Assembly: GCA_963727485.1 (NCBI GenBank)
Contig: CAVSGM010000011.1
Span: 480,001-544,000 of the forward strand
Length of the DNA stretch: 64,000 bases
Origin: an uncultured delta proteobacterium
GTDB taxonomy: Bacteria > Myxococcota > Myxococcia > SLRQ01
Direction of reading: 5' to 3'
Below, one piece after another: positions 1 to 64,000 of the stretch. The number at the start of each line of letters is the position of its first letter. The stretch's first letter is position 1. Under the pieces are notes generated by a model. It was not told the origin of the DNA, made no database searches, and worked only from the letters and a program-made list of their open reading frames with translations. Position numbers and translations under genes: made by a program.

Positions 1-739
1 ATCATCCACCAGTTCCAGGCCGCCTGCCGCATGGACCAGCGCTACCTGGAGCAGGCGCTCCTCGCCCTCGACACGGTGCGGGCCCAGGTGGGCACCCGGC
101 TCCACCTCGATCCGCCCGGGGCCCCTGCTCACCATGCACCTGCCCTCGGCGAAGACCCTCTCGCGCCTCCAGCGCCTGGCGCTCCCCCCGGGGAAGGTGG
201 CGGTGTTCTACGCCATGGAGTCCTCGGCCAAGGGGCAGCGGGTGGCGGCGAGCCTGGTCATCCGCCAGGGGCGCGACGCCCACCTCGACCTCATCACCAC
301 CGACGCCCACCTCGGGGACGAGGGGCTGCGCGCCGAGACCTGGCGCGACGACCTCGACCGGGTGTGCCGGCGCATCGCCGAGCGGGTGGGGCCCATCCAC
401 CTCGCCTGCTTCGCCGAGGCCAAGGCGGTGACCGGGCTGCTCGCCAGCGGCTTCTCCCTCGAGCTCCTCGACGCCATGCTCGCCGACGGCCGGGTCCTGC
501 TCCCCGCGAGGCCCTTCTACGTGCGGATGGTGCTCAAGCCCTTCTGGCGCCGGCTCCTGCGGCTCTCGCCCCTCAAGGGGATGCGGGCGCTGGTCGGGGG
601 CGAGGCAGCGGCTGGCCCGGCCGCGCTCGAAGCACCGCCTGGGGCGCCGGATGGCGCCGGTCCTGCCACCCGTCCCACTGAAGGTAGCGAAGGAACTCCG
701 CCTGGAACGCCTGCCGCGGGATCCCCACCGAACGGGTGA
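1..739 (+). CDS. hypothetical protein, 5'-truncated, apparent +1 frameshift near 113
   Basis: Frame 1 reads IIHQFQAACRMDQRYLEQALLALD..., and coding-like sequence continues in the 134..739 frame (PLLTMHLPSAKTL...). The switch lies beside GATC at 109-112. Confidence 0.6.
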   Translation, partial: SSTSSRPPAAWTSATWSRRSSPSTRCGPRWAPGSTSIRPGPLLTMHLPSAKTLSRLQRLALPPGKVAVFYAMESSAKGQRVAASLVIRQGRDAHLDLITTDAHLGDEGLRAETWRDDLDRVCRRIAERVGPIHLACFAEAKAVTGLLASGFSLELLDAMLADGRVLLPARPFYVRMVLKPFWRRLLRLSPLKGMRALVGGEAAAGPAALEAPPGAPDGAGPATRPTEGSEGTPPGTPAAGSPPNG

Positions 740-1511
740 AGGCCTCGTCGAAGCCCTCGCCCCGGCGCATGGCACGGAGCAGGTGGCTCACCGACGCCAC
801 CCCGTAGCGCTCCACCAGGAAGGAGAAGGCCCAGTGGGCGGCGCCGTAGACCGCGTCGGACTCGGTGCGGTAGAGGCTCGGGGCGTCGTCCACCGGGTCC
901 TCGCCGGTCTTGCGGATCCAGTGGGCCAGGTGCGCCTCGCTCATCCGCCGCGGTCCCTGGCGCGCGGTCCAGCTCGCCATCCCCTCCCGGAACCAGATGG
1001 GGATCTGGAGGTCCTCGGCCTGCCAGGTCGAGCGGGTGGCGGCGAGCTGGTACATCAGGCAGTGGGTGAGCTCGTGGGTCAGGAGCTCGGCGAGGTTCGC
1101 CAGGCCCCCCTCGAAGATCCCGAAGCGCCTCGGCGACTGGAGGAAGATCTCGTCGTAGCGCGCCCAGGCCCGCAGCCACGGGTAGTGGTGCCGGTCCACC
1201 GCGTCCTCGAGGCCCTGGTGGTCCGGGTAGAGGCGCAGGGTGATGGGGGTCGTGAAGGCGCCCCAGGGGCGGATGCGCGGGACCGCCCGCGCCAGGGCCC
1301 GCTCCAGCTCGGGGATCACCGAGGCGTCGGCGGGGCTGAAGCGCAGGTGGAAGGTGGCGCCGCCGGTGGCGTAGTCGAGGTGGGCGGTGAGCCCGGCGTC
1401 CACCGCGGCGCCCGGGCGGACCTGCCACAGGCACCCCCCTAGGCCCAGCAGGAGCGCTGGCGCCAGGCCCAGGACCCCACGCCGCAGCCGTCCGGTCACT
1501 CCCCGCGCCAT
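573..1511 (-). CDS. peptidase MA-like zinc metallopeptidase, probable lipoprotein
   Basis: HELTH (HExxH) followed by PIWFREG; lipobox-like LGLGGC; ATG overlaps the stop of the response regulator. Confidence 0.75.
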   Translation of the reverse strand: MARGVTGRLRRGVLGLAPALLLGLGGCLWQVRPGAAVDAGLTAHLDYATGGATFHLRFSPADASVIPELERALARAVPRIRPWGAFTTPITLRLYPDHQGLEDAVDRHHYPWLRAWARYDEIFLQSPRRFGIFEGGLANLAELLTHELTHCLMYQLAATRSTWQAEDLQIPIWFREGMASWTARQGPRRMSEAHLAHWIRKTGEDPVDDAPSLYRTESDAVYGAAHWAFSFLVERYGVASVSHLLRAMRRGEGFDEAFTRSVGIPRQAFQAEFLRYLQWDGWQDRRHPAPQAVLRARPGQPLPRPRPAPASP

Positions 1512-2179
1512 CAGACCTCGATGAGCCCCTTGCGGATGCCCTCGGTGACCGCCTCCACCCGGTTGGTGACCTCGAGCTTCTGGTAGATGTGCTCGAGGTG
1601 GGTGCGCACCGTGGCCTTGGAGAGGCCGAGGGTGCCCGCGGCCTCGTTGTTGGACAGGCCCTTGGCGATGAGCTGGAGGATCTCCACCTCGCGGCCGGTG
1701 AGCTTGGGCGTGTCGTCGCCCTCGTCGACGTCCACCGCGCTGTCCTCGGGGGTCACCCGGAAGTGGCGCAGCAGCCGCCGGGCGAGGCTCGGCTGGATGA
1801 CGCTGCCGCCGGCGTGGACCTCCTGGATGGCGGCGACAATCTTGTCGGCCTCGGTGCCCTTGAGGAGGTAGCCCGAGGCCCCGGCCTTGATGGCCTCGAG
1901 GACCCGGTCCTCCTCGTCGAAGATGGTGAAGATGAGGATCTCGGTCTCGGGCCACCGCTCCTTGACCTGGCGGGTGACCTCGATGCCGTCGATGCCCGGG
2001 AGCCCGAGGTCGAGGAGGAGGACCTCCGGGCGCTCGGGGAGCTCGGCGAACTGGGTCAGCGCGCTCTCGCCGGAGGGCGCGGTGTCCACGACCTCGAGGT
2101 CGTCGAAGGTGGAGAGGAGCTTGAGCTGGTTCTTGAGGATCTTCGGCTGGTCCTCGACCACCATCACCCGGATCGCCAT
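1511..2179 (-). CDS. NarL/LuxR-family response regulator
   Basis: REC domain (VVED, LLLDLGLPG, GYLLK) plus LuxR HTH (LTGREVEILQLIAKGLSN...TVRTHLEHIYQKL). Confidence 0.95.
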   Translation of the reverse strand: MAIRVMVVEDQPKILKNQLKLLSTFDDLEVVDTAPSGESALTQFAELPERPEVLLLDLGLPGIDGIEVTRQVKERWPETEILIFTIFDEEDRVLEAIKAGASGYLLKGTEADKIVAAIQEVHAGGSVIQPSLARRLLRHFRVTPEDSAVDVDEGDDTPKLTGREVEILQLIAKGLSNNEAAGTLGLSKATVRTHLEHIYQKLEVTNRVEAVTEGIRKGLIEV

Positions 2180-2180
2180 G

Positions 2181-3529
2181 TCACTTGCTCCTTGTCACGT
2201 CGAGGACGAGGGTCACCCGGGTGCCTCGCCCGGGGTGGATGCCACCTCGAGGTGGCCGCCGGCCTTCTTGGCCCGCTCCGCCATGTTGGTGAGGCCGTAG
2301 TGGCCCCGGAGGGTGCCCCCGGTCTCGAAGCCGGCGCCGTGGTCCTCGACCACCAGCGTGAGCCTCGGGTTCGCCCAGGTGAGCTCGACGTCGACGGCGT
2401 CGGTCCCGGCGTGGCGAGCCACGTTGGTGAGGCACTCCTGGAGCACCCGGAAGATGGTGAGCTGCGCCGAGGGGGGCAGCTCCGGCGGCCGGCCGTGGTG
2501 CTGGAAGCGCACCTCGAGGCGGGCCCGGCCGGCAAAGGTCTGGCAGTAGTCCTCGAGGGCGGGGAGCAGGTCGAAGTCGTCCCGCATCATCGAGATGTTC
2601 CGCCGCAGCTCGTCGATGCTCTCCTCGGCGACGCCCTTGAGCTCGACAATCTCGCCCACCAGGGCCTCGCCGTCCTTCCCGTCCTTCACCGCCTTGCGGG
2701 CGAGGGTCTGGAGGTACTCGGCCTCGATGATCAGCGAGGAGAGCGAGGCGCCGAGGCCGTCGTGGATCTCCCGGGCGATGCGGTTTCGCTCCTCGACCAC
2801 CGCCAGGTCCTTGAGGCCCTGCTGGAGCGTGACCACCTCCTGGTGCCGGGTCTGGTCGCGCTCGTTGAGGTACACCATCACGTAGACGATGATGAAGTTG
2901 ATGGCCGAGTACCAGATGAGCACGAAGAGAATCGAGGACCGCCGGGTCCTGCTGGAAGACCATCTGGTCGATCTTGGCGACGATGGGCAGGGTGAGCAGC
3001 GGCGGGAGGATCGCCAGCGGCTTGGGGAAGAGGATGACGAAGAGGGTGGTGAACATCAGCTGCGTGGCCAGCAGCGGCGAGCTGCAAGCCCCCGCTCGCG
3101 GTGATCATGTAGACCATGACCACCAGGTCGAGGCAGAGGGTGAGGAAGGTGATGGGCCGGGCGAGCTTGGGGCGGTCGAGGCAGAGGAAGGCCCCGACGC
3201 TGTAGCCGACCATCACGAAGTACACGGCGAAGGCCCAGAGGCTCCGGACCCCGAAGGCGGACGACCACCTGGGGATGGCCAGCACCCCGAGGCCGATGCC
3301 GAGGAAGGCCAGCCGCGCGTAGAAGAGGGTGCGCGCGCGGGTGACGAAGCGCTCGTCCTCGAAGCGCTCGGGATCGTAGGCGGGGATCTCCTCGAGGCCC
3401 TGCTCGTGGAGGATCCGGGAGACGGCGATGCCCCGGCGGTCGGCCTGTCGGATCTTCCCAGGCGACCTCGGCGGCGCCCAGTCCCTCGGCCCCGGGGGCC
3501 ACCCCGGCCTCGCTCACGGGCGCTGGCAT
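2181..3529 (-). CDS. membrane sensor histidine kinase (HisKA_3/NarX-like), four apparent frameshifts
   Basis: EERNRIAREIHDGLG H-box, QECLTNVARHA N-box, DHGAGF and HYGLTNMAERA. Multi-TM N-terminus is split over frames at about 3457, 3087, 2930 and 2224. Confidence 0.85.
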
Positions 3530-3593
3530 CGAGCCAAGTCTACGAGCAACGCTGTGCGGGCCACAACCGGTGCCCGCGGCGGTAGGGTGGGGC

Positions 3594-5522
3594 ATGGGCG
3601 TGAAACTGCGGCTCCTGGGCGTCCTCTGCGTCTTCGGGGCATCGGCCGGCGGCGCGGGGTGCCAGGGCGGGCCGGGGCCCGTTACGCTCCCCGGCGACTT
3701 CGGACCGGGCTTCAGCGACATCGGCGCCGGTCTCCGGGCCGCGCCCCCGTGCACCCCCCTGACCCTCGACCAGGTCCAGTTCGGCGAGCCCACGGCGACC
3801 ACCGCCCTCATCGCCGACGTCGACGGCGACGGCCGGGCGGAGGTGATCGCCAGCTGCGCCGGGGACAACGTCAATCCCGCGCCGACCGCGGTGGCCTACC
3901 GCTACGACGCCGCCGCCGGGGCCCTGGTCCCGGCCCCGGCCCTGCTCCCCGCCGGCGTGCCGGCCCTGGTGGGCGTCCTCGACCTCGACGGCGACGGGCA
4001 CCCGGACCTGCTGGCGATGCGGCCCGAGCTCGCCGTCGCCTGGGGACGCGCCGGCGGTGGTTTCGAGCCCTTCGCCCCGCTGGTGGCCTCCGAGGGGAGC
4101 TGGCGCGGCTTGAGCTTCGCCGATGTCGACGGGGACGGGTGGCTGGACGCGGTGGTCGGCGACCGGGCCTGTGCCGCCGGCCACCGGGACCTCTCGCTCC
4201 TCCTGCGCACCGGGCCCCGGTCCTTCGCCCGCCGGGACACGCTGGTCACCCCGGCCTCGCCGGTGCAGCCCTACGGCGCCTTCGCCATCGCCGGGCCCCC
4301 GGGCCGGGGCGAGACGCTGCTGACCCTCGGTTCGGCCTGCTTCGGGGACTCGGCGCCGGGGTTCTACGCGCCCACGGGCCGCGCCGCCGATGGGGCGCCG
4401 ACCTTCACCACCGTCGACCCGCTCCCTGCGGATGCCTGGCCTCGAGACCACGGGGGCCCGGGCGCGGCCGCGACCCTCGCGGACTACGCGCCCATGGCCG
4501 CCGCCACCGGCGACCTCGACGGGGACGGCCTCGAGGACCTGGTGGTCACCCTCGACCCGAGCCTGGAGATCCTCCAGGGCCGGCCCCAGTGGCCCTTCGC
4601 CGACGCGAGCCGCGCCAGCGGGGTCCTCGAGCTCGACGCGCCTACCGGCCTCCCCGAGATCCCCTGGGGGCTCGCCATCGCCGACGTCGACGGCGACGGC
4701 CGCCCGGACCTGGTGGTCGCCCACGGGTACGACGAGGGCGCCTGGCGCGACCCGGCGCGCCAGATCGGCCCCCAGCGGGTCTCCGTCGACTGGAACACCG
4801 GGGGCCTGCGCTTCGGCGACGCCGGCCACGCCCTCCACGTGGACGCACCGGGCCAGTGGCGCTCCGTCGCCGTCGGCGATCTCGACGGGGACGGCGACCC
4901 GGACCTCGCCATCGGGGGCATGGGGCGCCTGCCAGCCATCTACCGAAACGACGTCGACCGGGGGAACCATGGCTTCGGCCTGGTGCTGGTGGGCACCGCC
5001 AGCAACCGCCTGGGCCTCGGGGCCGAGGTCGAGGTGTGGCCCGCCGGCGGCGGGGCTTTGCGCCGCTACACCGTCCCCCGGACCACCCAGTGGCGACTGG
5101 CGCCGGCGCCGGAGATCTTCGTGGGGCTGGGCCGGGCCACCTCCGCCGACCGGGCGCGGATCACCTGGCCCACCGGGGTGGTGCAGGTGGTGCACGACCT
5201 GGCGGCCGGCGCCGACCACCGCGTCGTCGAGCCCCCGCTCTTCACCCTCGACCCCGCCTCGCGCCACCTCCCGGCCGACGGCCACTCGGCCCTCGTGGTC
5301 ACCGTCCACCCGCGCAACCCCGACGGCACGGTACGCGCCGGCGCCCAGGTCTCGGTGAAGACCGCCGGGGGCACGGCGGTGACCCCCTCGGCCACCGACA
5401 CCCTCCCGGACGGGAGCGTCGCCGTCCACCTGGTGGCCCCGACGACCGCCGGGAGCTCGCGGCTCGAGATCACCGTCGACGGAGTGGTCTCGCCCATCCA
5501 CCCCCGGGTGTGGTGGGAGTGA
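3594..5522 (+). CDS. FG-GAP repeat / ASPIC-UnbV (CRTAC1-like) secreted protein with C-terminal Ig-like domain
   Basis: Repeated DxDGDGxxD motifs; SNRLGLGAEVEV...IFVGLG...ITWPTG (ASPIC/UnbV); LPADGHSALVVTV (Big_1-like); N-terminal signal with Cys. Confidence 0.8.
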   Translation: MGVKLRLLGVLCVFGASAGGAGCQGGPGPVTLPGDFGPGFSDIGAGLRAAPPCTPLTLDQVQFGEPTATTALIADVDGDGRAEVIASCAGDNVNPAPTAVAYRYDAAAGALVPAPALLPAGVPALVGVLDLDGDGHPDLLAMRPELAVAWGRAGGGFEPFAPLVASEGSWRGLSFADVDGDGWLDAVVGDRACAAGHRDLSLLLRTGPRSFARRDTLVTPASPVQPYGAFAIAGPPGRGETLLTLGSACFGDSAPGFYAPTGRAADGAPTFTTVDPLPADAWPRDHGGPGAAATLADYAPMAAATGDLDGDGLEDLVVTLDPSLEILQGRPQWPFADASRASGVLELDAPTGLPEIPWGLAIADVDGDGRPDLVVAHGYDEGAWRDPARQIGPQRVSVDWNTGGLRFGDAGHALHVDAPGQWRSVAVGDLDGDGDPDLAIGGMGRLPAIYRNDVDRGNHGFGLVLVGTASNRLGLGAEVEVWPAGGGALRRYTVPRTTQWRLAPAPEIFVGLGRATSADRARITWPTGVVQVVHDLAAGADHRVVEPPLFTLDPASRHLPADGHSALVVTVHPRNPDGTVRAGAQVSVKTAGGTAVTPSATDTLPDGSVAVHLVAPTTAGSSRLEITVDGVVSPIHPRVWWE

Positions 5523-5556
5523 GGGCGTGGTCCCGGACCGGGGTTAGGGTAGGCCC

Positions 5557-6549
5557 ATGCCCATCACCGCACGTGCCGTCCGCATCCGCGAGCCCGGCGA
5601 CGAGTCGGTCCTCGGCCTCGGCGACCTCGAGGTCCGGGACCCGGGCTTCGGCGAGGTTCGCGTCGCCGTCGCCGCCGCCGGCCTCAACCGCGCCGACCTC
5701 CTCCAGCGCCAGGGCTTCTACCCGGCGCCCCCGGGCAGCCCCCCGGACGTCCCGGGCCTCGAGTACGCCGGCACCGTGGAGGCGGTGGGCCCGGGGCCCT
5801 CGGAGCTGAAGGTCGGCGACCGGGTCATGGGCCTCGCCAGCGGCGGCGCCATGGCCACCCACCTGGTGGTCCCGGCGCGGGAGGTGCTCCCGGTCCCGGG
5901 CCGCTTCGACCTCGCCACCGCCGCGGCGATCCCCGAGGTCTTCCTCACCGCCTACGACGCCCTCGTCCTCCAGGGGCGCCTCGCCCCGGGCGAGGTCGCC
6001 CTGATCCACGCGGTGGGCAGCGGGGTGGGGACCGCGGCGGTGCAGCTCGCCCGGGCCGTGGGCGCGCGGCCCGTGGGCACCTCGAGGACCCGGGAGAAGC
6101 TCGAGAGGGTGAAGTCGCTGGGCTGCGACGACGGGATCCTGGTCGAGGACGGGCGCTTCGCCGAGGCGGTGCGCGCCGTCACCTCCGGCCGGGGCGCCGA
6201 CGTCCTCCTCGACCCGGTGGGCGCCGCCTATCTCGGCGAGAACCTGGCGGCGCTCGCGCCCCGGGGGCGGATGGTGGTCATCGGGCTCCTCGGCGGGCGG
6301 ACCGGCGAGCTGCCGCTCGGCCTGGTGCTCTCCCGGCGGCTCCAGATCACCGGCTCGGTGCTCCGGAGCCGGGCCCCGGAGGAGAAGGCGACCCTGGCCC
6401 AGACCGCCCGGCGCCAGCTGCTGCCGCTGTTCGAGGCCGGGCGCCTCGAGCCGGTGATCGACACGGTGCGGCCCATGGCCGAGATCGGCGAGGCCCACGC
6501 GCAGATGGCTTCCAACCGGACCTTCGGGAAGATCGTCCTGACCTGGTGA
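5557..6549 (+). CDS. NAD(P)H-quinone oxidoreductase (PIG3/zeta-crystallin family)
   Basis: GLNRADLLQRQGFYPAPPG, PGLEYAG, HAVGSGVGTAA, GKIVL. Confidence 0.92.
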   Translation: MPITARAVRIREPGDESVLGLGDLEVRDPGFGEVRVAVAAAGLNRADLLQRQGFYPAPPGSPPDVPGLEYAGTVEAVGPGPSELKVGDRVMGLASGGAMATHLVVPAREVLPVPGRFDLATAAAIPEVFLTAYDALVLQGRLAPGEVALIHAVGSGVGTAAVQLARAVGARPVGTSRTREKLERVKSLGCDDGILVEDGRFAEAVRAVTSGRGADVLLDPVGAAYLGENLAALAPRGRMVVIGLLGGRTGELPLGLVLSRRLQITGSVLRSRAPEEKATLAQTARRQLLPLFEAGRLEPVIDTVRPMAEIGEAHAQMASNRTFGKIVLTW

Positions 6550-6593
6550 GGCAGCGCCGGCCCGGGGGGGCCGGGCCGGCGCCGCGGTGCCGG

Positions 6594-8666
6594 CTAGTCG
6601 CCCTGGTCCTGGCGGTCGCGCCGGCGGTCGCGTCGGCGCTCACGCTTCACCTTGACGGTGATGGCGTCGGTGCGCTCCCGCCCGGTCCAGGTGTAGAGGC
6701 CGAAGCGGTCGCCGCTCCAGCCCTTCGGCACGACCAGGGTGGCCGCCACCTGGTACTCGCCGCGCTCGTCGATGCCGCAGGCGTTGGCGAGGTCGACGTC
6801 GAGATCGAGCTGGTCCCGCGCGCTGAGGGTGACGAAGTCGCCGCGGCGGGCGCCGCCGTTGCGCTGGCCGGGGACGGTGCAGCTCTGGGCCTGGCCGCGG
6901 GCGTCCCGGACGTGGAGCCGGACCATCCACCGCCGGGGCCGGGGGGTGGCGTAGGGCTGCCCCTCCGGCGGGCCGAGGTGGAGGGTCACGGTGACGGCCT
7001 CTCCGGCGTGGGCGGCCGGGCGCTGGGCGGTGAGCCAGAGCCGGGGCGCCGGGGTGGGACCACCGGCCGACGGGGGCGGGGGGCCCTCGCCGCGGCCCAC
7101 CTGGAGGCTGAAGGTCTGCGCCGACACCCGGCCCGACCACACGTCCACCGGGCCCCGGGGGCCGGGGATGCGGACGTTCGTCGGGGGGACGTCATAGGTG
7201 AGCGTGACCTGGTAGCGGCCCCGGCCCAGGGGGTTGCAGACCTGGGCGAGATCGACGTTCGCCGAGAGGCTCCCGCCGGAGCCCACCGCCCGGGCCAGGG
7301 ACTGCATCCGGGGCATGGCGCGGATGGACTGGGGCCGGCAGCCGATGAGGTTCCCCCGGTCGTCGACGATGCGCGCCGAGACGAAGAGCCGGGTGGGCTC
7401 GGGGAGGCCGACGATGAAGGCGCTGCGGTTGGTCACGGTGAGGCGTGTGGGGAGGGCGGCGCGGGGGCGCTGCCGCCCGGTGGGAGGCAGGGCGTCGAGG
7501 GTGATCCGCGCCGGCCCCTGGGGCGCCGGGCGCTCCTGGACCGCCCCGGGATCCCGGATGAAGTCGAAGCGCTGGGCCTCGAGGGTGCCGGTGAACAGGC
7601 GCCGGCGGAGGTTCCAGGGCAGCCGGCCGATGTCCTGGGCCGGGAGCTTGTAGCGCACCTGGAGCAGGTAGCGCCCGGGCCGGCCCAGGTCGCACCGCGC
7701 CCGGACGTGGAGGGTGTGGGCGAGCCGGCGGCCGGGGACCAGGAACTGGAGGTCGGCCTGGTTGAAGGGCCGGGCCTGGGGCTGGCGGCAGCTCACCGGG
7801 CGCCCGTCGGCGGTGGTCACCTGGACCTGGAGGCTCCGGGCCTCAGGGGCAGGGCGTAGACCGGCTGCGCGCCGGTGTTGGCGAGGGTGACCTCGACGTC
7901 GAGGGGCTGGCCCACCCGGGTCCGGGTCGGACGCTGGATGCTGAGGCTCAGGCCGGCGGTGGGGGTCGGCGCCGGCGGCGGGGTGTAGCCGCGGACGGTG
8001 AGGGAGGTCTGGCCCCGGAAGGTGCCGGCGAGGGCGTCGGGGCGGCCGAGGCCGGGGACGTGGTAGTCGAGGATCACGCGCCAGTGGCCGGTGGGCACCG
8101 GGCCGCAGAAGCGGTCGAGGTTCACCACCCGCTGGAGCTGGTCCCCCGGGGCGAGGACCACGAAGTTCCCCGGGCGGGCGGCGGTCGGCGCCGGGGGCCC
8201 GCCGCGGCAGGCGTTCCCGCTGCCCAGGGAGAAGTGCATGAAGCCCGGGGCGAGGGCGTGGATGCGCACCGGCTCGGGGTTCCCGTTGGTGAGGGTCACG
8301 GTGACGGGCACCGGCCCGTTCATGGCGTAGGGCGCGCCCTGGGGGGCCAGGGTCAGACGCATCCCGCGCCGGAGCCGCGCCGCGGGCAGGCGGCTCACCG
8401 GCTGGTTCACCGGGCGGCCCCGGTGCACCGGCGGCGGGGCCTGGGGCGGGGGGGCCTCGATCGGGCTGGGGCGGTGGCTGCGGGGCCGGCGCCTGCTGGG
8501 GCGGCTGCCTCCTGCGGCGGCGGCGCCTGCTGCGGCGCGGCTGCTGGGACGGGGGCTGCTGCTGGGGCGGTGGCGCCTGGGCCGGGGTGGCGTTCGGGTT
8601 GGGCGCGGGGACGACGATGCAGCCCGCGATGAGCATGGCGGTGACGACCGGCAAGAGACGACGCAT
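6594..8666 (-). CDS. lipoprotein with Pro/Gln linker and four tandem beta-rich domains; two compensating frameshifts (about 8463 and 7850)
   Basis: MRRLLPVVTAMLIAGC lipobox; four ~130-aa units each with two Cys and a GxYxV/L motif; the middle part reads in the 7817..8428 frame. Confidence 0.65.
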   Translation of the reverse strand: MRRLLPVVTAMLIAGCIVVPAPNPNATPAQAPPPQQQPPSQQPRRSRRRRRRRQPPQQAPAPQPPPQPDRGPPAPGPAAGAPGPPGEPAGEPPARGAAPARDASDPGPPGRALRHERAGARHRDPHQREPRAGAHPRPRPGLHALLPGQRERLPRRAPGADRRPPGELRGPRPGGPAPAGGEPRPLLRPGAHRPLARDPRLPRPRPRPPRRPRRHLPGPDLPHRPRLHPAAGADPHRRPEPQHPASDPDPGGPAPRRRGHPRQHRRAAGLRPAPEARSLQVQVTTADGRPVSCRQPQARPFNQADLQFLVPGRRLAHTLHVRARCDLGRPGRYLLQVRYKLPAQDIGRLPWNLRRRLFTGTLEAQRFDFIRDPGAVQERPAPQGPARITLDALPPTGRQRPRAALPTRLTVTNRSAFIVGLPEPTRLFVSARIVDDRGNLIGCRPQSIRAMPRMQSLARAVGSGGSLSANVDLAQVCNPLGRGRYQVTLTYDVPPTNVRIPGPRGPVDVWSGRVSAQTFSLQVGRGEGPPPPSAGGPTPAPRLWLTAQRPAAHAGEAVTVTLHLGPPEGQPYATPRPRRWMVRLHVRDARGQAQSCTVPGQRNGGARRGDFVTLSARDQLDLDVDLANACGIDERGEYQVAATLVVPKGWSGDRFGLYTWTGRERTDAITVKVKRERRRDRRRDRQDQGD

Positions 8667-8731
8667 GGGGCTCTCCGGCAAGGGGTTCACGGCACTCCGA
8701 CGCAGCGGGCCGGCAGGTATTCGACCCGCGC

Positions 8732-8790
8732 TTGACACCCCACGGGCCGGGGCACATAACCCTACCAAACCGACCAATCCGGTAAACTAC
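8732..8790 (+). promoter_or_regulatory. sigma70-type promoter and candidate Rrf2 operator
   Basis: TTGACA (8732) - 17 nt - CATAAC, then AT-richer AAACCGACCAATCCGGTAAACT with an ACC-N5-GGT dyad just before the ATG. Confidence 0.5.
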
Positions 8791-9270
8791 ATGAAGCTCT
8801 CCACCCGCGCGAGATACGGCCTGCGGGGCCTCTTGGATATCGCGTATCACGACCATGGCCGGGCGACCCACGTGAAGGACATCGCCCGGCGCCAGGACGT
8901 GACCCCCCGGTACCTCGAGCAGATCTTCCAGGCCCTCAAGAAGGCGGGGCTCCTCACCGGCCAGCGCGGTCCCCGGGGCGGCTACGCCCTGGCGCGGGCC
9001 CCGGAGCAAATCACCATCGGCGACGTGGTCCGCGCCACCGAGGGTCCCATCCGCTTCACCGACGCGGCCAAGGAGGGCAGCCGGAGCCACCGCCCGCCCG
9101 GGACCGCCCCCGCCGCCGCGCCGAGCCTCACCCGCACCGTGTGGGACGAGATCGCCCTCAAGCTCGAGGGCTACCTCGACGGCATCAGCGTCGCCGACCT
9201 CTGCCGCCGGGCCGAGGCCGAGGGCCTCCCCCGGGAGGCCGACGCCAAGCGCCTCATGTACTTCATCTAG
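8791..9270 (+). CDS. Rrf2-family transcriptional regulator, CymR-like
   Basis: MKLSTRARYGLR, YLEQIFQALKKAGL, RGPRGGYALAR; lacks the three-Cys Fe-S motif; ends LMYFI. Confidence 0.9.
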   Translation: MKLSTRARYGLRGLLDIAYHDHGRATHVKDIARRQDVTPRYLEQIFQALKKAGLLTGQRGPRGGYALARAPEQITIGDVVRATEGPIRFTDAAKEGSRSHRPPGTAPAAAPSLTRTVWDEIALKLEGYLDGISVADLCRRAEAEGLPREADAKRLMYFI

Positions 9271-9278
9271 GAACCCTG

Positions 9279-10223
9279 ATGCGCGCGCCCCCCGCCATGG
9301 ACAGCATCCTCGAGGCCGTCGGCGGCACCCCCCTGGTGCACCTGCCGCGCCTCTCGCCCCCGGGGCGGACCCTCCTCGCCAAGGCCGAGCACCTGGAGCC
9401 GGCGGGCTCGGTGAAGGACCGCATCGCCCTGGAGATGATCGCCGCCGCCGAGCGCGACGGGCGCCTCGAGCCCGGGGGCACGGTCATCGAGCCCACCAGC
9501 GGCAACACCGGGGTGGGCCTGGCGCTCGTGTGCGCCGCCCGGGGCTACCGCCTCATCCTCACCATGCCCTCGGACATGAGCCTCGAGCGCCGGCAGCTCC
9601 TCGAGGCCTACGGCGCCGAGGTGGTCCTCACCGACGCCGCCCGGTTCATGGAGGGCGCCATCGCCGCCGCCGCCGACCTCGCCGCGGCCACCGACGGCGC
9701 CTTCGTGCCCAGCCAGTTCGACAACCCCGACAACCCCGCGGCCCACCGGAAGGGCACCGGCCCCGAGCTCGTCGACGCCCTCGAGGCCTGGCGGGGGGAC
9801 GACGCCCGCCTCGACGCGGTGGTCCTGGGGGTGGGCACCGGGGGCACCCTCACCGGCGTCGCCCCGGTGCTCCGGGCCCGCTTCCCCGGGGTGCAGGTGG
9901 TGGCGGTGGAGCCGGCCACCAGCGCCGTCCTCTCCGGGGGCGAGGCGGGCTTCCACCGGATCCAGGGCATCGGCGCGGGCTTCGTGCCCAAGGTCCTCGA
10001 CCGCGGCGCCGTCAATCGGGTGGTCACGGTCACCGACGAGGCGGCCTGGGCCATGCGCGGGCGCCTCGCCCGGGAGGAGGGGATCCTCGCCGGGGTGTCC
10101 TCCGGCGCCAACGTCCACGCGGCCCTCGAGCTGGCGGGGACCCTCCCCGAGGGGGCGGTGGTGGCCACCCTTCTCTGCGACACCGGCGAGCGCTACTTCT
10201 CCCTGGAGCGGTTCTTCCCATGA
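9279..10223 (+). CDS. cysK: cysteine synthase A (O-acetylserine sulfhydrylase)
   Basis: SVKDRIA (PLP Lys), EPTSGNTG, QFDNP, GVGTGGT, HRIQGIGAGFVP, DTGERY. Confidence 0.92.
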   Translation: MRAPPAMDSILEAVGGTPLVHLPRLSPPGRTLLAKAEHLEPAGSVKDRIALEMIAAAERDGRLEPGGTVIEPTSGNTGVGLALVCAARGYRLILTMPSDMSLERRQLLEAYGAEVVLTDAARFMEGAIAAAADLAAATDGAFVPSQFDNPDNPAAHRKGTGPELVDALEAWRGDDARLDAVVLGVGTGGTLTGVAPVLRARFPGVQVVAVEPATSAVLSGGEAGFHRIQGIGAGFVPKVLDRGAVNRVVTVTDEAAWAMRGRLAREEGILAGVSSGANVHAALELAGTLPEGAVVATLLCDTGERYFSLERFFP

Positions 10224-10985
10224 GCCTCACCGAGCCCCAAATCGAGCGGTACGGCCGCCGAATCCTCCTCGACGAGATCGGCGGGGCGGGTCAGGAGACC
10301 CTCCTCGGGGCCCGGGTGGGCGTGGTCGGCGCCGGGGGCCTGGGCTCGCCCGTGGTCCTCTACCTCGCCGCCGCCGGGGTGGGGCACCTGACGGTCCTCG
10401 ACCCGGACACGGTGGCCCTCTCCAACCTCCACCGGCAGAATCCTCCACACCACCGCCGACCTCGGGCGCCCCAAGGCGAGGCGCGCCGCCGAGGCGGTGG
10501 GCGCCCTCGACCCCGCGCTCCAGGTGGACGCCGTCGAGGGCCGCCTGGAGCCGGAGACCGCCGACGCCTTCTTCCGGGATCACGACCTGGTGGTCGACGG
10601 CTCGGACAACTTCGACACCCGCTTCCTCGCCAGCGACGCGGCGGTGCGCACCGGCACCCCCCTGGTCCACGGGGCGGTCCTGGGCTTCTCGGGGCAGGTG
10701 ATGGTCGTCGCCCCCGGCGAGGGCGGGTGCTACCGCTGCCTCTTCGAGGCCCCGCCGCCGGCGGGCGAGGTCCCGGCGTGCTCGGTGGCCGGGGTGGTCG
10801 GCGCCGCCTGCGGGGTCCTGGGCTCGGTCATGGCCCTCGAGGCAATCAAGCGCCTGGTGGGCGCCCCGGGCCTCGTCGGGCGGATGTGGACCTGGGACGG
10901 GCTGACCGGCCGGGTCCGCGTGGTCACGGTGCCCAGGAACCCGAGGTGCCCGAGCTGCGGCGCCCCCCGGGAGGCCCGCCGGTGA
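10220..10985 (+). CDS. MoeB/ThiF-family adenylyltransferase (E1-like), +1 frameshift at about 10440
   Basis: GAGGLGSP, SNLHRQ, DGSDNFDTR, CYRC and CPSC zinc motifs; no rhodanese domain. Confidence 0.9.
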
Positions 10986-11206
10986 CCGCCCCCCTCAATC
11001 TCCAGGGGGTCGCCTGCCCCCTCAACCTCGTGAAGGTCCGCCTCGCCCTCGAGCCCCTGGCCCCGGGCGAGGTGCTCACCGTTCTCCTCAATCCCGGGGA
11101 GGCCACCGACAACGTCCCCCGCGCGGTGGCCCAAGCCGGCCACGCGGTCCTTCAGACCACCCCGGGCGAGCCCACCCGCATCGTCATCCGCAAAGGAGGC
11201 CCCTGA
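10982..11206 (+). CDS. TusA/SirA-family sulfur carrier
   Basis: GTG start overlapping the moeB stop; LNLQGVACPLNLVKVRLALEPLAPGEVL...NVPRAV. Confidence 0.85.
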   Translation: MTAPLNLQGVACPLNLVKVRLALEPLAPGEVLTVLLNPGEATDNVPRAVAQAGHAVLQTTPGEPTRIVIRKGGP

Positions 11207-11484
11207 TGTCCGTCACCGTCCGCATCCCCACGCCGCTCCGCAAGCTCTCCGCCGGCGCCGACCAGGTCGAGGTCGAGGGCGCCACCATCGGCGAGGTCCT
11301 CACCGCCCTCGAGGCCGCGCACCCCGGGTTCCAGGAGAAGATCCTCGACGACAAGGGGGCCCTGCGCCGCTTCGTGAACATCTACGCCGGCGACGAGGAC
11401 GTCCGGTTCCTCGACGGCCTGGAGACCCAGGTCGCAGACGGCGCCCAGGTGTCCATCGTCCCGGCCATCGCCGGGGGCCGGTAG
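11206..11484 (+). CDS. MoaD/ThiS/CysO-family ubiquitin-like sulfur carrier ending GG-R
   Basis: VRIPTPLRK, LRRFVNIYAGDEDVRFLDGLET, IVPAIAGGR*. Confidence 0.93.
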   Translation: MSVTVRIPTPLRKLSAGADQVEVEGATIGEVLTALEAAHPGFQEKILDDKGALRRFVNIYAGDEDVRFLDGLETQVADGAQVSIVPAIAGGR

Positions 11485-11490
11485 CCGCCC

Positions 11491-12456
11491 GTGTCCGAGG
11501 CCCGCTTCCACCGCTACGGCCGGTTGCCGCTCCCCTCCATCGTCGACGCGGTGGGCCACACGCCCCTGGTGCGCCTGCGCCGGGTGGCGGCCCACGTGGG
11601 CCCAGAGGTCGAGGTCTTCGCCAAGCTCGAGTTCTTCAACCCCGGGGGCTCGGTGAAGGACCGCCCGGCCCGAAAGATGCTCCTCGACGCCCTGGCCGAC
11701 GGGCGCCTGAAGCCCGGGATGACGGTCATCGACTCCACCAGCGGGAACACCGGCGTCGCCTACAGCTGGCTGACGGCGGCGCTGGGCCTGAAGTGCACCC
11801 TGGTGATGCCCTCGAACGTCTCCCACGGCCGGAAGGCGGTGACCCGGTCGCTCGGGGCCGAGCTGGTGTTCAGCGACCCCATGGAGGGCTCCGACGGGGC
11901 CATCCGCCTGGTCCGGGAGATGGTCGCGGCCCACCCCAATCGGTACTTCTACCCGGACCAGTACTCCAACCCCTCGAACCCCGGGGCCCACGAGGAGGGC
12001 ACGGCGGTGGAGATCCTCGAGCAGACCGGGGGACGCGTGACCCACTTCGTCGCGGGTCTCGGGACCACCGGGACGGTGATGGGCACCGGGCGGGGCCTCA
12101 AGGGCGCGAAACCAGGGGTGAAGGTCTACGCGGTGGAGCCGGACGCGCCCTTCCACGGCCTCGAGGGCCTCAAGCACATCCCCTCGTCGCTCCGGCCGGC
12201 AATCTGGCAGCCCGAGGGGGTGGTCGACGAGATCCTCCCCATCGGCACCGAGGCCGGGTGGGACATGTCGGAGCGACTCGTAAGCGAGGAGGGGCTCGCC
12301 GTAGGCCATTCCGCCGGGGCGGCGGCCGTGGGCGCCCTCAAGATCGCGGAATCCTTGAGCGATGCCGGGGAGCCGGGGGTGGTGGTGACCGTGTTCCCCG
12401 ACCGGGCCGACCGGTACTTCGAGGCCGGGGCGTGGGATCCTGCCCACACCTGGTAG
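11491..12456 (+). CDS. cysM: CysM-like PLP-dependent sulfhydrylase (probably thiocarboxylate-dependent)
   Basis: SVKDRPA, STSGNTG, THFVAGLGTTGTVMGTGR; lies between the Ubl and JAMM genes. Confidence 0.8.
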   Translation: MSEARFHRYGRLPLPSIVDAVGHTPLVRLRRVAAHVGPEVEVFAKLEFFNPGGSVKDRPARKMLLDALADGRLKPGMTVIDSTSGNTGVAYSWLTAALGLKCTLVMPSNVSHGRKAVTRSLGAELVFSDPMEGSDGAIRLVREMVAAHPNRYFYPDQYSNPSNPGAHEEGTAVEILEQTGGRVTHFVAGLGTTGTVMGTGRGLKGAKPGVKVYAVEPDAPFHGLEGLKHIPSSLRPAIWQPEGVVDEILPIGTEAGWDMSERLVSEEGLAVGHSAGAAAVGALKIAESLSDAGEPGVVVTVFPDRADRYFEAGAWDPAHTW

Positions 12457-12483
12457 TTGGATGTGGTAAACAGGGCACCCCAA

Positions 12484-12963
12484 ATGCCCAAGTTGCGGTA
12501 TCCAAAAGAGATCCTGGAGGCCGTGATGGCCCACGCCCGGGCGGCCTACCCCGCCGAGTGCTGTGGGGTCATCTCCGGTGTCGAGGGTCGGTACGGTCCC
12601 GAGCTGGTGGCCGTGCACGAGATGCAGAACGTCTATGACCGGTACCACGAGGTCGATCCCGAGGCCTATCCTCGGACCTCGCGGACGGCCTACCTGATGG
12701 ACCCGCGCAAGCAGGCGGCCCTGATGGAGGCCCTCGCCGAGGCCGGGACCCAGGTCCGCTGCATCTACCACTCCCACGTGGACGTGGGGGCGTACTTCTC
12801 CGAGGAGGACCAGCGCATGGCCCTCCTCGACGGCGAGCCCCTCTACCCAGGGGTCGAGTACCTGGTGGTCGACGTGCAGCAGGGCGAGCCGGTCCGCGCC
12901 GAGGCCTTCGCCTGGGACGGGGAGGCCTTCGCCGGCCGCGAGGCCGGGCGGACAGAGGAATGA
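12484..12963 (+). CDS. JAMM/MPN+ metalloprotease (Mec-like)
   Basis: YPAECCG ... IYHSHVDVGAYFSEED (E...HSH-x7-S-xx-D). Confidence 0.92.
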   Translation: MPKLRYPKEILEAVMAHARAAYPAECCGVISGVEGRYGPELVAVHEMQNVYDRYHEVDPEAYPRTSRTAYLMDPRKQAALMEALAEAGTQVRCIYHSHVDVGAYFSEEDQRMALLDGEPLYPGVEYLVVDVQQGEPVRAEAFAWDGEAFAGREAGRTEE

Positions 12964-13059
12964 CGGAGCCGGGGGGCGCCATTCACCGAATGAATCCAAG
13001 GGCCCAAAGGCGGGCCCGAAGCTAGCGACGGGGGCGGCGGACCTCCTGGAGGAGCAGGC

Positions 13060-13971
13060 ATGGCCGAGAAGACGGGCTACACCATCTGGCTCACCGGCAT
13101 GAGCGGAGCCGGGAAGAGCACCCTGGCGGAGTACCTGGGCACACGACTCGCCGCCGCCGGGCGCGAGGTCGAGATCCTCGACGAGGAGTGGGTCCGCGAG
13201 GACCTCATGGGCGTCCTCGAGCCCACCCGCGAGGCGCGCGACCTCTACATGCGCCGCATCGGCTGGGTCGCCGAGCTCCTCACCCGCAACGGCGTCACCG
13301 CGATCGTCGCCGCCACCAGCCCCTACCGGGAGACCCGCGACGAGATCCGCAAGACGGTCGGCGAGTTCGTGGAGATCTTCTGCGACTGCCCGGTGGAGAC
13401 CCTCATCGAGCGCGACGTGAAGGGCCTCTACAAGAAGGCCCTGGCCGGCGACATCCCCAACTTCACCGGGATCACCGAGCCCTACGAGCCCCCGGCGTCG
13501 CCGGAGGTCACGGTGGACTCGGGGACCGAGACGGTGGAGGAGAGCGGCGAGAAGGTCATCGACTGCCTCGCCCGCCACGGCTACCTCGACCGGTCGGAGG
13601 CCCAGGTGGCGCTCTTCGGCAAGGGCAAGGGGCGCAAGGGCGCCCGCCGGAAGCCTGCCAAGGCAGCGAAGAAGCCGGCGCCGCCCGCGAAGAAGCCCGC
13701 CAAGAAGGCCCCCAAGAAGGCGGCGAAGAAGGTCGCCAAGAAGGTGGCGAAGAAGGCCCCCAAGAAGACGGCGAAGAAGGCGGCCAAGAAGACCACCAAG
13801 AAGGCCACCAAGAAGACCACCAAGAAGACCACCAAGAAGGCCACCGGCGCCAAGGCGAAGGGCGCCAAGAAGCCCGCCAAGCGTGCCGCCAGCCGCACCC
13901 GGACGGTGAGCCGGCCCGCGCGCCGCGCCGCCAAGGTCGCCAGCCGGCGGACGGCCAAGAAGCGCCGGTAG
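13060..13971 (+). CDS. cysC: adenylyl-sulfate (APS) kinase with Lys/Ala-rich histone-H1-like C-terminal tail
   Basis: IWLTGMSGAGKST, RRIGWVA, RDVKGLYKKALAG, FTGITEPYEPP; AGGAG-type RBS upstream. Confidence 0.9.
   Translation: MAEKTGYTIWLTGMSGAGKSTLAEYLGTRLAAAGREVEILDEEWVREDLMGVLEPTREARDLYMRRIGWVAELLTRNGVTAIVAATSPYRETRDEIRKTVGEFVEIFCDCPVETLIERDVKGLYKKALAGDIPNFTGITEPYEPPASPEVTVDSGTETVEESGEKVIDCLARHGYLDRSEAQVALFGKGKGRKGARRKPAKAAKKPAPPAKKPAKKAPKKAAKKVAKKVAKKAPKKTAKKAAKKTTKKATKKTTKKTTKKATGAKAKGAKKPAKRAASRTRTVSRPARRAAKVASRRTAKKRR
13621..13971 (+). repeat. low-complexity KK(A/P/T)x coding repeats
   Basis: Many tandem AAGAAG-containing 12-nt units encoding KKPA/KKAA/KKTT. Confidence 0.9.
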
Positions 13972-14006
13972 GTTGCCAGGGGCGGCCGCGGCCCCAGGAT
14001 CTCCTC

Positions 14007-14853
14007 GTGCCCGACGCCCTCGACCTGAAGATCGCCCGCCTCCGGGAGGCCCTCCGGGACCTCGGCCGGGTGGTGGTGTGCTTCTCCGGGGGCGTGGACT
14101 CGAGCTACCTCCTCGCCGAGGCGGTCAGGCAGCTGGGGACCGACGCGGTGGCGCTGACGGCGGTGTCCCCGAGCCTCGCCCCCGAGGAGGCCGACGGGGC
14201 GCGGCGGCTCGCCGCCCGCCTCGGCGCCACCCACCGGATGGTCGAGAGCCACGAGCTCGACGACGCCCGCTACGCCTCCAACCCGGTCGACCGCTGCTAC
14301 TTCTGCAAGACCGAGGTCTACGGGGTGGCGGTGCGCGAGGCCGAGGCCCTACGCATCGGCCACGTCCTCGACGGCTTCAACGTCGACGACCGGGGCGACC
14401 ACCGGCCCGGGCGCAAGGCGGCCCGCGAGCGGGGGGTGCGCTCGCCGCTGGACGAGCTCGGCTTCCGCAAGGCCGACGTCCGGGAGGCGGCGCGGCGCCT
14501 CGGCCTCGAGGTGTGGGACAAGCCGGCGCTGGCCTGCCTCTCCAGCCGCTTCCCCTACGGGACCCGGATCACCCCCGAGCGGCTCACCCAGGTGGCCCGG
14601 TCGGAGCGGGTGCTCCGGGAGCTGGGGTTCCGGGTGTTCCGGGTGCGCTACCACGACGCCATGGCGCGCATCGAGGTGGCCCCGGACGAGCTGCCCCGGC
14701 TCATGGAGGTGGCCGCCGAGGTCACGGCGCGCCTCAAGGCCGAGGGGTTCACCTATGTCACGGTGGATCTCCGAGGGCTACCGCCAGGGGTCCCTCAACG
14801 AGGGGCTCGGGCGCGACGTGGTCGCGCGCATCGGCGGCGCCGTGGCGCGGTGA
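14007..14853 (+). CDS. larE: LarE-family ATP-dependent sulfur transferase, +1 frameshift at about 14771
   Basis: FSGGVDSS PP-loop, NPVDRCYFCK, DDRGDHRPG, WDKPALACLSSRFPYG, RVRYH; corrected end VDLEGYRQGSLNE. Confidence 0.88.
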
Positions 14854-14887
14854 CGCAGGGCGTCGCGCGGTCGTGACCCGGGGGCGT

Positions 14888-14917
14888 TTGACCCCCGTGT
14901 CACCACCTCTCTACAAT
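14888..14917 (+). promoter_or_regulatory. sigma70-type promoter
   Basis: TTGACC - 18 nt - TACAAT, followed by a GGAGG RBS before ATG 14945. Confidence 0.6.
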
Positions 14918-14944
14918 GGCTCGTCTGGCCTCGGGAGGGGATCC

Positions 14945-17470
14945 ATGCGCGCGCTCCGTCGTCATCCCATCGTCGTGTCGTTGTTCCTGGTCGCCGTCGC
15001 CGGTGGCTGCGGTGGCACCCAGAGCTGCGGCTGCGGGGCCACGCCCCTGGCCCACGACCTCGCGCCCGCGGACAAGGTGGACGACGGGATCCAGATGGAG
15101 ATCTCCCAGTCGGGCTTCACCTACATCGAGCAGAACTTCTCGGGGATCGTGAACCAGTTCATGCCCGGGGGGCTCAACTTCGCCATCCCCAACCAGCCCA
15201 GCGACTGCAGCCGGTGGACGACCAGCATCCAGTACCGGATCTGCCACCAGGGCAGCCCCTGCAGCCTCTCCGCCGCCATCCACGACGTGGGGCTCGCGAC
15301 CAAGGCGCCGAACAAGCTCTCGCTTTCGGCCCAGGTGGACATCTCCGGGCCGGCCATCCCCATCCAGATCTGCGGCTACGCCACCAAGACGAGCTGCGAC
15401 ATCAAGGTGCACGTGTCCAACAAGCCGGTGAGCGCCGAAGTGATCTTCAGCCGCGATCCGGTCACCGACGCCCTGACCTTCGACATCCAGAACGTCAGCG
15501 TGAGCCTCCAGGGCAGCGACTTCAGCCTGGGCGGCGGCTTCGTCTGCAGCATCGGCGACATCGGGTTCATCAAGAACTTCATCGCCGGCCAGGCCAACAG
15601 CGCGATCAAGGGCCAGCTCAACTCCATGGTGAAGCAGCAGCTCGACGCCATGAGCTGCATGCCCTGCGACTACTTCGGCGACGGCTGCGCCACGGGCCTC
15701 AACCCCTCCGCCGGCGCCTACTGCAAGGCCGACGCGAGCGGCAGCAAGTGGTGCATGAACGGGTCGACCGACCCCAACTGCATCCACAAGCCGCTCGGCT
15801 TCACGGGCAACGTGGACCTGGGGTCGGCGTTGGCCTCGCTGATGCCCGGGGTGAAGGCGCCGGTGAACATGTACATGGGCCTGGGCCAGGCCCAGGACCC
15901 CACCGCCGACCCGCTGGTCCCCGCCGACGGCGGGCCGCTGGACCTGCGGATGATCACCGGCACCAGCGTCGACCAGCAGAGCCCCTGCGTCCCCGACGCC
16001 TCGTCGGCGCCGGACACCTCGGCGCCGCCGCGGATCGACTTCGCCACCGAGGCCCAGGGCACCCCGTACATGGTCGGCCTGGGGGTCTCGGACAACTTCC
16101 TCAACAAGACCTTCTCCGATCTCTACCGCTCCGGCGGGCTGTGCCTGGACATCGGGAGCAAGACCTCGAGCTTCCTCTCGACCGGCCTGTTCACCACCTT
16201 CCTCCCGAGCCTCAACTCGCTGACCGAGGGGAAGAACGCGCCGATGATCATCGCCCTGCGGCCCAAGGATTGGCCGACGGTGGACATCGGCAAGGGGACG
16301 TACCACACGGACCCCAGCGGCAAGATCGTCCTGGATGATCCGCTCCTGACCATCCACATGAAGGGCGTGCACCTCGACTTCTACGCCCAGGTCGACCAGC
16401 GCTACGTCAGGCTCTTCACCCTGACCATGGACATCGACCTGCCGCTCGGCCTCGACTTCACCGGGAACAACCAGGTCATCCCCATCCTCGGCGACCTCTC
16501 GTCGCTGATCTCCAACGTCCAGGCGTCGAACAGCGAGATCCTCGCCGAGGATCCCTCGAACCTGGCGCAGCTCATCCCCGCGCTCATCGGGCTCATCCAG
16601 CCGGCGCTCGCCGGGGCCCTCAAGCCCATCGCGCTGCCGGCGATCCAGGGCTTCGCCCTCAACGTGAACAAGATCGCGGGCATCGTGCCCATGACCCCGG
16701 CCACCACGCCGCCGACCTTCGCCCACCTGGGCATCTTCGCCGGCCTCGCCCTCAGCCCGCCGCCAGCGACCGGGAGCGTCCAGACCACCGCGCAGGTGGC
16801 GTCGGTGCAGGTGCCGGCCACCGCGAGCCTCGCCTGGGCGGGCCCCGTGCCGAACCCCTCGGTGGTCCTCGACGTGGGCACCTTCGACGCCAGCCGCACC
16901 GCCAACGGCGACGAGTGGCAGTACCGCATCGACGGCGGCTTCTGGTCGCCGTTCCAGCGCGTCCAGCAGCTGACGATCGCCTCGCCGCTCTTCCTCCTCC
17001 AAGGCCACCACCGCATCGACGTGCGCGGCCGGGAGATTGGCCACTACCAGACCCTGGACCAGACCCCGGCCTCGGTGACCGTGGACATCGACTGGACCGC
17101 GCCCACCGGCCGCCTCTCGGTGGATCCGTCCACCGGCGCGGTGCAGGTCTTCGGCCACGACCTGGTCACCCCGGCGGCGAAGCTCGAGTACGCCTTCTCG
17201 GTGGACGGCGGGCCCTTCACCGGCTTCTCCACCGACGCCACCACGACCCTGCCGGTGGACGCCCAGTCCCTGGTCGCCGAGGTGCGCGACGAGGCCGGGA
17301 ACACCACCCGGCTGACCTGGCAGGGGCCCAAGTGGGGCGCGAACGACGCGCCGGTTCCGCCGGCGGCCCAGGGCGCCGGCTGCGCCGTGGGCGGGCGCGG
17401 GACCACCGGCGGGATCCTGGGCCTGCTCGTCCTGGGGCTGGGGCTGGCGCTCGTCCGGCGGAGGCGATAG
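14945..17470 (+). CDS. large surface protein, BPI/LBP (TULIP)-like, with MYXO-CTERM-type tail
   Basis: Signal/lipobox VAVAGGC; GIQMEISQSGFTY and MVGLGVSDNFLN segments; Ig-like C-terminal part; GC-linker-TM-RRRR end. Confidence 0.75.
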   Translation: MRALRRHPIVVSLFLVAVAGGCGGTQSCGCGATPLAHDLAPADKVDDGIQMEISQSGFTYIEQNFSGIVNQFMPGGLNFAIPNQPSDCSRWTTSIQYRICHQGSPCSLSAAIHDVGLATKAPNKLSLSAQVDISGPAIPIQICGYATKTSCDIKVHVSNKPVSAEVIFSRDPVTDALTFDIQNVSVSLQGSDFSLGGGFVCSIGDIGFIKNFIAGQANSAIKGQLNSMVKQQLDAMSCMPCDYFGDGCATGLNPSAGAYCKADASGSKWCMNGSTDPNCIHKPLGFTGNVDLGSALASLMPGVKAPVNMYMGLGQAQDPTADPLVPADGGPLDLRMITGTSVDQQSPCVPDASSAPDTSAPPRIDFATEAQGTPYMVGLGVSDNFLNKTFSDLYRSGGLCLDIGSKTSSFLSTGLFTTFLPSLNSLTEGKNAPMIIALRPKDWPTVDIGKGTYHTDPSGKIVLDDPLLTIHMKGVHLDFYAQVDQRYVRLFTLTMDIDLPLGLDFTGNNQVIPILGDLSSLISNVQASNSEILAEDPSNLAQLIPALIGLIQPALAGALKPIALPAIQGFALNVNKIAGIVPMTPATTPPTFAHLGIFAGLALSPPPATGSVQTTAQVASVQVPATASLAWAGPVPNPSVVLDVGTFDASRTANGDEWQYRIDGGFWSPFQRVQQLTIASPLFLLQGHHRIDVRGREIGHYQTLDQTPASVTVDIDWTAPTGRLSVDPSTGAVQVFGHDLVTPAAKLEYAFSVDGGPFTGFSTDATTTLPVDAQSLVAEVRDEAGNTTRLTWQGPKWGANDAPVPPAAQGAGCAVGGRGTTGGILGLLVLGLGLALVRRRR

Positions 17471-17482
17471 GAACCGGGGCCG

Positions 17483-18022
17483 GTGCCCCGCCTTCCCCGC
17501 CTGACTCGCGTCGTCGTCCTCCTCGCCCTCGCCGGGGCCGTCCTGGCGCCTGGGGTGGCGCGAGCCCAGTACCGCTTCGCCACGGCGCCGAGGCTCGACC
17601 ACCGGGGGCAGTGGGGCGTGTCCCTCTCGCCGGTGGTCGGCTACCTCTCGGCCGCGGGAAAGACCGTGGACTCCGGGATCGCCTTCGGCGTCGACTTGGG
17701 GCTCAGCCACGGCCTCGCCGACCGGGGCGACGAGCTGACCCTCCACCTGCGGCCGCTTCTCGCCGGCGCGGTCAAAGGGGCCCTGGTGATGGCCGGGTAC
17801 CGGACCTACTTCGGCCTCGAGACCTGGAAGACCTACGCCGACCTGCAGATCCTGGTGCCGGTGGTGCCGGGGCCGGCGGTGGGGGCCAGGGTGGGGCTCG
17901 GGCTGATGTACGACCCGAGCCGGCGCATCGGCGTGAGCGTCTCCGGCGGGGCGATGGCCGCGGCGGGGGCGGTGTTCGTCACCGGGTTCGACGTGATGGC
18001 CGGGGTGCAGCTGCGGTTCTGA
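17483..18022 (+). CDS. small outer-membrane beta-barrel protein
   Basis: Signal peptide (VARA), alternating hydrophobic strands, C-terminal AGVQLRF. Confidence 0.7.
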   Translation: MPRLPRLTRVVVLLALAGAVLAPGVARAQYRFATAPRLDHRGQWGVSLSPVVGYLSAAGKTVDSGIAFGVDLGLSHGLADRGDELTLHLRPLLAGAVKGALVMAGYRTYFGLETWKTYADLQILVPVVPGPAVGARVGLGLMYDPSRRIGVSVSGGAMAAAGAVFVTGFDVMAGVQLRF

Positions 18023-18103
18023 GCGGTCGCGCCCGAGGAAGCTCGCGCCCGTCGAGACCGTGCGCCCGACCGTCGTCCGCGTCGTGAACGGGAAATCCCG
18101 CCC

Positions 18104-18123
18104 CGGCGCGCCGCCGTTTTTTT
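18104..18123 (+). terminator. possible weak intrinsic terminator
   Basis: CGGCG-cgc-CGCCG followed by T7; overlaps a TTGACG -35-like box. Confidence 0.35.
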
Positions 18124-18186
18124 GACGCCTGCCTACCCGCTGCTACCGTGGAGGTGGATGTAGGACAAGGTCGCCCCGGAGGAACG

Positions 18187-18360
18187 ATGTACGACACCGA
18201 CGCCCCCCACACCGACCCGCTCACCGGTCTCGTGATCCGGATCCCCGCCGGGGACTACGGCAGCCTCAAGGTGCTCTCCGAGCGCACCCGGATCCGCCAG
18301 AGCGAGTTCCTCCGTGAGGCCATCGCCGACCTCCTCGACAAGTACAGCCACCTCCTCTGA
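18187..18360 (+). CDS. ribbon-helix-helix DNA-binding protein
   Basis: LVIRIP strand then LKVLSERTRIRQSEFLREAIADLLDKY; GGAGG RBS. Confidence 0.8.
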   Translation: MYDTDAPHTDPLTGLVIRIPAGDYGSLKVLSERTRIRQSEFLREAIADLLDKYSHLL

Positions 18361-18374
18361 ACGAGGCCCCTTCG

Positions 18375-18485
18375 ATGGACACCAAGCTTCGCTGGTACCG
18401 GATCATCGCCGAGCGCGATCCCAAGGATCTTCCCTTCGCCCGGTTCTACAAGGAGCAGCTCGAGGCCCAGTCGGCCGCCCGCTGA
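18375..18485 (+). CDS. 36-aa microprotein (MDTKLRWYRIIAERDPKDLPFARFYKEQLEAQSAAR)
   Basis: GAGG upstream, G/C-ending codons, fills the gap after the RHH gene; absent from the ORF track. Confidence 0.55.
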   Translation: MDTKLRWYRIIAERDPKDLPFARFYKEQLEAQSAAR

Positions 18486-18512
18486 TCCGTCGCTGACACA
18501 AGGAGTCACGTC

Positions 18513-18635
18513 ATGCCCAAGGACATCCATCAGCTCAAGGCCTTCTACGACCGCCTCGACGAGCTCGTCGAGGAGCTCATCGACCTCGAGTTCGCCGCCG
18601 AGATGCGCCGGGTCCGCCGCGCCCTCGTCGACTAG
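18513..18635 (+). CDS. 40-aa microprotein (MPKDIHQLKAFYDRLDELVEELIDLEFAAEMRRVRRALVD)
   Basis: AAGGAG RBS, almost all codons end in G/C, stop overlaps the truA stop; absent from the ORF track. Confidence 0.7.
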   Translation: MPKDIHQLKAFYDRLDELVEELIDLEFAAEMRRVRRALVD

Positions 18636-19471
18636 CCCGCCCGATACGGAAACGGATTTACCGGCGCGGGGTAGCGCACCCTCACCAGGGTGAGCCCCCG
18701 GCCGGGCCCCCGGGGACCGTGATGCCGGTCCCGGGACGCGACCACGCCCGAGGCCGCCGAGGCCTCGAGCGCCCCCGAGCCCACCTGGGCCAGGAGGCCG
18801 GCGAGGTTTCGCACCTGGTGGCGCAAGAACGCCGTGCCGCTCACGGTGACCGCCACCAGGCGCCCCCCGGCGCGGCCGGGGTAGGGCGCCACCCGCACCA
18901 CCCCCGCGCCCAGGCGACGCGTGCCGTCGTCGGCAGTGAGGTCCCCGCGGTTGGTGGACAGGCCCCGGTAGTCGCGGGTGCCGAGGAGGGACCCCAGCGC
19001 CACGCTCACCGCCTCGGCGTCGAAGCTGACGGCCCAGGACACCTGCGGCGCGTCCGGGAAGCCCCTCGGATCCGGGAGCACCCAGGCCCGCGCGCGGAGG
19101 AACGGGTCCTCGGCCGCCGCCCCGAGATCCACCGGCAGGGCGAAGAGGTACCGGTAGACCTTCCCCCGGCTCGACCACCGCGCGTGAAACCGCGGGGGCG
19201 CCGGCACCAGGCCCCGGAGGCGGATCGCAGCCGGCAGGTGCGCCGCCAGGGCCACCGCGAGCCCCGGGTCCCAGGCCGCGAGCTTCACCTGGGCCACCTG
19301 CCCCTCGGCGTGGACCCCGGCGTCGGTGCGCGAGGCGCCTTGGAGGGGCGCCTCGACCCCGCAGGCGCCCAGGGCCGCCTCCACCAGCCCCTGCACCGTG
19401 GGGAGCGGCGGCTGGCGCTGGAAGCCGGAGAGCCCGGTGCCGTCGTAGGCGAGGCGGAGGACCGCGCGCAT
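18632..19471 (-). CDS. truA: tRNA pseudouridine synthase A family
   Basis: LAYDGT...GFQRQP, SRTDAGVHAEGQV, FHARW, KVYRY, AFLRHQVR. Confidence 0.9.
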   Translation of the reverse strand: MRAVLRLAYDGTGLSGFQRQPPLPTVQGLVEAALGACGVEAPLQGASRTDAGVHAEGQVAQVKLAAWDPGLAVALAAHLPAAIRLRGLVPAPPRFHARWSSRGKVYRYLFALPVDLGAAAEDPFLRARAWVLPDPRGFPDAPQVSWAVSFDAEAVSVALGSLLGTRDYRGLSTNRGDLTADDGTRRLGAGVVRVAPYPGRAGGRLVAVTVSGTAFLRHQVRNLAGLLAQVGSGALEASAASGVVASRDRHHGPRGPGRGLTLVRVRYPAPVNPFPYRAG

Positions 19472-19546
19472 CGAAGGGCCGAGCCTAGCCCAGCCGAGCC
19501 CCCGGCGTGTGGTACATTGTAGAGCCCGCGGGCAGATGGGGAGGAC

Positions 19547-20497
19547 ATGGCTGCGGAGCTCGGGACAGCGGACGACACACTGGGGATGGACCTGGGGACC
19601 AGCGGCGGGAGCTGGCTCTTCAAGGACCGGGATCTGCTCATGGGTCCGGTCCCCGCCCGGGTGCTGGTCGACAAGCTCTATGCGGGCGAGATCGGCCCCG
19701 ACACCCCCGTCGCCGACGAGCGCGACGAGACCTGGACGCGGCTTCGCGACGTGCCCTTCTTCACCGTGCACATCGCCCGGGCCCAGGCCCGGGGGCGGGT
19801 GCTCCAGGAGAAGCGTGACGCCGAGGGGAAGGCCCGCCGGGCCCGGAACCTCAAGATCGCCCTCGGCGCCGCGGCGGCGCTCATCCTGGTGGCGGCCGTG
19901 GCCACCGGCACCTGGTGGTGGGTGGTCCACCGGTCCCTGGCCGGCGACCACGCCAAGGAGCTCGCCAGCCTCTCCATCACCCTGAGCCCGCCCCAGATCT
20001 CCCTGTCCACCGCCGGCCACCACCGGGGCCCGGGGGGCCAGCTCCTCGACGTCGACGACGTCGCCAGCGCGCCCTCGCCACCGACCCACACCGCCCACCG
20101 GCCCGTGGCCCACCACACCAGCCACACCCACGCCGTCGCCCGCCACACCGCCTCCGCCGGCGGCGGGACCCCGGGCGCGCCGGCCCCGCCGTCCAACGGC
20201 GTCGGCCTCCACCGCAGCTACGACATGACCGCCATCAACGCCACCGTCCACCGGGTGGAGGCGACCCTCGTCCCCTGCGTGAAGCAGGAGGTGCAGCGCA
20301 GCGGCTTCCACGGGAAGATCCCCTTCGAGTTCGTGGTCAAGAACGACGGCCACGTGGGGCGCCTGTGGATCGACAACAAGGACCTCCGGGGGAGCCCCCT
20401 GAAGGCCTGCTTCGAGAAGACCATGGCCCGGTGGAAGTTCAAGGCCTTCCAGGGCGAGCGGCCGTCGGTCTCCCTCTCGTTCAACGTGGGCGGCTGA
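19547..20497 (+). CDS. GYF_2-like / TM / AgmX-PglI-like C-terminal domain protein
   Basis: WLFK...MGPV...W..LRDVP N-domain, one TM segment, C-domain LVPCVKQE...FVVKNDGHV...LKAC...WKF. Confidence 0.7.
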   Translation: MAAELGTADDTLGMDLGTSGGSWLFKDRDLLMGPVPARVLVDKLYAGEIGPDTPVADERDETWTRLRDVPFFTVHIARAQARGRVLQEKRDAEGKARRARNLKIALGAAAALILVAAVATGTWWWVVHRSLAGDHAKELASLSITLSPPQISLSTAGHHRGPGGQLLDVDDVASAPSPPTHTAHRPVAHHTSHTHAVARHTASAGGGTPGAPAPPSNGVGLHRSYDMTAINATVHRVEATLVPCVKQEVQRSGFHGKIPFEFVVKNDGHVGRLWIDNKDLRGSPLKACFEKTMARWKFKAFQGERPSVSLSFNVGG

Positions 20498-22586
20498 CCG
20501 CCCGCGCCGCCGCCCCCCTGGCCACCGCCCGCCGGCGCCGCGCCTCGGCGACGAGCATGAGGCCCGCGAGGGCCAGAAGGCCCGTCGCCCCCGGGGCACC
20601 GCTCGAGGCGCTGCACCCGCACCCGCCCGGGGACCCCCCACCGCCCCCGGGGCTCGGCTGCTCGGCGGCCAGCAGGGTCTTCACCGCGTCGTAGGCGTCG
20701 AGCTTCCCGTAGCCCCAGTGGGCGTTGGGCACCTTGCCGGTGAAGCTGTCGTGCTTCGCCGTGTCCTCGAGGATCTTCCGGGCCTCGGCGGGGGTGAGGT
20801 CGGGCTTCACCGCGAGCATCAGGGCCAGGGTCCCGGCCACGTGCGGCGACGCCATGGAGGTGCCGCGCATCACCATCACCCCGTCGTCGACCAGCTCCTT
20901 GCGGTCGAGGACCAGGCCGTTCTCCCCGAAGGGCGCGGCGATCCACTCCCCGGGGGCGGCGATCTCGGGCTTGAACCCGGTCCGCGCCGGGGCGGCGGTG
21001 GGCCCGACGCTGGAGAAGAACGCGATGTCCCCCACGGTGGTCGAGGGGTCGGTGATGGTCTTGCCGTCGATGTCGGGCCAGCTGTTCCGCGTCGCGAAGG
21101 CGGCGACGGTGATGACGTTGGGCGCGACCCCGGGCATGGCCACCGTCTCCCGGGCGTCGCCGGGGGCGAGGCCCTCGCCGGTGGCGGTGCCGAAGACCGA
21201 GGGCTGGGAGAGGAAGCCGCTCGCCGGCACCCAGGCGTTGAAGGCCCCATGGCCCGAGAGGCGCATCAGCCACCGATAGCCCCCGGCGTTCCCGGCGAAG
21301 GTGTCCGGGTCCGACGACGGGAGGATCACCAGGTTGGCCTCGCGCTTGCCGTTCTCGGGGTCCGGCGCCGACCAGGCAATCTGCACCTGGCCGAGGGCCT
21401 GGCCGCCCTCCTTCAGGGTCCCGGTGAAGCTCGCGGGCTCGGCCACGAACCCCGTCGAGGCCACCACCGCCCCCGAGGCGTCGACCAGGTCCAGGTCGAT
21501 CCGGGCGCTGGCCCCGGGGTCGAGCCAGAGGTCCACGTCCATCCCGTTGGAGCCGGTGCCGCCGTAGGGCTTCACCTCGGTGGTCGTCGGGGTCTCCTGG
21601 AGGGTGTAGCCCAGGTGGATGGGGGTCCAGCCCTCGTTCCCGGCGGCGACGGCGATGAGCCGCCCGGGGCCGGTGAGGGCGTCGATGGCCTGGCTCTCGA
21701 GGCTGGTGCCGTCGTGGGGCCCGTAGTGGCCGCCGAGGGACATGTTGATCACCACCGGCTCTCCGAGGCCCGCGGCCGTGTCCATGACCCACTTCACCGA
21801 GGCCCCGAGGTGCTGGAAGGTGAGGCTCTTGGCCACCACGTAGTCCACGTCCGGGGCGACCCCCTGGTACTGGCGGTCCCGGCCCCCGGCGGTGGCGGCG
21901 ACGTGGGTCCCGTGGCCCACCATGTCCACGTAGTCGCAGTTCCCGTCGAGGAGGTCGGCGCGGGTGCAGAGGTTCCCGCCGGTGTAGCCCTTGGGGGGCG
22001 TCCCCTTGGAGGCGACCTGGTCCCAGAGGGCCTGGACCCGGGTCTTCCCGTCGTCCCCGGCGAAGGTCTTGATCCGGTAGTCGATCCCCGTGTCCACCAG
22101 GCCCAGGACGACGCCCTTGCCGTTCACGGCCCGGGGGAGCCCGGTGCCCTTCTGGACCCGGTCGGCGCCGATGGCGGGGACGCTCTTGTCCAGGAGCCGC
22201 CGGTGGCCGAGGTCCGCCTCGGCGCGCACCAGGGTCGGGTCCACCGCCAGCTCGGCGAGGTGGGCCAGGGGCACCCGGGCGTCGAGGAGGCGCTGGCCCA
22301 GGGGCACCGCCCAGCCCCCGAGGGCCTTCACCCGGGCCACCATCGCCGGGACCGCCGCCGGGGAGGCCACCCGCAGGTAGCAGGACACCTGGTAGGTGGG
22401 CCGCAGCTTGCCGGCGAAGGCCGGGGGAAACGCCGCCTCGCCCCGGCCCTGGTAGCTCTGGAGGAGCCGGGTGAGGTGGAGGCCCAGGACCCCGGGCGCG
22501 GGGGCCTGCGGGGGCGGCGTGCCCCCGCCCGCGGGGAGGGCGGCGAGGAGGAGCGAGAGGGTCAGGGCGTGCACCATGGCGGGCAT
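20481..22586 (-). CDS. S8 subtilisin-like serine peptidase with MYXO-CTERM-type tail
   Basis: DTGID, HGTHVA, AAGN, GTSMASPHVAG, WGYGKLD; GCGCS-TM-RRRR. Confidence 0.92.
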   Translation of the reverse strand: MPAMVHALTLSLLLAALPAGGGTPPPQAPAPGVLGLHLTRLLQSYQGRGEAAFPPAFAGKLRPTYQVSCYLRVASPAAVPAMVARVKALGGWAVPLGQRLLDARVPLAHLAELAVDPTLVRAEADLGHRRLLDKSVPAIGADRVQKGTGLPRAVNGKGVVLGLVDTGIDYRIKTFAGDDGKTRVQALWDQVASKGTPPKGYTGGNLCTRADLLDGNCDYVDMVGHGTHVAATAGGRDRQYQGVAPDVDYVVAKSLTFQHLGASVKWVMDTAAGLGEPVVINMSLGGHYGPHDGTSLESQAIDALTGPGRLIAVAAGNEGWTPIHLGYTLQETPTTTEVKPYGGTGSNGMDVDLWLDPGASARIDLDLVDASGAVVASTGFVAEPASFTGTLKEGGQALGQVQIAWSAPDPENGKREANLVILPSSDPDTFAGNAGGYRWLMRLSGHGAFNAWVPASGFLSQPSVFGTATGEGLAPGDARETVAMPGVAPNVITVAAFATRNSWPDIDGKTITDPSTTVGDIAFFSSVGPTAAPARTGFKPEIAAPGEWIAAPFGENGLVLDRKELVDDGVMVMRGTSMASPHVAGTLALMLAVKPDLTPAEARKILEDTAKHDSFTGKVPNAHWGYGKLDAYDAVKTLLAAEQPSPGGGGGSPGGCGCSASSGAPGATGLLALAGLMLVAEARRRRAVARGAAARAVSRPR

Positions 22587-22612
22587 CCTACCGGGATGCT
22601 AGAAACCCGGCC

Positions 22613-23278
22613 ATGGATGGGGAGAAGACCAAGGCGGTGGCGGCAATCGAGGCCCAGATGGCCCAGGTCCCCCCGGGGTCCTACCGGCACCAGGTGCTGG
22701 AGGTGGCCCGGGACTTCAAGAACGCCTGGGTGTCCCTGGGCGCCCACCTCACCAAGGTCTCGAGTGGCGCCCTCTACAAGGAGTGGGGCTACGACGACTT
22801 CGAGACCTACTGCCAGCGCGAGCTGCACATCCGCAAGGCCACCGCCCACAAGCTCACGGCGACCTACGGGTTCATGCAGCGCCACGAGCCCCGGCTCCTC
22901 GAGCGCGCCGAGGCCGACCCGGTGGTCCGGGCCCAGGTCCCCGCCTTCGAGGTGGTGCAGGTCCTCTCCCGGGCCGAGGAGCGGGGGCAGATTGGGGAGG
23001 CCGAGTACCGGGAGGTCCGGGACCGGGTCTTCGAGGGGCCGCGTCCCCCGGCGCCCTCGACCCTGGCCCGGGCAATCAACGGCAAGTGGCCGGCGCCGCC
23101 CCCGCCCGAGCCCGACCAGGGGGTGCGGGTGCGCCAGCTCTCTGCCGCAGCGCGTCGTCTGGCCGACGGTGCCCGGCGGTCCGACGCGGTCCCCCAGGCG
23201 GTCAAGGACCGGGCGGAGGCCCTCGCCGAGGACTTCGTCGCCCTCCTCGAGGCCGGGGCTTGGCGGGACGCCGGGTGA
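22613..23278 (+). CDS. hypothetical protein, possible HTH-like domain
   Basis: Clean ORF; LYKEWGYDDFETYCQRELHIRKATAHKL motif. Confidence 0.75.
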   Translation: MDGEKTKAVAAIEAQMAQVPPGSYRHQVLEVARDFKNAWVSLGAHLTKVSSGALYKEWGYDDFETYCQRELHIRKATAHKLTATYGFMQRHEPRLLERAEADPVVRAQVPAFEVVQVLSRAEERGQIGEAEYREVRDRVFEGPRPPAPSTLARAINGKWPAPPPPEPDQGVRVRQLSAAARRLADGARRSDAVPQAVKDRAEALAEDFVALLEAGAWRDAG

Positions 23279-23354
23279 GGCCCTAACCTGACCTCAAGCT
23301 GACCCGTCGACGGGATTGCCGGGCGCGCGGGGTTGTGTAGTAGGCTGGGAGACG

Positions 23355-24641
23355 ATGAGCCGAAAGGATCACCACCACGGGAATCTCTCCTGCTCCTTCT
23401 GCGGAAAGGGGCAGCGGGAGGTACGCAAGCTGATCGCCGGCCCCACGGTCTACATCTGCGACGAGTGCATTCGCCTCTGCAATGACATCGTCGCCGAGGA
23501 GGCCGAGCGGGACGAGACCCAGCCCAAGGTCAACCTGCCCACGCCCGAGGAGATCAAGAAGTTCCTCGACGAGTACGTGGTGGGCCAGGACCCGGCCAAG
23601 AAGGTCCTCTCGGTCGCGGTCTACAACCACTACAAGCGGATCTACGCCCGCAAGCCCACGCGCCGGCGCCCGGGCCAGACGCCGCGGCCCGGCCACGAGG
23701 AGCCCGTCGAGCTCCAGAAGAGCAACATCCTCCTCCTCGGGCCCACCGGCTCGGGGAAGACGCTGCTGGCCCAGTCGCTCGCCCGGATGCTGGAGGTGCC
23801 CTTCACCATCGCCGACGCCACCAGCCTCACCGAGGCCGGCTACGTGGGCGAGGACGTGGAGAACATCATCCAGAACCTGCTCCACGCCGCCGACTACGAC
23901 GTGGACAAGGCGGCGCGCGGCATCGTCTACGTCGACGAGATCGACAAGATCGCCCGCAAGGGCGACACCCCGTCGGTCACCCGTGACGTCTCCGGCGAGG
24001 GGGTGCAGCAGGCGCTCCTCAAGATCATCGAGGGCACCCGCGCCAACGTCACCCCCCGGGGCGGCAAGAAGTACAACCAGCAGGAGTACATCCAGGTCGA
24101 CACCTCGGACATCCTCTTCATCTGCGGCGGCGCCTTCCACGGCATCGAGCAGACCATCCAGCGCCGGGTGGGCGAGAAGGGGCTGGGCTTCGGGGCCAAG
24201 GTGGTGGGCCGCCGGGACCAGTCGGTGGGCGAGCTGTTGGCCCTGGCCGAGCCGGGGGACATCATCCGCTTTGGGATGATCCCCGAGTTCGTGGGCCGCC
24301 TGCCGGTGCTGGCCACCCTCGACGACCTCTCCGAGGCCGACCTCATCCGCATCCTCACCGAGCCGAAGAACGCGCTGATCAAGCAGTACCAGAAGCTCTT
24401 CGAGATGGAGAAGGTGAAGCTCGAGTTCGAGGAGTCGGCGCTGCGGGCCATCGCCAAAGAGGCGATGCGCCGCCAGGCCGGTGCCCGCGGTCTGCGCGCC
24501 ATCATGGAGAACGCGATGCTCGACATCATGTACGACATCCCGTTCCAGGACGGCGTGAAGTCGGTAAAGATCCACGGCGGCGTGATCTCCAAGGGCGAGG
24601 CCCCGGAGATCGTCTACGAGAAGGAAAAGAAGTCCGCCTGA
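23355..24641 (+). CDS. clpX: ATP-dependent Clp protease ATP-binding subunit ClpX (paralogue, no adjacent clpP)
   Basis: CSFC...CDEC zinc domain, [41 protein letters not shown]. Confidence 0.95.
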
Positions 24642-24814
24642 CCGCCGGGGGCGGCTCGCCTCCCGTCGCCCGGCTACGCCACGGGTGCTCGCAGGAATGC
24701 TTCAGGCGCCCAGTGGTACGGAGCCTTGGGGCGCGTTTCTCTGGTGCGGGATCAAACGGGCACGCCGAAATCCGCCCGAGTGCCCCCACCGCGATGGAGC
24801 GCGCCGCCGGCCGG

Positions 24815-26333
24815 CTACGTCTCCCGCACCCGCACCGTCGTCTTCATCTCGCGGCCGGAGAGCGGGTCCCGGGCGCTCATGGTGAGGATCCCCTCGATGT
24901 TGATGTCGAAGGTGACCTCCACCTTGGCCTCGCCCTTGGGGCCGGACTGGATGCCCTCGAAGGTGAAGTCTCCGAGCAGCTCGTTGTCGACCACCAGCTC
25001 GGCGTCGCCCTGGAAGATGCGCATCGCCAGCTCGGTCTGACCGTCGAAGCTGGTGGTGCCGGTCAGGGCCTTGGCGTTGGGGATGGGGGCGTTGCGGTCG
25101 AAGACCTTGTGGAACTTCCCGCCCGCCATCTCCAGGCCGATGGCCATGGGGATGACGTCCAGGAGCTGGATGCGCAGGTTGGTGTCGTCGGTGAGGCTGT
25201 GGCCGTAGAGGGCGGCGCCGATGGCCACGGCCTCGTCGGGGTGGACGGCCTTGGAGGGCGCCTTGCCGAAGTACTCGGTGAGTCGATCGTGGATGATCGG
25301 CATCCGGGACTGGCCGCCGACGAGCATCACCTCGTCGAGCTCGCCCGGCTCGAGGCCCGCGTCGGCGAGGACCTCGTCGATCTTGGCGATGGTCCGGTCG
25401 ACCAGGGGGTCGGTGAGCGCCTGGAAGAGCTCCCGGGTGATGGTGAGGTCGATGTTGAGGGGCATCCCCTGGGGGGTCATGGTGATGAAGGGGACGTTGA
25501 AGGGCACCGACTCCCGGCTGGAGAGGTCGATCTTGGACGCGCTCGGCCAGATCCTTGATGCGCTGCATCGCCACCGGGTCGTTGGAGAGGTCGACGGCGT
25601 GCTTCCCGGCGAAGTCCCCGAGGACGTAGTGGATGAGGGCGTTGTCGAAGTCGAGGCCGCCGAGGAAGATGTCGCCGCCGGTGGCCTTCACCTCGAACAC
25701 CCGGTCGCGGATCTCGATGACCGAGACGTCGAAGGTGCCCCCGCCGAGGTCGTAGATGAGGACCTTCTCGTTGAGCGATCGGCCCACGCCGTAGGCCAGG
25801 GCCGCGCTGGTGGGCTCGTTGATGATCCGCACCACCTCGAGATCGATGAGCTTGCCCGCCTCCTTGACCGCCTGGCGCTGCTTGTCGGTGAAGTAGGCGG
25901 GGACGGTGACCACCGCCCGGCTGACGGGCTCGCCGAGGTGGTCCGAGGCCACGCCGCGGACCTTGGAGAGGATCTTGGCGGCGATCTCCGACATCCGGAA
26001 GTCCTTGCCGGCGATCTGGATCAGCACCTCGTGCTTCACGTCGGCGGCCTTCATCTCGTAGGCCACCACGTCCTTCATGGTGTCCACCACGTCGGACTTG
26101 TAGTTCCGGCCGATGAGGCGCTTGCTGGCGTAGACGGTGTTCCGGGGGTTGAGCTGCCACTGGCGCTTGGCCTCGTGGCCCACCAGCTCGTTGCCCTTGT
26201 CGTCCACGGCGAAGATCGAGGGAATGGTGCTGGACCCGTCCTTGTAGGGAACGAGGTGCACCTTCCCCTCGTCGTCGGTGTAGGCGGCGCAGGAGTTCGT
26301 GGTCCCCAGGTCGATTCCGATGATTCGGCTCAT
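24815..26333 (-). CDS. Hsp70/DnaK-like protein lacking the C-terminal lid, +1 frameshift at about 25535
   Basis: [53 protein letters not shown]. Confidence 0.9.
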
Positions 26334-26529
26334 CGGAGAGGGATTCTATACGGTTCCGGGCCTCGGGTGCAGGCCTACCTTGCCCCGTCGGGTCCCGGGC
26401 AGCCCGGAGGCCGGTTCCGGGGTGGGGCCGGGGGGCCGGGGCCGGCGTTGTGCGGGCCGCCCGGGCGCGGGTAACGTCAATCCGGGGCCGGACTGGCCCC
26501 GCCCCCGATCGGGAAGCAGGTTTCGTACT

Positions 26530-28779
26530 ATGGACGCCAGGCGTTTTCTCGGAGAGGTCCGCTCGTCGGTGCAGGACCGGTTCGTCCGCAGCCAGACCCT
26601 CCTCTCCTTCGACGAGTACCTCCAGGCCTTCCTCGAGCGCCCCCGGCCCTACGCCCGGGGGGTGGCCCAGTACCTCCTCGACGCCTTCGACCACTACGGC
26701 GCCGACGCGGTGGACACCCCGGCGGGGGAGCTCAAGCGCTTCCGGCTCTTCGACCAGCCGTTCGCCGACGGCCGGGGGCGCATCGCCGGCCAGGAGGACG
26801 TGGCGGCGCACCTCTACCGGATCCTCCGGAACTTCGCCCGGCAGGGGCGGGTGGACCGGCTGATCCTCCTCCACGGGCCCAACGGCTCGGCGAAGAGCTC
26901 CATCGTCTCGGCGCTGATGGCCACCCTGGGCGCCTACAGCCACGAGGACGACGGCGCGGTCTACCGGTTCAACTGGGTCTTCCCCAGCGCCAAGCTGGTC
27001 AAGGGGACCATCGGCTTCGGGGGGGCCGCCGGGACCGAGGCGCCGCCCACCTTCGCCCACCTCGAGGGCGACGACGTGGAGCTGCGGATCCCCTGCGAGA
27101 TGAAGGACCACCCGATGCTCCTGGTGCCCCAGGACGAGCGGCGCCGGCTCCTCGAGGGGGCCTGCAGGCCGGTGGACAAGGGCGACGCCAGCGACGGCGA
27201 CTTCGTGCTGCCCGACTACCTGGTCCACGGCGAGGTCTGCCAGAAGTGCCGCACCATCTACCAGGCGCTGATGGCGAGCTACGGCGGCGACTGGGGCCGG
27301 GTGATGGCCCACGTCCAGGTGGAGCGCTTCTACTACTCCCGGCGCTACCTCTCGGGGGCGGTCACCCTGGAGCCCCAGATGTCGGTGGACGCCGGGGTGC
27401 GGGTGGTGGCGATGGACCAGCGGTCGGGGCAGCTCCCGGCGCCGATCCAGTCGGTGACCCTCGTGGAGGCCTTCGGGCCCCTGGTCAACGCCAACCGCGG
27501 GATCCTCGAGTACGCGGACATCCTCAAGCGGCCCATCGAGGCCTTCAAGTACCTCCTGGGCACCTCCGAGACCAGCGAGGTGCGCATGGAGCACCTCATC
27601 CTCCAGCTCGACACCCTGCTGGTGGCCTCGACCAACGAGGAGCACCTGGCGGCGTTCAAGGAGATCCCCGACTTCGCCGCCTTCAAGGGGCGCATCGAGC
27701 TGGTGAAGGTGCCCTACCTCCGGCGCTTCGCCGCCGAGCGGGAGATCTACGCCGACCAGGTCACCGAGGCCTCGGTGGGCAAGCACCTGGCGCCCCACGC
27801 CATCGACGTGGCGGCGTGGTGGGCGGTGCTCACGCGGCTCAAGAAGCCGCTGGCCAATCGCTTCCCCGACTCGGCGCGGCCGGTGGTCGACGCCCTCGAG
27901 CCCTGGGAGAAGCTCACCCTCTACGACACCGGGGCGACCCCGGACCGCCTGCCCATGGCCCAGGCCCGGGAGCTCAAGCGGGTGATCCCGGACCTCTACC
28001 ACGAGTCCGACGCCTGGCCCGCCTTCGAGGGCCGGGACGGGGCGAGCGCCCGGGAGATGAAGACGGTGCTCCTCAACGCCGCCCAGAGCCCGCGCCACGC
28101 CTGCCTCACCCCGGTGGCGGTGCTCGAGGAGCTGAAGGCGCTGGTCCAGGACAAGACGGTCTACGGCTTCCTCCAGCAGGAGGTGGTCGAGGGCTACCAT
28201 GACCCCGAGCGCTTCGTGACGGTGGTCGAGGAGGCCTGGCTCGACCGGGTCGACGACGAGGTCCGCGACGCCCTGGGCCTGGTGGCCGAGGAGCAGTACC
28301 GGGAGTGGTTCGGGCGGTACGTGGTCCACGTCACCGCCTGGGTCCGGGGCGAGAAGATCAAGAACCGGGTCACCGGCGCCTACGAGCCCGCGGACGAGCG
28401 GATGATGGAGGAGATGGAGGCGATCGTCATGGGGGCCGACGACGACCGCGACGACTTCCGCAAGGGGCTCATCACCCAGATCGGCGCCTTCCGCCTGGAG
28501 AACCCCGACGACGACGGCGACCTGGACTTCCCGCGGATCTTCCCCGAGCACTTCCGGCGCCTGCGCGACCACTACCACGACGAGCGGCGGCGCCAGCTGC
28601 GCCGGGTCCAGGAGAACTTCCTCGACTTCATCGAGCCCGACGGCAAGACGGGCCTCGACGCCAAGGAGCGCGCCCAGCTCGAGGAGATGATGGAGAACCT
28701 CCGGCGGCGCCACGGCTACTGCGACCATTGCGCCCGGGACGCCATTTTGGCACTGATGCGGTCGCGGTATCGATCGTGA
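26530..28779 (+). CDS. PrkA/YeaG-family AAA+ protein
   Basis: LLHGPNGSAKS, NANRGILEYADILKRP, GRIELVKVPY, GASAREM, C-terminal GYCDHCA. Confidence 0.85.
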   Translation: MDARRFLGEVRSSVQDRFVRSQTLLSFDEYLQAFLERPRPYARGVAQYLLDAFDHYGADAVDTPAGELKRFRLFDQPFADGRGRIAGQEDVAAHLYRILRNFARQGRVDRLILLHGPNGSAKSSIVSALMATLGAYSHEDDGAVYRFNWVFPSAKLVKGTIGFGGAAGTEAPPTFAHLEGDDVELRIPCEMKDHPMLLVPQDERRRLLEGACRPVDKGDASDGDFVLPDYLVHGEVCQKCRTIYQALMASYGGDWGRVMAHVQVERFYYSRRYLSGAVTLEPQMSVDAGVRVVAMDQRSGQLPAPIQSVTLVEAFGPLVNANRGILEYADILKRPIEAFKYLLGTSETSEVRMEHLILQLDTLLVASTNEEHLAAFKEIPDFAAFKGRIELVKVPYLRRFAAEREIYADQVTEASVGKHLAPHAIDVAAWWAVLTRLKKPLANRFPDSARPVVDALEPWEKLTLYDTGATPDRLPMAQARELKRVIPDLYHESDAWPAFEGRDGASAREMKTVLLNAAQSPRHACLTPVAVLEELKALVQDKTVYGFLQQEVVEGYHDPERFVTVVEEAWLDRVDDEVRDALGLVAEEQYREWFGRYVVHVTAWVRGEKIKNRVTGAYEPADERMMEEMEAIVMGADDDRDDFRKGLITQIGAFRLENPDDDGDLDFPRIFPEHFRRLRDHYHDERRRQLRRVQENFLDFIEPDGKTGLDAKERAQLEEMMENLRRRHGYCDHCARDAILALMRSRYRS

Positions 28780-28828
28780 TCGGCGATCGCCTGGGGGGCC
28801 CGGCGGTCGTCCTTTTCCGGAGGTGACC

Positions 28829-29278
28829 ATGGCCGAGCCCGCCCCGATCTCCGACGCCCGCAAGGACTGGGATCGCTACTTCATGGAGATCGCCCTGGTG
28901 GTCGCCACCCGGGCCACCTGCGACCGCAAGCACGTGGGCGCGGTGATCGTCCGGGAGCGGACCATCCTCTCCACCGGCTACAACGGCTCCATCCGCGGCA
29001 TGGCCCACTGCGACGAGGTGGGCCACATGATGGAGGACGGCCACTGCGTGCGGACCATCCACGCCGAGGCCAACTCCATCCTCCAGGCGGCGAAGAACGG
29101 CGTGAACATCGACGGGGCGACGATCTACACCACCGCCTCGCCGTGCTGGCCGTGCTTCAAGCTCATCGCCAACGCCGGGGTCCGCCGGATCGTGTACGGC
29201 GAGCTGTACCGGGACACGCGGATCTTCGAGGTGGCCAGGGAGATCGGGATCGACCTCCACGAATGCGAGGAGGGGTAG
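28829..29278 (+). CDS. dCMP deaminase family protein
   Basis: WDRYFM, VGAVIV, TGYNG, HAEAN, PCWPC. Confidence 0.92.
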   Translation: MAEPAPISDARKDWDRYFMEIALVVATRATCDRKHVGAVIVRERTILSTGYNGSIRGMAHCDEVGHMMEDGHCVRTIHAEANSILQAAKNGVNIDGATIYTTASPCWPCFKLIANAGVRRIVYGELYRDTRIFEVAREIGIDLHECEEG

Positions 29279-29284
29279 GGCTCC

Positions 29285-29968
29285 TTGCGGTGCATTCTCT
29301 TCGGTGGCACCGGCGAGGTGGGCGGCGCGGTTGCCCGGGCGCTCGTCTCCAGTGACGCCTGCTCGCAGCTGACGCTCCTCGGCCGGCGCGCCGTCCCGGA
29401 CCTGGAGGGCGAGGCGAAGGTCGTCCAGGTCGTGGTCGACACCAGCGCCGCCGACTTCGAGGACGTGGTGCGCGAGAAGGCGCAGGGTCACGACGTCGGC
29501 ATCTGCTGCCTCGGGATCGGCAGCGGCACGGCCTCCATGTCCGAGGCGCAGATGCTCGGGGTCGAGGTCGGCCTGGTGGGCAAGTTCGCCCGGGGCTGCA
29601 AGGCCGCCGGGATCGAGAGCTTCGAGCTGCTGACCGCCGTGGGGGTCACCGAGCGCAGCGCCCGCTCGCGGATCAAGTACCTGCGGGTCCTGGGGAAGAA
29701 GCTCAACACCGTCCGCGACGTCGGCTTCGAGAAGCTCGCGGTCTTCAAGCCCGGGACGATCGTGGGCAACGCGCACACCCCGGGCTGGGTCGCGCCGCTC
29801 ACGGCCCTCATCCCCGACGCCCTCGGGTTCGGGAACATCCGGCAGGACGTCCTGGCGCGGGCGTTCGTGGCGCACCTGGAGCAGGGCGCACCGGCACAGC
29901 GGGACCCGGTCGTCTCCTACGGCAACAAGGAGATGAAGGCGCTGGCGCGCGGCCAGGCGCCGCGCTGA
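29285..29968 (+). CDS. atypical SDR / TIP30-like NAD(P)-binding protein
   Basis: GGTGEVG, LLGRR, ICCLG, YLRVLG, FKPGTIVG. Confidence 0.75.
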   Translation: MRCILFGGTGEVGGAVARALVSSDACSQLTLLGRRAVPDLEGEAKVVQVVVDTSAADFEDVVREKAQGHDVGICCLGIGSGTASMSEAQMLGVEVGLVGKFARGCKAAGIESFELLTAVGVTERSARSRIKYLRVLGKKLNTVRDVGFEKLAVFKPGTIVGNAHTPGWVAPLTALIPDALGFGNIRQDVLARAFVAHLEQGAPAQRDPVVSYGNKEMKALARGQAPR

Positions 29969-30237
29969 CGCCTAGTTGTGGGATCCCACACCTGGTGGTT
30001 GCAGGCCCCGGGCAGACCGTCGGCGCAGGCCTTCCGGTAGAGCGCCGCGGCCTTCTTGAAGTCCTGCGCCACGCCCACGCCGAAGTCGTAGCAGCGGGCC
30101 AGTTCGTAGCAGCCAGGGGCATAGGCCGCGTCGCAGGCCTTCATCATGCCCGCCTTGCAGGCCGCCTGCAGGCCGAGCACCCTGAGGTCGTGCTTGCCGC
30201 AGCCCGCCAGGGTGGCGAGGGCCACCAGGGCGGTCAC
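29917..30237 (-). CDS. small Sel1-repeat lipoprotein (both ends uncertain)
   Basis: LAGC lipobox; GCYELARCYDFGVGVAQDFKKAAALYRKAC. Confidence 0.65.
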   Translation of the reverse strand: MTALVALATLAGCGKHDLRVLGLQAACKAGMMKACDAAYAPGCYELARCYDFGVGVAQDFKKAAALYRKACADGLPGACNHQVWDPTTRRQRGAWPRASAFISLLP

Positions 30238-30399
30238 CGCGGCGAGCCGCCGGCGCCGGGCAGGCTAGCGGGCCGCGTGGTCCATCCTAGGAGCATCCCT
30301 GCATGGCATGTGGCGGCGCCATCCGGGAAGCGTGCGGACCGGAGGGCTCGAGAGGGTAGAGTGCCCGCATCCCGACCCACCTCGTCTCCGGGAGACCCC

Positions 30400-30984
30400 A
30401 TGAGCGAGATCCTGCTTCGTTCCCTCATTGCCCTGCGCGAGCACCTCCACGTCCGGCTGCGCGCCGCGGTGTCCCCAGGCGACCACGCCCTCATCGACGA
30501 CGGCCTCCTCCTGTGCGAGACCGCCATCGGCGACGTGGTCGGGCGCGCGCCCGACCTGGACGCGCTCCGGGCCCGCGGGCTCCTGGGCCCGCTGGACGGC
30601 AAGCTGCCCACCCGGTTCTTTCACGGCACCCGGGCGGCGCTGAAGCCGGGGGACCTCATCGAGCCGGGGCACCCCTCGAACTTCGGTCCGCAGGATCCGG
30701 CGACCTGGGTCTACCTCACCGGCACCCTGGATGCGGCCATCTGGGGCGCGGAGCTGGCGGTGGGCGAGGGGCCCGAGCGCATCTACGTGGTGGAGCCCAC
30801 CGGGGCGCTCACGCCCGACCCCAACCTCACCAAAGGGGGCGGCAACCCCACCGAGTCCTACCGCTCCCAGGCCCCGCTGCGGGTCACCGAAGAGCACACG
30901 GGCTGGACCGGGCACCCGCCCGAGTCGGTGAAGGCCATGAAGGCCCGGATCTCCCAGGCGGGGCTGAAGCCCCTCGACGACTGA
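30400..30984 (+). CDS. arr: rifampin ADP-ribosyltransferase (Arr) homologue with N-terminal extension
   Basis: FFHGTRAAL..GDLI, SNF, VYLT, WGAELA, RIYVVEPTG, DPNLT, GNPTESYRS..PLRV. Confidence 0.85.
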   Translation: MSEILLRSLIALREHLHVRLRAAVSPGDHALIDDGLLLCETAIGDVVGRAPDLDALRARGLLGPLDGKLPTRFFHGTRAALKPGDLIEPGHPSNFGPQDPATWVYLTGTLDAAIWGAELAVGEGPERIYVVEPTGALTPDPNLTKGGGNPTESYRSQAPLRVTEEHTGWTGHPPESVKAMKARISQAGLKPLDD

Positions 30985-30996
30985 GCGGGCCCGCCC

Positions 30997-31737
30997 CTAC
31001 CGCCGCCGCATCGCCCGCCGGCCCTTGCCGCCGCGACCCCCGCCCATGGGCGAGGCGGCCATCTGCACCGGGGGCTTCTCCAGCATCAGGAGCCACCAGT
31101 CCTCGGCGTAGGGCTTCATCTTCATCTTGCGGTTGTTCTGCAGCGCCAGGAGGTTGTTCTTGATCCGCTCGTCCTCCTCCAGGTCCTTCACCTTCTGGGC
31201 CCGGACCAGGATGTCCATCGCCTCCTGCCGCTTGCCCCGCTTCCACTGGCACCAGGCAAAGGCGCTGTAGAGGATCCCCGACTTCTTGTTGTTGCGGATG
31301 GCGTCGTCGAAGGTCTTCTCCATCGCCTCGAAGTTCTTCTTCTTGTAGTGCCAGGCGGCGAGCATCGCCTTGGCCTGCCACTGCTTGTCGTAGGCGTTCT
31401 CGAGGTAGGGGATGGCCTTCTCGAACTCCTGCTTGTAGGCGTAGTAGATCATCCCGATCTGGGCATCGAGGGACGGCCCCACCAGGAACTGCCACCTGCC
31501 CAGCTTCTTCAGCTCCACCAGCCGGGCGATGGCCGGGTCGAAGCGCCGGGCCATGAGGTGCTTCTGGACCTCGGGCATGGCGGCGTCGAGCTTCTTGGAG
31601 GAGTAGCGGGCCAGCAGGTAGTAGGCGAGGGTGGTCGAGGCGACCCCGGGGAGGGCGGCGGCCACCGGGCCCACCGGCAGGGCCACGGCGATGAAGACCA
31701 CGGCGCCGATGGCGAGGCTGATGAGCAGGTTGAACAT
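30997..31737 (-). CDS. membrane-anchored TPR-like protein
   Basis: Two N-terminal TM segments followed by helical TPR-like repeats; GGAG RBS. Confidence 0.75.
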   Translation of the reverse strand: MFNLLISLAIGAVVFIAVALPVGPVAAALPGVASTTLAYYLLARYSSKKLDAAMPEVQKHLMARRFDPAIARLVELKKLGRWQFLVGPSLDAQIGMIYYAYKQEFEKAIPYLENAYDKQWQAKAMLAAWHYKKKNFEAMEKTFDDAIRNNKKSGILYSAFAWCQWKRGKRQEAMDILVRAQKVKDLEEDERIKNNLLALQNNRKMKMKPYAEDWWLLMLEKPPVQMAASPMGGGRGGKGRRAMRRR

Positions 31738-31795
31738 TTGGGAGTCCCTCTGTGCGGTCCTGTGGTAAGCGAGGCGGCGGCAACCTAGCGCATCT

Positions 31796-31878
31796 GGCCC
31801 TCTGGCGGAACGGCAGACGCGGCTGACTCAAAATCAGCTGTCCGAAAGGGCGTCCCGGTTCGAATCCGGGGAGGGCCA
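31796..31878 (+). tRNA. tRNA-Leu(CAA)
   Basis: Acceptor stem GGCCCTC/GAGGGCC, anticodon arm GCTGA-CTCAAAA-TCAGC, long variable arm, GGTTCGAATCC T-arm; CCA not encoded. Confidence 0.95.
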
Positions 31879-31940
31879 CTCCTTACCACCCCGGGTCCCA
31901 CTCCCGGGCCCCGGGCCGGCGTGGTAGCGTCTACGGCATC

Positions 31941-33020
31941 ATGGGGAGGGGAGCCATCGGTCTCGCCTTGGCGGCGATGCTCGTGGGTGGGTGCCAGCGT
32001 CCGACGGCGCACCAGGACACCTACCGGCCCTACGTGCGTCCGGTCCACGCCGATCCGGCCCAGGAGGTCGCGGCGCCCCAGGACCGGGTGACCCTCCTCA
32101 AGCCCGACCTCGGCCCGGCGGCGGTCCGGGGTCCCACCCAGATCGACGCCTTCCTCCAGTCCGACGCCCGGGTCGACATCCTCTGGATCATCGACGACTC
32201 GGGCTCGATGGTGAACAAGCGGGCGCGGCTGGCCAAGGCCTTCGACCAGTTCATCACCACCCTGGTGGGCGAGCAGGTCGACTACCACATCGGCGTCACC
32301 ACCACCGACATGGACAAGGTGGGCCCGGGGTTCGACGGCCAGCTCATGGCCAACCCCGCCGTGATCACCAAGGACACCCCCGACCCGGTGGCCGCCTTCA
32401 CCAGCGAGGTGAGCATGCCCGCCAACCGGGTCCAGAACGAGGAGGGCCTCGCCGCCGGCCTCGCCGCGGTCACCGACCCCAACGCCTCCGGGCCCAACAA
32501 GGGGTTCCTGCGCCCCGGCGCCGACCTCGCCATGATCGTCGTCTCCGACGAGGACGACCACTCCTTTGGCGACCCCGCCTACTACGAGCGCGTCTTCCGC
32601 GAGCTCCACGGCCCGGGCAACGAGGACACCATCTCCTTCTCCGCGGTCATCGGCGACGTCCCCAAGGGCTGCACCGCCCCCGGCGACCAGAACCTCCTCT
32701 ACGGCGAGGCCCAGCCGGGCACCCGCTACCAGGCCGTCGCCAAGGCCACCCACGGCATCGTCGCCAGCGTCTGCAGCGCCGACTTCAACACCACCCTCCA
32801 GAAGCTCGGCCTCTCGTTCTCCGGGCTCCGGCGCATCTTCCCCCTCTCGGCGGACCCGGCCCCCGGGAGCCTCCAGGTCCAGGTCGACGGCGTCGCCGTG
32901 CCCCAGAACGCGAAGACCGGCTGGACCTTTGACGCGGGCACCCGCTCGGTGCAGTTCCTCGGCAGCTACGTGCCCCCGCCGGGGTCCACCGTGCGCATCC
33001 GCTACGAGCTGAAGGTCTGA
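31941..33020 (+). CDS. vWA-domain lipoprotein
   Basis: LVGGC lipobox; DILWIIDDSGSM MIDAS motif; IVVSDEDD. Confidence 0.85.
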   Translation: MGRGAIGLALAAMLVGGCQRPTAHQDTYRPYVRPVHADPAQEVAAPQDRVTLLKPDLGPAAVRGPTQIDAFLQSDARVDILWIIDDSGSMVNKRARLAKAFDQFITTLVGEQVDYHIGVTTTDMDKVGPGFDGQLMANPAVITKDTPDPVAAFTSEVSMPANRVQNEEGLAAGLAAVTDPNASGPNKGFLRPGADLAMIVVSDEDDHSFGDPAYYERVFRELHGPGNEDTISFSAVIGDVPKGCTAPGDQNLLYGEAQPGTRYQAVAKATHGIVASVCSADFNTTLQKLGLSFSGLRRIFPLSADPAPGSLQVQVDGVAVPQNAKTGWTFDAGTRSVQFLGSYVPPPGSTVRIRYELKV

Positions 33021-34501
33021 TGGGCGCGCGACGGCACCTGGCCCCCGGGGCCCTCGCCCTGGCGGCGCTGGCGGCCCTGGCGCTGACCGGCTGCAGCCGC
33101 AGCGCCTTCGTCCTCGAGTGCCCTCCCGGGTACAAGTATGGCCCCGATCCGGCCTGGGACGCCGGGACCGCGGCCGACGCCGACGGAGGCGTCGACGGCG
33201 GGGTGGCGGACGGCGGGGTGGCCGACGCGGGGACCGGCGGCTCGGCTCTGGCCCCCATGACCTGCGTGTGCGCCGACGACTCCGCCTGCCCCGACGGCTA
33301 CTCCTGCCACGCCGGGGCCTGTGAGTGCACCTCCGACTCCTGCTGCCCGGTGGGCTTCAACATCGACCCGGCGAACCCCGGCCACTGCGTGTGCCAGGGC
33401 CAGGACTGCTGCGCCCCGGGCGAGGCCTTCGAGCCGGGGACCGACGGGGGCCTCGGCGACTGCGTGTGCGCCTCGGCGGACTGCTGCCCCGCGGGCTTCA
33501 AGTTCGACGACACCACCAAGCGCTGCGTGTGCGCCGGCGACGCCTGCTGCCCCAAGGGCACCGTCTGGGACGACGCCCACCAGGGCTGCGCCTGCCAGTC
33601 CGACGCCTGCTGCCCGGCGGGCTACGCCTGGGACGACGTCCAGCAGGCCTGCGCCTGTGCCAACGACAGCTGCTGCCCCAAAGGCGACGTCTACTCCGCC
33701 CAGGTCCGCGCCTGCGTGTGCACCGGGGTCGGCTGCTGCCCCGCGGGCTTCACCAAGCGCCCCGACGGCACCTGCGCCTGCGGCGGCGACGCCACCTGCC
33801 CGGCGGGGCTGACCTGCGACACCGCCACCGGCCGCTGTGTGTGTGGCAGCGACGCCGACTGCGGCAAGGGCCGCTTCTGCAACACCTTCGGCTTCTGCCA
33901 GGCCGTCGCCTCGTGCCTCTCCAACCGGGACTGCCCCACCGGCCTCATCTGCGACAGCGTCGAGGACCTCTGCGTCCCCGCCGGGGCCTGCCTGCGCACC
34001 GAGCAGTGCCCCGTGGGCCAGGTCTGCGAGGCCGGCAGCTGCGTGGCCGGCTGCGACACCACCGCCGGCTGCCCCCTGCGCATGAGCTGCCAGCAGGGCC
34101 AGTGCGCAAACCAGTGCGAGGACAACACCTTCTGCCCCTACCTCGACGTCTGCCAGAACGGCAGCTGCGTCGCCAGCCAGGGCGAGTACTGCCACGACTG
34201 CCTCAACTGCCTCCAGCCCGGGGACCAGTGCCTCGCCCCCATCAGCGAGGGCCAGCAGAACTTCTGCGGCGTCCCCTGCCAGACCAACGCCGACTGCCCC
34301 TCGGGCCTCGACTGCGAGGACACCGTCCACGAGTGCCCCATCCAGCAGGACGGCGCCAGCTGCGGGGAGCAGGGGACCGTGTGCCGGGAGTACAACGCGG
34401 TCAACGAGCCGTTGCCCCTGTGGCTGTGTACCAAGCCCGGCGAGACCAAGCCCTACGTCTTCGACCGGTTCTGCTCGCCGGTGGTCGGCTACTGCCAGTA
34501 G
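33020..34501 (+). CDS. Cys-rich repeat lipoprotein
   Basis: LTGC lipobox; about 10 CxC-x4-(C/x)CPxG units followed by further EGF-like Cys modules. Confidence 0.85.
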   Translation: MGARRHLAPGALALAALAALALTGCSRSAFVLECPPGYKYGPDPAWDAGTAADADGGVDGGVADGGVADAGTGGSALAPMTCVCADDSACPDGYSCHAGACECTSDSCCPVGFNIDPANPGHCVCQGQDCCAPGEAFEPGTDGGLGDCVCASADCCPAGFKFDDTTKRCVCAGDACCPKGTVWDDAHQGCACQSDACCPAGYAWDDVQQACACANDSCCPKGDVYSAQVRACVCTGVGCCPAGFTKRPDGTCACGGDATCPAGLTCDTATGRCVCGSDADCGKGRFCNTFGFCQAVASCLSNRDCPTGLICDSVEDLCVPAGACLRTEQCPVGQVCEAGSCVAGCDTTAGCPLRMSCQQGQCANQCEDNTFCPYLDVCQNGSCVASQGEYCHDCLNCLQPGDQCLAPISEGQQNFCGVPCQTNADCPSGLDCEDTVHECPIQQDGASCGEQGTVCREYNAVNEPLPLWLCTKPGETKPYVFDRFCSPVVGYCQ

Positions 34502-34523
34502 CCCGGTGGCCAGGCGACAGGCC

Positions 34524-35910
34524 TCACGCCGGGTCGAGGCGCATCCACAGGCCGTTCGCCGTCCGGAGCGTCACCAGGGGCCGGGGCAGAACCGGCGGCC
34601 GCCCCTCCACCGGGGTCATCCGCACCCGCTGGAGCACCGTCGCCAGCACCAGGCGCGCCTCCAGGTTGGCGAAGCCGTCGCCGATGCACTGGCGCTGCCC
34701 CCCGATGAACGGCAGGTAGGCGAAGCGCGGGCGCCCGGCCACGGCCTCCGGGAGGAAGCGGTCCGGGTCGAAGCGATCCGGGTCGGGCCACAGGTCCGGG
34801 CGCCGGTGGATCTGGTGGATGGGCAGCATCACCAGGTCGCCGGGGTGCACCGCGTGGCCGTCGACGGTGTCGGCCTCCACCGGGGTCCGGCTCACCGTCC
34901 ACACCGGGGGGTAGAGGCGCATGGACTCCTGCACCACCCGCCCCAGGAGGTCGAGCTTCGGCACGTCGTCGGTGGTCGGCGGCCGTCCGCCGAGGACCTC
35001 GTCGAGCTCCCGGCGCAGAGCGGCCTCGGTCTCCGGGTGCTCGGAGAGGAGGTGGAAGGTCCAGGTCAGCGCCATGGCCGTGGTCTCGTGGCCGGCGAGG
35101 AAGAGGGTCATCACCTCGTCCCGGAGCTGCCGGTCGGTCATGGTGGCGCCGGTCTCCTCGTCCTGGGCGCCCATGAGCAGGTCGAGGAGGTCGCCTGGGC
35201 CCGGGCCGGTGCGCCGACGTTCGGCGATGATCCCGAGCACCACCCGGTCGAGAGTGGCCACCGCCCGGTGGAAGCCGCGGTTGCGCCGGGTGGGCACCCA
35301 GGGCGGCGGCGCCAGCGGGGTCTGGATGAGGTGCATCAGGTACTCGAGGCCCTCGGTGAGGGCCCCGCCGACCTCGTCGGCGTTCTGGCTGGGGTCCGCG
35401 GTGAGGAGCGCCTCGCCGACCACCCGGAGGGTCACCCGCATCATCTCGTGGCTGACGTCGAGGCCCTTCGGGTCGCCGAAGCCTGCCTCCCACCGGTCGA
35501 CCATCCCGGTGGCGGCCCGGGCCATGACCTCGCCGAAGCCGGCGACGTGCTTCTTGTGGAAGGCCGGCTGGGCCAGCCGTCGCTGTCGGAGCCAGAAGTC
35601 TCCGTCGCTGGTGAGCAGGCCATTGCCCAGCACCAGGCGCAGCCCCGCGTAGGCGGGGGTCTGCTTCACGTAGTTGCGCACGTGGGTCACGAGGAGGTGC
35701 CGCGCCATCTCCGGGTGCGAGAGGACGATGGCCTGCTTGGGCCCGAGGCGCAGGCGCACCGCGTCGCCGAGGGCGACCACCCGAATCGAGGAGGCCCAGG
35801 GGGTCGGTCCGGATCTCCGGGAGGGCGCCGAGGAGGTGGCCCGTCCGGTAGACCGGGGTCTCGACCGGGGTCGCGTCGGGCTCGGGGGGTCGGGCGGTGG
35901 CAGGGGTCAT
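34524..35910 (-). CDS. cytochrome P450, +1 frameshift at about 35785
   Basis: AGHETT, ESMR, FDPDRF, FIGGQRQCIG heme motif. Confidence 0.93.
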
Positions 35911-35929
35911 CGCGGCTCCTTCCCCCAGG

Positions 35930-36865
35930 TCAGGGGATGGGGATGCCCACCGTGATCTCCAACGGCGCGTCCCCGGGGAGGGCGGGCTGGGGCGGCGGGC
36001 CCGGGGGCGGGAGCTTCGCCGCGAGGCGGTCGAGCTCGTTGAGGATGGCGTCCCGGTCGAAGCGCTCGGCGCCGACCACCGCCCCGTAGATGGTGCCGAA
36101 GTACCAGACCGACTCCAGGACCGCGAGGAGGCTGAACAGGCCCCACTGCTGCCCCCGGAAGGTCTCCACCAGGCCCCAGGCGAAGGCGCCGTTCCAAAGG
36201 AAGGCGCTGGCCGCGACCCCCCACATCCCCAGGTAGGCGTGGCCGAGGCCCGGGACGATGGAGAGCACCCCGGCGAGGACCGGGCTCCGGTAGGGGAGGT
36301 CGAGGTGGGTGCCCAGCGCCACGTGCATCGCCCGGCCGCGGGGGGTGTCGAGGGAGGCGAAGGTCTTCCGGGCGGCGGCGAAGTCCCAGGCCTCCAGGTG
36401 GCTCCAGCCGGTGACCCACCGGGCGTAGGGCGACGGGTCGCCCTGGAGGAGGTCCACCGCGTCGGCGTAGCGCTTGAGGCCGTAGAGGGCCCGGCCGTCG
36501 AGGAGGCGCGCCGCGTGGAGCACCAGCCGCCTCCCCGTGGCCACCGCGACCGCGGCCCGGTGGGCGGCGGCGAGCTGGTTGCCGGTGAAGTAGGCCAGGG
36601 CGATGCGGTAGCGGACCAGGTCCCCGTCGGCGGCGTCCGGGGTGAGGAAGAGGTAGCGCTCGTAGGCGCCGATGGCCCGGTAGGCGTCGCCCCGGGTGAG
36701 GAGCCAGTCGCCGAAGCGCCGGTCGGTGGCCGGGGCGGCGACGGCGGGGACCGGGGACGGCTCGGCGGCCGGGGCGGGGACGGGCTGCGGGGCGGGGGCC
36801 CCGTCCCCGGCCCACGCCGCGGTGGGCAGGAGCAGCGCCGCCACGATCGCCGCCGCCCGCCTCAC
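35930..36865 (-). CDS. exported TPR-like protein with C-terminal hydrophobic segments
   Basis: Signal peptide (AAWA), GDAYRAIGAYERYLF, SPVLAGVLSIVPGLGHAYLG; GTG overlaps the upstream stop. Confidence 0.7.
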   Translation of the reverse strand: MRRAAAIVAALLLPTAAWAGDGAPAPQPVPAPAAEPSPVPAVAAPATDRRFGDWLLTRGDAYRAIGAYERYLFLTPDAADGDLVRYRIALAYFTGNQLAAAHRAAVAVATGRRLVLHAARLLDGRALYGLKRYADAVDLLQGDPSPYARWVTGWSHLEAWDFAAARKTFASLDTPRGRAMHVALGTHLDLPYRSPVLAGVLSIVPGLGHAYLGMWGVAASAFLWNGAFAWGLVETFRGQQWGLFSLLAVLESVWYFGTIYGAVVGAERFDRDAILNELDRLAAKLPPPGPPPQPALPGDAPLEITVGIPIP

Positions 36866-37278
36866 TCCCCGTGCTCCTGGGGCAGGGGGTGGGGCAGGAC
36901 CACGGCGTCCACCGGGTCGTCGAAGCGCAGCTTCCCGTCGACCACGATCATCGGCAGGGTCCGCAGGAGGCTCGACCGCCCATCGTTGAGGAGCCGGTCG
37001 ATGGTCCGCATCAGCCCCAGGACCACCCCGTCGCGCTCCACCGACTCGATGGCGTAGAGGGAGCACGTGGGGTAGTGGCTGCACCGGGGCCCGTCGATGG
37101 GGCTGATGACGTAGTGGTAGAACTCGAAGGCCGTCCAGAAGAACTGGGCCGGGGGCAGGCGGTGGCCGGCGGCGGGCTTCGCCTCGGGGCGCGCGTCGCG
37201 GGTGACCGGCGCCTCGGGGGTGCCAAAGGGCCCGAAGCCGGCGCAGAGGAGCGACAGGCCGAGGACGGCCGCCTTCAT
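36862..37278 (-). CDS. YidD-like protein with signal-peptide-like N-terminus
   Basis: FYHYVISPIDGPRCSHYPTCSLYAIES...GLMRTIDRLL. Confidence 0.8.
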   Translation of the reverse strand: MKAAVLGLSLLCAGFGPFGTPEAPVTRDARPEAKPAAGHRLPPAQFFWTAFEFYHYVISPIDGPRCSHYPTCSLYAIESVERDGVVLGLMRTIDRLLNDGRSSLLRTLPMIVVDGKLRFDDPVDAVVLPHPLPQEHGE

Positions 37279-38534
37279 CCTTCGCCTCCGTCGTCGTCGA
37301 CCTTCGGCGGCGCGTCGGGCCGGTAGAAGCGCCGGCCGGCGAGGGCGTCGGGGAGGTGCTGCTGCGCCGGCTTCTTCCCCGCGTAGTCGTGGGCGTACTT
37401 GTAGCCGTCGCCGTAGCCGAGCTGCTTCATCAGCCCGGTGGGGGCGTTGCGCAGGTGCAGGGGCACCTCGAGGGGCCCGGTCTGCTGCACCGCCGCCCGG
37501 GCCTCGTTCAGGGCCACGTAGCTGGCGTTCGACTTGGGCGCGGTGGCGAGATACGTGCACGCCTGGGCCATGGGGATGGCGCCCTCGGGCAGGCCGACCC
37601 ACTCGAAGGCCTGGGCCGCGGCCATGGCGACCTGGAGCGCCTGGGGGTCGGCGTTGCCGATGTCCTCGGAGGCGAGGATGATCATCCGCCGGAGGATGAA
37701 CCGGGGCGGCTCGCCGGCCTCGAGGAGCCGCGACATCCAGTAGATGGCGCCGTCGGGATCGGACCCGCGCAGGCTCTTGATGAACGCCGAGACCACGTCG
37801 TAGTGCTGGTCGCCGGACTTGTCGTGGCGGATGCCCGCGTGCTGGAAGGCGGCCTCGACCTCGGCGAGGGTGACGTGGTCGGTGACCCCCGCGGCCATCT
37901 CCAGGGCCGAGAGCCCGCGCCGGGCGTCCCCCTGGGCCAGCTCGGCGAGGGCCTCCCGGGCGTCGGGGTCGAGGGTCACCTTCAGCTCGGTGGCGCCCCG
38001 GTCGAGGACCTGGCCCACGGCGGCGGGCCCGAGCTGCTTGAGGACGAAGACCCGGCACCGGGAGAGCAGGGCGGCGTTCACCTCGAAGCTGGGGTTCTCG
38101 GTGGTGGCGCCGATGAGCGTCACCGTGCCCTTCTCCGCGTGGGGCAGGAGGGCGTCCTGCTGGGCCTTGTTGAACCGGTGGATCTCGTCGATGAAGAGGA
38201 TGGTGCGCCGGCGCTGCTGGGTGAGGCGCTGCCGGGCGGCGTCGAGGAGGGCCCGCAGGTCCTTGACCCCGCCGAGGACCGCGGAGAACGGCTCGAAGAC
38301 CCGGTCGGTGTGCCGGGCCAGGAGGCGGGCGAGGGTGGTCTTGCCGGTCCCCGGGGGGCCCCAGAGGATCATCGAGGGGACCCGGTCGGCCTCGATGAGC
38401 CGGCGCAGCACCGTGCCCTCGCCGACGAGGTGATCCTGGCCCACCACGTCCTCGAGGCGCCGGGGCCGCAGCCGCTCGGCGAGGGGGGCGCCGAGCTGGT
38501 CCCGCTCGGCCGCGTGCTCGAAGAGGTCCGCCAC
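37275..38534 (-). CDS. rarA: replication-associated recombination protein A (RarA/MgsA)
   Basis: PLAERLRP, GPPGTGKTT, DEIHRFNKAQQDALLP, SAFIKSLRGSDPD, ASEDIGNADP. Confidence 0.95.
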   Translation of the reverse strand: MADLFEHAAERDQLGAPLAERLRPRRLEDVVGQDHLVGEGTVLRRLIEADRVPSMILWGPPGTGKTTLARLLARHTDRVFEPFSAVLGGVKDLRALLDAARQRLTQQRRRTILFIDEIHRFNKAQQDALLPHAEKGTVTLIGATTENPSFEVNAALLSRCRVFVLKQLGPAAVGQVLDRGATELKVTLDPDAREALAELAQGDARRGLSALEMAAGVTDHVTLAEVEAAFQHAGIRHDKSGDQHYDVVSAFIKSLRGSDPDGAIYWMSRLLEAGEPPRFILRRMIILASEDIGNADPQALQVAMAAAQAFEWVGLPEGAIPMAQACTYLATAPKSNASYVALNEARAAVQQTGPLEVPLHLRNAPTGLMKQLGYGDGYKYAHDYAGKKPAQQHLPDALAGRRFYRPDAPPKVDDDGGEG

Positions 38535-38581
38535 GGACGAGACCCTATCCCGGCTTCGGCCCGACTGCTACGCTGCGCGCC

Positions 38582-39430
38582 ATGGGTCACACCGTGGGCA
38601 TCGTCGCCAAGCCGCGGCTGGAGGCCGTGGAGCTCGCGGTGGCGGTCGCCCGCTGGGCCGGCGAGCACCAGCACCGGGTCGTCGCCAATCCCCGGACCGC
38701 CGAGAGCCTCGCCGAGGTCGCCGCCGTGGGCCCCGCCGCCCTCAAGGAGGCGGACCTGGTGGTGGTCATCGGCGGCGACGGCACCCTCATCCACGCCGCC
38801 ACCATGCTCGAGGGCCGGAAGGTCCCCATCTTCGGGATCAACGTCGGCACCCTGGGCTTCCTCACGGAGATCACCCGGGCCGCGGACATCTACGGCCTCC
38901 TCGAGGACACCCTCGCCGGCCACGCGGCGGTGGAGGAGCGGATGCTCCTGCGGGTCGAGGCCCGGCGCTCCGGGCGCAGCTACTTCCACGGGCTGGTCCT
39001 CAACGACGCGGTGGTCAACAAGGCGGCCCTGGCGCGCATCGCCGAGCTCGCCTGCTACATCGACGGCCGCGAGGCCACCCGCTACCGGGCCGACGGCCTC
39101 ATCGTCGCCACCCCCACCGGGTCCACCGCCTACAACCTCGCCGCCGGGGGGCCGATCCTCTACCCGACCCTCCGCAGCCTGCTCCTCTCGCCGATCTGCC
39201 CCCACACCCTGACCCAGCGGCCCCTGGTCCTGCCGGCGTCGGCGGAGGTGCGGCTGGTGCTGGTCTCGGACAATGGGGAGATGTTCCTCACCCTCGACGG
39301 CCAGCGGGGGACCGACCTCAAGACCGGCGACGAGATCGTGGTCCGGCAGAGCCGGCGGCGGGTGTACCTGGTCCGGAGCCCGGAGGTCGACTTCTTCTCG
39401 ATCCTCCGCCAGAAGCTCCACTGGGGCTGA
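38582..39430 (+). CDS. nadK: NAD kinase
   Basis: GGDGT, GTLGFL, LND, DGLIVATPTGSTAYNLAAGGP. Confidence 0.95.
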   Translation: MGHTVGIVAKPRLEAVELAVAVARWAGEHQHRVVANPRTAESLAEVAAVGPAALKEADLVVVIGGDGTLIHAATMLEGRKVPIFGINVGTLGFLTEITRAADIYGLLEDTLAGHAAVEERMLLRVEARRSGRSYFHGLVLNDAVVNKAALARIAELACYIDGREATRYRADGLIVATPTGSTAYNLAAGGPILYPTLRSLLLSPICPHTLTQRPLVLPASAEVRLVLVSDNGEMFLTLDGQRGTDLKTGDEIVVRQSRRRVYLVRSPEVDFFSILRQKLHWG

Positions 39431-39528
39431 CCCGGGGCAGGGGGCCGGGGCGAGTGGCGCCTGTCAGGGGGGTCTGCTATACATCCGGTCAGCATCGGAA
39501 CGGGTGTTCAGCCCCTCAGGGAGGTCCC

Positions 39529-41247
39529 ATGCTTCAGGAGCTTCGTGTCGAGCAGCTCGCCATCGTCGACCGGCTGGCGGTCACCTTCGGCCCCGGTCTC
39601 AACGTCCTCACCGGGGAGACCGGCGCCGGGAAGTCGCTGTTGGTCGACGCCCTGGCCCTGGCCCTCGGGGGCCGCGCCAGCGCCGACCAGGTCCGCGCCG
39701 GGGCCAAGGAGGGGGTGGTCGAGGCCCTCTTCGCCCCGGAGAAGCCCGGCGCCCGGGCCGCCCTCGACGCCGCCCTGGCCGACAAGGGCCTGCCCTCGGG
39801 GGAGGGGGTGCTCCTGGTCAAGCGGGTGGTGAGCGCCGCCGGGCGGCACCGGGTCTACGTCAACGGGGGGCTCGCCACCGTGGGGCTCCTCGCCGAGGTC
39901 GCCGGCGAGCTGGTCGACATCTGCGGACAGCACGAGCAGATGGTCCTCCTGCGCCCCGGCGCCCACCGGGAGCTCCTCGACGCCTTCGCCTCGGCGCCGG
40001 AGGTCCTCGGGGGCTACCAGCGCGCCTGGGAGGCCCTGGCCGAGGCCGAGGCGGAGCTCGCCCGCCTCGACACCGACGAGGCCGCCCGGGCCGATCGCGA
40101 GGCCTTCCTCCGGTTCCAGCTCCAGGAGATCGCCCAGCTCGCCCCCGAGGCCGGGGAGCTCGCGGCCCTGGAGGCCGAGCGGGGGCGCCTGCGCCACGCC
40201 GAGCGCCTCCGGGAGGCCGCGGGCCTGGCCGACGAGGCCCTCTACACCGGGGAGGGCGCGGTGGTCGACGTCCTCGGGCGCACCTGCCACCGCCTCCGGG
40301 AGGCCGCCGAGCTCGATCCGTCGCTTGCGCCCCTGGTCGAGGGCCTCGAGGGGGCCCTGGCGGTGGTCGAGGACCACGGCCGGGAGGTCGCCCGCTACGC
40401 CGAGCACCTCGAGGCCGACCCCGGGCGCCTGGAGGTGGTCGAGTCCCGGGTCGCCGGGCTCACCCGCCTCTGCCGCCGCCACGGGGGCGACCTCGACGCC
40501 GTCCTCGCCGCCGCCGAGGCCCTCGGCGCCGAGCTCGACGACCTCGGCGCCCACGACGATCGCCTGGCCGGGGCCCAGGACGCCGTGCGCCGGGCCCGGG
40601 CCGCCGCCGAGACCGCGGCCGCCGCCCTCACCCGGGTCCGGAAGACCGCGGCCGGGGCCCTGGGGAAGGCCGTCGCCGCCGAGCTCGCGGGCCTGGGGAT
40701 GAAGGCCACCCGCCTCGAGGTCACCGTCTCCCCCGCCGAGTCCCTCGGGCCCGCCGGGGCCGACCAGGTCGCCCTGCGCATCGCCGCCGGCCCCGGGGAG
40801 CCGCTGCGGCCCCTGGCGAAGATCGCGTCCGGGGGCGAGCTCTCCCGGATCCTCCTGGCCCTGCGCCGGGTGCTGGCCGCCGGCGACCCGGTCCCCACCG
40901 TGGTCTTCGACGAGGTCGACGCCGGGATCGGCGGCGCCACCGCCGAGGTGGTGGGCCGGCTCCTCAAGGGCGTCGCCGCCGATCGGCAGGTCCTGTGCAT
41001 CACCCACCTGCCCCAGGTCGCCGCCTACGCCGATCGCCACCTGGCGGTCGCCAAGGACGTCGACGGCGGCCGGGCCCGGGTCCGGGTCGAGGCCCTCGAC
41101 GCCGCCGGGCGCACCGGGGAGGTGGCCCGGATGCTCGGCGGGGTCACCGTCACCGAGCGCACCCGGGAGACCGCCGCCGAGCTCATCGACCGCGCCGGGC
41201 ACCACCGGCCCCGGCCCCCGGGGAAGCGCCGGCGCCGGGCCGCCTGA
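39529..41247 (+). CDS. recN: DNA repair protein RecN
   Basis: LTGETGAGKS, IASGGELSR, FDEVDAGIGG, ITHLPQVAA. Confidence 0.95.
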   Translation: MLQELRVEQLAIVDRLAVTFGPGLNVLTGETGAGKSLLVDALALALGGRASADQVRAGAKEGVVEALFAPEKPGARAALDAALADKGLPSGEGVLLVKRVVSAAGRHRVYVNGGLATVGLLAEVAGELVDICGQHEQMVLLRPGAHRELLDAFASAPEVLGGYQRAWEALAEAEAELARLDTDEAARADREAFLRFQLQEIAQLAPEAGELAALEAERGRLRHAERLREAAGLADEALYTGEGAVVDVLGRTCHRLREAAELDPSLAPLVEGLEGALAVVEDHGREVARYAEHLEADPGRLEVVESRVAGLTRLCRRHGGDLDAVLAAAEALGAELDDLGAHDDRLAGAQDAVRRARAAAETAAAALTRVRKTAAGALGKAVAAELAGLGMKATRLEVTVSPAESLGPAGADQVALRIAAGPGEPLRPLAKIASGGELSRILLALRRVLAAGDPVPTVVFDEVDAGIGGATAEVVGRLLKGVAADRQVLCITHLPQVAAYADRHLAVAKDVDGGRARVRVEALDAAGRTGEVARMLGGVTVTERTRETAAELIDRAGHHRPRPPGKRRRRAA

Positions 41248-41315
41248 GGGCCCGGCGAAATCGGACCGCACGGTCGCGTTGACCCTCCGTCCTGGGCGAG
41301 GGTAGGCTCTGACGG

Positions 41316-42110
41316 ATGCGTCTGACCACCCTCGGGCTGAGCGACGTCGGCCAGAAGCGCAGTCACAACGAGGACTCCTACCTCATCAATGACGCGCTGC
41401 ACCTTTTCGTCGTCGCCGACGGGATGGGCGGGCACGCCGGTGGGGGGACGGCCTCGCGTATCGCCGTGGAGACCATCGAGAAGAGCCTGCTCACGGCCAA
41501 GGAGACTGGCGCCGATCCCTTCCAGGGTGGTCAGGCCCTCGAGCGCTCCCCGATCCCCGAGCACTTCCGGGAGGCGGTGGAGGCGGCCTGCTACAGCATC
41601 TTCCACACCGCCCGCCGGGAGCCCCAGCTCGCCGGGATGGGCACCACCGTCACCGCCCTGCTCCTCGCCGAGAGCACCCGGGAGGGGACGGTCGACGCCT
41701 TCCTCGCCCACGTGGGCGACTCGCGCATGTACCTCATCCGCGGCCAGATCCTCCAGCAGATCTCCGAGGACCACTCCCTGGTCAACGAGCAGATCAAGGC
41801 CGGGGTCCTCACCGCCGACGAGGCCCGGCACAGCCGGTTCAAGAACATCATCACCCGGTCGGTGGGCTTCGAGGAGGACGTCCTGGTCGACGTCATGGGC
41901 CTCTCCGCCGAGCCCGGGGACGTGTTCATCATGTGCTCCGACGGCCTCTCCAACCTGGTCGAGGACCGGGAGTTCCTGGAGCTGGCCCACCGTTTCCAGG
42001 GGGAAGAAATCAAGGGTCTTCCCCAGGCCCTCATCAATCTCGCCAACGAGCGCGGGGGCGACGACAACATCACCGTGGTCATCGTCCGGGTCGACGGGTC
42101 CACCCAATGA
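41316..42110 (+). CDS. PP2C-family Ser/Thr phosphatase
   Basis: RSHNED, VADGMGGH, MGTT, HVGDSR, CSDGL, GGDDNIT. Confidence 0.93.
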   Translation: MRLTTLGLSDVGQKRSHNEDSYLINDALHLFVVADGMGGHAGGGTASRIAVETIEKSLLTAKETGADPFQGGQALERSPIPEHFREAVEAACYSIFHTARREPQLAGMGTTVTALLLAESTREGTVDAFLAHVGDSRMYLIRGQILQQISEDHSLVNEQIKAGVLTADEARHSRFKNIITRSVGFEEDVLVDVMGLSAEPGDVFIMCSDGLSNLVEDREFLELAHRFQGEEIKGLPQALINLANERGGDDNITVVIVRVDGSTQ

Positions 42111-42212
42111 GGGACGCTGCGGCCGGAGGTTCCAAGGCCGCGTTCAGGTTGACAATCCGGCCAGGGGTGATACCCCCCGGGGCCCACCTCCGACGAACGG
42201 GAGCAGCGGCGG

Positions 42213-43261
42213 TTGCCTAGGAACAGCTCGTACACCGTGATGGTCGTCCCCGACCGCACCGCAGCGGTGCGTCGGTACCGCGTGCCCAAGCGCCTGATCC
42301 AGGTGGTGCTCGGCGTGGCGGCCAGTATCCTGCTGGTGGCAGGCGGCGCCACCGTCCACTACTTCGCCATCCTCTCGGATGCGTCGGAGGCGCGGGCGCT
42401 GCGCGACGAGAACCTCCAGCTGCGCAGCGAGCTGCGCCTGGTCCAGGACAAGATGACCCGGGTCTCGGGCTCCCTGGAGCGGGTGGAGCGCCTCGACGCC
42501 AAGCTGCGGATGATGACCCGGCTCAACGACCCGCAGCGAAACCTCGCCATCGGGCCGCTGGGCCCCGACGACCGCCAGCTCTCGAGCCCCACGCCGCCGG
42601 TGGCGGCGCCCGCCGCGGCCACCTCCGCCGACGCCGACTCGGGGATCGACCTCCCGGAGCTCGGGGACAGCCCGGCGAAGACCACCGACGCCCAGCTCGA
42701 GCTCCTCCACGCGCGCCTCGACAACCTGTCGGTCAAGGCCCACCGCGAGGAGACCAGCCTCCGGGAGCTGCGCGAGTACTTCCAGGACCAGAAGACCCTC
42801 CTCTCGGCCATGCCGTCCATCTGGCCCGCCCACGGGTGGGTCACCAGCGGCTTCGGCACCCGGGTGGATCCCTTCACCGGTGAGCGGTCGATGCACGAGG
42901 GCCTGGACATCGCCTCCCAGGAGGGCACCAAGGTCCACGCCCCCGCGGACGGCTCGGTGGTCTACGCCGGCCTCCACGGAGGCTACGGGAATGTCGTGGT
43001 CATCGACCACGGTTTCGGGGTGAACACCCGCTACGGGCACCTCTCGGAGATCTACGTGAAGGTGGGCCAGAAGGTGCACCGGGGCCAGATCATCGGCGCC
43101 ATCGGGAACACCGGCCGGTCCACCGGACCCCACCTCCACTACGAGGTGCGGGTCAACGGAATCCCCGTGGATCCCCGGAAGTTCATCCTGAACTCGAGGG
43201 TCTTCCCGGCCGGCGGCGCGTCCCTGCCGTCCCCGCGGGCACCCTCGCTCGGATATCGATC

Positions 43262-43280
<19 letters not shown>
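42213..43280 (+). CDS. M23-family peptidase with TM segment and coiled coil (3' end uncertain)
   Basis: [26 protein letters not shown]. Confidence 0.9.
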
Positions 43281-46045
<2,765 letters not shown>

Positions 46046-46062
46046 CCTCCCTTTCCGCCCGC

Positions 46063-47289
46063 ATGGATCTGACCGTTCGTGGCTTTCGCTTCGGGGGCGT
46101 CCACGCCGGGCTCAAGCGCTCGGGGAAGGCCGACCTCGGCCTCCTCGCCGCCGAGGACCCGCGCGGCGGCCCGGTGAAGGTCGCCGCCACCTTCACCGCC
46201 TCCAGGGCCGCCGCGGCGCCGGTCCTGCTCTCCCGGGAGCGGGCCGCCCGCGGGCGCTGCCGGGGCCTGGTGGTCAACAGCGGCAACGCCAACGCCTGCA
46301 CCGGCGCCCAGGGGATGAAGGACGCCCGGGCCATGACCCGGTCGGCGGCCGCGGCCCTGGGGGTGGACGACGACGAGGTCCTGGTGGCCTCCACCGGGGT
46401 CATCGGGGCGCCCCTGCCCCTGGACGTCATCGACGGCGCCCTCCCGGGCCTCGCCGGTCGCCTCGACCCCGGGGGCTTCGGCGACTTCGCCCGGGCCATC
46501 CTCACCACCGACAACGCCGAGAAGATCGCCGTGGCCGAGGGCCGGGTCGGGGGCCGGACGGTGAGGGTGGTCGGCGCCGCCAAGGGCGCCGGGATGATCA
46601 TGCCCGACATGACCCTGGCGGTGCGCTCGGGCCCTGGCCACGCCACCATGCTCGCCTTCGTCTGCACCGACGCCGCGGTGGGCCTCCCGGTGCTCCGGCG
46701 GCTCACCCGCCGGGCGGTGGATCAGAGCTTCAACGCCATCACCGTCGACGGGGACACCTCCACCAACGACTCGGTCTTCGTCCTGGCCTCGGGCCACGCC
46801 GGGGGGGCGGCGGTGGCCGGGGGCCGGCCCGCGGCGGCCCTCGAGGGCCTGCTCACCGAGGTGATGACCGACCTCGCCCGGGCCATCGTCTCCGACGGTG
46901 AGGGGGCCACCCACCTGGTGGAGATCGTCGTCGAGGGCGCCCGCACCGAGGCCGAGGCCGATCGGGTGGGGCGCCGGGTGGCCAACAGCCCCCTGGTGAA
47001 GACCGCGATCCACGGCCAGGACCCCAACTGGGGGCGGATCGTCGCCGCGGCGGCCTCGGCGGGGGTGCCCCTGGACCCCGAGGCCCTGGACCTGTTCATC
47101 GGCGAGGTCCCGGTCTATCGCCGGGGCCGGTGGCAGGGGCCCGGGGCCGAGGCGGCGGCCCACGCGGTCATGGGGCGCCGGGAGTACCCGGTGCGCCTCA
47201 GGCTCCGCCGGGGGAAGGCCACCCGGCGGCTCTGGGCCTGCGATCTCTCGGCGGACTACGTCCGGATCAACGCCGACTACCGGAGCTGA
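46063..47289 (+). CDS. argJ: ornithine acetyltransferase / N-acetylglutamate synthase
   Basis: [54 protein letters not shown]. Confidence 0.95.
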
Positions 47290-47293
47290 CGGC

Positions 47294-47794
47294 CTAGAAC
47301 CGCAGGGCCAGCTTCAGGCCGCCGACCGCGGGCACCAGCGCGGCGGCGACCGGCGCCCTCGGCGGGGTGAGCCAGAGGACCGTCCCGGTGACCAGGGCCA
47401 CCGCCGCCAGGCCCCCGAAGACCACCGAGGCGATCTCCCAGCCCCGCTTCATCCCCGGGTCCTGCTGGGAGAGGCCGATGCCCAGGGTGGCCACGGCCAG
47501 CCCGGTGAAGGCCCCGGCGGCGCCGAAGGCCCCCTCCATGGCCGCGGCGTGGCGGGCCCGGGCGAGCTCGCCGGGGGAGGGCTGGCTCCAGGCGGACTGG
47601 CCGGCGTCGTCGCCGCCGTCGTCCGAGGGGGCCGGCGGGAGGTCGATGCCCCCCTGGCTGCCCGCGTCCCCCTTGGGGGGCGGGGGCAGGTCGATGGGCT
47701 GGCGGTCCGGGGGGACGTTGTCCCCGGCGTGGGCCACCGCGGGGGCCAGAACCAGGGTGGCCGCGACCAGGACCGTGCCCAACTTGTGCACCAT
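47294..47794 (-). CDS. hypothetical exported/membrane protein
   Basis: Signal peptide (AVAHA), IDLPP repeats, two hydrophobic segments, C-terminal LALRF. Confidence 0.65.
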
Positions 47795-47869
47795 GGGCGA
47801 CGGGTATACCGTGCGCCTCCCCCGGGTCAAGCGGCGTGGCGGTTGCGGGTTGCTGACCTGGGGTGGGGG

Positions 47870-47878
47870 TGGTATAGA
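47870..47878 (+). promoter_or_regulatory. extended -10 promoter of rpsB
   Basis: TGgTATAGA upstream of the rpsB leader. Confidence 0.45.
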
Positions 47879-47907
47879 CGCCGGTCTTTCCCGATCCCCC
47901 CAAAAAT

Positions 47908-48013
47908 ACTCACATCGCCCGACCGGGGTCGGGGTGCCAAAGGCTGGAGATCCTCCACGGATCCCAAACCGATGGTCCGCTCCCGGGATGACGGCGATGG
48001 CGGAAACAACCCA
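47908..48013 (+). ncRNA. rpsB 5' leader (t44/S2 autoregulatory element)
   Basis: ACTCAC...GGGGTGC...TGGCGGAAACAACCC pattern directly upstream of rpsB; boundaries approximate. Confidence 0.6.
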
Positions 48014-48034
48014 CCAGATAGAAGGTACACAGTC

Positions 48035-49018
<984 letters not shown>

Positions 49019-49070
49019 CGGCTGCTCTCGACTTTCGCATCCGCTTCGTACCAGAAGGACTTCAAGACCG

Positions 49071-49727
49071 ATGGCCCAGATCACCGCACAGCTCGTCAAG
49101 CAGCTCCGTGAACAGACCGGCGCCGGGATGATGGACTGCAAGAAGGCCCTCACCGAGACCGATGGCGACGTCGAGAAGGCGTCCGACTGGCTCCGGGAGA
49201 AGGGCATCGCCTCCGCCTCCAAGAAGGCCGGGCGCGCCGCCACCGAGGGCGTGGTCCACAGCTACATCCACGCCGGTGGCAAGATCGGCGTCCTGGTCGA
49301 GATCAACTGCGAGACCGACTTCGCCGCCAAGAACGAGCAGTTCCAGGCCCTGGTGAAGGACGTGGCGATGCACATCGCCGCCTCCGCCCCCCTGGCGGTG
49401 CGCCGCGAGGAGATTCCCGCGGACATCGTGGCCAAGGAGCGGGAGATCTACAAGGCCCAGGCCCGGGAGTCGGGCAAGCCCGAGAAGATCCTCGACAAGA
49501 TCGTCGAGGGCAAGGTCGACAAGTTCTTCAAGGACAGCTGCCTCCTCGAGCAGCCCTTCGTGAAGGACACCGACAAGAGCGTGGAGCAGGTGGTCAAGGA
49601 GGCGATCGCCGTCATCGGCGAGAACATCTCCGTGCGCCGATTCACCCGCTACGTCCTCGGCGAGGGCCTCGAGAAGAAGGAAGAGGATTTCGCGGCCGAG
49701 GTCGCCAAGGCCGCCGCCGGGGGCTGA
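49071..49727 (+). CDS. tsf: elongation factor Ts (short form)
   Basis: [24 protein letters not shown]. Confidence 0.97.
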
Positions 49728-49779
49728 TCCGGGGCCGGGCTGCTTGACCCACCCCGGGGGCGGTTGTAGATCGCCCACC

Positions 49780-50544
49780 ATGCCACCGGGTCCCCGCTTC
49801 CAGCGCATCCTCCTCAAGCTGTCCGGCGAGGCCCTCATGGGCCCCGGCAAGGGCGGCATCGACACCGCGACCCTGCAGCAGATCAGCCGGGAGGTGCGAG
49901 ACATCGCAGCTCTCGGCGTCCAGGTGGGGATCGTCATCGGCGGTGGGAACATCTTCCGGGGCATCGCCGGGAGCACCGCCGGGATGGACCGGGCGAATGC
50001 CGACTACATGGGCATGCTCGCCACGGTCATCAACGCCCTGGCCCTCCAGGACGCCCTGGAGAAGCTCAGCGTGTTCACCCGGGTCCAGACCGCCATCGAG
50101 ATGAAGGAGCTCGCCGAGCCCTACATCCGCCGGCGCGCCATCCGCCATCTGGAGAAGGGGCGGGTGGTGATCCTCGCCGCGGGCACCGGCAACCCCTACT
50201 TCACCACCGACACCGCCGCGGCGCTCCGGGCCATGGAGCTCCACGCCGAGGTGATCCTCAAGGCGACCAAGGTCGACGGCATCTACACCGCCGACCCGAT
50301 GCTCGACCCCACCGCCACCCGGTTCAAGACCCTGACCTACATGGACGTGCTCCGCCGCGATCTCAAGGTCATGGACTCCACGGCCATCAGCCTCTGCAAG
50401 GACAACAAGCTGCCCATCGTGGTCTTCAACCTGGGGGAGCCGGGGAACGTGAAGCGGGTGGTCTGCGGCGAGGACGTGGGCACGGTGGTCGGTGACCTCC
50501 CGGCCCCCTCCGGGGACGAAGCCGGGGACACGGCCTCGGCCTAG
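49780..50544 (+). CDS. pyrH: UMP kinase
   Basis: [33 protein letters not shown]. Confidence 0.97.
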
Positions 50545-50590
50545 GGTCGGGGACAGGGCGAGGGCGGACGGACACATCCAAGGAGGGGCC

Positions 50591-51148
50591 ATGATCGACG
50601 ACGTTCTCGGGGAGCTGAAGAGCCGCATCGACGAAACCTGCGACGCCCTGCGGCGGGAGCTGGGGCGCCTGCGGACCGGCCGGGCCAGCCTCTCGATCCT
50701 CGAGGGGATCCGCGTCGACTACTACGGCCAGGCGACGCCCCTCAACGGCGTGGCGGCCCTCTCGGTGCCCGAGCCGCGGACCATCGCCATCAAGCCCTGG
50801 GACAAGGCGATGCTCCAGCCCATCGAGAAGTCCATCATCGAGGCGAACCTGGGCATCAACCCCATGAGCGACGGTGAGTTCATCCGCCTGCCCATCCCCC
50901 CGCTCACCGAGGAGCGGCGCAAGGAGATGGTCAAGCAGGTCAAGCACAAGGGCGAGGAGCACAAGGTCACCATCCGCAACGCCCGGCGCGACGCCAAGGA
51001 CCTCCTCGAGGAGGCCACCAAGGAGGGCGAGATCTCCGAGGATGAGCTCAAGCGGGCGCTGGAGAAGCTCCAGCAGCTCACCGACGGGGGCGTGAAGCAC
51101 GTCGAGGAGATCGTCGCCAAGAAGGACGAGGAGCTGATGGAGGTCTGA
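50591..51148 (+). CDS. frr: ribosome recycling factor
   Basis: LRTGRAS, PPLTEERRKE, IRNARRDA; AGGAGG RBS. Confidence 0.97.
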   Translation: MIDDVLGELKSRIDETCDALRRELGRLRTGRASLSILEGIRVDYYGQATPLNGVAALSVPEPRTIAIKPWDKAMLQPIEKSIIEANLGINPMSDGEFIRLPIPPLTEERRKEMVKQVKHKGEEHKVTIRNARRDAKDLLEEATKEGEISEDELKRALEKLQQLTDGGVKHVEEIVAKKDEELMEV

Positions 51149-51173
51149 GGGCCGGCGCCCTCGCGCGCGGGCC

Positions 51174-52850
51174 TCAGCGCTTCGGGCGCCAGGGGTGGTA
51201 GCCCTGGGCGAGCGGCATCCGCCAGCTCTCCCCGAACATCCTCGGGCTCACCTTGAGGCCCGGGGCCGCCTGCCGCCGCTTGTACTCGGCGCGGACCAGC
51301 AGGCGCAGGACCTCGTCGACCACCGCCCGGTCGATGCCCCGCTCGGCGATGCGCTCGGCGGGGAGGCGCTCCTCGACGTAGGCGGCGACCACCTCGTCGA
51401 GGAGGGCGTAGGCGGGCAGGCTCTCCTCGTCGGTCTGGTCCGCCCGGAGCTCGGCGCTCGGGGCCTTGTCGAAGATGCGCCGGGGGATGACCTCGGACCC
51501 GCGCCGGGCGTTGAACCGCGCCGCCACCCGGTAGACCCGGGTCTTGAGGACGTCGGCCAGGGGCGCCAGCCCTCCGCACATGTCCCCGTAGAGGGTGGCG
51601 TAGCCCACGGCGAGCTCGCTCTTGTTCCCGGTGGCCAGCAGCAGGTGGCCCAGCTTGTTGGACAGGGCCATGAGATAGAGGCCGCGGATGCGCGCCTGGA
51701 GGTTCTCCTCGGTGAGGTCCGGGGCCCGACCCTCGAAGGCGGGCTGGAGGGCCTCGAGGATGGCCTCGAAGGGGCCCTCGATGGGGATCTCCCGGGTGGC
51801 GATGCCCAGGTTCGCCGCCAGGGCCAGGGCGTCCTCGGTGGAGGCGTCGGAGGTGAAGCGCGAGGGCATCAGCACCCCGAGGACGTTCTCGGGCCCCAGG
51901 GCCTCGGCGGCGAGGCAGGCCACCAGGGCCGAGTCCATGCCCCCGGAGAGGCCGAGGACGGCCCGGGAGAAGCCGGTCTTGTGGAAGTAGCCGGCGAGCC
52001 CGGTCACCAGGGCGTCGAGGACCTCGTCGCCCTCGGCCTCCTCGCCCTCGGGGAGCGGGGGCACCGTCCCCCGGGCGTCGCCGGTGTCGAAGACCTTCAG
52101 GTCCTCGGCGAAGGCGGCGCAGCGGACCACGGCCTGGCCGTCGGCGGCGAAGGCCTCGCTGTTCCCGTCGAACACCAGGCTGTCGTTGCCCCCCACCAGG
52201 TTCACCGCGACCACCTGCACCCCGTGATGGGAGGCGGTGGCGGCGAGCATCCGCGAGCGCAGGGCCGGCTTGCCCACGTGGAACGGCGAGGCGGCGACGT
52301 TGACGATGACGTCGGCCCCGGCGGCCACCAGCTCGGCGATGGGGTCGCGCTCGTAGCGGCGGACCTCCCAGAACCGGGCGTCGTTCCAGATGTCCTCGCA
52401 GATGGACAGGCCGAGGGTGACGCCCCGGAAGGGCACCACCGTCACCGACTCGCCGGGCTCGAAGTACCGGCGCTCGTCGAAGACGTCGTAGTAGGGCAGG
52501 AGGATCTTCCGGGCGGTGGCGGTGATCCGTCCGTCGTCGATGAGGGCGCAGGCGTTGTGGAGGTGCGGGCCGGGGCCCTCGCGGACGACCTCCGGGAAGC
52601 CCACCACCACCCCGATCCCCGCGTTCCACTCGGCGGGAGTGGCGAGCTGCCCGAGGGTCTCCCGGGCGGCGGCGATGAACGCCGGGTCGTCGAGGTGATC
52701 CTTGGCGGAGTAGCCGCAGAGGGTGAGCTCGGGGAAGACCACCAGCTCGGCGCCCGCTTCCCGGGCCTCCACCGTGCGCCGGCGCACCCGCTCGGCGTTG
52801 CCGGCGAAGTCGCCGACGGTGGTGTCGATCTGAGCGAGGGCGATCTTCAC
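51174..52850 (-). CDS. nadE: glutamine-dependent NAD+ synthetase
   Basis: Nitrilase domain (FPEL, K, ICED) plus LSGGMDS, ENLQARIR, TGNKSE.AVGYATLYGD, PSAELR. Confidence 0.95.
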   Translation of the reverse strand: MKIALAQIDTTVGDFAGNAERVRRRTVEAREAGAELVVFPELTLCGYSAKDHLDDPAFIAAARETLGQLATPAEWNAGIGVVVGFPEVVREGPGPHLHNACALIDDGRITATARKILLPYYDVFDERRYFEPGESVTVVPFRGVTLGLSICEDIWNDARFWEVRRYERDPIAELVAAGADVIVNVAASPFHVGKPALRSRMLAATASHHGVQVVAVNLVGGNDSLVFDGNSEAFAADGQAVVRCAAFAEDLKVFDTGDARGTVPPLPEGEEAEGDEVLDALVTGLAGYFHKTGFSRAVLGLSGGMDSALVACLAAEALGPENVLGVLMPSRFTSDASTEDALALAANLGIATREIPIEGPFEAILEALQPAFEGRAPDLTEENLQARIRGLYLMALSNKLGHLLLATGNKSELAVGYATLYGDMCGGLAPLADVLKTRVYRVAARFNARRGSEVIPRRIFDKAPSAELRADQTDEESLPAYALLDEVVAAYVEERLPAERIAERGIDRAVVDEVLRLLVRAEYKRRQAAPGLKVSPRMFGESWRMPLAQGYHPWRPKR

Positions 52851-53449
52851 GCGTAACGCTGGATCACCGCCTCCACGGGGAGGAAGTGACAGCCCATCCC
52901 GGCCATGGCGGCCAGGTGGAAGGCCGCGCGCTCGCCGTCGAGGTGGGCCAGGGCGTCGGAGACCACGATGGTGGTCTTGTTCCGGACCCGCAGACCCATG
53001 GCCAGCGAGCGGACGCCGATCTCTAGGGGGAGCCCGAAGATCACGTGCTCCTCGGCGTCGGCGGCGGCGATGACCTTGTCGCCGTTGACGTTGCCGAAGA
53101 TCCCGCGCCGGTGCTGGGGGCTGTGGACCACCAGCGGCTCGGCGGCGCTGACCTCGATCTGGGTCAGGGGATCGCCGGCGACGACCTGGTAGCTCGAGAC
53201 CTCGAGGGTCGGCGCCAGATCGTGCCCGGGGGTGCCGAGGACGCAGTGAGGCGGGAAGGCCTCGAACGCCGGATCGTCCTCGACGTGGGTGTCCTGGGTG
53301 AGGATGAGTGGGATCTCCCGCTCGGCGGCGTGGCGCTTGAGACGCAGCGCCGCCTGGAGGACACGCTCTGCCCCGGACACAGGCAGGGCGCCCTCAGCTT
53401 CAATGAAGTCCCGCTGGAGACCAACCCCGATGAACACGGCGCGCCGCAT
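52847..53449 (-). CDS. nicotinamidase/isochorismatase-family protein, catalytic residues degenerate
   Basis: QRDF..GAL.V.GA, QDTH, PPHCV.GT.G, VVSDA retained; stop overlaps the nadE GTG. Confidence 0.8.
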   Translation of the reverse strand: MRRAVFIGVGLQRDFIEAEGALPVSGAERVLQAALRLKRHAAEREIPLILTQDTHVEDDPAFEAFPPHCVLGTPGHDLAPTLEVSSYQVVAGDPLTQIEVSAAEPLVVHSPQHRRGIFGNVNGDKVIAAADAEEHVIFGLPLEIGVRSLAMGLRVRNKTTIVVSDALAHLDGERAAFHLAAMAGMGCHFLPVEAVIQRYA

Positions 53450-53562
53450 GGGGGGCGGACGATAGCCACCTAGGCCCCCGGGGTCAATGGATTCGACACG
53501 GTCTTTTCGGGGTGCATCCAGCCCTTCGACCGCCCCCGATCCCGGTGTATGATCGCCGTTCG

Positions 53563-54651
53563 ATGGCCGACACCGAGCACCAGCAACCAGAAGCCGGCGA
53601 TCCCAGGCCCCGCGTGCTCGTCCTCGAGGCCAACCGGGCGGTCCAGGCGGCCCTCCGCAAGCACCTCGAGGAGGGCGGGTACGAGGTCACCACGGTGGCG
53701 ACCGCCGACGAGGCGGTGGAGGCGGTGGGGACCGTCGATCCCGAGGTCGTCCTCGCCGGGGCCGAGGCCCCCGAGCGCCTGGGCGAGGCCGCCTGCCTCC
53801 GCCTCCGCGCCGAGGTCGCCGGGAACCTCCCGGTGATCCTCCTCTACGCCCCCGGTGACGACGACGCCGAGCACCGGGCGATGACCGCCGGGGCGGACAG
53901 CTACCTGGTGGCCCCGGTCAAGAAGCACGCGGTCCTCGCCGCCGCCCGGGACATGCTGCGCATCCGCGCCCTCCTCGACCAGATCGAGACCCTGGAGCGG
54001 CGCCTGCAGCAGGTCAGCGCCGACGGCGGGCCAGAGGCCGGGGCGGCGACCGGGGGCCCGGCCGCCCAGGACGCCGGGGACGCCACCGGTTCCAAGGACG
54101 CCCAGGACGCCGGGGCGGGGCAGGGCGCCGAGGCCGAGACCGAGCCGGTCTACGACTTCGCCTTCTTCAAGAAGCTCCTCCTCATGGAGATCAAGCGCTC
54201 CCGGCGCTACGCCTACCCCATCAGCCTCGCCCTGGTGGCCTTCGACGCCTTCCCCGAGGTCACCTCCGACCTCGACGCCCGCGCCCGGGGGCGCCTGGTG
54301 GGGTCGCTCCTCGCCACCATCACCAAGGCCATCCGGGACATCGATCTCCCGGTCCTCTACGCCGAGGACAAGGTCCTGGTGTTCATGCCCCACACCCCGC
54401 GCCAGGGCGCCCTCCTGGTGGGCGGCCGGCTCCGGGATCGCATCCGGGGGCACGTCGCCGACCTCGGCGACGAAGAGCGCATCCGGGTGACCGCCAGCAT
54501 CGGTGTCGCGGCCTTCGAGGGCCAGGGCACCGTCTCCTTCGGCAGCCTCATCAAGGACGCCACCGCGGCCCTGCGCCGCGCCCAGCTCGACGGTGGCGAC
54601 CGCGTCGAAGCCGCCGCCCCTGCCCCGAAGAGCCGTGTCTCCATCGGCTGA
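53563..54651 (+). CDS. pseudo-receiver plus degenerate GGDEF domain protein
   Basis: REC-like N-terminus; EIKRSRRY, RDID...YAEDK, VTASIGVA. Confidence 0.85.
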   Translation: MADTEHQQPEAGDPRPRVLVLEANRAVQAALRKHLEEGGYEVTTVATADEAVEAVGTVDPEVVLAGAEAPERLGEAACLRLRAEVAGNLPVILLYAPGDDDAEHRAMTAGADSYLVAPVKKHAVLAAARDMLRIRALLDQIETLERRLQQVSADGGPEAGAATGGPAAQDAGDATGSKDAQDAGAGQGAEAETEPVYDFAFFKKLLLMEIKRSRRYAYPISLALVAFDAFPEVTSDLDARARGRLVGSLLATITKAIRDIDLPVLYAEDKVLVFMPHTPRQGALLVGGRLRDRIRGHVADLGDEERIRVTASIGVAAFEGQGTVSFGSLIKDATAALRRAQLDGGDRVEAAAPAPKSRVSIG

Positions 54652-54670
54652 ACCGAGCGGTCCCGCGAAC

Positions 54671-55339
54671 ATGGCCCAGCAATCCCGGAAGATGGTCACC
54701 GGCTTCAACCACAACATCAAGCACCGGGGCCAGATCTTCCACGTCCAGACCGAGGACTCGGGGACCGACAACCCCCACATCATCACCCACCTGTTCATCG
54801 GCGGGAACATCCTCGCGTCCAAGAAGACCTCGTACGCCGACATCGTCCACGCCGACAACCTCACCGAGGTGGTGCGGGCCCTGATGGAGGAGCAGCACAA
54901 GGAGATGCTGCGCAACCTCATCAACGGGGTCTACGACCAGGTGATCCAGCAGTACCAGACCCGGGCCTGGCAGCCCGGGGTGGTCGACGTGAACCAGCCC
55001 GGGTCCCCGGCCCCCACCGCCCCGGCCCCCGCGCCCGTCGCGCGGCCCGCCGTCGCACCGCCGGCCGCCGCCCCCCCGGCTGCCGCCCCGCCCCCCGCCG
55101 CCGCGCCACCCGCCGCCGCGCCGCCGGCTGCCGCCCCGCCCCCCGCCGCGCCGCCCCAGGCCGGGGCCCCTCCTCCGGCCCAGTCCCTGCCCCCGGAGGT
55201 CGTCGCCGCCCAGAACCTCGAGATCAAGCCCACGCCCAAGGAGGGCGGGGACACCATCTTCGGCGAGGACCTGATCAGCGAGCGCAGCCTCGACGAGGTG
55301 ATCCTCTCGTACCTCGCCGAGGACACCGGCGACACGTGA
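54671..55339 (+). CDS. hypothetical protein with Pro/Ala linker
   Basis: Globular N-domain (GFNHNIKHRGQIFHVQTEDSG), PAAAPP repeats, short C-terminal helix; stop overlaps the ftsE start. Confidence 0.8.
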   Translation: MAQQSRKMVTGFNHNIKHRGQIFHVQTEDSGTDNPHIITHLFIGGNILASKKTSYADIVHADNLTEVVRALMEEQHKEMLRNLINGVYDQVIQQYQTRAWQPGVVDVNQPGSPAPTAPAPAPVARPAVAPPAAAPPAAAPPPAAAPPAAAPPAAAPPPAAPPQAGAPPPAQSLPPEVVAAQNLEIKPTPKEGGDTIFGEDLISERSLDEVILSYLAEDTGDT

Positions 55340-56046
55340 TCAAGCTCTTCCACGTCACCAAGCAGTTCCCGGGCTCGCCGCCCGCCCTGCGTGACGTGAC
55401 CCTGCGCGTGCCCAAGGGGCAGTTCGTGTTCCTCACCGGCCCCTCGGGGGCCGGGAAGACCACGCTCCTGCGAACCATCTTCTGCGCCGAGCGCCCCACC
55501 GAGGGGCAGATCCTGGTCGGCGGCCGGAACACCGCCCGCCTCAACCGCAACTCCATCGCCCACCTCCGCCGGGAGATCGGCGTGGTGTTCCAGGACTTCA
55601 AGCTCATCCCCTCGCGGACCGTGGGCGAGAACGTCGCCTTCGCCCTCGAGGTCGTGGGCAGCTCCCGCAAGGAGATCCTCCGGCGGGTCTACTTCCTCCT
55701 CAAGTCGGTGGGCCTCGAGTCCAAGATGAACGCCAGCCCCAAGACCCTGTCGGGCGGCGAGCAGCAGCGCGTCGCCGTGTGCCGGGCGCTGGCCAACCAC
55801 CCGAGCATCCTCCTGGCCGACGAGCCCACCGGGAACCTCGACGCCGAGCGGGCGGTGGAGATCATGGACCTGCTCCACGAGGCCAACACCAAGGGCACCA
55901 CGGTGGTCGTCGCCACCCACGACATGGACCTGGTCGAGCGCTTCCGGCGCCGGCTCATCCGCCTCGAGGCCGGGCAGATCGTCGAGGACGACGAGGCGCC
56001 CCCCGACGAGGAGGCCGAGGCCGAGGACGGGGGCGAGGCGGCGTGA
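55336..56046 (+). CDS. ftsE: cell division ATP-binding protein FtsE
   Basis: GPSGAGKTT, LRREIGVVFQDFKL, LSGGEQQRV, ADEPTGNLD. Confidence 0.95.
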   Translation: MIKLFHVTKQFPGSPPALRDVTLRVPKGQFVFLTGPSGAGKTTLLRTIFCAERPTEGQILVGGRNTARLNRNSIAHLRREIGVVFQDFKLIPSRTVGENVAFALEVVGSSRKEILRRVYFLLKSVGLESKMNASPKTLSGGEQQRVAVCRALANHPSILLADEPTGNLDAERAVEIMDLLHEANTKGTTVVVATHDMDLVERFRRRLIRLEAGQIVEDDEAPPDEEAEAEDGGEAA

Positions 56047-56939
56047 GGCGCATCGGCTACTTCGTGGCGCGCGCCCTCAAGGGGATGCGCCAGGCTCTCT
56101 TCGTGAACGCGGTGGCGGTGGTCACCATCGCCATCGCCCTGCTGGTGGTCACCGTCTTCGTGGGGGTCGCCGGCCAGGTGCGATCGGTCCTCGAGGCCTG
56201 GGGCCGGGACGTCACCGTCACCGTCTACCTCTCCCACGACGTCACCGCGGCCCAGCGCCAGGCCGTGGCCGCGGCGGCGAAGGGCCTCGCCGGCAAGCAC
56301 GGCCAGGTGGCCCACGTCACCGCCGCGGCGGCCCTCGGGCGCCTGCGCCAGGCCCTGGGGCCCCAGGCGGACGTCCTCGACGGTCTCGCCCACAACCCGC
56401 TCCCCGAGAGCTACGAGATCACCGGCGCCGCGGACCTGGACCGGCCGAAGGTCCTCTCGGCCTTCGCCACCCGGGTGCGCCAGCTCCCCGGGGTCGACGA
56501 CGTGGACTACGGCCAGCAGTGGGTGGGCCGCCTGGAGCGCCTGGTCGATCTCTTCGGCCTGGTGGGCCTGGTCCTCGGGGGCCTCATCCTCCTGGCGGCG
56601 GCGGTGATGGTCTCCAACACCATCAAGCTGGCGGTCTTCTCGCGCCGCGACGAGATCGAGATCATGAAGCTCTGCGGCGCCACCGACGCCTTCGTCCGGG
56701 CGCCGTTCCTCATCGAGGGGCTGCTCCAGGGGGTGCTCGGGGCGCTCCTCGCCGCCGGCATCGCCGCCGGCCTCTGGGCGCTCGCCGTGCCCCGGATGGA
56801 GGCGGCGCTGATGACCGCGTTTGCGGTCCAGGTGCACCCGGTGCTCCCCTGGGCCGACGCCTTGTGGCTGGTCGCCGGGGGCGGCGTCCTCGGCCTCACC
56901 GGCTCCGGGCTCTCCCTGGGCCGCTTCCTCGACGTGTGA
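56043..56939 (+). CDS. ftsX: cell division permease FtsX
   Basis: NPLPES, VSNTIKLAVFSRRDEIEIMKLCGAT..FVRAPF..EG. Confidence 0.95.
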   Translation: MRRIGYFVARALKGMRQALFVNAVAVVTIAIALLVVTVFVGVAGQVRSVLEAWGRDVTVTVYLSHDVTAAQRQAVAAAAKGLAGKHGQVAHVTAAAALGRLRQALGPQADVLDGLAHNPLPESYEITGAADLDRPKVLSAFATRVRQLPGVDDVDYGQQWVGRLERLVDLFGLVGLVLGGLILLAAAVMVSNTIKLAVFSRRDEIEIMKLCGATDAFVRAPFLIEGLLQGVLGALLAAGIAAGLWALAVPRMEAALMTAFAVQVHPVLPWADALWLVAGGGVLGLTGSGLSLGRFLDV

Positions 56940-58036
56940 TGCTGCTGCGCCGCCTCGTCGCCTGCGCTGTGGCCCTCTGCCTCACCGCCCCGGTGGCGGC
57001 GGCCGGGGACCCGGCGCGGGTGAAGGCCGAGCGGGCGCGCCTCGAGGCCCTGGCGGCGAAGAAGGGCGACATCCTCGACGCCCTCGACCAGCTGCGCACC
57101 CAGGAGGACGTGGAGCAGGCCGCCTACCACGCCGCCGAGAAGCAGGTCGACGCCACCTCCGCCCGCCTCACCCAGGTGCGCCGGGACCTGGCCACCACCC
57201 GGGCCCGGCTCAAGGCGCGGCTGAAGGTCCTCGCCCCCCGGCTGGTGGCCCGATACAAGCTGGGGAAGGCCGGCTACCTGCCGCTCCTCTTCTCCGCCGG
57301 GGATCTCCACGAGCTCCTCCGGCGCAAACGCCTCCTCGACCGGGTCATCGACTCGGACCTGGCGGCGATGGCCGAGGTGCGGCGCCTGCGGGCGAAGCTC
57401 TCCGGGGACGCGGCGCGCCTCGAGACCGGCGAGAAGGCCCTCGAGAGCCTCCGGGCCTCGGCGGCGGCGCGCCTCGCCCGGGCCCGGGCCGCCCGCCAGG
57501 ACCGGGAGGCGGCGCTGGCGGCGGTGGAGCACGAGACGGCGCTGCGCCAGCGCACCCTCGCCGCCCTCGAGCGCGCCGCCCACCACCTGCAGAAGGTGGT
57601 CAAGGCCCTGCCGGCGAGCCAGGCCGGGGGCTTCGCCGCCAAGAAGGGCCACCTGCCCCTGCCCGCCGCCGGGGCCATCGAGGTGGGCTTCGGCACCCAG
57701 CACGACAGCCGCTACGACACGGTGGTGGTCCACAAGGGCGTGGACATCCGGGCCCCCAAGGGGGCCCCGGTGCGGGCGGTGGCCGGGGGACGGGTGGTCC
57801 ACGCCGGGTGGCTCCGGGGCTACGGGAACCTCATCATCGTGGACCACGGCGGCGGCTACTACACCCTCATGGCCCACCTCGACCGCATGGACGTGAAGAC
57901 CGGGCAGAAGGTCCACCGGGGCGAGACCCTGGGCCTGGTGGGGGACACGGGCTCGCTGAAGGGCGCCTACCTCTACTTCGAGATCCGAGACGGGGGCCGG
58001 GCGGTCGATCCGGCGCCCTGGTTCTCCCACCGGTAG
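56939..58036 (+). CDS. envC: murein hydrolase activator EnvC family
   Basis: Signal peptide, coiled coil, M23-like domain with LYFEIR in place of HLH. Confidence 0.9.
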   Translation: MLLRRLVACAVALCLTAPVAAAGDPARVKAERARLEALAAKKGDILDALDQLRTQEDVEQAAYHAAEKQVDATSARLTQVRRDLATTRARLKARLKVLAPRLVARYKLGKAGYLPLLFSAGDLHELLRRKRLLDRVIDSDLAAMAEVRRLRAKLSGDAARLETGEKALESLRASAAARLARARAARQDREAALAAVEHETALRQRTLAALERAAHHLQKVVKALPASQAGGFAAKKGHLPLPAAGAIEVGFGTQHDSRYDTVVVHKGVDIRAPKGAPVRAVAGGRVVHAGWLRGYGNLIIVDHGGGYYTLMAHLDRMDVKTGQKVHRGETLGLVGDTGSLKGAYLYFEIRDGGRAVDPAPWFSHR

Positions 58037-58120
58037 GCCCCCGGCCCGGGGGTCCCGCCCGTGCGCCGGAGGCGGGCCGGGTGCTACCATGCCCGGGCCC
58101 ATGACGAACGGAGAGTCCCC

Positions 58121-59422
58121 ATGAAGTCCCGCTCCCGCCGCCTCGCCGTCCTCGCGCTCGCCGCCTTCGCCGGGGGCTACCTCGCCCAGTCGACGGCCAG
58201 CGCCAAGGGCCGGAGCGCCACCTACGACAAGCTGACGATCTTCACCCGGGTGCTGGCCTACGTGGAGAACAACTACGTGGAGAAGGTCGACCCCAGCCGG
58301 CTCATCTACGGGGCCATCAAGGGGATGATGGCCACCCTCGATCCCCACAGCGCCTTCATGACGCCCAAGGAGTACGAGCAGATGAAGGTCGACACCGACG
58401 GGGAGTTCGGGGGCGTGGGCCTCGAGGTCACCCGCAACGGGCACCGGCTGATGGTGGTGGCGCCCATCGACGGGACCCCGGCGGCCCGGGCGGGGCTCAA
58501 GCCCGGCGACATCATCGTCTCCATCGACGGGGTCGACGCCCGGACGCTCGGCCTGCAGCAGGCGGTGGAGCGGCTCCGGGGCAAGCCCGGGAGCAAGGTC
58601 GTCCTCGCCATCCTCCGCGAGGGCTTCTCCGAGCCCCGGGACCTGACCCTGATCCGCCGACACATCGAGGTGGATCCGGTGACCGGGCGGCTGGTCGACG
58701 GCTTCGGCGTGGTCAAGATCAAGAGCTTCCAGGACCGCACCGACCACTACCTGCGCCGCACGCTCCACGACCTGCGGGAGCAGCGCAAGGGGCCGCTCAA
58801 GGGCATCGTCCTCGACCTGCGCAACAACCCCGGCGGGCTCCTCGACCAGGCGGTGGCCGTGGCCGACACCTTCCTCCCCGACGGGATCATCGTCACCACC
58901 CGGGGGCGCACCGCCCAGACCGAGGTCCAGCGCGCCCACCGCGCCGGCACCGAGCCCCTCTACCCCATGGTGGTGCTGGTCAACGGGGGCACCGCCTCGG
59001 CCTCGGAGATCGTCGCCGGCGCCTTGCAGGATCACCAGCGGGCGGTCATCATGGGCAGCCGCACCTTCGGGAAGGGATCGGTCCAGACGGTCATCGACCT
59101 CGCCGACGGCTCGGGCCTGAAGCTCACCATCGCCCGCTACTACACGCCCAGCGGCAGGTCGATCCAGGAGCTGGGCATCAGTCCGGACATCGTGGTCCCC
59201 GCCGCGAAGGTGACGCGGCTCCAGAACGACGTGACGCGGGAGAAGGATCTCGAGGGTCATCTCAAGCACCAGGGCAAGCTGCCCAAGGCGGTTCGGGACC
59301 AGGCCGACGCCATCACCGGCGACTACCAGCTCAAGGCGGCCCTCGACGCCCTGAAGAGCTGGCGCATCTTCCACGCCAGTGCCAGAACCGACACCACCGA
59401 GCGCCGGGCCTCGGCCCGCTGA
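58121..59422 (+). CDS. ctpA: S41 carboxy-terminal processing protease
   Basis: LDPHS, PDZ domain, DLRNNPGG, ASASEIVAGAL, TFGKGSVQ. Confidence 0.93.
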   Translation: MKSRSRRLAVLALAAFAGGYLAQSTASAKGRSATYDKLTIFTRVLAYVENNYVEKVDPSRLIYGAIKGMMATLDPHSAFMTPKEYEQMKVDTDGEFGGVGLEVTRNGHRLMVVAPIDGTPAARAGLKPGDIIVSIDGVDARTLGLQQAVERLRGKPGSKVVLAILREGFSEPRDLTLIRRHIEVDPVTGRLVDGFGVVKIKSFQDRTDHYLRRTLHDLREQRKGPLKGIVLDLRNNPGGLLDQAVAVADTFLPDGIIVTTRGRTAQTEVQRAHRAGTEPLYPMVVLVNGGTASASEIVAGALQDHQRAVIMGSRTFGKGSVQTVIDLADGSGLKLTIARYYTPSGRSIQELGISPDIVVPAAKVTRLQNDVTREKDLEGHLKHQGKLPKAVRDQADAITGDYQLKAALDALKSWRIFHASARTDTTERRASAR

Positions 59423-59468
59423 TCCGGCGGCGGGCCCGCCGGGCGGTGGCGACACGCGAGAGGGAACG

Positions 59469-60941
59469 ATGAATCACTGGGAAGGGCGACGGGGCGGCCT
59501 CGTGGTGGCCGTGATCGCGGCGGTGCTCGGCTTCGGGCCCGCGGCGCACGCTGCCGAGAAGGGGGCCGCGGTGGCGGTGGCGGCGAGCCCGGGGGTGGAG
59601 ACCCGGGCGAGCACCATCTCCTACGTGCTCCAGTCGGTGGTGCGCCAGAGCCCCCGCTTCGACCTCGTCGATCTCGCGGCGCGGGCGGAGGGGGCGGCGG
59701 CGAAGAAGCGCCAGGAGAAGGCCGAGGACGCCGCGGCGTCGTTCACCCAGGCCAAGAAGGCCTACGATCAGCTCGACCTGGCCGGCGCCCTCTCGGGCTT
59801 CGAGCAGGCGGTGAGCGACTACCAGGCGAGCGACCTCACCGTCCACATGCAGGACCTGCTCAAGGCCATGTCCATGCTCGCCGCCACCCGCTACTTCAAC
59901 GGCGACGTCGACGGGGCCCGCAAGGCCCTCGAGGGCCTGCTCTCCCTCAACCCCGACTTCCACTTCGACCCGGCGACCTTCAGCCCGCCCCTCCAGAAGA
60001 TGGCCAAGGACGTGGCCCGGCGGCTCAAGCCCCAGCGCCAGGAGCCCCTGGAGGTCCACAGCCAGCCGGTGTCGGCGCGGATCTACGTCGACGGGCGCTT
60101 CGCGGGCATGGCCCCGCAGGTCCTCAAGGACCTCGCCCCCGGCGAGCACTACGTGAGCGCGGTGGCGCCGGGCTACGCGTTCGTCCAGCGCCAGGTGAAG
60201 GCCGAGCCCGGGGCCCTCGACAAGATCGCCCTGAAGCCCGCCGACGACGGGGGGCCGCTCCTCCGCGATCTGGGCGCCCTCAAGGCGGCGTTCCGCAGCG
60301 GCGACGTGGCTCCGGCCGCCAGGCAGCTCGCCGGGTGGGCGGGCGTCGACGAGATCCTCGTCGCCGCGGTGAGCCGCGCCGGGACCGGGAACCTCGAGGT
60401 CAGCGCCGCCCGGGTCGCCCGGGACGGCCACGTCCTCGCCGTGGGCAAGACCACCCTCCAGCTCGCCGATCCCAAGGCCATGGGCACGCTGGCCCAGTGG
60501 GCCATGGCCCTCTACCGGAAGGACCTGCCGCGCGGCCCCGGCGGCGCCCCGGTGGACACCCGGGTCTCGACCCCGGCGAAGCCCATGGGCCCGCTCTGGG
60601 GCTACGTCAGCGGCGGCACGGGGGTGGCGTTCCTCGCCGCGGGGACCGTCTTCGCCATCCAGGCCAAGGGCAGCGCCGACAAGGCCAAGAAGATCCCCCA
60701 GGTGAACCAGGCCGACATCAAGACCACCGTCGGCGCGGCCCGGACCCAGGCGCTCCTCGCCGACACCTTCCTGGGCCTCGGGGCCGTGGGGGTGGGCGTG
60801 GGCATCTACCTCATCCTCCCCAAGGGCGGCAGCGGCGGCACCGACCAGGGCAGCTCCGACGACGGTGGCGACGACTTCTTCTCCCTGGCACCGATCCCCC
60901 TCCCCGGAGGCGCGGCGGTCATGGCCACCGGGAGGTTCTAG
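59469..60941 (+). CDS. PEGA-domain exported protein
   Basis: Signal peptide (AAHA), TPR-like helices, SQPVSARIYVDG...LAPGEHYV, hydrophobic C-terminus ending GRF. Confidence 0.8.
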   Translation: MNHWEGRRGGLVVAVIAAVLGFGPAAHAAEKGAAVAVAASPGVETRASTISYVLQSVVRQSPRFDLVDLAARAEGAAAKKRQEKAEDAAASFTQAKKAYDQLDLAGALSGFEQAVSDYQASDLTVHMQDLLKAMSMLAATRYFNGDVDGARKALEGLLSLNPDFHFDPATFSPPLQKMAKDVARRLKPQRQEPLEVHSQPVSARIYVDGRFAGMAPQVLKDLAPGEHYVSAVAPGYAFVQRQVKAEPGALDKIALKPADDGGPLLRDLGALKAAFRSGDVAPAARQLAGWAGVDEILVAAVSRAGTGNLEVSAARVARDGHVLAVGKTTLQLADPKAMGTLAQWAMALYRKDLPRGPGGAPVDTRVSTPAKPMGPLWGYVSGGTGVAFLAAGTVFAIQAKGSADKAKKIPQVNQADIKTTVGAARTQALLADTFLGLGAVGVGVGIYLILPKGGSGGTDQGSSDDGGDDFFSLAPIPLPGGAAVMATGRF

Positions 60942-62082
60942 GTGGCGGCCGGGGGCCGAGCGGGAGGGGGACGCCTCCGGGTGTTCCTGGGGGTCACCGC
61001 GGTGCTGGTGGCGACCCTCGGGGGCTGCTCGCTGCTCCTGGATCTCGACCCGATGAACGGGCACCCCTGCGACGACGCCGGGACCTGCCTGCCCGGGTGG
61101 ACCTGCAACGGCCACGACGTCTGCGTCCCCGCCCCCGGGGTCAGCGCCGACGCGGGGGCCTGCCCCACTGGCCAGGTCCGCGATCCCGACGCAGGCACCT
61201 GCGGGTTCGACTGCGGGAGCCTGGCGTGCCCGGCCGGGGACACCTGCGACCCGCTCCAGGGGTGCATCACCGCCACCAGCGGCCTGGGCACGGTCTGCAC
61301 CTCCGACAGCCAGTGCGCCTCCGCCAGCCCGGCCTGCACCGCCGGCACCGCAAGCTGCCGCTGCCTCGCCGCCAGCACCCAGACCGCCATCTGCGTGGCG
61401 GTGCCCAACGATCCCACCGACTGCACCCCCTGCGCCGGCGCCGCCTGCGTGAAGCCCAGGCTGCCGCCGACCGGGACCGCGGGCGGCGCCCCGGTGCCCC
61501 AGGCGATTCTGCGTGCCCCCGGGCTTCCAGCTCTGCGCCGGTGCCGGCGACTGCGTGAACGGCGTCCAGCCGGTCACCTGCGGCCTGGCGTTCTTCTTCG
61601 ACACCAGCGGCAGCACGCCGCCGCCGGCCGGCCACTTCGCCGCGTGCACCGCCCCGGTGTCGGCGAGCGGGGTGGTCCTGGGCCAGCCGTGCCAGGGGGC
61701 CGGCGACTGCGCCACCGGGCTCTGCCTCCCGGCGGGTCAGGGCCAGCGGCGCTGCAGCGCCCCCTGCGGCGCCGATGGCGACTGCGACACGGGCATGGCC
61801 ACCTGCGTGCGGGCCTGGGTGAAGCTGACCGATCCCCACGGCGGCGTGGTGAGCGCCACCGACCCGGTCTGCGGGGTCGGGGGGACCCTCGGCACCGCCT
61901 GCGATCCCACCGCCCAGGCGAACACCTGGCCCTGCGCCACCGACGCCCCCCTCTGCGTCACCGACACGCGCACCTCGGCGGCGGTGTGCACCCGCAGCTG
62001 CGCCGCCGACACCGACTGCTCCTCGAGCACCGCCTGTGTGGCCCCGGCGAACGGCTCGGCCCTGGCGTGTCTCTCGCCCTGA
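60942..62082 (+). CDS. Cys-rich lipoprotein, +1 frameshift at about 61507
   Basis: LGGC lipobox; Cys modules continue in the 61513..62082 frame. Confidence 0.75.
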
Positions 62083-62235
62083 CGCAGCGCGGCTGTCGTT
62101 TTTCGTTGACCAGCGGGGCGGGTTCTGGAACCCTCCCGTCGCCTGCCGATAGGCGGCAGGTGCTGTTCGCAGAAGCCACCCGGTCCGGGGTTCTCCGACG
62201 GGTGGCGATCGCTAGATAGTCAAAGGAGTAGTTGT

Positions 62236-62445
62236 ATGGCGACGGGTAAGGTGAAGTGGTTCAACGACGCCAAGGGGTTCGGCTTCATTCAGCCTGATGA
62301 TGGGGGGGAAGACATCTTTGTCCACTTCTCCGTGATCGACATGGATGGGTTCAAGAGCCTGTCCGAGGGCCAGGAGGTCCAGTTCGAGGTGACCCGCGGT
62401 CCCAAGGGTCTCCAGGCTGCCTCCGTGACCCGCGTGGGCGGGTAG
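62236..62445 (+). CDS. cold-shock protein (CspA family)
   Basis: [29 protein letters not shown]. Confidence 0.97.
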
Positions 62446-62474
62446 CGCGACCGTACAGGTCTGCGCACCATGAG

Positions 62475-62507
62475 AGGGCGCGTTCCCCAGGTGGGAGCGC
62501 GCCCTTT
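62475..62507 (+). terminator. intrinsic terminator-like hairpin after the csp gene
   Basis: AGGGCGCGTTCCC-caggt-GGGAGCGCGCCCT followed by TT. Confidence 0.65.
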
Positions 62508-62664
62508 GCATTCCGTCCGGCGGCTCGGGCCCGTCTCGACCGCCCGCGGCCGGGCGCCCGATTGACCCCTTGGTGGCCCCAGGGCTAGCCTGGATGACGC
62601 TCGGGCCCGATCCGGCGGTACACGCTGGCGGGCCCGCGTGTCCGTCGGCCCCCGGAGGTCCCCC

Positions 62665-64000
62665 ATGCGTCGCATCGTCACTCTCGCCTGGATACTGGCC
62701 GCCGCGCCCCTCGCCCTGGGGGGCTGCCACGTCGAGCCGAGCTACGGTGGCAAGCAGGTCACCTGCACCACCGACGCCGACTGCCACAGCCAGCTCGGCG
62801 CCGACTACGCCTGCCAGCCGGCGGGCTACTGCGCCAAGGTGGGCACCTCCGACGGCGGGGCCGGCGACGGCGGAGTGGGCGACGGGGGCGTGGGCGACGG
62901 CGGCACCGGCGACGGCGGCAGCCCCAGCTGCAGCCCCGCCTGCCAGAGCGGCGAGCAGTGCACCGACAGCGGCTGCGTCCCCGCCGCCGACCTGAAGGTC
63001 ACCGTCACCACCCCCGCCGACGGCGACGTGGTGGGCAACCTGGTGGAGGTCCACAGCCAGGTGACCGGGGCGGTGGGCACACCCACGGTGACCTGCGCCG
63101 CCGGCAGCGACACCCCGGTGGCCGCCACCGACCAGGGCGGCGACTGGGTGTGCAGCCTGAACCTCCACACCCTCGGCGAGGGGGCGCAGGTGACCCTCAC
63201 GGTGAGCGCCACCGACGCCGACAGCCGCTCGGCCACGGACACCGTCCAGGTGGTCCACGACAGCATGCCGCCCACCGTGACCATCACCGCGCCCACGAGC
63301 CCCGATGGCTTCTTCGTCCCGGCGCCCGGGGACCTCGTGGTGGCCGCGACGGCGAGCGACGCCACCCTCACCGATCTCCGCCTCACCTACGTCGACCCCA
63401 ACCAGCAGAGCCACCAGGTGAAGGACTGCCCGGCCTCGACGACCCAGGCCAGCTGCAGTGGCTCCATCTCCCTGCCCCTGGGGTCGGCGGCCGGGGACTA
63501 CACGTTCCAGGCGACGGCGACCGACGCGGCCGGGCACACCAAGCGGGCCATCCGCACCTTCAAGATCGACGGGACCCCGCCCACGGTGGCCATCGCGGCC
63601 CTGCCCACCCACGCCGTGCCCCGGAACCAGGACATCCCCATCACCGTCAACGCCACCGACGCCGAGACCTCGGTGGCCACGGTGACCCTCACCCTGGTGG
63701 GCGCCGCCGCCGGGGGCGCGGACCTCGATGTCCCCGGGGTGGCCTCGGGGAGCGCGGGTCAGACCACCTTCACCGTCACCAAGCGCAACGGCAGCGCCAC
63801 CCCGGTCCTCGACGCGGTTCAGAAGACCTGGTCGGTGCAGGTGGTGGCCACCGACGCCTGGGGCAACCAGGCCAAGACCGGTGGCAACCTCACCATCACC
63901 CGGGTGGCCTGGCAGGCCGACCTCAACGCCGGTGGCAGCACCGCCGGCTCGGCCCTCTCACCGGCGGTCGCTGCCGACGGCACCATCTACGTGGTGCGCC
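62665..64000 (+). CDS. lipoprotein with Cys-rich modules, DGG repeats and Ig-like domains; 3'-truncated
   Basis: MRRIVTLAWILAAAPLALGGC; open to the window end, so absent from the track; SATDADS/ATDAAG/DGTPPTV Ig motifs; ends SPAVAADGTIYV (propeller-like). Confidence 0.8.
   Translation, partial: MRRIVTLAWILAAAPLALGGCHVEPSYGGKQVTCTTDADCHSQLGADYACQPAGYCAKVGTSDGGAGDGGVGDGGVGDGGTGDGGSPSCSPACQSGEQCTDSGCVPAADLKVTVTTPADGDVVGNLVEVHSQVTGAVGTPTVTCAAGSDTPVAATDQGGDWVCSLNLHTLGEGAQVTLTVSATDADSRSATDTVQVVHDSMPPTVTITAPTSPDGFFVPAPGDLVVAATASDATLTDLRLTYVDPNQQSHQVKDCPASTTQASCSGSISLPLGSAAGDYTFQATATDAAGHTKRAIRTFKIDGTPPTVAIAALPTHAVPRNQDIPITVNATDAETSVATVTLTLVGAAAGGADLDVPGVASGSAGQTTFTVTKRNGSATPVLDAVQKTWSVQVVATDAWGNQAKTGGNLTITRVAWQADLNAGGSTAGSALSPAVAADGTIYVVR

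Follow-up and report, generated by a model that had tools for sequence, protein, structure and literature searches.

The window, by which we mean the whole 64,000-nucleotide stretch of DNA that was analyzed, contains a two-gene unit that encodes a large BPI-like lipoprotein and a small β-barrel protein. The features of the locus are as follows:

14010..14853, + strand: larE-family gene, the conserved upstream neighbor (context)
14888..14917, + strand: sigma-70-type promoter-like site, TTGACC-18-TACAAT (consensus match; 1 found vs 0.1 expected)
14934..14938, + strand: ribosome-binding site GGAGG (read from sequence)
14945..17470, + strand: gene for the 841-aa BPI-like double-TULIP lipoprotein (ORF, profile, model)
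14945..15010, + strand: lipoprotein signal peptide up to Cys22, with further cysteines at 28 and 30 (from sequence; predicted lipidation)
15074..15655, + strand: N-terminal TULIP domain, aa 44–237, net charge −3 (profile, model)
15656..15793, + strand: six-cysteine insert, aa 238–283, absent from BPI (profile alignment)
15794..16063, + strand: central sheet and linker, aa 284–373, with Cys348 (model, alignment)
16064..16756, + strand: C-terminal TULIP domain, aa 374–604, net charge −5 (profile, model)
16772..17338, + strand: two Ig/FnIII-like stalk domains, aa 610–718 and 719–798 (structure comparison)
17372..17467, + strand: MYXO-CTERM-like sorting tail with Cys813, hydrophobic helix and Arg cluster (TIGR03901 below cut-off)
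17483..18022, + strand: 179-aa signal-peptide protein, 8-stranded outer-membrane β-barrel (NspA/OprF/OmpW-like)
18104..18124, + strand: intrinsic-terminator-like hairpin (18104–18116) and T run, at the end of the two-gene unit

A promoter of its own had been assigned to the 841-aa gene in the first-pass annotation, and the site at 14888–14917 agrees with this. Its geometry is seen again in three close relatives, and promoter scores of at least 9/12 occur in 11 of 65 upstream regions vs 0 of 65 coding controls. The barrel ORF, placed correctly by the same annotation, begins with GTG 12 nt past the stop of the 841-aa ORF, and the two genes are probably co-transcribed. Terminator-like hairpins number 2 in the region vs 0.8 expected, which is weak evidence standing alone. 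The larE-family gene shows a shift of reading frame near 14775.

The 841-aa protein is a double TULIP of the BPI/CETP type. Profiles of 124 and 91 relatives match both domains of human BPI (1bp1) with E-values of 3.5e-7 (domains in order) and 2.4e-7, respectively; profile positions 76–265 align with BPI 4–176 and positions 364–451 with BPI 239–325, the same pairing that had been drawn by eye from the sequence. The AlphaFold model (pLDDT 80.6) contains two TULIP domains and is nearest BPI/LBP/CETP, as predicted: Foldseek ranks 1–5 are BPI, BPI, LBP, LBP and CETP (E 2.6e-20 to 9.7e-15; 5.4e-20 against 1bp1), and in structure comparison residues 45–604 span 1bp1 in full (Z 16.2, rmsd 5.2, 425 aligned). 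Human BPI, LBP and CETP (PF01273 + PF02886; 1bp1, 1ewf, 4m4d, 2obd) likewise have two TULIP domains around a central sheet, in the same order; unlike them, the protein is bacterial and acidic, and carries a lipobox, a six-Cys insert, two Ig domains and a sorting tail. The BPI match was obtained by profiles and model only: searched as a single sequence, the protein had no significant match in PDB or Pfam, the sole Pfam match being PF02886 at aa 357–425 (E 0.15, 11.9 bits vs a cut-off of 23). The query and 51/51 scanned relatives fall below the cut-offs of the BPI/LBP/CETP models: PF02886 is found in 8 of the 51 at E up to 0.05 and in none over the gathering cut-off, and PF01273 matches none. 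DUF4403 matched neither the query nor these relatives. Similarity between the N- and C-domain profiles is not significant (probability 0.6%), and weak similarity between the two domains is reported for BPI as well (PMC6791001). The sheets of both TULIP domains have a conserved hydrophobic face, with strict hydrophobic/polar alternation in most strands scored, and we regard lipid binding as very likely.

The Cys-rich insert and the Ig-like domains, which had been described as lying between and after the BPI-like domains, are both present at the positions listed above. Each of the six insert cysteines is conserved in 82–85 of 91 relatives, and Cys348 in 90 of 91. The N-domain of BPI has a conserved disulfide, Cys135–Cys175. 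In the profile alignment its second cysteine lies opposite Cys238, the first of the insert; its first has no cysteine opposite, but that region aligns weakly.

Sorting signals are found at both ends of the protein. A basic n-region and a hydrophobic h-region precede Cys22, which does not vary across an alignment of the 12 closest relatives, in keeping with the lipobox annotated there, and a loose lipobox-like pattern occurs in 146 of 154 full-length relatives. At the other end, TIGR03901 (MYXO-CTERM) matches aa 810–841 with an E-value of 0.0053 and 17.1 bits, under the 20-bit cut-off. The annotated MYXO-CTERM-type motif is there, a tail of this type is recognized by pattern in 65 of 67 relatives with the same architecture, and two relatives exceed the cut-off at an internal copy of the tail (26.9 and 22.5 bits). 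The genome encodes a myxosortase core (NF040914, 116.8 bits, over cut-off) and contains 28 MYXO-CTERM tail matches; this core and the relatives support a Myxococcota host, the myxobacterial type that had been suggested. Other MYXO-CTERM proteins are reported to reach the surface by way of myxosortase and the type II system (PMC11980579). Surface display of the TULIP protein is likely, possibly with anchoring at both ends through lipobox and tail. Display via the tail is not universal, because the Ig-CTERM tail is missing in 8 of 154 relatives, some of which may be cut by contig ends. Substrates of the myxosortase MrtX described in the same paper, e.g. TraA, have the Cys–helix–Arg tail in common with the TULIP protein. 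The latter differs in having a lipobox too, and in its long relatives the tail sits inside the chain, where it also opens a second lipoprotein signal.

Myxobacterial surface receptors typically carry MYXO-CTERM, Cys-rich and Ig modules, and among relatives the N-tip loops differ widely in both length and sequence. Both points would suit a TraA-like adhesin or contact-receptor pair in which the TULIP domains act as a rod that carries hardly any lipid or none. The strong conservation of lumen-type hydrophobic alternation in both domains argues against such a rod, and we consider it improbable.

The first-pass annotation had suggested recognition of prey LPS with the BPI fold, or else harvest or exchange of outer-membrane lipids. 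A BPI/LBP-like LPS sensor or permeabilizer directed at Gram-negative prey would be consistent with BPI being the best match both by sequence and by structure, better than CETP, and with the reported ability of Bdellovibrio TipA to bind and destabilize bilayers (10.1101/2025.09.09.675085, in the portion available); an acidic protein could still take up lipid A acyl chains, perhaps bridged by cations. However, the accessible part of PMC8836039 ascribes LPS neutralization by BPI to a highly cationic N-terminal tip, and this is missing here: the N-domain has a net charge of −3, with a median of −10 among 91 relatives and values of at least +5 in 1/91, and the two N-tip loops have median charges of −2.5 and 0, none reaching +5. 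A cationic LPS-binding tip was rejected on these grounds. Many genomes of the class that are large and near-complete also gave no match to the system, and LPS sensing or permeabilization appears to us a poor prospect.

The 179-aa protein has the features of an 8-stranded outer-membrane barrel (signal peptide, eight strands, terminal aromatic residue), and its model is such a barrel (pLDDT 94). The fold is shared with NspA, OprF-N, OmpW, OmpA and PagL at Z 15.6–18.0, values too close together for function assignment, and the comparison with NspA gives Z 18.0 and rmsd 1.9 over 134 aligned residues; family databases returned no match over cut-off. Across 355 genomes the barrel is single-copy and almost limited to the host's class. 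It had been proposed as the partner of the TULIP protein, and a functional role in at least the class-level two-Ig members, as anchor or as point of lipid entry to the outer membrane, would agree with the 12-nt gap and with the pair being flanked by a single promoter and a single terminator. Adjacency, which does stand, points the same way: the barrel lies at most 600 bp downstream of the TULIP gene in 46 of 68 distinct loci vs 0/20 tail-only control loci, and is still adjacent in a locus (L007) whose TULIP protein is tail-less. In addition, His12 and Arg150 have drifted in some barrels from 20 TULIP-less loci (kept in 14/20 and 13/20). Yet as a dedicated partner the barrel is weak, for 128 of the 196 genomes that have it are without a detected TULIP and 64 TULIP genomes are without a barrel match (Jaccard 0.26). 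The gene order cysC–larE–barrel is found in 19 of the 20 loci picked for lacking TULIP, the same slot with TULIP absent; Glu56, Arg79, Gly106 and Gly112 are each kept in 20/20 of these barrels; and 0/11 one-Ig TULIP loci have a barrel. The barrel as obligate partner was accordingly demoted. It is probably a syntenic neighbor of the TULIP gene, and we hold a functional partnership to be unlikely.

A better candidate lies 195 kb away, in a Cys-rich, propeller-like lipoprotein of 661 aa (G000:C11:690415-692400, minus strand), which the first-pass annotation could not reveal because the gene is outside the window. In 44 of 54 long TULIP relatives a propeller-like domain is fused behind an internal CTERM and a second lipobox, and the profile of this fused domain finds one strong stand-alone gene in the present genome (E 2.3e-131). 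The putative propeller is called from sequence, by five repeated blade-like motifs and weak BNR_4 matches in 4 of 38 members; PDB searches gave no match. Among the 355 genomes, 128 have TULIP and propeller, 4 TULIP only, 3 propeller only and 220 neither, so that both occur in 128 of the 135 genomes with either (Jaccard 0.95 vs 0.26 for the barrel, the one other gene used as control); the genomes are related, and these are therefore not 355 independent tests. The two genes are present in an identical 3/10 genomes of one genus (g23) and an identical 7/10 of one family (f5). In most cases the two genes that co-occur are separate, since 17 of 20 wide propeller loci are stand-alone, with 1 fused to TULIP and 2 in line with it. 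TULIP and propeller distance matrices correlate with a Spearman coefficient of 0.64 (20 genomes), which is not counted as co-evolution because kin share distances. Clustering of neighbors in 44 + 30, then 40 loci gave no third conserved component. Taken together, a link between the propeller-like lipoprotein and the TULIP protein is highly probable, and as a partner it likely fits much better than the barrel. Shared loss with lifestyle could also yield TULIP–propeller co-occurrence.

The TULIP family comprises 777 clusters at 50% identity and is present in 132 of the 355 genomes of the phylum; our first look over the genomes used a stricter criterion, and its counts are lower bounds. When the 841-aa protein by itself was run against named genomes, it gave no match. 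All 44 named TULIP matches are metagenome-assembled, and a tractable orthologue for knockout may therefore not exist. Searches upstream of the barrel with HMMER filters off found no hidden diverged TULIP in 20/20 TULIP-less loci, and five TULIP-less genomes of 1–2 contigs and 100% completeness gave tail matches only (5/5). Four of these genomes and G019 contain single-blade matches only and no full-length propeller orthologue. A diverged copy hidden in TULIP-less genomes was rejected by the upstream and whole-genome scans. Several genera with large near-complete genomes gave no match to the TULIP system, and the link to predation that had been suggested gains no support. Non-predatory Myxococcota are described from springs (10.1101/2021.07.06.451402), in other assemblies than those used here.

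These data also bear on whether the TULIP–propeller pair might shuttle or remove the cell's own lipids, in the outer membrane or periplasm and with no external donor. The TULIP slot behind larE is stable across several classes and trees roughly track families, which suggests old vertical inheritance; the host is self-sufficient in fatty acids and lipid A, and tail-less lipoprotein forms occur. Against such housekeeping, the conserved disulfide-type cysteines, Ig stalk and MYXO-CTERM point outward, and whole groups lack both genes (f3 0/59, g13 0/21, g36 0/16), which is hard to fit to a core envelope job. We rate it as rather unlikely, though the strongest of the alternatives to lipid transfer at the surface. 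The host need not scavenge lipid, since fabD, fabZ, accA and lpxC are present, and lipid auxotrophy as the system's raison d'être was rejected for this host.

Based on these observations, we propose, at roughly even chances, that the TULIP and propeller proteins form a two-lipoprotein module that transfers lipid at the surface of Myxococcota cells. Lipid harvest or exchange would be the likeliest broad role, and we are evenly divided on an external lipid source. Both proteins would be exported and lipidated; myxosortase would clip the tail, and display of the TULIP protein would be the work of the type II system. The acidic tube might then dock end-on to a membrane so that acyl chains enter the lumen, and carry lipid between there and the outer membrane of the cell itself, in either direction, in a mode nearer PLTP/CETP or TipA than bactericidal BPI; we are least certain of the donor membrane, which may be that of prey, vesicles, debris or kin. 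The propeller protein could serve as docking receptor or opener, cf. TipB for TipA (10.1101/2025.09.09.675085). Where relatives are fused, a membrane hairpin may be built from the CTERM helix, the Arg cluster and the helix of the second signal, and cutting it would give two anchored proteins at 1:1.

TipA, by its authors' account the first such protein characterized in Bdellovibrio, is a bacterial BPI-like double TULIP with a reported Z to BPI of 16.5, vs 16.2 here; it holds lipids and is opened by the adaptor TipB (10.1101/2025.09.09.675085, in the text accessible). It is secreted into prey and dimerizes, whereas the TULIP protein here would be tethered. TipB is a small C2-like sandwich from the same operon, in contrast to the 661-aa propeller-like partner, which is usually unlinked and sometimes fused; there is no operonic C2-like β-sandwich adaptor here, the adjacent gene being the membrane barrel. 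TipA was not among the PDB matches of the TULIP protein. Full-length BPI-like double TULIPs in bacteria are already described, in the accessible text, for DUF4403 and other bacterial TULIPs (PMC6791001) and for A0A2D5ZNG0 (PMC10584675), which makes their existence the lesser point; that text mentions neither MYXO-CTERM nor a propeller partner, and 'myxo' is absent from the main text of PMC6791001. Our literature search, which covered few subscription papers, found no paper on the TULIP family or a CTERM–lipobox polyprotein, and no stand-alone TULIP–propeller partner link.

The results bear on how predatory and surface-living bacteria take up lipids from other cells. They supply a specific candidate partner and a processing hypothesis, each open to test in E. 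coli or M. xanthus, for a bacterial family that has sequence-level kinship to animal BPI and is large, yet missed by Pfam. More tentatively, and with the odds against it, many uncultured Myxococcota may strip or exchange lipids of foreign membranes with a doubly anchored tube and a propeller receptor or opener, made in many lineages as a polyprotein that myxosortase and lipoprotein signal peptidase would split at a helical hairpin to yield two anchored subunits. If so, such cleavage would represent a novel route of surface-protein biogenesis in bacteria, and the module a bacterial counterpart of the LBP/PLTP hand-off.

Members of the family may stand in Figure EV2 (fused double-TULIPs) of 10.1101/2025.09.09.675085 or in Table S1 of PMC11980579. 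A separate Atlas cluster, mostly from Bacteroidota and with PF02886 on 57% of its members, is another lead (score 0.87).

The TULIP gene and the adjoining barrel gene are separated by a gap of 12 nt:

14945-17470, plus strand, 841-aa TULIP ORF
17483-18022, plus strand, 179-aa barrel ORF

A sigma-70-like site precedes the pair at 14888-14917 (one found, 0.1 expected), and a hairpin resembling a terminator follows the barrel ORF at 18104-18116. Three close relatives show the same promoter geometry; at least 9 of 12 promoter matches were reached by 11/65 upstream regions versus 0/65 coding controls. The two genes are likely co-transcribed here. The TULIP product begins with a lipoprotein-type signal up to Cys22, and its C-terminal end is formed by a MYXO-CTERM-like tail (E 0.0053, 17.1 bits, below the cut-off of 20); the lipobox, tail and promoter read by eye in the first-pass annotation were all recovered. 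The host genome contains a myxosortase core above cut-off (model number as given in 10.1101/2023.06.07.544157) and 28 MYXO-CTERM tail matches.

As a single sequence, the TULIP protein matched only PF02886 in Pfam (E 0.15, residues 357–425) and had no significant match in the PDB. We collected the best 150 of 777 relatives (50% clustering) and 22 matches from an indexed search, and used 124 and 91 of the resulting 168 proteins to build two profiles. Both matched human BPI in two ordered stretches (E 3.5e-7 and 2.4e-7, respectively), with LBP second (E 0.08 and 0.04); the two segments previously aligned with BPI by eye fall inside these stretches. In a structure search with an AlphaFold model (22 sequences, pLDDT 80.6), ranks 1–5 were BPI, LBP and CETP. 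Model residues 45–604 span the whole of 1bp1 (Z 16.2, rmsd 5.2, 425 aligned), and residues 610–798 resemble tandem Ig/FnIII domains (Z about 8), in agreement with the Ig-like domains claimed earlier. Conserved hydrophobic and polar columns alternate strictly along most of the sheet strands scored, as a lipid-lined tube needs. Profiles and predicted structure both lead to BPI; the proposed two-domain fold stands, and the protein belongs to the double-TULIP fold superfamily of BPI. The initial observation is confirmed, and its interpretation is supported in part.

LPS neutralisation by BPI has been ascribed to a highly cationic N-terminal tip (PMC8836039). The TULIP net charge is -3 for the N-domain and -27 for the mature chain; in 91 relatives among the matches listed, the N-domain median is -10, with six above zero and one reaching +5, and the tip loops are neutral or acidic, frequently with exposed hydrophobic residues. 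The TULIP protein therefore probably acts less like BPI and, as judged by charge, more like a lipid-transfer member. The suggested BPI-like LPS recognition is not borne out, and we consider a role as an LPS sensor improbable; one as an adhesin, with the Ig-like domains in mind, has an equally slim chance.

The 179-aa protein is modelled as an 8-stranded outer-membrane barrel (pLDDT 94; NspA Z 18.0, OprF-N 17.9, OmpW 16.9). In 68 TULIP loci (73 distinct loci minus five with <700 bp downstream, a sample skewed to top-scoring, same-class matches), a barrel lies ≤600 bp downstream in 46, about 1.3 kb away in two more and nowhere in 20; tail-only control loci gave 0/20. Across 355 Myxococcota genomes the barrel occurs in 196, 68 with TULIP and 128 without, and 64 TULIP genomes have no barrel (Jaccard 0.26). 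TULIP is absent upstream of the barrel in all 20 barrel loci taken from genomes without a TULIP match (in one of these genomes a diverged copy lies elsewhere), and cysC and larE lie immediately 5′ of the barrel in 19; most core barrel residues are kept in genomes without TULIP. larE is also 5′ of TULIP in 4/20 wider loci, every one from another class. The simplest history is that of an old larE–TULIP pair, behind which the barrel joined in one class and remained when TULIP was later lost. The small downstream barrel noted earlier is real; a dedicated partnership with TULIP, supported by the adjacency and compatible with other readings, is unlikely. The barrel family itself is uncharacterised, single-copy and found in the host's class, with invariant His, Arg, Thr, Gln and Arg residues, and is possibly a small channel or enzyme.

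The 154 full-length relatives among the matches listed carry two Ig domains (67), one (25), none (8) or a long extension (54). In 44 of the 54, an internal CTERM (Cys, hydrophobic helix, Arg cluster) comes after the Ig domains, and behind it a second hydrophobic helix with lipobox and then a Cys-rich repeat domain; TIGR03901 scored above cut-off at the internal site in two of three long proteins scanned. Proteins with this fusion of MYXO-CTERM and second lipobox are candidate polyproteins of bacteria, which two membrane proteases would cleave. The junction is seen in relatives P0011, P0045, P0062 and 41 more, and at locus L199; NCBIfam NF058595 ('lipo-invert') matches weakly across it. In the host genome, a single stand-alone gene scored strongly against a profile of the fused extension (E 2.3e-131); it is separated from TULIP by about 195 kb:

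G000:C11:690415-692400 (= L135:6416-8401), minus strand, propeller gene, encoding a 661-aa lipoprotein that contains Cys-rich repeats plus five blade-like motifs

Its product matched nothing in Pfam or the PDB, and BNR_4 was weakly matched by 4/38 of its relatives; 'propeller' is therefore an inferred label. The C-terminal 448 residues have matches in 131 of the 355 genomes surveyed for TULIP: both proteins occur in 128 of the 135 that have at least one, TULIP only in four (two being diverged copies in genus g16), propeller only in three and neither in 220 (Jaccard 0.95). Inside groups, too, the two fall in the same genomes (3/10 in genus g23, and 7/10, 15/17 and 11/17 in families f5, f11 and f17). 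Of 20 wide propeller loci, 17 are stand-alone and one is fused; in the other two, the gene lies in line with a TULIP that lacks the tail. Fusion, adjacency and co-occurrence point in the same direction, and on these sequence grounds the propeller protein appears a better TULIP partner than the barrel, in a comparison where the genomes are kin and a single control gene was profiled.

In the in-line runs (L197 and L200), genes for two propeller-like lipoproteins accompany one for a short TULIP without the tail. Extra Cys right behind the lipobox Cys (Cys-x-Cys type), like the MYXO-CTERM signature, are encoded at 14945-15040 and at the propeller gene start; 122/154 TULIP relatives among the matches listed have at least three Cys within the first 60 residues. 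Tad-like genes (presumably CpaB, TadB and TadC look-alikes, named by motif) and an FHA-domain gene, reminiscent of the Kil system, lie 3.5 kb from the propeller gene (G000:C11:682801-686871) and are not conserved near other propeller genes.

Bacterial double TULIPs (DUF4403, PMC6791001), a bacterial BPI look-alike (PMC10584675) and the double TULIP system TipA/TipB, where TipB opens TipA or selects its target (10.1101/2025.09.09.675085), have been described. The TULIP protein shares a fold superfamily with BPI proper but is assigned to none of BPI proper, DUF4403 and the TipA/TipB system. The main texts of PMC6791001 and the TipA preprint do not contain 'myxo', and a literature search covering article text returned no paper on the TULIP family. 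What gives the system its interest is less the fold than the propeller partner and the polyprotein junction.

We propose as the likeliest mechanism, at roughly even odds overall, one in which lipid-anchored TULIP and propeller protein move lipid at the cell surface. Both would be exported and lipid-anchored, with TULIP displayed, as described for TraA, via MYXO-CTERM (PMC11980579). The modelled fold brings the two chain ends together at the central sheet, so that two anchors may grip the tube at its waist and leave the tips free to dock on membrane. Acyl chains would enter the tube, and lipid would be handed on to the outer membrane or drawn from it; the propeller protein, by analogy with TipB, might pick the target or open the tube. 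Lipid housekeeping of the cell's own envelope is a rather unlikely alternative. The host encodes fabD, fabZ, accA and lpxC, so a need for outside lipid is ruled out as the driver.

At a threshold of 1e-25, TULIP occurs in at least 132/355 genomes of the phylum (a lower bound, as the first look was stricter), frequently in two copies. No TULIP was detected in families f3 (0/59), f4 (0/5) and f22 (0/14) or genera g13 (0/21) and g36 (0/16); a sensitive re-search of five genomes of 1–2 contigs gave tail matches only, and NCBIfam models of M. xanthus MYXO-CTERM families had no match outside the tail. The 44 named loci all come from metagenome assemblies and go under Myxococcota, Myxococcales, Archangium sp. 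or group names of older use. Because of these absences and the metagenome-only loci, the link to predation drawn earlier is unsupported, and the usual strains may include no host for the suggested knockout. In genus g16 (G019:C13, loci L009 and L025, and genome G279), TULIP is highly diverged, possibly decaying or separately acquired, and no propeller partner was found. Relative P0160 (1776 aa) carries a proprotein-convertase P domain.

Elsewhere in the window, a larE-family gene (14010-14853) shifts frame in a G run near 14775, and genes near 10230-10990 and 24800-26300, which we take from their motifs to be ThiF-like and DnaK-like, look similarly frameshifted, suggesting assembly indels. The genes for a GYF_2 and AgmX/PglI C-terminal domain protein (19547-20497) and a 221-aa protein matching no family (22613-23278) keep their place 3′ of the barrel at roughly half of the 44 named loci; a subtilase gene (PF00082; 20481-22586, minus strand) with MYXO-CTERM above cut-off sits as an insertion in this conserved block. 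An adenylyl-sulfate kinase (13060-13971) has a long Lys/Ala-rich, histone-like C-terminal tail, present in relatives too.
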